From an uncultured Deferribacteres bacterium (lineage in GTDB: Bacteria; Zhuqueibacterota; Zhuqueibacteria; Zhuqueibacterales; Geothermadaptataceae), in assembly GCA_964014485.1 (NCBI GenBank), contig CAXHAT010000095.1, positions 1 to 28,338 on the forward strand: a stretch of 28,338 nucleotides of DNA. Reading direction: 5' to 3'. Both the position numbers and the translations under genes were made by a program. A model generated the notes under the pieces. It had not been told where the DNA came from. It made no database searches and saw only the letters and a program-made list of their open reading frames with translations. Of this stretch, positions 1 to 28,338 are shown piece by piece (the first letter of the stretch is position 1; the number at the start of each line of letters is the position of its first letter).

Positions 1-44
1 CACCAAGAAGCTCGTCGGCAGCGTCAGATGTGTATAAGAGACAG
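1..44 (+). other. Untrimmed Illumina Nextera i5/Read 1 adapter (sequencing artefact)
   Basis: 12-44 is exactly TCGTCGGCAGCGTC-AGATGTGTATAAGAGACAG (Tn5 mosaic end at 26-44). It is preceded by CAC (end of P5) and an 8-nt index-like CAAGAAGC. Confidence 0.98.
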
Positions 45-815
45 GTATCGTCGAACACCGTCGAGTCGGCGGGCAGACTGGCAATTTGGACGAAGGCGCC
101 GCTCGTGTCCTGCTTTTCGAGATAAAAACCGTCCTCGTTATCAGCGCCGTCCGTCCATGAAATTTGCAAGGAAAGAAAACCCGTCGGCGTGACCGTAAGA
201 TTTGTCGGCACGACCGGCGGCAACGGCAAATCGGTCTCCGCCGAGTCCGCGTTTGAATAAGGCGAAAGTCCGCCCGCGTTGTAAGCGGCGACGCGGAAAA
301 AGTAGACCGAATTTGGAACCAGGGAACTGTCGCGCCAAGTCGTGACGTTGGCGCCAACGCTGTCGGCGGCTGCAAAAGTTCCCGGCTGCCCGGCGTTCAG
401 CGAATCTTCCGGCGCGCGTTCGATGTGAAAGCCGTCCTCATCGTCCGACAAATCCAGCCAGTTCAAATCGATGGAGCCGCGCCCGGTGGAAGAAGCGATC
501 AGCGTATCCGGCGCGGCGGGCGGAATCGGGGCGCCCGAAGCGACCGCGACCTCGGCGCTGTAATCCGAAATGATCACGCCGTTTTGCGCGCGCAGGCGAT
601 AAATGTAATTGGTGAACGGCAAAAGACCGTTCATGCCATCGTCGAGAAATGAAACGTTCGGCGCGACGGTCGTTCCAACTTCCGCGAAAACGCCGCCGCT
701 TGTTTTTCTCTCCACCAAAAAACTATCCGCGTTGGCCACTGCGTCGTTCCACGAGAGCGAAATGCGCAGACTGTCCTGGGCTTGCGCGAAAACGCTGGCA
801 GGCGCGACCGGGTTG
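45..815 (-). repeat. Fibronectin type III array 4 (2 full units plus 1 truncated, more diverged)
   Basis: ISLSWND...FLVERK...YIYRLRAQN; IDLNWLDLSDDEDGFHIER...YFFRVAAYN; LQISWTDGADNEDGFYLEK cut at the contig end. Confidence 0.82.
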
Positions 816-3800
816 CCGCCGTTCTTGATCACCGTGAACGAATCGAGTTCGACGCCTTCCATTTTGCGGTAAAAGCCGGTCAATTCGTAGCCGTCAAGAT
901 CGATGACCGAAAAGCCGTTGAAAGGCGAATCCTGCTGGAAGGCCATGTTCCAGATTGGCGGCTTGGCGTCGTCGTTCCGCCCGCCTGTTCCAACCGTGAC
1001 GTACATGGTCGCCGCGGTCGTGTCATCCTTGGTGTAATAATTCGGATCGTTCTGAAAAATCGCGCCGTCGCTCATTAAATATGTGCGTTCGTAGCGGTGC
1101 TTGTCGCCGGAAAAAGTCATGTCCACGCCGTTGGCTTCGAGCACGGGCACAAGCTGTGTGGAAATATTTTCTCCGGAAAACTCCGGCGGAAGATGAAAAA
1201 AGGCGAAAATCCACTGCGCGCCGTTGGCTTTGGCGGCGTTGACGTCGTCGGGAATCCATGCCAGCATTTCGTCCCAGTCCGCGCCGCTGGTTGTGCCGTC
1301 GGAAACGTAGAGACAGATGAAATGGGCAAAACCGTAATCAAAGGAATAGTAATTTTCCGTGTTGACCGGATTGTTGGTCGGTAAGTGAAAGAATTCGTAG
1401 TAGCCCTCGCCGTTCGCGCTCTGCATGTCGTGGTTGCCGATGGTCGGCCAGAACACGGTATTGCGCAGCGTCGGTGCGTAGACGTTGAAATATTTCGGTT
1501 CGTAATCGTCGCGCTTGCCGTTGTCGTAAACCACGTCGCCGAGAATCAAGCCAAACTTGGCGCGCGGATTGATCAGCTCAATCTGCGGCGCCGTGTCAAG
1601 CTGAAACTGCGACAAATCGCCCATGTCGCCCATGGCGAAAAAGCGGAAATTTTGCGTTGCGCCGACCGTCGGATGAGTCTCGAAATAATAATTATCCCCT
1701 CCGGCGTATTCTTCCTGCGGCGAGCCGACCGAGTAATAATAGCGCGTATTCGGCGCGAGCCCGCTCAGGCGCACCACGTGCGAATCGCTCGGCGCGGTGT
1801 TGATCGTCGTGGTGAGATTGTTCGGCGCCGGGCCGTACTGGAACACGCCGTTGCTGGAACTGGTCGTGTACCAGGTGACGATGGCTTCCGTATCGGTGAC
1901 GTTCTGCAAGTACGGCGCGATGTAAAGCCCCGCCGGACTGAGCGTCGCTTCGCTGACTTCGGCGGTGTAAGCCGAGTAGCCGCCCGCGTTCGAGGCGCGC
2001 ACGCGATAAGTGTAGGTCGTCGTCGGGTCGAGATTGACGTCGGAATAACTGATGCTGTTGGCGGGCAATGTCGCGATCTCGCTGTACGCCGAAATGCCCT
2101 GTTTTCGCTCGACGTGATAATTCGCTTCGTCGGTCGCGTTGTCGAGCCAGGTCAAATTCAACTGGCTGGCGCTTGGCGCGGTCACTTCGAGCGTGGTCGG
2201 ATCGGCGGGGGGATACGGCAGGGTCGTGTCGCTCGCCTCGTTGCTGTAGTTGGAAACGCCCGCGACGTTGGTCGCGCGCACGCGGTAAATGTAGGTCGTG
2301 CCCGCGATCACCGCCGTGTCGGCGTAGCTTGTCGTATTTGTCGCCAAAACAATGAGTTGCGCAAACGCAGAATCCGCCGGAAGCTTGCGCTCGATTTCAT
2401 AATTCGCTTCGTCGGTCGCGTTGTCGATCCAGGTCAAATCGATCTGGCTGTGGCCGCTTTCCGTCGCGGTCAGCGAAGTCGGCGTGGCGGGCGGATAAGG
2501 CAAAGTCGTGGCGTTCGCTTCATTGCTGAAATCGGAATTGCCGCCGGAATTTGAAGCGAAAACGCGGTAAACGTAATTCGTCTCAGCGGTCAAGCCTGTG
2601 TCGGAAAACGCCGTTGTGTTCGCGGGATTGCTGGCGATTTCCGAAAATGCGCCGGCCCCGGTTTTTCTTTCAACTTTGTACGACGTTTCGTTGTCTGCGT
2701 TATCCGTCCAAGTTAGATCGATTTGGGTCGCGCCATTCTCAGATGCAGTCAACGATGTTGGAGCCGCCGCGGGCCAAGCCAACGTGGTCGCGTTCGCTTC
2801 GTTGCTGTTGGGTGAATCGCCGCCGTCGTTGGTCGCACGCACGCGGTACGTGTAGGTCGCCGCCGCATTCAATCCTGTGTCAGAAAAACTTGTTGCATTC
2901 GCCGCAGCCGTCGCGATTTCGACAAAATTGCCGTCGCCAGTGTGGCGCTCGATTTTGAAGCCGGTCTCATCGTTGGCGTTGTCCGTCCACGCAAGATCGA
3001 TTTGCGTCTGGCCGTTTTCCGTCGCGATTAAAGCGGTCGGCGCCGCTGGCGGGTAAGGCAGAGTCGTCGCGCTGGATTCATTGCTGTTTTGCGAATCGCC
3101 GCCACTGTTGCTCGCGCGCACGCGGTACGTGTAGCCCGTCTCAACCGTCAAGCCCGTGTCGGAAAACGCCGTCGTGTTGGGCGCGAGACTCGCAATTTCC
3201 GTAAACGCGCCCGCCCCGCTTTTGCGCTCAATTTTCAACGCCGTCTCGTTGTCGGCGTTATCCGTCCAACTCAAATCAATCTGCGCATTGCTGATCGCCG
3301 TCGCCGTCAAAGCGGTAGGCGCGACAGGTGGGAACGGCAAAGTCGTGGCCGAAGCTTCGTTGCCGTAGCCGGAATTGCCGCCGTTGTTCGTCGCTTGCAC
3401 GCGGTAGGTGTAAGTCGTCGCCGAGGTCAGGCCCGTGTCGGAAAACGCCGTCGCGTTCGCCGCGACCGCCGCGATTTCGGCGAAATTGCCGTCGCCGTCG
3501 TGGCGTTCGATGGAAAAGCCGTTTTCGTCGTCGGAATTGTCCGTCCAGGCGAGATCAATTTGGGTCTGGCCGTTTTCCGTCGCTGTCAGAGCGCTGGGGG
3601 CGCCGGGCGGATAAGGCAGCGTCGTGCCGGAAGCTTCGTTTGAATAAGCCGAAAAACCGCCCGTGTTGGAGGCGCGCACGCGGTATTCGTGCGTTTCTAA
3701 TTCGCTCAAACCCGTCTGCGACCAGTCCGTCGTGTCCGCACCGACGGTCGCGATTTCCACATAATTGCCGCCGTCCTTTCTTTCAATATGAAAAGTCGTT

Positions 3801-6800
3801 TCGCTGCCGGAATTGTCCGTCCAGTTCAAATCGAGCTCGGTCGCGCTCGCCGCCGTTACGCTCAACCCGGTCGGTGCGGCGGGCGGCAACGGTAAAGTCG
3901 TCGCGCTGGTTTCGCCGGAGTAGCTCGAATGGCCGTCATCGTTGGCCGCGCGGATGCGGTAGGTGTAGCTCGTGTCGTCGCTCAAGCCCGTGTCGCCGTA
4001 ACTTTCCACGCCAGGCCCGGTCGTGGCGATTTCAGCGAATGATCCGCCGCCGGTTTTGCGCTCGATTTTAAAGCCAGTCTCACCGCTTGAATTATCCGTC
4101 CACGTCAAATCAATCTGCGAACTGCTCACTGCCGCCGCCGCTCCTTGGCTCGGCGCACCGAGGGTCGTCGCGGAAGCTTCATTGCTGTAACCCGAAGCGC
4201 CGAAAGCGTTGTTCGCCAAAATTCGGTAAGTATAGCCCGTATTCGCGGCGACGCTATTGTCGCTGTAATTGGTTGCATTCGCGGATAACGTCGCGATTTC
4301 CACAAAAGCGCCCGCGCCGGTTTTGCGCTCGACTTTGTACTCGGATTCGGTGTTGGCGTTGTCCGTCCAGGTCAAATCGATTTGTCCGCTGCTGACCACA
4401 ACCGCAGCCGCACCGCTCGGCGTTGCTGGGGGATCAGGCGGGATGTCCGTCGTCGCCGAAGCTTCCCCGCTGTAGCCGGAATTTCCAGCGTCGTTGCTCG
4501 CGCTGACGCGGTAGGTGTAGGCCGTGTTTGGCGACAGTCCGGAATCATTGAAACTGGTCACATTTTCACCGACGGTCGCGATTTCGACGAACGCGCCTAC
4601 GCCGGTTTTGCGCTGGATGCGGTAGCCGGTTTCGTCTGAATTGTCCGACCAGCTCAAATCGATTTGATCGTAGCCGTTCTCGGTCGCGGTCAGCCCGACG
4701 GGCGTGTTGGGTAGTGGAACGCCGCCGCCGTTGAAAATCTGCACCTCGAAAATCTTGTAGGACGAACTGCTGCGCCCCTGGGTCATGTAAAGTCGTGCGT
4801 AGCGTCCGGTCGCTGGAGCAATGGTAAAATCATCGCTTCCTTCGTCGGCTTTTGTGGTATCGAAAACGGTCGTCCAGTTCACATCGTCGTCGGAGATCTG
4901 GAATTGGTAGACCTCGGCGTAGTTGTCTTCGTTCCAGTCGATCACGACGCGGCTGAAAGTCTGCGGTTGGCCAAAATCAACCTTGAGCCATTCCTCCGCG
5001 ACGTCATCGCTTTTCCAATACGAACCGCCGTCAGCGTCGAATGCAAATTCAGCGAACAAGTCATCGTTGTCGGATGAAGCCGTGTAAGTTTGGTTAAGCG
5101 CAATATTAGCGACAACGGCTTCCGACGTGGTCGCCGAAGCTTCTCCGCTGTAATCGGAAAACAAATCGTTATTGTAGGCGCGCACGCGGTAGGTGTAGGT
5201 CGTTTGCGCGCTCAGGCCGTTGTCCTGAAAGAAAATCTCGTTCGCCGCGACGGTCGCGATTTGGATAAAATTGCCGTCGCCGTCGTGACGCTCGATGTGA
5301 AAGCCGTCCTCGTCGCTGGAATTGTCCGTCCACCAGAGCTCAATTTGCGAACTGCCGGTTGCGCTCGCCGACAAAGCGCCGGGGGCTGTTGGCGGCGGGG
5401 GCGGCGGATCCGTCGTCGCGGCGGCTTCGCTGCTGTAGCCGGAATCGCCGACGTCGTTGCTCGCCTTCACGCGGTAGGTGTAGGTCGTGTTCGGATCAAG
5501 TCCCGTGTCGCTGTAATTTGTGATATTGGCGCCGAGAGAGGCGATCTCCGAAAAATTTCCGTCGCCGCCGTGGCGTTCGATTTTGAAGCTGTTCTCGTTG
5601 TCGGCGTTGTCCGTCCAGCTCAAATCGATCTGAACATGATCGAAAGTCGTCGCCGTCAAACCGCTCGGCGCGGCGGGCGGCGGCGGGGGCGGACCGGTGG
5701 TCGCCGAAGCATCGCTCGTGTAACTCGAATGTCCGAAAGCGTTCGTCGCTTTGACGCGATACGTATAGGTCGTGCTCGCGTTCAAACCCGTGTCATTGTA
5801 AGAAATTTCATTCGCGCCCAGCGATGCGATCTCGACGAAATTGCCGTCTCCTGCGTGGCGCTCGATTTTGAAATTGTCTTCGTCATTCGAATTGTCCGTC
5901 CAGGCCAAATCGATTTGGGTGTGATCGAACGTCGTCGCCGTTAAATCGCTCGGCGCATTTGGCGGCGGCGGCGGCGCGTCGGTGGTCGCGGAAGCTTCGT
6001 TGCTGTAGCCGGAATCGCCAATGTCGTTGGTCGCACGCACGCGGTAAGTGTAGGTCGTCGTGTGATTCAAGCCCGTGCCCGAGAAGCTCGTCACGTTCGC
6101 GCCGACCATCGCGATTTCGGCAAAACTCCCCGCTCCGGTTTTGCGCTCAATTTTGAAGCCGGTCTCGTTGTCGGCGTTGTCCGCCCAGCTTAAATCAATT
6201 TTGGAAGTATCGACCGTCGTCGCCGCCAAAGCCGTCGGTGCGGCGGGCGGAACGGCGGGAACATCGGTGGTCGCGCTCGCTTCGTTGCTGTAGCCGGAAT
6301 TACCGGTCGCGTTGGTCGCGCGCACGCGGTAAGTGTAGGTCGTGCCTGAGTTTAGACCTGTATCGCTAAAACTCGTGACGTTACCGCCGACAGTCGCGAC
6401 TTCCGCGAAAGCGCCTGCGCCGGTCTTGCGTTCGATACTGTAACCGGTCTCATTATTTGCATTGTCCGCCCAACTTAAATCGATCTGAGCATCGCCGTTC
6501 GCGGTCGCCGTCAGCGTCGTCGGCGCGCTCGGCAAAGCGTTGGGATCGCCGCCGTTGCTGTAAACTTCGAATTCATAAAGTTTGTACTTGGTCTCGTTGT
6601 TGATCGTCATCCAGAGACGCACGTACTGCGCGACGACCGGCGGAAAAGCCATTTCATCAGCGCCTTTGTCAAAACGCGTTCCGGTGACCGCGTCCGCCCA
6701 ATTGACGTCGTCGGTCGAGATCTGAACCGCAAATTCCTGGGCATAATTTTTACTGCGCCAATCGATAAAAACGCTGTCAACGACCATCCATTGGCCGAGA

Positions 6801-9800
6801 TCGACCTTGAGCCATTCCGCTTCGCCCGCCGTTGCGTCGTTGCTTTCCCACATGGTTTCCGAATCGCCGTCCGTGCCCATTTCCGGCGCGGAATCACTGT
6901 CCGTGGAAGAAGCCGTCGTCGGTTTGTTCAGCGCCTGGTTGGCGTTCGGGTCGATGGACTCGCTGTCCGTGGTCGCGGACGACTCGTTTGAATAGCCGGA
7001 ATCGCCGTCGCCGTTGGTTGCGCGCACGCGATACGTGTAGGTCGCGGTCGCGCTCAACCCTGTGTCGCTGTAAGAAACCGCGTCCGCCGCAACAGTCGCG
7101 ATTTCAGCGAAATTACCGTCACCGGCGTGGCGCTCAATTTTGAAGCCGGTCTCGTTGTTTGCATTGTCCGTCCAGGCCAGATCAATTTGCTCGGAGCCGT
7201 TTGCCGTCGCCAAAAGCGTCGTCGGCGCGGCGGGCGGATTCGGCGCGGCGTCTGTTGTCGCCGAGGCTTCGTTGGAATTACCCGAATCACCGTCGCCGTT
7301 GGTCGCCCGGACGCGGTAAGTGTAAGTTACGCCTGAATTTAAGCCCGTGTCGTTGTAAGAAACTGAGTTCGTGGCAATGGTTGCGATTTCGGCGAAATTG
7401 CCGTCGCCTGCATGGCGCTCAATTTTGAAGCCGCTTTCGTTATCGGCGTTGTCCGTCCAGGTTAAATCGATTTGGTTTTGACCGTTTGCCGCCGCCGTCA
7501 AACTGCTCGGCGCAGCGGGCGGATTCGGCAGTGCATCGGTGGTTGCGGCAGCTTCATTTGAATAATTTGAGTCGCCGTCATCATTGTTGGCGCGGACGCG
7601 GTAAGTGTAAGTCGTGCTCGCGTCAAGGCCGGAATCGGTGTAAGAAGCCGCGTTGGCGGCAGCGGTTGCAATCTGCGCAAAATTGCCGTCCCCGGCGTGG
7701 CGCTCAATTTTAAAACCGGTCTCGTTGTCGGCGTTGTCTGTCCAGTCCAAATTGACTTGTGAAGTTCCGGCGGAAACCGCGGTCAAACTCGAAGGCGCGG
7801 CGGGCGGATTCGGCAGCGCATCGGTGGTTGCGCCGGCTTCATTTGAAAAATTGGAATCGCCGTCGTCGTTATTCGCGCGGACGCGGTAAGTGTAGCTCGC
7901 GTCCGGATTTAGGCCGGAATCGCTGAATGAATTGGCGTTTGCAGCCGCGGTCGCAATTTGGGCGAAATTGCCGTCGCCTGCATGGCGCTCGATTTTAAAG
8001 CCGGTTTCGTTGTCGGCGTTGTCCGTCCAGTTCAAATTGATTTGTGAAGTTCCGGCGGTCGTCGCGCTTAAGCTGGAAGGCGCGGCGGGCGGATCGAGCG
8101 TGGTCGCCGAAGCTTCGTTGGAAAAATTTGAATCGCCGTCATTGTTCGTCGCGCGGACGCGGTAAGTGTAAGTCACGCCCTGGCTCAGACCGGCGTCGTT
8201 GTAATTCGTCGCGTTCGCGCTCGTCGTCGCGATTTGCGCAAAATTGCCGTCGCCGTCGTGGCGCTCAATTTTGAAGCCGGTTTCGTTGCCGGAATTGTCC
8301 GTCCAGGTTAAATCGATTTGGGTCGTTCCGCTCGTGCTCGCCGCAAGCGTCGTCGGCGCGGCGGGGGGATTCAGCGTGGTCGCGGAACTTTCGTTTGAAA
8401 AATTGGAATCGCCGTTGCCGTTGTAGGCGCGCACGCGATAAGTATAAGTTACGCCTGCGCCCAAGCCTGTGTCGTTGTAGCTAACCGCGTCGGCGGCAAC
8501 GGTTGCGATCTGCGCGAAATTGCCGTCGCCGGAATGGCGTTCGATTTTGAAGCCGTCTTCGTCGAAAGCGTTGTCCGTCCAGGCCAAATCAATTTGATTA
8601 GTCCCGTTCGCCGTCGCCGCAAGCGCCGTTGGCGCGACGGGCGGACCGGTCGTCGTTGCGGAAGATTCGTTTGAGTTGTCGGAATCGCCGTTGCCGTTGT
8701 AGGCGCGCACGCGATAAGTATAAGTTACGCCTGCGCCCAAGCCTGTGTCGTTGTAGCTAACCGCGTCGGCGGTAACGGTTGCGATTTGCGTGAAATTGCC
8801 GTCCCCGGCGTGGCGCTCAATTTTGAAGCCGTCTTCACCGGCAGCGTTGTCCGTCCAGGCAAGATCGATTTGGGATGCGCCGTTGGCCGTCGCGGAAAGC
8901 GCGGTTGGTGCGGCGGGCGGATCGAAGCCGGTTTTGGTCATCGTGAAAGCGTCGATGTCCGTGCCGTCGCTCATGCGGAAAAAAGCGTTCAATGTGCTGC
9001 CGTTGACGTCCACGACGAACAAGCCGTTGAGTTCATCGGGATGCTGGTAAGCCATTTCCGGCGCATCAGGACGGGGATTGTCGCTCTTCCCCCCCGCCCC
9101 GCTGGTGACGTAAATCGTGCCGTCGCCGAACTGATTTTTGGTGTAGCCGGTGGTGTTGCCGTCAATGACAAGACCGTCGTGCATTAAAAACGTGCGTTCA
9201 TAAACGTGCTCGTCGCCGGAAAAAGTCATGTCCACGCCGTGCGTTTCGAGAATCGGCACCAGATTTTCCCAGGCAAAGCTCTTGTGCCACTCAACCGGGT
9301 AGTGAAAGGTCGCGAACAGCCATTTCACCCCGCGCGCTTTGGCGGCTGCAAGATCGGCGTCCAGCCAGTCGAGCATCACGGTCAATTCGGGATCTTCGAC
9401 TGACACTTCGCCGTCAATGCAAGCAAAGTGCGCCGGACCGTAATCGAAAGAATAGTAATTTTCGACGGCGGGCGGGTTGTTGGTCGGCAAATGGAAGAAT
9501 TCAAAATAGGCTTCACCGGCGTTGGTGCCAATATCATGGTTGCCGAGCACGGGCCAGAAAACTGAGTTGCGAATGATGTTCTGGTAAACGTCGAAAAACT
9601 TCGCTTTGTAGTCCTCGCGCTTGCCGTCAACATAAACAACGTCGCCAAGAATGAGCGAAAATTCCGCGCGCGGCGAAAGATTTTCGAGCTGCGTCGCAAC
9701 ATCCGCCTGCTCATCGGAGCCGTTGCCCATGTCGCCCATGGCGATGAATCGAATGCTTTGTGAAGCGCCGGTCACGGGGTGCGTGTCGAAAAAATAGTCC

Positions 9801-10117
9801 GTACCGCCGGCATAAGTTTGGGCGGGCGAGCCGACGCTATAATAATAACGTGTGTTTGGCGTAAGACCGGTAAGCGTGACAACGTGAACCAGATCGTTGG
9901 CCACGTTGATCGTCGAGTCCAGGTTTGCTGAGTCGGTTCCGAACTTAAAAACGCCGTCGGTGGCGGAAACGGTGTACCAGACGATGACGGCTTGCGTGTC
10001 CGAGGTGTTCTGGACGTACGGCCCCATGTCGAGCTGGGCAAAGGACGGTGAAGCCCAAGCGATGACGGCGAGAACGGTAAACCACAGTCGAGACGCAGTG
10101 CGAGGTGCGGTATGCAT
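45..10117 (-). CDS. Giant secreted multidomain protein, 3'-truncated (>3350 aa): signal peptide - PAP-like metallophosphoesterase - 7xFN3 - F5/8C - 5xFN3 - F5/8C - 10xFN3 - second PAP-like metallophosphoesterase - at least 3xFN3
   Basis: ATG at 10117 with GAAGGA RBS upstream; N-terminus MHTAPRTASRLWFTVLAVIAWASPSFA/Q is signal-peptide-like. The same frame was confirmed at 10117, 9217, 1108 and 49. It reads into the adapter without a stop, which explains its absence from the ORF track. Domains were read from manual translation. Confidence 0.93.
822..1920 (-). other. Purple acid phosphatase-like module 2 within the giant CDS
   Basis: APYLQN...HVVRLSGLAPNTRYYYSVG, FFAMGDMG, LGDVVY, WPTIGNHD, YYSFDYG, FAFFHLP, TFSGDKHRYER, MYVTVGTGG; colinear with module 1. 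Confidence 0.9.
1940..4715 (-). repeat. Fibronectin type III tandem array 3 (10 units, ~268-284 bp period)
   Basis: WxDN motifs near 4645, 4361, 4093, 3814, 3538, 3259, 2981, 2701, 2423, 2141. Confidence 0.88.
4735..5110 (-). other. F5/8 type C (discoidin/CBM32-like) domain 2 within the giant CDS
   Basis: NIALNQTYTASS...AFDADGGSYWKS...EWLKVDFG...IDW...QISDDDVNWTTV...GRYARL...IFEVQIF. Confidence 0.88.
5125..6535 (-). repeat. Fibronectin type III tandem array 2 (5 units, ~285 bp period)
   Basis: Same FN3 consensus; W(A/T)DN recurs near 6464, 6178, 5893, 5608, 5325. Confidence 0.9.
6560..6940 (-). other. F5/8 type C (discoidin/CBM32-like) domain 1 within the giant CDS
   Basis: NQALNKPTTASS...TDGDSETMWES...EWLKVDLG...IDW...QISTDDVNW...AQYVRL...LYEFEVY. 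Confidence 0.88.
6970..8920 (-). repeat. Fibronectin type III tandem array 1 (7 units, ~276-286 bp period)
   Basis: Repeating PAAPTxLxAxxxxxxQIDLxWTDNxxxExGFKIER...YxYRVRAxNxxGDSxxSNExxATT; WTD codons recur near 8850, 8573, 8296, 8020, 7736, 7451, 7165. Confidence 0.9.
8930..10024 (-). other. Purple acid phosphatase-like module 1 (N-terminal FN3-like subdomain plus calcineurin-like metallophosphoesterase) within the giant CDS
   Basis: GPYVQN...HVVTLTGLTPNTRYYYSVG, then FIAMGDMG, LGDVVY, WPVLGNHD, YYSFDYG, FATFHYP, TFSGDEHVYER, IYVTSGAGG. Confidence 0.9.
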
Positions 10118-10268
10118 TTTGTTGATTTTCCTTCGTTTAACGGATGTTTGATGCAAGATCAAAACGTACCGGTTTCACAGCATCCGGGACGAAGCTCACT
10201 TTTGGCGTTGTCGAATTGTTTAGGCGAATAATCGAAGCTCTGCGAGAGGCGAATTGGGGGGCGGTGAG

Positions 10269-10361
10269 CAGTAGTTAGTGATTAGTCATTAGTAAATAGT
10301 TATTCGTCGGCTTTGATTCGCCGCGTACGACTACTTACTAATCACAAATGACTATTTACTG
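10269..10361. repeat. Inverted pair of 7-bp tandem repeat tracts
   Basis: AGTAGTT AGTGATT AGTCATT AGTAAAT AGTTATT (10270-10304) and ACTACTT ACTAATC ACAAATG ACTATTT ACTG (10330-10361). Confidence 0.75.
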
Positions 10362-10624
10362 AAAAACAGAGCGCCGTTCCAAATATCGCCTTTTGTGCGA
10401 AACTGCCGCACTCCGTCCGTGGAAGGAAAACGCGAGAATCCGTTCTCGCAATCAGATGATGAATTACGTGCTTCGAGACGAGTTTGCGAACGACTAAAGA
10501 TTGGGATGCGACGAAATTCTTATTCAAAGATAAGCCGCTTGCATTTTCCGAGGCGGCATTGAACATTACTCGCGCCGCTTGGTCTTTTGCTGGAAAATTC
10601 AGCACTCCTTTTTATTTTAAAGCT

Positions 10625-11875
10625 ATGCTTAAAAATTATACAAACCGCATCTTTTGTCTTATCGCTTTTTTCGCGTTTGCGGCGGAGAGTTCAGCGCGCA
10701 TTTTGGAAGATTGGCCGCAGTGGCTTGGAACGAATCGCGATGGGCGTTCCGTTGAAACCGGATTATTGAAATCCTGGCCAAGCGGCGGGCCCCAAGAACT
10801 TTGGCGCAAATCAATCGGCGAGGGATTTTCGGGAATCGCGGTCGTTGGAGACCGCGCATTTACCATGGTTGCGCGCGACGGCGATGAATTTGCGATTTGT
10901 CTCAACGCTTCAAACGGCGAAGAGACCTGGAAAACGCGCACAGGTAAAAACTTCCGCATAAGTTGGGGCAACGGCCCGCGCGCCACGCCGGTCGTTGACG
11001 GAAACGTTGTTTATGTCGCGGGCGCCAACGCGAGCCTTTTTGCACTGGCGGCAAATTCCGGTGAAATTCTTTGGAAAAAAGACCTGCGGCAGGAACTGGG
11101 CGGGACTATGCCGGATTTGGGTTACTCAAACTCTCCTCTCATCGTCGACGATCTCTTGCTGATTCCCGTAGGCGGCGGCAGCGGGCGCGGCGTTTACGCC
11201 TTTAATAAAACGACCGGCGAGGTTGTCTGGAAAACGCATACGGATCATCCCGGCTATTCGTCGCCGGTACTCGCAACGATTCACGGCGTGCGGCAGGCGG
11301 TGTTTTTTACCGGGAACAAGATTGTCTCGGTCGCGCCTGCGTCCGGGGAAACGCTCTGGCAATTTTCCTGGCGAGCCATCGGCTACGAAGCCGAGAATGT
11401 CGCCACGCCGGTCTTCGTCTCGTCGAACGAAATTTTCTTTTCTTCCGCTCATGCAGCGACTGACAAAGGCGCGGGCGTTTTGCGCATCTCAAAAAACGGC
11501 GATCGCTTTGAAGCAAAACCCGCCTGGCAAAGCAACGTGATGAAAAACCATTTTTCGACTTCGGTTTTCCACGACGGCTTTATTTACGGCACGGACAAGT
11601 CAATTTTGAAGTGCATCGATTCACAAACCGGCGAGGAGAAATGGCGCACGCGCGGCTACGGCGAAGGCTCGCTCATTTTCGCGGACGGCCATTTGTATAT
11701 CATGGGAACTCGTGGCAAACTTGGACTCGTAGAAGCAACCTCGAGCAACTATCGCGAAAAGTCGTCGTTTCAAGCGGTGCGCGGCAAATCCTACACGCCC
11801 CCGTCGATTGCAAACGGCAGGATTTATGTCCGGAGTCAGGGAGAGATGGCTTGTTTTCTTATTGTAGAAGATTAG
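10625..11875 (+). CDS. PQQ-binding-like (BamB-family) beta-propeller protein, secreted
   Basis: Signal peptide after ATG 10625; DWPQWLGTNRDG, GPRATP, YSSP, repeated GExxW blades, YTPPSIANGRIYVR. Start moved from TTG 10484 of the ORF track. Confidence 0.9.
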   Translation: MLKNYTNRIFCLIAFFAFAAESSARILEDWPQWLGTNRDGRSVETGLLKSWPSGGPQELWRKSIGEGFSGIAVVGDRAFTMVARDGDEFAICLNASNGEETWKTRTGKNFRISWGNGPRATPVVDGNVVYVAGANASLFALAANSGEILWKKDLRQELGGTMPDLGYSNSPLIVDDLLLIPVGGGSGRGVYAFNKTTGEVVWKTHTDHPGYSSPVLATIHGVRQAVFFTGNKIVSVAPASGETLWQFSWRAIGYEAENVATPVFVSSNEIFFSSAHAATDKGAGVLRISKNGDRFEAKPAWQSNVMKNHFSTSVFHDGFIYGTDKSILKCIDSQTGEEKWRTRGYGEGSLIFADGHLYIMGTRGKLGLVEATSSNYREKSSFQAVRGKSYTPPSIANGRIYVRSQGEMACFLIVED

Positions 11876-11954
11876 GCCGAAGGTTTTAGGATGTTAGCAT
11901 CTGTTGGACTGTTCTCTACAATGCTCGACAAAAGCGTTCGAGCAGAATTTTTCT

Positions 11955-11995
11955 AAACGCAGAGACGGAATGGACACTGAGAAGCGCAGAGAAAA
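11955..11995. repeat. ACGCAGAG-type intergenic repeat unit
   Basis: AAACGCAGAGAC...GAAGCGCAGAGAAAA, related to copies at 13241-13287 and 21487-21640. Confidence 0.55.
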
Positions 11996-12104
11996 TTAAA
12001 TTGTAACTGATGTTACGCGCCAGCTTCATAATACAGCAGCATTTTATCAAAGTCATTCGGCGGCGCCGCCCTACCGCCAACCTAATTTCGAGACGCCCAA
12101 AATT

Positions 12105-12228
12105 CTCGTTCCCAATCTCGGGATTGGGAACGCAATTGCACTCGAAACTCCAGTTTCGAGTGAATACTTTGGCTCGAAACTGGAGTTTCGCGCCCATTTT
12201 CATTCCCAAACCGGAGTTTGGGAACGAG
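12105..12228. repeat. REP/MITE-like four-hairpin palindromic element
   Basis: Terminal CTCGTTCCCAA...TTGGGAACGAG inverted repeats; inner CGAAACTCCAGTTTCG / CGAAACTGGAGTTTCG hairpins. Confidence 0.85.
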
Positions 12229-12233
12229 CCGTA

Positions 12234-12404
12234 AACTCGTGGCAAACTTGGACTCGTTGAAGCAACCTCGAGCAACTATCGCGAAAAGTCGTCGTTTCAA
12301 ACGGTGCGCGGCAAATCCTACACGCCCCCTTCGATTGCAAACGGCAGGATTTATGTCCGGAGTCAGGGCGAGATGGCTTGTTTTCTTATTAAAGGCGATT
12401 AGGC
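12234..12404 (+). pseudogene. Orphan copy of the 3' end of the upstream beta-propeller gene (11707-11877)
   Basis: 157 bp with 4 mismatches at offset 527, then a diverged hexamer and shared GATTAGGC including the stop. Translates as TRGKLGLVEATSSNYREKSSFQTVRGKSYTPPSIANGRIYVRSQGEMACFLIKGD* with no start. Confidence 0.88.
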
Positions 12405-12620
12405 TGCAGGCTGATCGTAGCAAAATTCAGGTGGAATCTGAAGCGCAGTTTATTTTAAAAAGCCGTCCGAAATGTCATTCAGGAGGAATCTATTTTGCAC
12501 ACGGCGAACGAACGAACCTTTTTGCTGAAGATTCCGCGAGGCGTTTGACGCCCTTTTATTGCGCATGAAATGTGCGAAAAGTTATACTTCGATTGAATAA
12601 ATTCTCAGGAGCGCAAAACT

Positions 12621-13208
12621 ATGGCAGCAAGAAACGTCAAAACCGCCGTCAAATTGATTGAAGAAGCATGGGCTAAACGCTGGGAAACGATGAAATCGCC
12701 GCCAGATTCGAAAGAAGAATTGCAACGAAACGTCGATGAAGTGCATCAGAATCTTGTCGAGGCGGTTGCAATTTGCCGCGAGACCGGAGCGAAGCGCGAG
12801 TTGGTTCATGCGCTCAGAAAACTCGGTCACGTCGAGCAAGCCGCGGGGCGAGAAGAAGCAGCCCGGGCTTTGTATGAAGAAGCCGTCGCCGTCAGTCGCC
12901 AGCAAGAAGATTCGCTGCTATTGGCGCATTCGGTCAGACATTTGGGAGACGTTTATCGGGAAGCTGGCAAGGCGGCCGAGGCCGAAGCCAATTATAATGA
13001 AGCTTTGGCGCTCTATCGCAAGCACGGGCAGCCGCCTGCGCTCGATTTTGCCAATACGATCCGGCCGATGGCGATCTTGAAAGAAGAGGCGGCAATGATC
13101 GAGGAAGCCAAGAATCTGTGGCGAGAAGCGCGGGATTTATACGAACAAGTCGGCATTGAGGAAGGCGTTAAAGAATGCTCGGATCATTTGGCGCAATTGA
13201 GCAAGTAA
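12621..13208 (+). CDS. Tetratricopeptide repeat protein
   Basis: AGGAG RBS; helical repeats ALRKLGHV...A...YEEAV and SVRHLGDVY...AEAEANYNEALALYR. Confidence 0.85.
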   Translation: MAARNVKTAVKLIEEAWAKRWETMKSPPDSKEELQRNVDEVHQNLVEAVAICRETGAKRELVHALRKLGHVEQAAGREEAARALYEEAVAVSRQQEDSLLLAHSVRHLGDVYREAGKAAEAEANYNEALALYRKHGQPPALDFANTIRPMAILKEEAAMIEEAKNLWREARDLYEQVGIEEGVKECSDHLAQLSK

Positions 13209-13215
13209 CAACAAC

Positions 13216-13352
13216 GGAGTGCAAGGCTTGCCTTGCATTTTTGCAAAACTCCGCGAAGCTCTCCGAACTTTGCGTCTCTGCGTTAAGTTACGAGGTTGAA
13301 TGACCGCACTTAATTTGTTCCGGCTTGAAAGGCAAAGCAAGCTTTGCACTCC
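13216..13352. repeat. GGAGTGC...GCACTCC inverted-repeat element (copy 1) with an internal ACGCAGAG-type repeat
   Basis: GGAGTGCAAGGCTTGCCTTGC ... GCAAAGCAAGCTTTGCACTCC; inner 13241-13287 is nearly the reverse complement of 21487-21532. Confidence 0.82.
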
Positions 13353-13406
13353 TTTTTCATGCCGTCGTTAGCAATTGAACCAAACCAAATCTCACTGAGG
13401 ATAATT

Positions 13407-14627
13407 ATGCGATTGACAACAATATTTTTCATAGGACTTTTGTCACTGCCCGCCTTTGCCGCTGAAAAAAACGCTGACTGGCCGCAGTGGCGCGGGCCAA
13501 ATCGTGACGGCGTTTCGCAAGAAAGCGGATTGTTGAAAAAATGGCCGGAAAACGGGCCGAAACAACTCTGGCGCGTTTCAACCGGCAAAGGCTTCTCCAG
13601 CGTCGTCGTTGCCGGCGGGAAGGTTTACGGCGCATGGGCCAAAGGCAATTATGAAGAATTGATTTGTCTGGACGAAAAGAGCGGCGAACAACTGTGGAAA
13701 CATCGTCTCGGAACCGTTTTTGTCAACGAAATGGGAAGCGGCCCGCGTTCTTCGCCGATTGTCGACGACGGCTTGGTTTATGCTATTGGCGCACGCGGGA
13801 ACCTTCACGCCGTTGACGCGAAAAGCGGAGAAAAAGCCTGGAGCCGAAACTTAACGCGCGAATACGGCACGCGCATTCCGCGTTGGGGCTATTCTTCATC
13901 GCCGTTGGTTGAAGGCAATTTATTGTTGGTTGAATTGGGCGGCAAACGCGGTTACGCTTTCGCCGCTTTCGACAAAAAAACGGGCAACATTGTCTGGCAT
14001 TCAGAAAGCGATCAGCCCGGTTATTCATCGCCGATCGTCATCACAATGCACGGGAAAAAGCAGGTCGTTTTTTTTAGCGCTTACGGCCTGCAAGCCTTGT
14101 CGCTGGACGACGGCAAACTGCTCTGGAAACATTCCTGGGACACAAACTACAATGTCAACGCCGCCATTCCGCTTTTTTATCCGCCAAACAATATTTTGAT
14201 TTCTTCATCTTATGGGGTTGGCGCGGCACTGGTCGAAGTCAACAAAAGCGGCGGGAGATTCGAAACGAAACAGGCGTGGTTTACCAAACGTTTCAAGAAT
14301 CACTTCAATTCTTCCGTTCTGATCGGCGACTATGTCTACGGCTTTGATAATGCAATTTTGAAGTGCCTTGACGTGCGCACGGGCGAAGAAAAATGGAAGG
14401 CGCGCGGCTTCAGCAAAGGTTCGCTCATCGCCGCCGACGGCAAATTGATCGTGCTTGGCGAACAGGGCAGGCTGGCGCTGGTTGAAGCGACGCCCGACGA
14501 GTATCAGGAAATCTCCAGTTTTCAACCTTTGAGCGGAAAATGCTGGTCGTCGCCTTCGCTGGCGAACGGCAGACTTTACGTTCTCAATGAAAAAGAGCTT
14601 ATCTCGTTCGATATTCGCTCGAAATAA
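13407..14627 (+). CDS. PQQ-binding-like (BamB-family) beta-propeller protein, secreted; paralog of 10625-11875
   Basis: GAGGA RBS before ATG 13407; signal peptide ending AFA; DWPQWRGPNRDG, GPRSSP, GYSSSP, KNHFNSSV, WSSPSLANGRLYV. Confidence 0.9.
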   Translation: MRLTTIFFIGLLSLPAFAAEKNADWPQWRGPNRDGVSQESGLLKKWPENGPKQLWRVSTGKGFSSVVVAGGKVYGAWAKGNYEELICLDEKSGEQLWKHRLGTVFVNEMGSGPRSSPIVDDGLVYAIGARGNLHAVDAKSGEKAWSRNLTREYGTRIPRWGYSSSPLVEGNLLLVELGGKRGYAFAAFDKKTGNIVWHSESDQPGYSSPIVITMHGKKQVVFFSAYGLQALSLDDGKLLWKHSWDTNYNVNAAIPLFYPPNNILISSSYGVGAALVEVNKSGGRFETKQAWFTKRFKNHFNSSVLIGDYVYGFDNAILKCLDVRTGEEKWKARGFSKGSLIAADGKLIVLGEQGRLALVEATPDEYQEISSFQPLSGKCWSSPSLANGRLYVLNEKELISFDIRSK

Positions 14628-14692
14628 AAAATTGCTTTGCTATCGTGCCGCCGCATTTTGGACTGTGACTTACAAATTGATATGTTTCTTTC

Positions 14693-14763
14693 GTCATTCC
14701 CGCGCAGGCGGAAATCTTTTGACTTTGAACAACTTTCTGGGTTCCCGCCTGCGCGGGAATGGC
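14693..14763. repeat. GTCATTCCCGC-type palindromic repeat element
   Basis: GTCATTCCCGCGCAGGCGGAAATC ... GGTTCCCGCCTGCGCGGGAATGGC inverted pair. Confidence 0.85.
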
Positions 14764-14812
14764 AGTTTACAAGAAAAACGATTCCAAAAATTTGTAGGAG
14801 AATACCGGAAAA

Positions 14813-16966
14813 ATGAGTTTAAAAATGAACATAAAAAGCGTCTTTTGCACGCTGTTGATTTTAATGATTCCTTCACTAGCGGCGGCGCAAGAAGAGCCGA
14901 TCACGTTTTATGATCACACCGACACGCTCGTTGTTGAGGCGGATCGCGTGATTCAATTACCGACTTACAGCACGATTGCCTCCAAGCTGCCAATTGAATT
15001 GCGAAACACCCCCGCAAGCATCGGCGTCGTCCCGCAATCGCTGTTCATCAACCAGGCAAGTTTCATTTTGAGCGACGCATTGAGCAACGTCAGCGGCGTA
15101 AATATTCAGTCCAATTTTGGCGTGCATGATTTCTTTCTGATTCGCGGATTCAGTTCTGTCGACAACGGCATGGTGATGACGGACGGCGCGATTGAGCCGG
15201 AAGCAATGTATTACCATCTTTACAATATTGAGCGCGTTGAGGTGCTCAAAGGCCCGGCGGCGTTTCTTTACGGCGGCAATCCGATTTCAGGCGTGGTCAA
15301 CCTGACGCGCAAACAGCCGATTTTCACCAATTTTCTCAAAGCCAACGGCTCGTTCGGGCATTTCAATACGATGCGCGGCTCCGTCGATCTTGGCTTGGGC
15401 GACCTCGAATCCGGCTTTGCTTTTCGTCTGAACGGTTTGGCAATGGATTCTGAAAATTATCGCGACGGCACCGACAACCGCAGGCTGGCGATCAATCCTT
15501 CGCTCACTTGGTTGATCAACGACAATACGTCGCTGACGGCCAACATTGAGGTCGTTGACAACGATTACGCTCCGGATTCCGGCGTGCCTTTGATGCGCAT
15601 CAGCCTGGAAGGCCCGCCGATTGTGCCGGATATTCCGCGCACGCGCTCTTACCAATTGCCCGTCGACCGCTCCGACCAAAACGCGCTGCGCTCTCGCGTC
15701 GATTTTTATTCTGAATTGAACGAAACGGTCACGGTTCGCAACAAGTTTTATTACACCGATTTAGACTGGAATTCAGCGGGCACGCTTTTGCTCGGCGTCG
15801 CTCCGGACATTGAAGGCAATCCGACTGTTTTCCGCACGGTGCAAAGCCTTGACGACCGCCAGAAGTTTCTGGGCAATCAACTGGAGTTTTTGCTTAAAGC
15901 CAACACTGGCTCCGTCAAGCACAATATCGTCGCGGGCTTTGAAGCGCAGCAATACAAGGACGATTTTGATCTGCAAATTGCACAAGTCAATCCGGTTCCG
16001 CTGTTCACTGATTTTCAGGAATCGGTCACGAGCCTGGATCAATTGCAATTCGCGCCGTTTGCTGCCGGAAAAGCCAAGAGTACTGTAATAGCCCCGTACT
16101 TTGTCGATCAAATCACGCTGGCCAAGCAGGCGCAGCTTTTCATCGGCGGGCGCTACGACGTGATTGATTACGAAAACAACCGCTCCGATTTCGATTTCAT
16201 GACGTTCATGCCTGTCGCTTCCGTCGACACGCGCGACTACAAAAAATTCAGCCCGATGGCAGGATTGAACATCGCCCCGTCCGAGGATTTTTCGCTCTAT
16301 TTTAGCGCGGGTCAGGCTTTTGCGCCGCCTTCGACTTTGACGCAAGGCGATCCCGAACCGGAGGAAACAACGCAAATCGAAGCTGGCGCGAAAATGCGTT
16401 TTTCCGACGGCAAAGTCCATGCGACATTCGCCGTGTATAATTTGGAAAAGAAGAATATCGGCATTCCCGACCAAACCGGCGTTTTGCAGCAGACGGGCGA
16501 TCAACGTTCACGCGGACTTGAATTTGAATTGCGCGCGCTGCCGGCGGAAAAGCTTTTTACTTCGTTTTCCTACGCCTACACCGACGCCGAACTCACCAAC
16601 TTTACCGAGTTCATCCAAATCAGTCAAACGGCTTTCCAGCTCGTCGATTACTCGGACAATAAATCCCCCTTCGCGCCGGATCACATTTTCAATTTTTGGG
16701 CGACAAAAGAATTGCGTAACGGCATTGGCTTTGGCGGCGGTGCGCGCTACGTCAGCGGCCAATTTATCGATGAAGACAACGCCTTTGAAATCGATCCCAC
16801 GCTCACTTTGAACGGCATTTTATTCTTCAATCAGGGCAATTGGCGCTGGACGCTAAACGCCAAGAACATCACCAATCGCAAAACCTTCGTTCGCGGCTTC
16901 AGCAATTCTTCGGTGATTCCGGCCGATCCTTTCACAATTTACGGCGGCGTTGAATTCTCGCTCTAA
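14813..16966 (+). CDS. TonB-dependent receptor (siderophore-receptor-like)
   Basis: Signal peptide, TonB-box-like DTLVVEA, plug motifs TPASIGVV / IRGF / NIERVEVLKGPAAFLYG...GVVNL, NAKNITN near the C-terminus, terminal beta-strand YGGVEFSL. Start may be 14825. Confidence 0.93.
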   Translation: MSLKMNIKSVFCTLLILMIPSLAAAQEEPITFYDHTDTLVVEADRVIQLPTYSTIASKLPIELRNTPASIGVVPQSLFINQASFILSDALSNVSGVNIQSNFGVHDFFLIRGFSSVDNGMVMTDGAIEPEAMYYHLYNIERVEVLKGPAAFLYGGNPISGVVNLTRKQPIFTNFLKANGSFGHFNTMRGSVDLGLGDLESGFAFRLNGLAMDSENYRDGTDNRRLAINPSLTWLINDNTSLTANIEVVDNDYAPDSGVPLMRISLEGPPIVPDIPRTRSYQLPVDRSDQNALRSRVDFYSELNETVTVRNKFYYTDLDWNSAGTLLLGVAPDIEGNPTVFRTVQSLDDRQKFLGNQLEFLLKANTGSVKHNIVAGFEAQQYKDDFDLQIAQVNPVPLFTDFQESVTSLDQLQFAPFAAGKAKSTVIAPYFVDQITLAKQAQLFIGGRYDVIDYENNRSDFDFMTFMPVASVDTRDYKKFSPMAGLNIAPSEDFSLYFSAGQAFAPPSTLTQGDPEPEETTQIEAGAKMRFSDGKVHATFAVYNLEKKNIGIPDQTGVLQQTGDQRSRGLEFELRALPAEKLFTSFSYAYTDAELTNFTEFIQISQTAFQLVDYSDNKSPFAPDHIFNFWATKELRNGIGFGGGARYVSGQFIDEDNAFEIDPTLTLNGILFFNQGNWRWTLNAKNITNRKTFVRGFSNSSVIPADPFTIYGGVEFSL

Positions 16967-17103
16967 TCGGCGGGCTTGGAAAATCTTGTCACAATGGTCT
17001 CCGTTGTGACGCAGGCCCGGACGCTCTGCGTCCAGCCAACCACGCTTTTTTATTTCACTCGACGCAGAGCGTCGAAGTATGCGGGACCATCTCGAATGGA
17101 TCG

Positions 17104-17383
17104 CACGCGCGATAAAAAGAATGTGGATAACTTGCACCTTGTCCCGAAGGGACAGTCGAAAATAGCCAGCCAATTCATTGGCTGGACTAAAGTTAAGCCT
17201 GATTTTCATAAAGTCCCGTAAGGGACGATTGAAGTTCGGCGTCGTGTAAAAACCTCGGTCGTCCCTGCCGGGACTTCACTCGAAAAAACGGCTGATTCCT
17301 CTCCCGCCAGTCAACTGGCGGGCTATTCTCGACCGTCCCTCCGGGACTGATTTGAGTTATCCACAACCTTTTTATCGCGCGTG
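17104..17383. mobile_element. 280-bp non-autonomous MITE-like element with 29-bp terminal inverted repeats and an 11-bp flanking direct repeat
   Basis: TIR CACGCGCGATAAAAAG(AA/GT)TGTGGATAACT (27/29 match); CGAATGGATCG at 17093-17103 and 17384-17394; no transposase ORF. Confidence 0.8.
17141..17347. repeat. GTCCC-N-GGGAC type REP-like palindrome cluster inside the MITE
   Basis: GTCCCGAAGGGAC, GTCCCGTAAGGGAC, GTCCCTGCCGGGAC, GTCCCTCCGGGAC, plus symmetric AATAGCC.../...GGCTATT hairpins. Confidence 0.8.
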
Positions 17384-17467
17384 CGAATGGATCGGGATGG
17401 TCACGAGATTGCCGTAGTCGGCGGGTTTGGTTTTGACGCCTACCGTAATTGCCTTACTTTCCTGAAC

Positions 17468-17502
17468 TAACTCCGGCAAGGTTTTGAACTCTGCCGGAGT
17501 TA
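17468..17502. repeat. Hairpin palindrome upstream of the symporter genes
   Basis: TAACTCCGGCA-N13-TGCCGGAGTTA perfect 11-bp stem; could be a REP unit, terminator or operator. Confidence 0.6.
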
Positions 17503-17535
17503 AAATATGATCCATTTCTAAAGGAATTCGTGCTC

Positions 17536-17754
17536 ATGAAAAACAAAACGCCGCTGGTGTTATACGCCGCGCTCTTTGTGCTCTACCTTCTCCACAACGA
17601 CCTCTGGTTTTGGGATGACGCATCGTTGATTCTTGGTCTCCCCGTCGGACTTTTCTACCATCTCGGATTTTGCGCCGCCGCTTCGGTGATGATGTATTGC
17701 CTCGTCAACTATGCCTGGCCGCGTCACTTAAAAGAGCTTTCGGAGGAGGACTAA
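17536..17754 (+). CDS. Small two-TM membrane protein (DUF3311-like symporter partner)
   Basis: LHNDLWFW...LILGLPVGLFYH two-helix pattern, 4 bp upstream of an SSS gene; start could be GTG 17530. Confidence 0.78.
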   Translation: MKNKTPLVLYAALFVLYLLHNDLWFWDDASLILGLPVGLFYHLGFCAAASVMMYCLVNYAWPRHLKELSEED

Positions 17755-17758
17755 TCTT

Positions 17759-19243
17759 ATGACCGTGATTGTCATTTTCAGCTATCTGGCGCTTGTATTG
17801 CTTATCGGCGTTGCCAGTAACCGGCTTTTTCGCGGTACCGGCGAAGACTATTTTGTCGCCAGCCGTACGATCGGGCCGTTCTTTTTGCTCATGTCGTTGT
17901 TCGGCACCAACATGACGGCGTTCGCCATCATCGGCGCTTCCGGCGAAGCTTATCACGATGGCATCGGCGTTTTTACGCTGGTCGCATCATCTTCGGCGTT
18001 AATCATTCCGGCGGTGTTCTTTTTCGTCGGCACGCGCGTTTGGGCGCTGGGAAAAAAATACGGCTACTTGACGCCAGTGCAATTCTTCCGCGATCGCTGG
18101 GGTTCCGACGGTCTTGGGTTGTTGCTCTTCATCGTCGTCAACGCATTGTTGATCCCTTATCTGCTGATCGGCGTTTTGGGCGGCGGGATCACGATCAATC
18201 AAATCACGCAAGGTCAAATTCCTGCATGGGCGGGCGCTGCACTGGTTTGCGGCGTGGTTTTGCTCTATGTTTATCTTGGCGGGATGCGCGGCACGGCATG
18301 GGTAAACACTTTTCAAACTGTTGTTTTTATGATTCTTGGCGGCGTGACTTTTTACGTCGTTGTGAGCCAATTGGGCGGTCTTGAAACGGCGATGGGCACG
18401 ATTGCCGCCAGCAACCCGGACTTGCTCGTGCGCGGCCATCACATCCAGCCGATCCAGTTATTGACATACACGTGCATTCCGCTTTCCGTCGGCATGTTTC
18501 CGCACATGTTCATGCACTGGCTGACGGCGCAGAGGGCCGAGTCATTTCGTTACCCGCTCATTTTTTATCCGATGTGTATCGCCGTCGTTTGGGCGCCCAG
18601 CGTTCTGCTCGGCGTGCTTGGCAATATCGATTTTCCCGGATTGAACGGCCCGGCTTCTAACACCGTAATCCTGCGACTCATCACCGAGCATGCGCCAACG
18701 TTTCTTGCCGGCTTACTCGGCGCGGGCGTTTTCGCGGCGATCATGTCTTCACTCGATTCGCAATCGCTCTCCATCGGCAGCATGTTCACCAACGACATCG
18801 TCAAGCATTACGGTTTCCACGACAAGATGAGCGACAAGCAAGTCGTGCTTTACGGCAGAATTTTCGTCGTCGGCATTCTGGTCGTCACATTTATTCTTTC
18901 GCAAATTTCCAACCCGAGCGTGTTTGCACTTTCCGTTTGGTCTTTCTCTGGATTCGCCGCACTTTTTCCAGTTGTTTTTGCGGCGCTGTTTTGGAAACGC
19001 AGCACCAAGTACGGCGCGTTTGCTTCAGTGATAACCGTCTCAGTACTCTGGCTCACATTTTTCATCCAGTCCGGCGGCGACCGGACGTACAAATTGACCG
19101 AAAACGGCGTCATGCCCGTCGCGGCCATGCTCGTCGCCTCAGCGATTGCGATGATCGTTGGCTCGCTGCTCACGCAACCGCCGGAAAAAGAGCGCATCGC
19201 GAAATTTTTTCCTAAAGAGAAGGAGTTGAGCAGCACATCTTGA
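17759..19243 (+). CDS. Sodium:solute symporter (SSS) family protein
   Basis: GGAGGA RBS; EDYFVASRTIG, YLGGMRGTAW, FAAIMSSLDSQ, ALFWKR motifs; many hydrophobic helices. Confidence 0.94.
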   Translation: MTVIVIFSYLALVLLIGVASNRLFRGTGEDYFVASRTIGPFFLLMSLFGTNMTAFAIIGASGEAYHDGIGVFTLVASSSALIIPAVFFFVGTRVWALGKKYGYLTPVQFFRDRWGSDGLGLLLFIVVNALLIPYLLIGVLGGGITINQITQGQIPAWAGAALVCGVVLLYVYLGGMRGTAWVNTFQTVVFMILGGVTFYVVVSQLGGLETAMGTIAASNPDLLVRGHHIQPIQLLTYTCIPLSVGMFPHMFMHWLTAQRAESFRYPLIFYPMCIAVVWAPSVLLGVLGNIDFPGLNGPASNTVILRLITEHAPTFLAGLLGAGVFAAIMSSLDSQSLSIGSMFTNDIVKHYGFHDKMSDKQVVLYGRIFVVGILVVTFILSQISNPSVFALSVWSFSGFAALFPVVFAALFWKRSTKYGAFASVITVSVLWLTFFIQSGGDRTYKLTENGVMPVAAMLVASAIAMIVGSLLTQPPEKERIAKFFPKEKELSSTS

Positions 19244-19259
19244 TTTTGAGGAGTTTATT

Positions 19260-19514
19260 ATGAAGTGGATCGAAATAAAAAAGCAATATCCGGACAAATT
19301 CATTCTTTTGGGTGATCTCGTCGAAGAGCCGGTTGCCAAAAATAAATTCAGGATAGTTGAAGGCAAGGTCCTTAAAGTCAGCGATGATCCAAAGGAAATC
19401 ATGGCCGCGTACCAACAGCTTAATAAAGCCGGTCAAAACGTCCTGTTTTCGCTTCCGACAACACCAAAAGACTTTGTTATCGAAAACGTCCCGTACAAAG
19501 GCGTTCTTAAATGA
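19260..19514 (+). CDS. Small hypothetical protein (DUF5678-like)
   Basis: GAGGAG RBS; MKWIEIKKQYPDKFILL...GKVLKVSDD pattern; ATGA overlap with the next gene. Confidence 0.7.
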   Translation: MKWIEIKKQYPDKFILLGDLVEEPVAKNKFRIVEGKVLKVSDDPKEIMAAYQQLNKAGQNVLFSLPTTPKDFVIENVPYKGVLK

Positions 19515-19894
19515 ATTTTCGATGGGGTCACGGGTTGATCTGGGTAAACTTTGAGGTTGAATACGCTCAAAAAGTTTATCAGATCAAAGATTGCATTATT
19601 GATACTGGTTCCGCCACAACAGCGGTACATACCGACGCTGTTGAATTTGATTTAAGAAGAGGCGGAATCTTAAAACGTCTGGTTGGAATCGGCGGTGGCA
19701 GACAAGAAGTCGTAACTCAAATGGTTGATAGATTTATCATTGACAAGACTGAATTCAACCAGATTGAAATCGAATTCGGCAATCTTCAAGACGAATTCGG
19801 CGTCAACGGATTTGTCGGAAACGACATTCTAAAACATTTCGTCGTCGCCATTGACTATCCACGGCAACAAATTGATTTTACTTTTGTGGAATGA
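19511..19894 (+). CDS. Retropepsin-like (clan AA) aspartic protease
   Basis: CIIDTGSATT catalytic motif, glycine-rich flap VGIGGG, NGFVGNDIL C-terminal motif, 127 aa single lobe. Confidence 0.88.
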   Translation: MNFRWGHGLIWVNFEVEYAQKVYQIKDCIIDTGSATTAVHTDAVEFDLRRGGILKRLVGIGGGRQEVVTQMVDRFIIDKTEFNQIEIEFGNLQDEFGVNGFVGNDILKHFVVAIDYPRQQIDFTFVE

Positions 19895-19920
19895 TAAAGA
19901 CGTCTTGTTTGGAGTTGTTC

Positions 19921-21420
19921 ATGAAATCAGCAATTAAAGCTTTCTTGACCAGCTTGGGCTTGATGTGCTCACCTCTCTTTGCGCAGACCAATGAGTGGGC
20001 CACTGAGTACGTCACGCTCGATACGCCGGAAAACGGCACGGGGCTACAAACTTCCAGCGTTGCCGTTGTTGGCCCGAACCAGTTTATTGCGCTCGTCAGC
20101 GGCGATCCGCCAAACGGACGTGAGGATCTGTTTAATCTGTCGGCAAATTACCTCGTCGGCTATTTAGAGGCCGATTCCGTTTTTGGCATTTTGGAGCCGC
20201 GCGGGTACGGTTCCAGCGCCGAAGGAATTTTTGATCAATGGATTTCCGGCTTTGAAAACGTGCCCCTGAACGGCGCATGGCAAATGGCCGCAGGCGGGCC
20301 GGACAATTACGTCTACATCGCCAACAATGACGAGCGCCACAATATTCTCGTATTCGCTCTCGATATTTTTGGCGGCGTGATGTCAACGGATTTTCGCATG
20401 GAAACCGGGGATAAGCCAATTTTCGCCATTGAAGTGGATGACGCCGGATACGTGTATGTCGCTGATTATCAAGGCTCGGATGAAAAAACCAACGAAGTCA
20501 AAGTCTATGCGCCCATCGGCGCGGACGGAACCACTTGGGGCGATGAAGCGGGCCGCAACGACGATCCGGTTGCGACCATCGATCTGCCGCCGGGCGTTTT
20601 TCAAGGCCTGACCGTCAACAACGACGGTTCGCAGGTTTTTGTCAGTTTCTCATCGGAGCGCAGCCTGCTGAAATTCACCGGCTCACCCCAGAGCGGCTAT
20701 ACGCAAGATCTCGCATTTAATGTAGCGCTCGCAGAGGATGACACCATCAGCAACGGCGGCTCCGGCACGCCGTCATTTTTAGGATTGGCTTACGCTGAGG
20801 CGTCCAAGACGCTGTTCGCGACGGTGGATGATTTTATCGCCATCGGCACAGGCGGCGGCTACCCCTACGGCAGAATTTACGTCATCGACGGCGAAGGCGG
20901 TTCGGTTGCTGACACTGTTGATATTGCTGAATGGAATTTTGCGCAGACAGGTTTTTACAACACCGGCTCCAATAATGGCAGCGTCGGCGGATTCACTTCG
21001 GTGACGGATTGCGAAGTGATTGCGGACGAGCCGAACGTCGTCTACACGCAAACCTACTATGGCTGGGCGGTGGAAAAATGGGCGTTTGACGGCGATCTCA
21101 GTCTCATCGTCAGCGTCGAGCAATCATCCGGCGCGCTACCACAAACTTTTAGTTTAAGCCAGAATTATCCCAATCCGTTTAATCCGCAGACGCGCTTCAC
21201 TTTTGAAATTCCAGAACAAAGCCGCGTCAAAATCGAAGTTTTTAACCTTCTCGGAGAACACATCGCGACTTTGGCGGACGGCGAACTGCCCGACGGCGTT
21301 TATCGCGGACAATGGAACGGGCGCAGCGAAGCGGGGCTGGCCATGCCAAGCGGCTTATACTTTTTAGTCATGCGCGCGGACGATTTCCAACAACAGCGTA
21401 GAATGATTCTCATGCGCTAA
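19921..21420 (+). CDS. Secreted beta-rich (propeller-like) protein with C-terminal sorting/FlgD-Ig-like domain
   Basis: GGAG RBS before ATG 19921; signal peptide ending LFA/Q; NHL-like IEVDDAGYVYVAD segment; C-terminus FSLSQNYPNPFNPQT...FNLLGE...WNG...PSGLYF. Confidence 0.85.
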   Translation: MKSAIKAFLTSLGLMCSPLFAQTNEWATEYVTLDTPENGTGLQTSSVAVVGPNQFIALVSGDPPNGREDLFNLSANYLVGYLEADSVFGILEPRGYGSSAEGIFDQWISGFENVPLNGAWQMAAGGPDNYVYIANNDERHNILVFALDIFGGVMSTDFRMETGDKPIFAIEVDDAGYVYVADYQGSDEKTNEVKVYAPIGADGTTWGDEAGRNDDPVATIDLPPGVFQGLTVNNDGSQVFVSFSSERSLLKFTGSPQSGYTQDLAFNVALAEDDTISNGGSGTPSFLGLAYAEASKTLFATVDDFIAIGTGGGYPYGRIYVIDGEGGSVADTVDIAEWNFAQTGFYNTGSNNGSVGGFTSVTDCEVIADEPNVVYTQTYYGWAVEKWAFDGDLSLIVSVEQSSGALPQTFSLSQNYPNPFNPQTRFTFEIPEQSRVKIEVFNLLGEHIATLADGELPDGVYRGQWNGRSEAGLAMPSGLYFLVMRADDFQQQRRMILMR

Positions 21421-21486
21421 CGCTGACGCAACGAGCGGCAAACGAATGTACTTTGATAAACCCAAACCCAATTTGGAAGGTCAGAA

Positions 21487-21640
21487 TTAAACGCAGAGAC
21501 GCTGAGTTCGGAGAGCTTCGCAGAGTTTTTGCGGCAAACGGACGTTTGAAATCCCGCTTTAAAGTTCTGCGGCCATTTGCTTCCAATCGCTTTGATTCTT
21601 TAATTTGGTTTTCTCAGCGTCCTTCGCGACTCTGCGTTTT
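21487..21640. repeat. ACGCAGAG-type inverted repeat pair
   Basis: TTAAACGCAGAGACGCTGAGTTCGGAGAGCTTCGCAGAG ... CTCAGCGTCCTTCGCGACTCTGCGTTT. Confidence 0.7.
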
Positions 21641-21721
21641 GTAAAATTATGCTCACAAGATTGTACTCGAATGCTTTTGTCGAGTACTGCGGGAAATCAC
21701 CAACATCCGAAAACGATATTC

Positions 21722-22909
21722 ATGGAAGAAAAAACCACCACCTATCCTCCTGACGTTCAGATTCTGGACATAGACGACCGTCAATTTATTCTCGTGGGCA
21801 CGGCGCACATCTCCCAGCAATCCGCCGATCTCGTGCGCGAAGTCATTGAAAATGAAAAACCGGATTGCGTCTGCGTCGAGTTGGACGAGCAACGCTACAA
21901 AGCCCTTTCCGATCAGCGCAAATGGGAGTCTCTCGATTTAAAGTCGGTCATCCGCCAGAAGCAGCTCGCGACCTTGATGATCAATCTGGTGTTGGCTTCT
22001 TACCAAAAACGCTTGGGCGAAAAACTTGGGGTTATGCCGGGCGCTGAATTACTTGAGGCGACCAAAACTGCAAAAGCCAACGATATTCCTATTTTTCTCT
22101 GCGACCGGGACGTGCGCATCACCATGCGCCGCGCCTGGCACTCCATGTCTTTCTGGAAAAAAATGCAGTTTCTCTCTTCGGGGCTGGCGGGCGTTTTCGA
22201 AGACGAGGAAGAAATCACCGAGGAAAAGCTTGAAGAAATCAAGCAAAAGGACGTGCTGACCGAACTGATGAACGAGCTCGGCAAGGCCATGCCCGAACTC
22301 AAGCGCGTCCTGATCGACGAGCGCGACGGCTACCTGACGCACAAGATGAAAGAAGCCAAAGGCGAAAAAATCGTCGCGGTGGTTGGGGCCGGACACGTTG
22401 AGGGAATTAAGGAAGCGCTGCGCAATGACACGAAAGTGGACATTGCGGAAATCGAAAAAATTCCGCCGCCCTCGCCGGTTTGGAAATGGCTCGGTTGGGG
22501 CATTCCGGCGCTGATTATTGGCTCCATCGCCTACATCGGCTGGACGAAGGGCTTGGCCGCCGCCGGAGACAATGCGCTGTTTTGGGTGCTCGCCAATGGC
22601 ATCCCCTGCTCCATTGGCGCCGCGCTGGCGTTTGGCCACCCCTTGACTGTTCTCGCCGCCTTTTTCTCAGCGCCCGTCACCAGCCTGACCCCGGTTATTG
22701 GCGCGGGTTATGTCACGGCGTTCGTTCAGGTCATGGTCAGACCGCCGGTCGTGCGCGAATTTCAAACGGTGAGCGACGAGGTGGGGTCGTACAAAGGCTG
22801 GTGGAGCAACAAGCTCTTGCGCGTTTTTCTGGTTTTCATCCTCTCCAGCCTTGGCAGCGTTCTCGGTACTTACGTCGGCGCTTATGAGATTATTTCGAAT
22901 TTGTTTTAG
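21722..22909 (+). CDS. TraB/GumN (TraB/PrgY) family protein with C-terminal membrane region
   Basis: LVGTAHIS, PDCVCVELDEQR, PGAE, LCDRDVRIT, LIDERD, VAVVGAGHVEGI; hydrophobic C-terminal third. Start moved to ATG 21722. Confidence 0.93.
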   Translation: MEEKTTTYPPDVQILDIDDRQFILVGTAHISQQSADLVREVIENEKPDCVCVELDEQRYKALSDQRKWESLDLKSVIRQKQLATLMINLVLASYQKRLGEKLGVMPGAELLEATKTAKANDIPIFLCDRDVRITMRRAWHSMSFWKKMQFLSSGLAGVFEDEEEITEEKLEEIKQKDVLTELMNELGKAMPELKRVLIDERDGYLTHKMKEAKGEKIVAVVGAGHVEGIKEALRNDTKVDIAEIEKIPPPSPVWKWLGWGIPALIIGSIAYIGWTKGLAAAGDNALFWVLANGIPCSIGAALAFGHPLTVLAAFFSAPVTSLTPVIGAGYVTAFVQVMVRPPVVREFQTVSDEVGSYKGWWSNKLLRVFLVFILSSLGSVLGTYVGAYEIISNLF

Positions 22910-22935
22910 TCCCAAAACCAATGGGGGTGAATGAT

Positions 22936-23874
22936 ATGCAAGTGTCATTGCGATTTTTCTTCTACATCGCACTAACCGTAAACAACCTGTCGGCGCAAGA
23001 AATCGATACGCTGCAAACGCTATCCTATTTCCCTGTTCATATTGGCGATAAGTGGCAGTATCGAATTCGCGAATATCAATTCGAATACCCGCCGGAAAGA
23101 ATTTACTACCGCACCGTTGAAGTATTGGGTGATACGATCATGCCCAATGGAAAAACCTATTTTCAGATGAGTGGTTTTGGTGAGCTTTTTGATAAAACCA
23201 AAACCAGTCATATCCGGATTGATTCATTGAATTTAGAAGTTCTCCACTACGACCCTGAAACCGCTCAACAAGATTCTTCCTGTAAAAATGACGAAATCAG
23301 TTATTTTCAATTAGGCCTGCCTTCGGCTGGAGTGACTGATTTTTTTTGCTTAAAAGATATTTACTCCGAATACGGAGAGACGCTCGGATACGCTGGATGC
23401 ATTGGTGATTCATTACAAATCAAAATATTTGTGTTCGGTCCTGGCGGCGTTGGCGTTGGTTACAGATTAGCACCCGGTCTAGGTATTGCGAACTGGAGCA
23501 CCGGAGAAGGCAACGCCGGCGCAGAAGCCTGTTTACACGCGGCAATCATTAACGGAGAGAAGTTCGGCGATTTTGTTGTCAGCGTTAATGAACCGCGCCG
23601 CACGCTGTCACATTTTGAGTTAGAACAGAATTTCCCCAACCCATTCAACGCTTCAACCACGATCAAATATGCCATTGAAAAGCCCGGTTTTGTTCAATTG
23701 CTGTTTTATAACGCCGAGGGTCGAAAAATTTTGAACGGGATTGAAGAATTCAAAAGCGCCGGACAATATGTTTATCATTTTCAAGCGGACGACCTGCCTT
23801 CAGGCGTTTATTTCTACCGACTTACCGTCGACGGCTTCCCAAGCGATTTCAGGAAATTATTATTCTTGAAGTAA
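22936..23874 (+). CDS. Secreted protein with C-terminal sorting domain
   Basis: Signal-like N-terminus ending LSA/Q; SYFPVHIGDKWQY N-terminal motif; FELEQNFPNPFNAST...LPSGVYFYRL. Start 22921 or 22936. Confidence 0.82.
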   Translation: MQVSLRFFFYIALTVNNLSAQEIDTLQTLSYFPVHIGDKWQYRIREYQFEYPPERIYYRTVEVLGDTIMPNGKTYFQMSGFGELFDKTKTSHIRIDSLNLEVLHYDPETAQQDSSCKNDEISYFQLGLPSAGVTDFFCLKDIYSEYGETLGYAGCIGDSLQIKIFVFGPGGVGVGYRLAPGLGIANWSTGEGNAGAEACLHAAIINGEKFGDFVVSVNEPRRTLSHFELEQNFPNPFNASTTIKYAIEKPGFVQLLFYNAEGRKILNGIEEFKSAGQYVYHFQADDLPSGVYFYRLTVDGFPSDFRKLLFLK

Positions 23875-24937
23875 GCTGATGAACTTTATGCACAATTTGC
23901 CGGCTTTCGTGACATTTCTCCACCCACGCCCTGCCTTTAATTGTGAGCTCATCTCGCATCATCTCTGAATCAATTAAACTCAATATTTTTTCATACAAAT
24001 TTTCATCATCAATCTCCCAGAACGGATGATCAGGGTAAGCCGAGAGAAAATGCGGCGTGAGCGAGGTGCAGGTCGGCACGCCCAGCGCAAGCGCTTCAAG
24101 TGCGTTTATGCCGTAGCCCAGATCGCCGATTTGGTCGATAAAAATATCACACGAATCTTTCAGTTTGATCGCTTCAGCGTGCGGCAAGTTCTCGATCAGC
24201 ACAATTTCAATCTCCCGCTCGTTTTTGATCCGCTCCAGAACGGCAAGAATGCGCTCGCTGCCTTTCGCCGCCCGATTGGTCGGCGCGTGACCGATGCGTA
24301 GTTTTCCATCGTTTTCCCGTTGGCGGAAAGCGTATTTTTCAGGTTCAAATGGAAACAAAACGTGCTGCAAATTCGGGTGCAGATCGAGATGATCCCACTC
24401 TACCGTAACCCGCACGTCCGCCAAGGCGTCCACCGGTTCGATGATCCCGCGCGTGCGCAAGTCGCTGCCCGTGTAGCACACGATGACTTTCTTGCCATGC
24501 GCTTTTAAGCGCCGCACCGTCCGTCCGTCGCGAAAAAAATCGAGCCCGGCGTCAAATTGATAAACGTCGAACGACCAGAAACCGATCTCTTGCATAAAAT
24601 CATAAATCATCGGCTCCCAAAACCACTCTCGCACAAAAATCAGCGCCTTTTCCGCCAGACCGTTCGCACGCCAAACCGGAGGCTTTTCTTGTGATGCTGA
24701 TGATTGATTTTTGATCTCCAGACGTGCTGGATTGGAAACGAGTCGTTTGATTTTTTTAACGAAATCGGCGTTGACGAATGGCAGGTTGAGACAAATATCT
24801 TCAGGATAACCGCGCGGATCGGGAAAAAGCGTCACCAGGCGGCTTTCATACCCAAGCGCGCGTTCTGCCCGGACAAACGTCATCGGCACGTCTGAGATGT
24901 TTTGGGGGGCAATGTGAAGGATGCGCTTATTGATCAT
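23849..24937 (-). CDS. Putative glycosyltransferase (GT-B/GT4-like)
   Basis: RILHIA N-terminal strand, YTGSDLR, IGHAPTNRAAKG, CDIFIDQ...GYGINALEALALGVP; start overlaps the SDR stop. Confidence 0.82.
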   Translation of the reverse strand: MINKRILHIAPQNISDVPMTFVRAERALGYESRLVTLFPDPRGYPEDICLNLPFVNADFVKKIKRLVSNPARLEIKNQSSASQEKPPVWRANGLAEKALIFVREWFWEPMIYDFMQEIGFWSFDVYQFDAGLDFFRDGRTVRRLKAHGKKVIVCYTGSDLRTRGIIEPVDALADVRVTVEWDHLDLHPNLQHVLFPFEPEKYAFRQRENDGKLRIGHAPTNRAAKGSERILAVLERIKNEREIEIVLIENLPHAEAIKLKDSCDIFIDQIGDLGYGINALEALALGVPTCTSLTPHFLSAYPDHPFWEIDDENLYEKILSLIDSEMMRDELTIKGRAWVEKCHESRQIVHKVHQLTSRIIIS

Positions 24938-25739
24938 ATTTTTCGTGCACAAAATCGAGATTGGGAACCGGGCTTGTCACCGACCAGCCGCCGTCGACGA
25001 TTAGGCACTGCCCGGTGATTTGCGCCGCCGCCGGAGAAAGTAAAAACAGCGCGGCGTTCGCGACATCCGAGACTTGACCGGCGCGGCGCGTCGGATAAAT
25101 TTCGCCCCAAACGCGCTCATAATCGGGATCGTCTTGCAAGGTTCTTTCAGTAACTGTTGCCCCCGGCGCAATAGCGTTGGCGGTAATGCCGTGCGGCGCA
25201 AGATCGAATACCAAACTCTTCGCCAAAGTTTGCAGCCCGGCCTTGGTCATGGAATAGGCCGCCAAATGTTGGTGCGCTTGAATTGCCGTCACCGAAGACA
25301 TGAACAAAATTCGCCCGCCAGATTCTTGCCTGCGCATTTGGGCCGCCGCCGCTTGCGCCAGAAAAAAGCTTCCCGCCAAATTTGTGCTTAAAACATGCTG
25401 GAGATGCTCAGCTTTGTAAGTGAAAAAATCTCCGTAGTGTGTGATTCCTGCATTGGCGATTGCGAAGTTGCAGCGGCCGTAGTTTTTTACAGCTTCATGA
25501 ACCAGTTTTTCAACATCCGCTTTTTCTCCAGCATTGCCGGAACAAGCAACGCAAACGCCGCCTTCACCAACGATCTTTCTCGTCGCTTCTTTGGCGCGCG
25601 TTTCGTCAATGTCGTTTAAAACAACCGATGCGCCATGTTGAGCAAGTTGTCGCGCGATTTCGAAACCAATCCCGGCTCCGGCGCCAGTAATGACGGCGAC
25701 TTGATCTCGAAAAAGTTTTGCGTCGAAAATCTGTTTCAT
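24927..25739 (-). CDS. Short-chain dehydrogenase/reductase (SDR)
   Basis: TGAGAGIG, ANAG, SS, YSMTK (YxxxK), NAIAPG, ITGQCLIVDGG. Start moved to ATG 25739 because the longer start lies in a repeat. Confidence 0.93.
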   Translation of the reverse strand: MKQIFDAKLFRDQVAVITGAGAGIGFEIARQLAQHGASVVLNDIDETRAKEATRKIVGEGGVCVACSGNAGEKADVEKLVHEAVKNYGRCNFAIANAGITHYGDFFTYKAEHLQHVLSTNLAGSFFLAQAAAAQMRRQESGGRILFMSSVTAIQAHQHLAAYSMTKAGLQTLAKSLVFDLAPHGITANAIAPGATVTERTLQDDPDYERVWGEIYPTRRAGQVSDVANAALFLLSPAAAQITGQCLIVDGGWSVTSPVPNLDFVHEKYDQ

Positions 25740-25760
25740 TTTGGGAATTACGCCAAATTC

Positions 25761-25880
25761 GGAGTGCAAGGCTTGCATTGCTTTTTATCCGATTAATTCC
25801 AAAAAAATCTAAACATTGTGAGAAAAAGACGGTGTTTGCAAAAAGCCATCGACTGAATGGCAAGGCAAGCCTTGCACTCC
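25761..25880. repeat. GGAGTGC...GCACTCC inverted-repeat element (copy 2)
   Basis: GGAGTGCAAGGCTTGCATTGC ... GCAAGGCAAGCCTTGCACTCC. Confidence 0.82.
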
Positions 25881-25895
25881 TTTCTTCTCGGAAAC

Positions 25896-27293
25896 TTACT
25901 CAAATTTTAACGGCCAATTTTCGTCATCAATGCGCGCCTGATCGATCAGCCCGGTTATTTGTGCGACAACCTCGGGATTCTCGGCGGCGATATTGTTAGT
26001 TTCGCTTGGATCATTTTGCACATTGTAAAGTTCGAGCGGCCCGTTTGGCGAGAGGCGCACGCCCTTCCAGTCGCCCATGCGCACGGCCTGTTTCGAAGCT
26101 TTCCACCAGTGAAATTCCCAGTACAAGTACTCGTGTTGCGGCTGTTCTTGCCCCAAAAGCTCCGGCAAGAATGAGAGGCCGTCGATATTCTCCGGCGGTT
26201 CAACGCCTGCAATTTCACTGACCGTCGGCAAAACGTCCCAAAACGCTGAGCCATGGTTTGATTCGGAGCCTGCCTTGATTCGCCCCGGCCAACGGACGAT
26301 CATTGGAACGCGCACGCCGCCTTCGTAAAGGTCGCGTTTGATGCCGCGCAAAGGGCCGTTGCTGTCAAAAAAGTCCGGATCAGCGCCGCCCTCGCGATGC
26401 GGGCCATTGTCGCTGCTGAACATGATGACGGTGTTTTCGTCGAGACCAAGCGTCTTTAATTTCTCGATAATTTCGCCAACGCTTTGATCCATGCGAGAGA
26501 TCATGGCGGCGTGGCCTTTTTGCGCGTCCGGCCAATCCTTGTCGGCATACTCGCCGAAATCGGGAACTTCCATGCCTGCTTTTCCGGCTTCATTGTTGGC
26601 GTGAGGGATCGTCATGGTCAGCATGAGAAAAAACGGTTTGCCTTGATTCTTTTCGATAAAACCAAGCGCTTCTTGCGCAAAAAGATCGTGCGTATACTGC
26701 GCACGCTCAACAGCGACGCCAGCGCCGTCCGCGCGTTTCGGCTCCTGCGAAATATTGCCTTCCAGAACCACACGTTCCCGATTGCGGAAGAGAAATTCCG
26801 GGTAATAATTGTGCGCGTGGCGCTGGCACAAATAGCCGTAAAAATAGTCAAAACCTTGATTGTTCGGTTCGCCGCTGGAACCCGGCGCGCCCAGCCCCCA
26901 CTTGCCGATCAGTCCGGTCGCGTACCCGGCGTCTTTCAACATTTCCGCTATGGTGACGTCCTCATCTCGAAGCGGGTGCTGCCCCATCGGTTTGACTTCC
27001 TTGTTGCCGCGAATCGGCGAGTGTCCGGAGTGCAGCCCGGTCATCAAACATGCGCGGGACGGTGCGCAAACCGTACTGCCGGCATAGTGCTGCGTAAAAC
27101 GCATGCCCTCGTCGGCGAGACGATCTAAATTGGGCGTTTTGATTTGTTGCTGCCCATAACTGCCAAGATCGCCGTAGCCGAGATCATCGGCGAGAATATA
27201 GATAATGTTTGGCTTTTGATCAGGTTCGGTTTGTTGGCAATTAAAAAATCCAAGCGCGACAAAAATCGCAACAAAGGCGCTGGTTTTCTGCAT
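25896..27293 (-). CDS. Cys-type (formylglycine-dependent) arylsulfatase family protein, probable lipoprotein
   Basis: GGAG RBS; KPNIIYILADDLGYGD, CAPSRACLMTG, GKWGLG, SSDNG, YEGGVRVP, ELYNVQNDPSE; signal peptide with Cys (LGFFNC). Confidence 0.94.
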   Translation of the reverse strand: MQKTSAFVAIFVALGFFNCQQTEPDQKPNIIYILADDLGYGDLGSYGQQQIKTPNLDRLADEGMRFTQHYAGSTVCAPSRACLMTGLHSGHSPIRGNKEVKPMGQHPLRDEDVTIAEMLKDAGYATGLIGKWGLGAPGSSGEPNNQGFDYFYGYLCQRHAHNYYPEFLFRNRERVVLEGNISQEPKRADGAGVAVERAQYTHDLFAQEALGFIEKNQGKPFFLMLTMTIPHANNEAGKAGMEVPDFGEYADKDWPDAQKGHAAMISRMDQSVGEIIEKLKTLGLDENTVIMFSSDNGPHREGGADPDFFDSNGPLRGIKRDLYEGGVRVPMIVRWPGRIKAGSESNHGSAFWDVLPTVSEIAGVEPPENIDGLSFLPELLGQEQPQHEYLYWEFHWWKASKQAVRMGDWKGVRLSPNGPLELYNVQNDPSETNNIAAENPEVVAQITGLIDQARIDDENWPLKFE

Positions 27294-27308
27294 TTGGTCT
27301 CTCCCAAG

Positions 27309-27417
27309 GGAGTGCAAGCTTGCTTTGCTTTTCATTCACAAACGCAGCAAATTCCAGCGTCAGGTGGATGGTTCCGGGAAGGCTTACGATTGAATGGCAA
27401 GGCAAGCCTTGCACTCC
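27309..27417. repeat. GGAGTGC...GCACTCC inverted-repeat element (copy 3)
   Basis: GGAGTGCAAGCTTGCTTTGC ... GCAAGGCAAGCCTTGCACTCC. Confidence 0.82.
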
Positions 27418-27627
27418 TTTCTTTCTGATTCACAATTGAGATCAAAATATAGGACGATCCTGTGTGATTATCTAAAATTTAAACACGAAGCTTTTCGGAA
27501 CTTCATCGCCCCGAAAAAGTATTAAATCCATCCCTGGAGCACGTTACAAAATTGGAGAATGCTCGACTACATTTGTTGCTACCGCTCAAAAAATTGGCTA
27601 CTTTGAAACGCATAACCGGAGCAGCAA

Positions 27628-28338
27628 ATGTTCGTCAACCGCAATTTTCGCCGCCTTCTCATTCTCCCGCTCTTTTTGACGGCCAGCCCGTTAGCCGCGC
27701 AAATCTCGCCGACGCGCAACATCACCGCGCAAGTTTTTGATCAACAAACCCGCGAGCCAATTTATCTTGTCAACATGATTTGCCGCCCGTTTTCCTTTGG
27801 CGCCGCGACGAATCGCGACGGCCGCATCTCCCTGAAATTGCCTCACAAAGCTTTCACGCTCATTTTTAGCCACATCGGCTACAAAAAGCATTCGATCAAA
27901 TTCCCGGCGGGAGCGGCGGATACAAGCCTGACTGTGTTTCTTGAGGCCACGGCTTTGAGCATGAATGAAGTCGCGGTTGAAGCGGAACGGGAAAGCACGG
28001 GTGCAGGCGAACTTAAATTACGCGCAACTGACATTCAAAACATTCCAGACTTTGCCGGCGAGCCGGTCAATGCCGTGAAAACATTGCCGGGCGTAGCGTC
28101 AAATAATGAATTGAGCAACGCTTACCAAGTGCAAGGCGGCAGCGCAGACGAGAACTTGATTTTGCTCGACGGCGTGGAGATCACGCGTCCGCAGCGCATT
28201 CGCAGCAGCAGTCATGAGAATTTCACGCCGATCAACCGGCTTCTTCTGCGGGATTTGACTTTTACAGCCGGGGGATTTCCCGTTGTTTACGGCGAACGGC
28301 TCAGCTCGGTTCTCGTGGCAAAGTATCGAAATTTTGCC
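27628..28338 (+). CDS. TonB-dependent receptor with N-terminal carboxypeptidase-regulatory-like domain, 3'-truncated
   Basis: Not in the ORF track (no stop in window). GGAG RBS, MFVNRNFRRLLILPLFLTASPLAA/Q, VFDQQTREPI, FSHIGY, VKTLPGV, QGGSADENLILLDG, GGFPVVYGERLSSVL. Confidence 0.88.
   Translation, partial: MFVNRNFRRLLILPLFLTASPLAAQISPTRNITAQVFDQQTREPIYLVNMICRPFSFGAATNRDGRISLKLPHKAFTLIFSHIGYKKHSIKFPAGAADTSLTVFLEATALSMNEVAVEAERESTGAGELKLRATDIQNIPDFAGEPVNAVKTLPGVASNNELSNAYQVQGGSADENLILLDGVEITRPQRIRSSSHENFTPINRLLLRDLTFTAGGFPVVYGERLSSVLVAKYRNFA

Follow-up and report, generated by a model that had tools for sequence, protein, structure and literature searches.

The locus and its reading frame

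The window is 28,338 nt long and is the whole of contig C95 from an uncultured marine bacterium of the FCB group, probably KSB1/Zhuqueibacterota. Translation of its minus strand gave a frame with zero stops in 2..10162; from the base composition, a stop-free run of 3357 codons has a probability of about e^-116 by chance. The ATG at 10117 is preceded by AGGA 11 nt upstream, and a scan for sigma-70 promoters upstream of the gene returned 0 sites. A single open frame from 10117, coding for more than 3350 aa, had been proposed in the first-pass annotation, and both statements held: about 3357 residues are genuine and the gene is still incomplete at its 3′ end, where it reaches the contig edge.

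The edge consists of an untrimmed Nextera adaptor, of which a 19-base motif (26-44) was found 152 times near contig ends in the same assembly; read depth above 500,000 was confined to the first bin of the contig. The final 14 residues of the translation (CLLYTSDAADELLG) are accordingly an artefact, and the C terminus of the protein is missing because the contig ends in adaptor. A Logan contig of run X1 matches 45-494 without mismatch and then extends 272 bases past position 45, so the true protein is longer than 3357 residues. No overlap was found between the end of the gene and the 5′-cut FN3...tail fragments of the same genome (C159, C283, C414 and C448), and neither a protein scan nor an exact 48-nt scan of the metagenome contigs recovered a longer copy of the gene end. 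Contig C283 is likewise adaptor-terminated and starts some 7-8 residues further on in the FN3 phase, which is suggestive at most. The exact translation was absent from a collection of 15 billion proteins, and the protein itself was not among the 53 matches of a search for proteins of 1854-5901 aa.

The neighbouring genes encode BamB-like propellers, TPR proteins, TonB receptors and a sulfatase, with no phosphate genes among them. A 127-aa ORF at 19511-19894 had no Pfam match. Four antisense ORFs within the giant gene (184-389 aa), also with no Pfam match, were dismissed as by-products of GC-rich repeats. The locus thus holds a real, 3′-cut gene that encodes a protein of more than 3357 residues.

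Table 1. Features of the giant PAP gene and of the adjoining contig end, in window positions.
Feature	Position	Strand	Evidence
Initiator ATG and signal peptide of Sec type (residues 1-28)	10034..10117	-	By eye; AGGA upstream
PAP-like module 1, residues 29-399 (FN3-like N-domain and metallophosphoesterase domain)	8921..10033	-	Pfam, PDB search, AlphaFold2, Foldseek, motifs
Codon GAC, Asp302, replaces first His of GHxH in module 1	9212..9214	-	
FN3 repeats 1-7, residues 400-1050, Pro-rich linkers	6968..8920	-	Pfam and own repeat profile
F5/8 type C (CBM32-like) domain 1, residues 1060-1195	6533..6940	-	Pfam; 4zy9, 2rv9 at E 4e-16
FN3 repeats 8-12, residues 1196-1664	5126..6532	-	Own repeat profile
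F5/8 type C (CBM32-like) domain 2, residues 1671-1802	4712..5107	-	Pfam
FN3 repeats 13-22, residues 1803-2725	1943..4711	-	Own repeat profile
PAP-like module 2, residues 2728-3102, in frame with FN3 22, without a signal peptide of its own	812..1936	-	Pfam, motifs
Codon GAC, Asp3005, same substitution in module 2	1103..1105	-	
FN3 repeats 23 and 24 and first 59 residues of 25, cut by contig end	45..811	-	Own repeat profile
Untrimmed Nextera adaptor, non-biological	1..44	.	Sequence, assembly-wide motif count, depth

Domain organisation

From the N to the C terminus the protein carries a signal peptide, a PAP-like module, seven FN3, a CBM32, five FN3, a second CBM32, ten FN3, a second PAP-like module and 2.6 FN3 (Table 1). 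All Pfam matches were above the cut-offs: fn3 (22 stretches, 682.9 bits), Pur_ac_phosph_N (two stretches, 189.9 bits), Metallophos (two, 86.2 bits) and F5_F8_type_C (two, 111.9 bits). The PAP and CBM segments matched no NCBIfam family above its cut-off. With a repeat profile built from the protein itself, 24 whole FN3 units and one cut unit were counted, exactly 22 of them between the PAP modules; the units are tandem, about 90 residues long and 30-82% identical in pairs. FN3 domains measure about 3.5 nm each, and by this geometry the two heads would lie some 80 nm apart on an extended stalk. For the F5/8C part, the best PDB matches were CBM32 discoidin domains from a Paenibacillus glucanase/chitosanase (4zy9 and 2rv9, E 4e-16); the matches also included YeCBM32 and the CBM32 of an alginate lyase. 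The protein as a whole is very acidic and Cys-poor. Read by eye, the N terminus (MHTAPRTASRLWFTVLAVIAWASPSFAQ) contains two Arg and a hydrophobic core, with S-F-A preceding the likely cleavage site, and lacks Cys.

The architecture and the picture of a secreted stalk given by the first-pass annotation were thereby borne out: the signal peptide (on the by-eye reading of residues 1-28), two full PAP-like modules, about 25 FN3 repeats with 22 between the heads, and two F5/8C domains of CBM32 type.

Active sites of the PAP-like modules

Module 1 was modelled with AlphaFold2 (pLDDT 85.8), and plant PAPs occupied the top 21 ranks of a Foldseek search, led by lupin PPD1 (3zk4; E 6e-27) and followed by the wheat, sweet potato and bean enzymes; on this model a PAP fold is predicted for the module. 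Plant PAPs (kidney bean, sweet potato, wheat phytase 6gja and lupin PPD1) resemble it in fold, with an FN3-like N-domain next to a metallophosphoesterase domain (Foldseek E 6e-27 to 1e-22, TM 0.64-0.72), and in six of seven ligands, whereas they are only 17-19% identical, form dimers or oligomers of single modules, and have His where the giant protein has Asp in GHxH.

The ligand positions are D129, D159, Y162, N193, H272, D302 and H304 in module 1, and D2831, D2861, Y2864, N2895, H2975, D3005 and H3007 in module 2. Each module keeps six of the seven canonical ligands, and GNHD and YER are retained in both. The exceptions are D302 and D3005, at which relatives have His: the first His of the GHxH metal motif has become Asp in both modules (GD[EK]H). 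These are the only two cases among 197 modules, taken from the best 150 of 14,900 relatives together with the PAP-bearing matches among 53 long proteins; His is present at the position in 194 of the 195 others. Five residues are also absent from both modules in the loop after motif 4 (consensus PPYSxG[ST]HxxD), with loss of the conserved Tyr (96%), Asp (91%) and Arg (91%) columns in both and of Gly (91%) in module 1 too. Each module keeps 49 of the 57 family columns that are at least 90% conserved, although the two share no more than 49.6% identity with each other; a count of 49 corresponds to the 5th percentile of the family. The GDxH substitution and the short loop, which had been missed in the first reading, are features of a derived active site that, by sequence comparison, is common to both heads. 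Given these two changes, an altered metal or substrate preference would be expected rather than the activity of a textbook acid phosphatase, and hydrolysis of phosphoesters by the heads is, as judged from sequence, not secure.

It is possible, though unlikely, that both heads of the protein are pseudo-enzymes, which would keep the fold and perhaps a metal/phosphate site without catalysis; its main role would in that case be that of an adhesin or matrix fibre, in which heads and CBM32 domains only bind. The replacement of an invariant His in both modules (the sole 2 of 197) and the shared loss of five residues argue for this reading, as does the presence of canonical PAP modules on other proteins of the same genome, so that loss of activity in the giant protein could be tolerated. 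However, Asp can itself serve as a metal ligand, and the other six ligands survive with their GNHD and YER neighbours in both copies at about 50% divergence. Branch acceleration was not seen either: in a quick IQ-TREE analysis the branch lengths of the modules were 0.40 and 0.57, against 0.50-0.55 for canonical sisters, which points to continued selection after the active-site change.

That the heads are phosphodiesterases or nucleases, and not monoesterases, is less probable still. Their targets would be extracellular DNA or phosphodiester-linked glycans, with specificity conferred by the remodelled loop. The best structural match, PPD1, is a diphosphonucleotide phosphatase, and the CBM32 domains would carry the heads to glycans; that the lost loop would influence which substrate is used, on the other hand, is drawn from plant and Clostridium enzymes. 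For lupin PPD1, degradation of DNA is reported (PMC4062093).

Work on Rv2577 (MapH, MmpE) of Mycobacterium tuberculosis (PMC7642983) bears on both alternatives. It describes a proven phosphatase and phosphodiesterase that hydrolyses pNPP and bis-pNPP, the latter in line with diesterase heads, and reports that H385A, with Ala at the ligand matching the Asp position, is inactive, in line with pseudo-enzymes. As described there, Rv2577 is likewise built from PF16656 and PF00149 with a five-motif binuclear site, and is secreted or located in the cell wall, but it has only one module in about 530 aa, carries a Tat signal and shows the canonical GHEH. The giant protein has two GD[EK]H modules and a short post-motif-4 loop; its signal is of Sec type, and FN3 and CBM32 make up about 2600 of its residues.

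Module duplication and relatives

In the quick IQ-TREE analysis the two modules were sisters (SH-aLRT 99), which indicates an internal duplication. Of the 13 dual proteins in the tree, 10 have modules that are sisters, so in these the duplication was internal to the gene. The relatives of this module fall into 14,900 representative clusters, and giant PAP-bearing proteins are present in several phyla. The best 150 of the 14,900 representatives have a median length of 892 aa; 15 are at least 1800 aa long, and 12 possess a pair of full PAP modules. Accessory modules are thus the rule, contrary to the earlier statement that enzymes of this type usually have a single catalytic domain with few of them. 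Two of the 53 matches in the long-protein search (1854-5901 aa) were dual-module proteins as well, so the architecture, which had not been recognised in the first reading, is not without precedent. A relative from the same order combines PAP, nine PKD, three CBM96 and a tail.

The 12 dual metagenomic proteins (P0005, 3400 aa; P0096, 3991 aa; P0057, P0063, P0064, P0068, P0070, P0071, P0076, P0082, P0097 and P0101) share with the giant protein two full PAP modules on one secreted multidomain chain, and two of them have a T9SS-type tail. They differ in that none has an F5/8C domain, only one has an fn3 (a single one), the spacers are Big_7, cadherin-like or He_PIG, and GHxH is canonical in all. 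The 2328 residues between the modules of the giant protein are the largest spacing among the dual proteins seen. In the literature searched, neither bacterial proteins with a pair of PAP modules nor ones that combine PAP, FN3 and CBM32 were found described, and none of the dual or giant PAP-bearing proteins was found to be characterised. Two-headed giant PAP proteins are a recurring but unstudied design, of which the giant protein, with its GDxH/short-loop heads, is a variant.

Integrity of the assembly

The two-headed gene could in principle be a chimera that fuses, within the repeat array, an FN3-rich gene bearing an N-terminal PAP to another whose PAP is internal. The assembly is a fragmented short-read MAG of about 5x depth, and the genome holds many FN3 paralogs. 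The FN3 units, however, differ from one another by 23-40% at the DNA level (60-77% identity), and the only exact repeat of at least 33 nt in the gene, which lies within the array, is one of 92 nt shared by the neighbouring units at 8405 and 8681. Outside the gene, the genome contains none of its 51-mers and no more than 9 of its 9981 41-mers. Logan contigs showed skip-type joints inside the array (2022 to 3463, 5204 to 5573, and 7261 back to 6675 in X2) and joints with inserted letters (5598 to 3810 in X1, 5691 to 5961 in X4); yet each is represented by one contig, with sides mostly shorter than 30 nt (53 nt for the X2 joint), and joints with a side below 30 nt often stem from repeats or other organisms. 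The two modules, moreover, are sisters with the same two rare active-site changes, which fits one gene lineage. Mis-assembly of the FN3 arrays, a concern of the first-pass annotation, is unlikely on these grounds, and a chimera is very improbable.

Paralogs and probable export

At least eight paralogs with FN3/CBM32 or PAP are encoded in the same genome (C183, 3408 aa; C212, 2587 aa; C92, 2266 aa; C271, 1316 aa; C178, 503 aa; C30, C66 and C100). They share with the giant protein the FN3/CBM32 chassis and Pro-rich linkers and end in a T9SS tail, and the complete FN3-bearing ones follow the plan head-(FN3)n-CBM...CBM-tail. Canonical PAP modules were found on three; C178, which consists of PAP and tail only, is the nearest paralog of both giant modules (45-46% identity). 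With the head of the 3408-aa paralog, Phytase (PF02333) scores 23.1 bits (cut-off 21), and four Bacillus beta-propeller phytases are the best four PDB matches of this head. In contrast to the giant protein, the paralogs have one canonical PAP module or phytase-like, alpha/beta-hydrolase-like or beta-helix heads; neither a pair of PAP modules nor the Asp substitution occurs in any of them.

Por_Secre_tail has at least 150 matches in the genome and is C-terminal in all eight complete FN3/CBM32 or PAP paralogs. Among the candidate components of type IX machinery, one SprA_N match (150 bits) and four PorP_SprF matches were found, and GldM_1st gave none in a genome that is 97% complete. For the giant protein the contig ends inside FN3 25, before a sorting domain could come into view. 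By analogy with the complete paralogs, the missing C terminus likely has a sorting domain of the YPNPFN type, and would comprise more FN3, a CBM32 and this domain. Export by T9SS would follow, and the protein may be held on the cell surface or shed from it. SprB and RemA of Flavobacterium are giant T9SS cargo and adhesins; they too are surface proteins of great length and many repeats, and leave the cell by way of a sorting domain at the C terminus, but have no enzyme heads; the likeness drawn here is one of description.

Proposed function

We consider it moderately probable that the product of the gene is exported by the type IX route, binds glycans along its stalk, carries two remodelled phosphoesterase heads and serves in the scavenging of organic phosphorus. 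If the anchor is C-terminal and lies beyond the contig end, module 2 would be nearer the cell and module 1 would stand about 22 FN3 and two CBM32 further out. The putative glycan-binding CBM32 domains may hold the stalk on glycan-rich particles or matrix, where the two candidate enzymes would act on phosphate esters and free phosphate for uptake.

A more far-reaching proposal is tentative and on balance doubtful. The GD[EK]H, short-loop modules may form a new functional subclass of the PAP fold, with another divalent metal, a new substrate or a role as a phosphate-ester-binding 'lectin', and the stalk, gripping glycans, would display two of them at a separation of about 85 nm. On this view the protein is the most extreme of a set of T9SS 'enzyme-on-a-stalk' proteins specific to the lineage, with heads of PAP, phytase-like or esterase-like kind on a common FN3/CBM32 chassis, by which the KSB1-type bacterium would mine marine particles for organic phosphorus.

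Recycling of marine organic phosphorus is usually credited to enzymes of the PhoA, PhoX, PhoD and PafA types, and bacterial PAP-like enzymes are, to our knowledge, barely studied. Related to the module described here are 14,900 representative clusters, many of them on long surface stalks. The His-to-Asp change common to both heads offers a natural experiment on how the PAP fold selects its metal and its substrate. The module has doubled repeatedly and independently (10 of 13 dual proteins), which prompts the question of what two heads gain over one. Taken with its paralogs, the giant protein suggests that phosphoesterases are presented by an uncultured FCB-group lineage, by way of T9SS, on stalks that bind glycans, much as Bacteroidota present glycanases.

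Gene and domain structure

The window comprises all of contig C95 (28,338 bases), which belongs to an assembly (G000) of 8.40 Mb in 465 contigs (50.2% GC, completeness 97%, contamination 0.8%). From the ATG at 10117 the minus strand is open to the contig end, as the first-pass annotation had read it; frame translation gave no stop between 10162 and base 2, and 3357 stop-free codons have a chance probability of ~e^-116, computed from base composition. AGGA lies upstream of the ATG, and the N-terminus, MHTAPRTASRLWFTVLAVIAWASPSFAQ, is predicted to be a typical Sec signal. The anatomy of the protein was likewise confirmed, including the earlier count of 22 FN3 repeats between the two heads, purple acid phosphatase (PAP)-like modules 1 and 2. 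Module 2 is joined in frame to FN3 22, without a signal peptide of its own. Once the signal is removed, the chain is strongly acidic, with a net charge of about -284, and contains 2 Cys. Four antisense ORFs within the gene had no Pfam match.

Features of the giant protein, its paralogs and the window (residue numbering of the giant protein starts at the ATG; domains from Pfam and the protein's own repeat profile)
Feature	Location	Strand	Remarks
Signal peptide	residues 1-28	-	predicted
PAP-like module 1	residues 29-399
FN3 1-7	residues 400-1050
CBM32-like domain 1	residues 1060-1195
FN3 8-12	residues 1196-1664
CBM32-like domain 2	residues 1671-1802
FN3 13-22	residues 1803-2725
PAP-like module 2	residues 2728-3102
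FN3 23-24	residues 3103-3295
FN3 25	residues 3300-3358		incomplete at contig end
Paralog	C183, 4759-14982	-	3408 aa; 26 FN3, 5 CBM32
Paralog	C30		2688 aa
Paralog	C212		2587 aa; PAP + beta-helix
Paralog	C92		2266 aa; internal PAP
Paralog	C66		1954 aa
Paralog	C100		1728 aa
Paralog	C271		1316 aa; PAP
Paralog	C178		503 aa; PAP + tail only
Acido-Lenti-1 RNA motif (Rfam RF01687)	17140-17185	-	41.3 bits, gathering score 37
Acido-Lenti-1 RNA motif (Rfam RF01687)	17303-17348	+	48.9 bits, gathering score 37
Smaller protein, weak T9SS-tail match	19891-21420	+	FlgD_ig 29 bits
Smaller protein, weak T9SS-tail match	22921-23874	+	Por_Secre_tail 23.8 bits

Bases 1-44 of C95 are Nextera adaptor, which makes the final 14 residues of the translation an artefact, and the gene is truncated within an FN3 repeat. 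In sequencing run X1, a Logan contig matched 45-494 without mismatch and continued for 272 further bases, so the gene extends beyond the contig end. Untrimmed adaptor plus index also remains at the ends of ~130 other contigs of the assembly (152 occurrences of the adaptor motif near contig ends), where edge genes gain false C- or N-terminal peptides, e.g. ...CLLYTSDAADELLG. The 366 nt that separate the giant gene from its divergently oriented upstream neighbour contain an AT-rich imperfect inverted repeat (10269-10361; arms 32 nt, 81% complementary, spacing 29 nt), which is single copy in the genome.

Integrity of the assembly

The giant gene is real. An assembly chimera, two FN3-rich genes wrongly joined, was considered and is very improbable: FN3 units share just 60-77% identity at the DNA level, and none of the 51-mers of the gene occurs elsewhere in the genome. 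Single-contig joints within the array (three skip-type and two with inserted letters, in k=31 Logan contigs) point the other way and were given low weight. Identical pieces of the gene were found in runs X1-X3 of one marine-metagenome study at a depth of ~5x or less; because X1 is the probable source, they give no independent support.

The sole exact repeat >32 nt, of 92 nt, lies in adjacent units (8405-8496 and 8681-8772; FN3 units 2 and 1, otherwise 75-81% identical) and may reflect recent gene conversion or local assembly smoothing. C>T variants were present in X1 at 8257 and 8434. One low-depth Logan contig of X2 links 7261 back to 6675 (side 53 nt); this joint, at the CBM32-1/FN3-7 border, could come from strain variation or from a join with a paralog.

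Fold and remodelled active site of the heads

A PDB sequence search with the PAP module returned plant and animal PAPs exclusively, wheat purple acid phytase being best (E 1e-14). Module 1 was modelled with AlphaFold2 (pLDDT 85.8); the structural matches to this model were led by lupin PPD1 and the wheat, sweet potato and bean PAPs, with PhoD at rank 24. The family is very large (14,900 representative clusters at E <= 1e-3; 1,686 at E <= 1e-30); the closest cluster shows 48% identity, and the nearest named relatives, going by an excerpt of PMC11683472, are labelled KSB1/Zhuqueibacterota. Two metagenomic giants, P0058 (3323 aa) and P0100 (4190 aa), carry ~20 tandem PAP N-terminal FN3-like domains without a phosphoesterase domain, so the PAP N-domain serves also as a plain stalk repeat.

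The most interesting feature of the giant is an active-site remodelling shared by its heads, which the first-pass annotation had missed. Aligned were 197 modules: its own two, those of the best 150 of the 14,900 representatives, and the PAP-bearing ones among 53 long proteins. Modules 1 and 2 depart from the family in two common respects. Asp replaces the first His of the metal-ligand motif GHxH (SGDEHVYER and SGDKHRYER, respectively), a position held by His in 194/195 other modules and by Ser in one. Five residues are gone from the loop after motif 4, and with them columns conserved at 91-96% (Tyr, Asp and Arg in both modules, Gly in module 1); we take this loop to be the carrier of the phosphate-binding His in plant PAPs. 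The six remaining ligands are intact (D129, D159, Y162, N193, H272 and H304 in module 1, with counterparts in module 2), and each module still agrees with the family in 49 of the 57 highly conserved columns (family median 55, 5th percentile 49.7). GH[SN]H is found in the genome's own PAP paralogs and in four of 11 related loci, those matched by the motif pattern, which missed the other seven. The motif scan and the tree each include one row from an unpublished genome (G023, locus L004), on which no conclusion rests.

The modules are 49.6% identical and are sisters with ordinary branch lengths (SH-aLRT 99, quick IQ-TREE). A single origin of the changes, followed by in-gene duplication with both copies kept under selection, would be the simplest account. 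Dead active sites are a less probable reading, to which we give about one chance in four; they are favoured by Rv2577, a characterised Mycobacterium tuberculosis PAP-like metallophosphatase, in which Ala in place of the same His abolished activity, according to an excerpt of PMC7642983. Asp can ligate metal, unlike the Ala of that mutant, and for this reason we lean towards an altered but working site.

Distribution of two-headed proteins

The first-pass annotation had taken the two-headed architecture to be undescribed, which was not borne out: among the best 150 of 14,900 representatives, 12 carry two full modules, 135 one, and three none or a fragment. A search of proteins of 1854-5901 aa gave 53 hits, of which 36 cover most of the module profile and two have two modules; P0002 (among the 36), P0056, P0069 and P0080 are paralogs from the genome under study. 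Of the 13 dual proteins in the tree, 10 have modules that are each other's sisters (exceptions P0057/P0003, P0070 and P0076); there have thus been many independent doublings. The giant's modules are spaced by FN3 and CBM32, whereas the 12 other dual proteins use Big_7, cadherin-like or He_PIG domains as spacers; an F5/8C domain or FN3 array occurs in none of the 12. Across 166 other genomes of the phylum, the PAP subclade (E <= 1e-90) was confined to two families of one order (1/9 and 14/19 genomes; identity <=48%), with no case of two matches in one open frame.

Paralogs and secretion

The genome carries a protein family on the plan head-(FN3)n-CBM32-...-CBM32-tail. All eight tabulated paralogs end in Por_Secre_tail, the type IX secretion (T9SS) sorting domain, which has at least 150 matches in the genome; there are one SprA and four PorP/SprF, and GldM_1st had no match in this 97% complete genome. 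The 454-aa head of C183 (locus L094) scores 23.1 bits against Phytase PF02333, just over the cut-off of 21, and the top four PDB matches of this head are Bacillus beta-propeller phytases (E 0.015-0.04). The C100 head is alpha/beta-hydrolase-like, that of C66 (508 aa) has a weak SGL match below cut-off, and those of C30 (404 aa), C92 (835 aa) and C271 (219 aa) had no Pfam match. Together with the PAP paralogs and P0059, a same-order relative with PAP, nine PKD, three CBM96 and a tail, the phytase-like head indicates that the chassis repeatedly carries phosphorus-releasing heads. Further members of this family, in which heads vary or are unassigned, lie on C159, C283, C414, C448 and C286. The family includes four fragments that lack their 5' end (C159, C283, C414 and C448) and, besides the giant, one that lacks its 3' end; such genes evidently break the assembly.

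Neighbouring genes

The window also encodes BamB-like propellers, TPR proteins, TonB receptors, an SSF transporter, small T9SS-tailed proteins and a sulfatase, compatible with a particle-degrading lifestyle; no phosphate regulon was seen among these neighbours. The two Acido-Lenti-1 motifs oppose each other between TonB-dependent receptor and sodium:solute symporter genes. The two smaller proteins that weakly match T9SS tails are encoded on either side of a TraB/GumN-family gene, and a 127-aa ORF (19511-19894) had no Pfam match.

Proposed mode of action

The giant protein would be exported by Sec and then by the T9SS via a presumed C-terminal tail. FN3 repeats with Pro-rich linkers would extend a stalk, and the CBM32 domains, whose closest solved relatives in a PDB search bind chitosan, pectate or alginate, may attach it to glycan. 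The two remodelled heads would act on phosphate esters. Two-headed PAP proteins are a known but uncharacterised kind, and the remodelled active site of the giant sets this variant apart.

Follow-up and report, generated by a model that had tools for sequence, protein, structure and literature searches.

Two purple acid phosphatase-like modules with aspartate at a divalent-metal histidine position in a giant Fn3- and discoidin-rich protein

Layout of the giant protein

The window, that is, the whole 28,338-nucleotide stretch of contig CAXHAT010000095.1 (uncultured Deferribacteres bacterium, assembly GCA_964014485.1) that was analysed, carries on its minus strand an open frame, 10162..2, which encodes 3387 amino acids without interruption; this is a minimum length, as the contig end cuts the C-terminus. 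The start is probably the ATG at 10117-10115 (residue 16), judging from the signal-peptide-like sequence that follows M16. Pfam placed 22 fn3 stretches, two Pur_ac_phosph_N, two Metallophos and two F5/8 type C matches, and Metallophos_C, on this protein, and the repeats were mapped by self-phmmer using one Fn3 unit and one discoidin unit as queries (Table 1). Adapter-like sequence was seen at the start of the contig. The gene neighbourhood contained no pst/pho genes or other hints of a phosphate regulon, and gene context is thus uninformative on function.

Table 1. Features of the giant protein in window coordinates
Feature	Position	Strand	Basis or remark
Giant secreted protein	2..10117	-	probable start ATG 10117-10115; C-terminus off contig
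Signal-peptide-like N-terminus, residues 16-43, MHTAPRTASRLWFTVLAVIAWASPSFAQ	10034..10117	-	judged from translation
PAP-like module 1, residues 44-411, Pur_ac_phosph_N + Metallophos	8930..10033	-	Pfam, phmmer, AF2, fold search
Module 1 GDMG, D144 predicted Fe-site ligand	9725..9736	-	motif reading
Module 1 GDVVY, D174 predicted bridging ligand, Y177 predicted Fe-site tyrosine	9632..9646	-	motif reading
Module 1 GNHD, N208 predicted M(II) ligand	9533..9544	-	motif reading
Module 1 motif-4 His H287 and remodelled, shortened loop TFHYPVEWHKSF, without conserved Y/G/H/D	9275..9310	-	alignment
Module 1 motif 5 GDEH, D317 in place of M(II) His, H319 predicted Fe-site His	9206..9217	-	full GDEHVYER 9194-9217
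Spacer: Fn3 x7, discoidin 6545-6979, Fn3 x5, discoidin 4718-5137, Fn3 x10	1937..8929	-	self-phmmer, Pfam
PAP-like module 2, residues 2746-3114	821..1927	-	Pfam, alignment
Module 2 motif-4 His H2990 and remodelled loop FFHLPPEFSGEN, no His	1166..1201	-	alignment
Module 2 motif 5 GDKH, D3020 and H3022	1097..1108	-	full GDKHRYER 1085-1108
Three more Fn3 repeats, last cut by contig end	26..820	-	self-phmmer

Family membership and metal-ligand motifs

Both modules show the domain order of purple acid phosphatases (PAPs), Pur_ac_phosph_N followed by Metallophos (PF16656, 189.8 bits, and PF00149, 86.2 bits, two stretches each; PF14008, 28.6 bits). The AF2 model of module 1 (mean pLDDT 93.7) has the PAP fold, and its best Foldseek matches were plant PAPs, with E values of 5e-27 to 1e-22 and TM scores of 0.70-0.78 normalised to the query. 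The Pfam search gave no match to PF09423, the PhoD catalytic domain, and only the N-terminal model PF16655, overlapping PF16656. PhoD (2yeq) was matched over its N-terminal part only in a profile search of the PDB, and an hhalign comparison with the PhoD-family protein of the same genome covered the N-terminal half only, at a probability of 21%, ending before motif 5. The modules are thus PAP-family proteins by domains and fold and not PhoD relatives. The first-pass annotation had proposed a PAP/PhoD hybrid site; as a hybrid by descent this does not hold, since the modules are nested in a clade of canonical GHSH PAP-like proteins and their best fold matches are plant PAPs, not PhoD.

The observation from which the annotation started, an Asp in the motif 5 sites of both modules, was confirmed, while its interpretation is partly supported. 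GDEH is encoded by GGC GAC GAG CAC (reverse complement, residues 316-319 of frame 2..10162) and GDKH by GGC GAC AAG CAC (residues 3019-3022); the coordinates given previously delimit these four-residue motifs only, the 9-mers SGDEHVYER and SGDKHRYER extending over 9194-9220 and 1085-1111, respectively. A phmmer search against PDB chains set 'fsgdehvyer' against 'faghvhayer' of kidney-bean PAP (1kbp), and in the HMMER alignment the Asp of both modules falls on the first His of its GHVH, a divalent-metal ligand, so that the Asp does stand at the M(II)-ligand position. As the annotation had also stated, the remaining motifs are PAP-like in both modules (GDMG, GDVVY, GNHD and the motif-4 His, in TFHYP and FFHLP), and the other six of the seven metal ligands and the GNH His are intact. 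Measured against the PAP signature GDXG / GDXXY / GNH[DE] / VXXH / GHXH, the modules therefore retain six of seven ligands, with Asp for the first GHXH His. The M(II) site of PAPs is His2Asp1Asn1, termed invariant in PMC4223295, which describes the PhoD site as made of carboxylates. A carboxylate-only site A of that kind (DDH[DE] with GDxH) was not found in the modules, which combine GDxH with an unaltered GNHD and motif-4 His. In the PhoD-family protein of this genome the motifs read GDQIY / DDHD / GDQH, in agreement with the earlier statement that GDxH of the PhoD type occurs without GNHD.

The Asp codon is GAC in both modules, one base from the CAY of relatives. As the modules are only 51% identical (401 aligned positions) and share this codon, chance or sequencing noise does not account for the Asp. 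An artefact of sequencing, assembly or frame has a negligible probability: the adapter-like contig start indicates that the assembly is not perfectly clean, but the identical GAC occurs in modules lying about 8.1 kb apart within one uninterrupted 3387-codon frame.

A further change, overlooked in the first-pass annotation, is as relevant to activity as the Asp. In bacterial relatives the motif-4 His is followed by a Tyr/His loop (H-x-P-P-Y-x-x-G-x-H), in which Tyr and Gly are each conserved in 70/72, His in 66/72 and Asp in 65/72. This loop is absent from both modules, which read HYPVEWHKSF (module 1) and HLPPEFSGEN (module 2), with a deletion in each; the Tyr and the His of the conserved position are gone from both, with Glu (E291) in place of the Tyr in module 1, and module 2 lacks any His there. 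Leaving out the start Met, 65 columns are at least 90% conserved among the 72 relatives; each module misses nine of these and retains 56, against a median of one miss in relatives. Six of the nine misses are common to the two modules and are concentrated in motif 5 and the loop behind motif 4, which argues for localised remodelling rather than general decay, and all 15 columns invariant over the 74-row alignment are kept in both. A change of Ser to Glu/Lys beside the Asp accompanies the swap and the loop remodelling in this lineage. The position following the motif-4 His (HHP or HxP) was considered as a further correlate of the swap and rejected, since close GHSH relatives vary there too.

Rarity, origin and recurrence of GDxH

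None of 285 related domains whose other ligands are intact has GDxH (279 of them keep the first motif-5 His), nor has any of six paralogous modules of the same genome; a pattern scan of 167 genomes of the phylum found it in none of the 166 other genomes, with His at motif 5 in 61 of 63 pattern matches. No close GDxH ortholog appeared among the best 150 of 15,085 matches in a representative library of 1.84 billion proteins (best match 48% identical, with GHSH), nor in word-index protein searches, 40 related genomes or 80 metagenome loci. The nearest canonical paralog is C178 (503 aa, same genome), 46% identical to module 1.

Modules 1 and 2 are sisters (SH-aLRT 99 and 98), and independent acquisition of the Asp by each was rejected on this ground. 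Instead, the H-to-D change took place a single time, in their common ancestor and before an internal duplication, along with the shortening and rewriting of the post-motif-4 loop, where relatives have the conserved Tyr, Gly, His and Asp. The modules have since retained the Asp along a path of some 0.9 substitutions per site. The annotation had taken conservation in both diverged copies to argue for selection. The conservation stands, but it goes back to a single event shared by the two modules, and retention is thus weak evidence of selection; recurrence of the swap in other lineages is stronger evidence than retention in two copies.

A scan of genome contigs with the pattern V-D-x4-G-D-x-H-x-Y-E-R found at least 119 loci. 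Among the matches listed, 115 are in-frame ORFs and 101 of these match a PAP-like profile; there are thus at least 101 GDxHxYER metallophosphoesterases, so the variant is not unique. Again among the matches listed, every ligand column could be aligned in 44, of which 11 show precisely the ligand pattern of the window modules, and 13 GDxH proteins form an all-GDxH clade (SH-aLRT 92). The tree of GDxH and canonical proteins needs at least four H/D changes. Forcing the window modules into the all-GDxH clade, which was named after inspection of the tree, cost 72.8 lnL (p-AU 0.0196); the AU test thus rejects a single origin (p 0.02), and the GDxH of the window modules arose independently of the 13-member clade. 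NCBIfam has no family for the window modules and gave none above cut-off for ten GDxH proteins, and no solved structure or curated family of the variant was found by PDB profile search and in NCBIfam. Our literature searches found no paper on PAP-like proteins with GDxH as motif 5; the terms 'GDXH' and 'purple acid phosphatase' co-occur in works on human CPPED1 and on the Plasmodium phosphatome. The variant was thus not recognised as an already characterised subfamily. The swap is absent from close relatives and has arisen repeatedly in distant microbes, and we found no study of GDxH PAP-like proteins.

Function of the modules and comparison with known systems

The modules are most likely active enzymes whose M(II) site and substrate pocket are altered. 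We give an even chance to the full reading, that each is a PAP-family binuclear metallophosphoesterase, shown twice on a giant secreted Fn3/discoidin-rich protein, with an H-to-D change at its M(II) site and still active. The Fe(III) site is predicted to be unchanged (D144, D174, Y177 and H319 in module 1; D2846, D2876, Y2879 and H3022 in module 2), while the M(II) site would now be Asp2-Asn-His (D174, N208, H287 and D317; D2876, N2910, H2990 and D3020). Two metals would still be bound by each module, and a hydroxide bridging them would hydrolyse phosphoesters. Being harder and more anionic, the M(II) site should favour Mn/Fe/Mg/Ca over Zn. The pocket, more open and without a phosphate-contacting His, would take a different range of substrates, such as larger esters or else diesters, and the pH profile would probably move as well. 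The Tyr of GDVVY is present in both modules, and the Fe(III)-tyrosinate colour that the annotation derived from it is, like the altered metal use and pH profile, a prediction. Recurrence in at least 101 PAP-like proteins suggests that Asp is workable as a ligand at motif 5, and PhoD may serve as a precedent for Asp ligands in the corresponding region. The first motif-5 His position appears essential, because in M. tuberculosis Rv2577, the bacterial PAP-like enzyme nearest to the modules among those characterised, Ala at any of seven active-site residues, including H385, the first GHEH His, abolished activity, as stated in PMC7642983; that Asp can stand in for it is a prediction. With the Tyr and His of the loop gone, catalysis could be much weaker.

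We regard it as rather unlikely that the modules are pseudo-enzymes, which would keep the PAP fold and perhaps metals without efficient catalysis and would serve a giant adhesin as domains that bind phosphate esters or anionic polymers. Loss of the Y/G/H/D loop in both modules, with no His there in module 2, would fit this, as would the nine misses per module and the inactivation of Rv2577 by Ala at the equivalent His (PMC7642983). Multi-module relatives, too, often have a clearly degenerate second module (P0010, P0015, P0018, P0051), but such modules lose several ligands together, unlike the window modules, in which just one ligand of seven is changed, the others being preserved along with the GNH His and all 15 invariant columns over about 0.9 substitutions per site. 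Fixation of the swap in the 13-member clade and in 11 otherwise-intact proteins, among the matches listed, is also hard to square with inactivation. A little less probable again is a near-neutral swap, whereby the modules would work in the same way as their GHSH paralogs, the Asp having left metal, pH profile and substrate essentially as they were. In favour of this, divalent metals are commonly bound by Asp as well as by His, the exchange is seen in several lineages, and the nearest canonical paralog is 46% identical. However, retention of the His in 279/285 related domains and in 61/63 pattern matches across the phylum points to strong constraint rather than neutrality, and the Asp arrived together with loop remodelling and the neighbouring Ser-to-Glu/Lys change.

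If the modules are active GDxH enzymes, this organism, which has at least seven PAP-like proteins that are secreted or at the surface, would have specialised one of them, and this twice in one polypeptide. The recurrent natural His-to-Asp swap offers material on how the ligand set of a binuclear phosphoesterase determines its pH optimum and its choice of metal, and bears on how PAP and PhoD chemistries relate. Where phosphorus-cycling genes are surveyed by motif, GHXH is the pattern sought (as in the motif table of PMC12406696), and GDxH enzymes would be missed. More speculatively, and rather unlikely, the window modules may be one of several independent steps from the His2-Asp-Asn site of PAPs to a PhoD-like all-carboxylate site. 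A graded series is seen, from GNHD / His / GHxH (canonical) through GNHD / His / GDxH (window modules and at least 11 others) and GNHD / Gln / GDxH (L147) to GDHD / no His / GDxH (Nitrososphaeraceae). Were this true, PAP-like enzymes would have been repeatedly retuned from Zn/Fe/Mn acid phosphatases to Ca- or Mg-dependent neutral/alkaline phosphoesterases, and PhoD-type chemistry would be a convergent end-point, not a single ancient split.

Among known systems, plant PAPs (kidney bean 1kbp, sweet potato 1xzw, lupin PPD1 3zk4, wheat phytase 6gja) share the N-terminal Fn3-like domain and the metallophosphatase fold, and are the best PDB sequence matches of the modules (E 1e-14 by single sequence, 3e-46 by profile). 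GDxG, GDxxY, GNH[DE], the motif-4 His and the second motif-5 His are common to both. In contrast to the plant enzymes, the window modules have Asp for the first GHxH His and a shorter post-motif-4 loop without Tyr/His, which in kidney-bean PAP presumably carries His295/His296, and they occur twice inside a giant Fn3 array. M. tuberculosis Rv2577 (MmpE), a secreted or cell-wall bacterial enzyme, has the same Pfam architecture (PF16656 + PF00149); PMC7642983 describes it as a bacterial PAP-like alkaline phosphatase with monoesterase and diesterase activity. Unlike the window protein, it has a canonical GH385EH387, a single module and an ordinary size.

The fold of B. subtilis PhoD (PF09423) is related (2yeq, Foldseek rank 24, E 7e-19). 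It combines a tyrosinate-ligated Fe(III) with a carboxylate where PAPs have an M(II) His; in PhoD, Asp-436 bridges Fe and CaA, and D436A abolishes activity, as reported in PMC4223295. The PhoD-family protein of the same genome, however, has DDHD where the window modules have GNHD, and Cys where they have Asp. Nothing in the modules points to the third metal site of PhoD (CaB, with Asn271/Asn272-type ligands), the PhoD alignment covering the N-terminal half only. Closer in motif 5 is the GDxH clade, with members in Dehalococcoidia (L120), Planctomycetota (L164, L150), Chloroflexota (L190, L122, L145), Chlamydiota (L163) and Natronomonas (L171), which shares the ligand pattern D, D, Y, N, H, H, D, H, the GDxHxYER motif and the Pfam architecture; several members keep the PPY..G.H loop lost in the window modules, and the origin is separate. 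C178 lies in the same 24-row clade as the modules and shares GDMG / GDIVY / GNHD with them, but differs in having GHSHVLER and an intact loop, HHAPYSEGTH.

Architecture and surroundings of the giant protein

The protein is encoded in a single unbroken frame of 3387 codons on the minus strand (window 2..10162), which continues beyond the contig end. Pfam assigned to this frame 22 fn3 stretches, two Pur_ac_phosph_N, two Metallophos and two F5/8 type C domains and Metallophos_C, and a self-search of the protein was used to order its parts. The two purple-acid-phosphatase-like (PAP-like) modules share 51% identity. While the listed start is a TTG at 10162, an ATG at 10117-10115, 15 codons further in, precedes the signal-peptide-like stretch and, judged from the sequence, is more likely to be the start codon. 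At the other end, positions 1-44 of the window, the contig start, resemble what we take to be a Nextera transposase adapter; the final residues of the frame (…CLLYTSDAADELLG) are thus probably an artefact, and the true C-terminus is absent.

Order of parts in the giant protein
Part	Residues	Strand
Signal-peptide-like N-terminus	16-43	-
PAP-like module 1	44-411	-
Fn3 x7	412-1067	-
First discoidin	1062-1206	-
Fn3 x5	1208-1681	-
Second discoidin	1676-1815	-
Fn3 x10	1815-2742	-
PAP-like module 2	2746-3114	-
Fn3 x3, final repeat truncated by contig end	3115-3379	-

Many further giant frames of 1280-3408 aa with closely similar Fn3 repeats were present on six contigs of the same genome (C30, C66, C100, C159, C183 and C212), which suggests a large family of repeat-rich, putative surface proteins; a Por_Secre_tail domain was seen in the own-genome paralogs P0011 and P0152. 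A divergently transcribed cluster upstream (window 10484-16966) codes for two beta-propeller proteins of the PQQ type, one TPR protein and one TonB-dependent receptor. Upstream there are also genes for a sodium:solute symporter, a sulfatase and proteins that carry T9SS-type C-terminal domains. The neighbourhood within the window contained neither pst nor pho genes.

Motif 5 and the loop after motif 4

The first-pass annotation had claimed that both modules carry GDxH in place of GHxH at motif 5, with the Asp at a metal-ligand position. The codons bear this out, the reverse complement reading GGC GAC GAG CAC at window 9206-9217 (GDEH, residues 316-319) and GGC GAC AAG CAC at 1097-1108 (GDKH, residues 3019-3022), and GDMG, GDVVY, GNHD and the motif-4 His (TFHYP / FFHLP) were found in both modules. 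A phmmer search of all PDB chains paired 'fsgdehvyer' with 'faghvhayer' and 'atfhyp' with 'vlmhsp' of kidney-bean PAP, which places the Asp at the first His of GHxH and confirms the proposed ligand position. A passage of PMC4223295 describes the ligands of the PAP divalent ion as "an invariant His2Asp1Asn1 set", and according to a passage of PMC7642983, in GHEH of Rv2577, the PAP-like enzyme of Mycobacterium tuberculosis, the first His is a ligand of the divalent metal and the second a ligand of iron.

The loop after the motif-4 His was also altered. In 72 relatives this His and the loop together read H-x-P-P-Y-x-x-G-x-H-x-x-D (Tyr 70/72, Gly 70/72, His 66/72, Asp 65/72). The corresponding stretches are HYPVEWHKSF in module 1 and HLPPEFSGEN in module 2, after which each module lacks five or more residues that its closest relatives have. 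The first-pass annotation did not mention this change. Leaving out the start Met, 65 columns are shared by 90% or more of the relatives, and each module misses nine of them (relatives: median 1, maximum 17); six misses were common to both modules, namely Y248E, H253F/N, a deleted Asp, H274D, S275E/K and V310T (module-1 numbering). The scaffold, the six remaining ligands and the N-terminal domain were kept. By position, the remodelled loop is presumably the one that holds the phosphate-contacting histidines in plant and mammalian PAPs. Together, the motif-5 swap and the loop loss mean that the predicted divalent site and the predicted substrate pocket are both altered in this lineage.

In the two-module relatives P0010, P0015, P0018 and P0051, the first module is often canonical and the second is without several metal ligands (e.g. 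GNNAN / GEQE / ASSQ), so that these proteins look like catalytic and pseudo-catalytic pairs.

Distribution and origin of the variant

When 1.84 billion representatives were searched exhaustively with HMMER, 15,085 matched at E<=1e-3, of which 1625 reached E<=1e-30; the best match was 48% identical. The best 150 of the 15,085, pooled with two word-index searches, gave 285 related domains in which both motif 3 and motif 5 were aligned; H-x-H stood at motif 5 in 279, four had other changes, and the two with Asp first (GDDN, GDGR) were both degenerate at further motifs. All six other PAP-like modules of the same genome (contigs C178, C271, C92, C212, C154 and C199) have GHxH, and in 40 related genomes GHSH was found in 20/20 loci with aligned motif 5, or 18/18 without L012 and L030 from G023, a genome flagged as unpublished. 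Among 32 metagenome loci with aligned motif 5, none had a PAP-like GDxH and 26 had H-x-H, the remaining six being distant or partial matches. When 167 genomes of the phylum were scanned at the DNA level for V-D-x4-G-D-x-H-x-Y-E-R, the two sites of the window were the sole matches; the His version of the pattern matched 61 times in 40 genomes, and reversed-pattern controls gave no matches.

Maximum-likelihood analysis of 73 domains placed the two modules as sisters (SH-aLRT 99) within a 24-row clade (support 100) whose other members all have GHSH, and a 92-row tree agreed (98 and 100, respectively). This topology indicates a single H-to-D change that predates the internal duplication. The Asp has since been retained across a path of about 0.9 substitutions per site; the earlier argument for selection from conservation in both diverged copies is thus weakened, since the two copies count as a single case of retention.

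The same motif, back-translated and scanned in one genome per prokaryotic species, matched at least 119 loci, compared with about 17 chance matches estimated under uniform base composition. At least 115 had the motif in an open frame, and the PAP-like profile from our 74-sequence alignment matched at least 101 of the 115 listed; the 14 listed without a match are about the number expected by chance. At one locus (L164) 'vvfsgdahfyer' aligned to kidney-bean 'vvfaghvhayer', and Pur_ac_phosph_N with Metallophos, as in the window, occurred in 10 of the 22 listed loci given a Pfam scan. The exact ligand pattern of the window (D, D, Y, N, H, H, D, H) was present in at least 11 among the 44 listed with all eight ligand columns aligned, labelled by genome as Dehalococcoidia, Chloroflexota, Planctomycetota, Chlamydiota and Natronomonas.

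At least ten proteins came from Nitrososphaeraceae MAGs (L113, L116, L130, L132, L161, L174, L178, L181, L184 and L187). These ten metallophosphoesterases have an F5/8 type C fusion, GDHD for GNHD, no motif-4 His and GDNHNYER, and would have a nearly all-carboxylate second site on a PAP-like scaffold. In a Gammaproteobacteria MAG protein (L147:457-2619), nested in a GHSHSYER clade of the 92-row tree, both M(II) His are replaced (motif 4 WQNPP, with Gln; motif 5 GDSHAYER). That tree requires at least four H/D changes and joins 13 GDxH proteins in one clade (SH-aLRT 92); forcing the window modules into this clade cost 72.8 log-likelihood units (p-AU 0.0196, for a group chosen after tree inspection). 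Recurrence and clade-wide fixation are the best available evidence that Asp may be a workable ligand at this position.

Functional readings and comparison with PhoD

We give about an even chance to the reading that the modules are active binuclear phosphoesterases in which the divalent site is Asp2-Asn-His and the pocket has opened. Such a site would be expected to prefer harder divalent metals, and the substrate and pH ranges may be shifted versus canonical PAP. A pseudo-enzyme or binding module seems rather unlikely: the loop His is gone, and in Rv2577 Ala at any of seven active-site residues, H385 included, abolished activity (a passage of PMC7642983), but all other ligands are kept and the H-to-D swap recurs in other lineages. 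Slightly less probable again is a near-neutral His-to-Asp swap, which is hard to reconcile with His being retained in 279/285 domains and 61/63 phylum matches. That the Asp only appears through error is barely conceivable, two divergent copies within one clean frame ruling this out.

Nor was the variant found to be an already characterised subfamily, a possibility the first-pass annotation had allowed for: PDB sequence searches gave no solved structure of a PAP-like protein with motif-5 GDxH, NCBIfam gave no curated family for such proteins and no model matching either module, and no paper on them was found in the literature readable without subscription, main texts only. The variant is real, derived, recurrent elsewhere and unstudied, a one-ligand change in PAP-like modules.

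By fold and profile, the modules are of the PAP family and not the PhoD family. The AlphaFold2 model built with the 74-sequence alignment (mean pLDDT 93.7, pTM 0.91) dipped in confidence no lower than 88, at module residues 241-260, the site of the remodelled loop. Foldseek ranked plant PAPs first in the PDB (3zk4, 6gja, 1xzw and 1kbp, E 5e-27 to 1e-22), with Bacillus subtilis PhoD (2yeq) at rank 24 (E 7e-19) and mammalian PAPs lower still, and a profile search of PDB sequences matched PAPs at E 3e-46 to 3e-36 and only the N-terminal part of PhoD (E 5e-6). Only one protein of the PhoD family (PF09423, 43.7 bits) was found in the genome (L233:412-3009, contig C17). It has 865 aa and a long N-terminal extension; its motifs are, in order, TCNND, GDQIY, DDHD and AGDQHLG, and for this one member the PhoD motifs given in the first-pass annotation (GDxH, and DDHE for GNH(D/E)) hold. 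With hhalign its motifs 1-3 paired with GDxG, GDNAY and GNHD in the profile of PAP-like proteins; the probability was only 21%, and the alignment stopped before motif 5. According to passages of PMC4223295, CaA of PhoD sits where PAPs have their divalent metal and has only Asp ligands, Asp-436 forms a bridge between Fe and CaA, and the D436A variant is inactive. Of the proposed PAP/PhoD hybrid site only the PhoD-like Asp stands, the modules being otherwise of the PAP family; the site in the window resembles PhoD in a single ligand.
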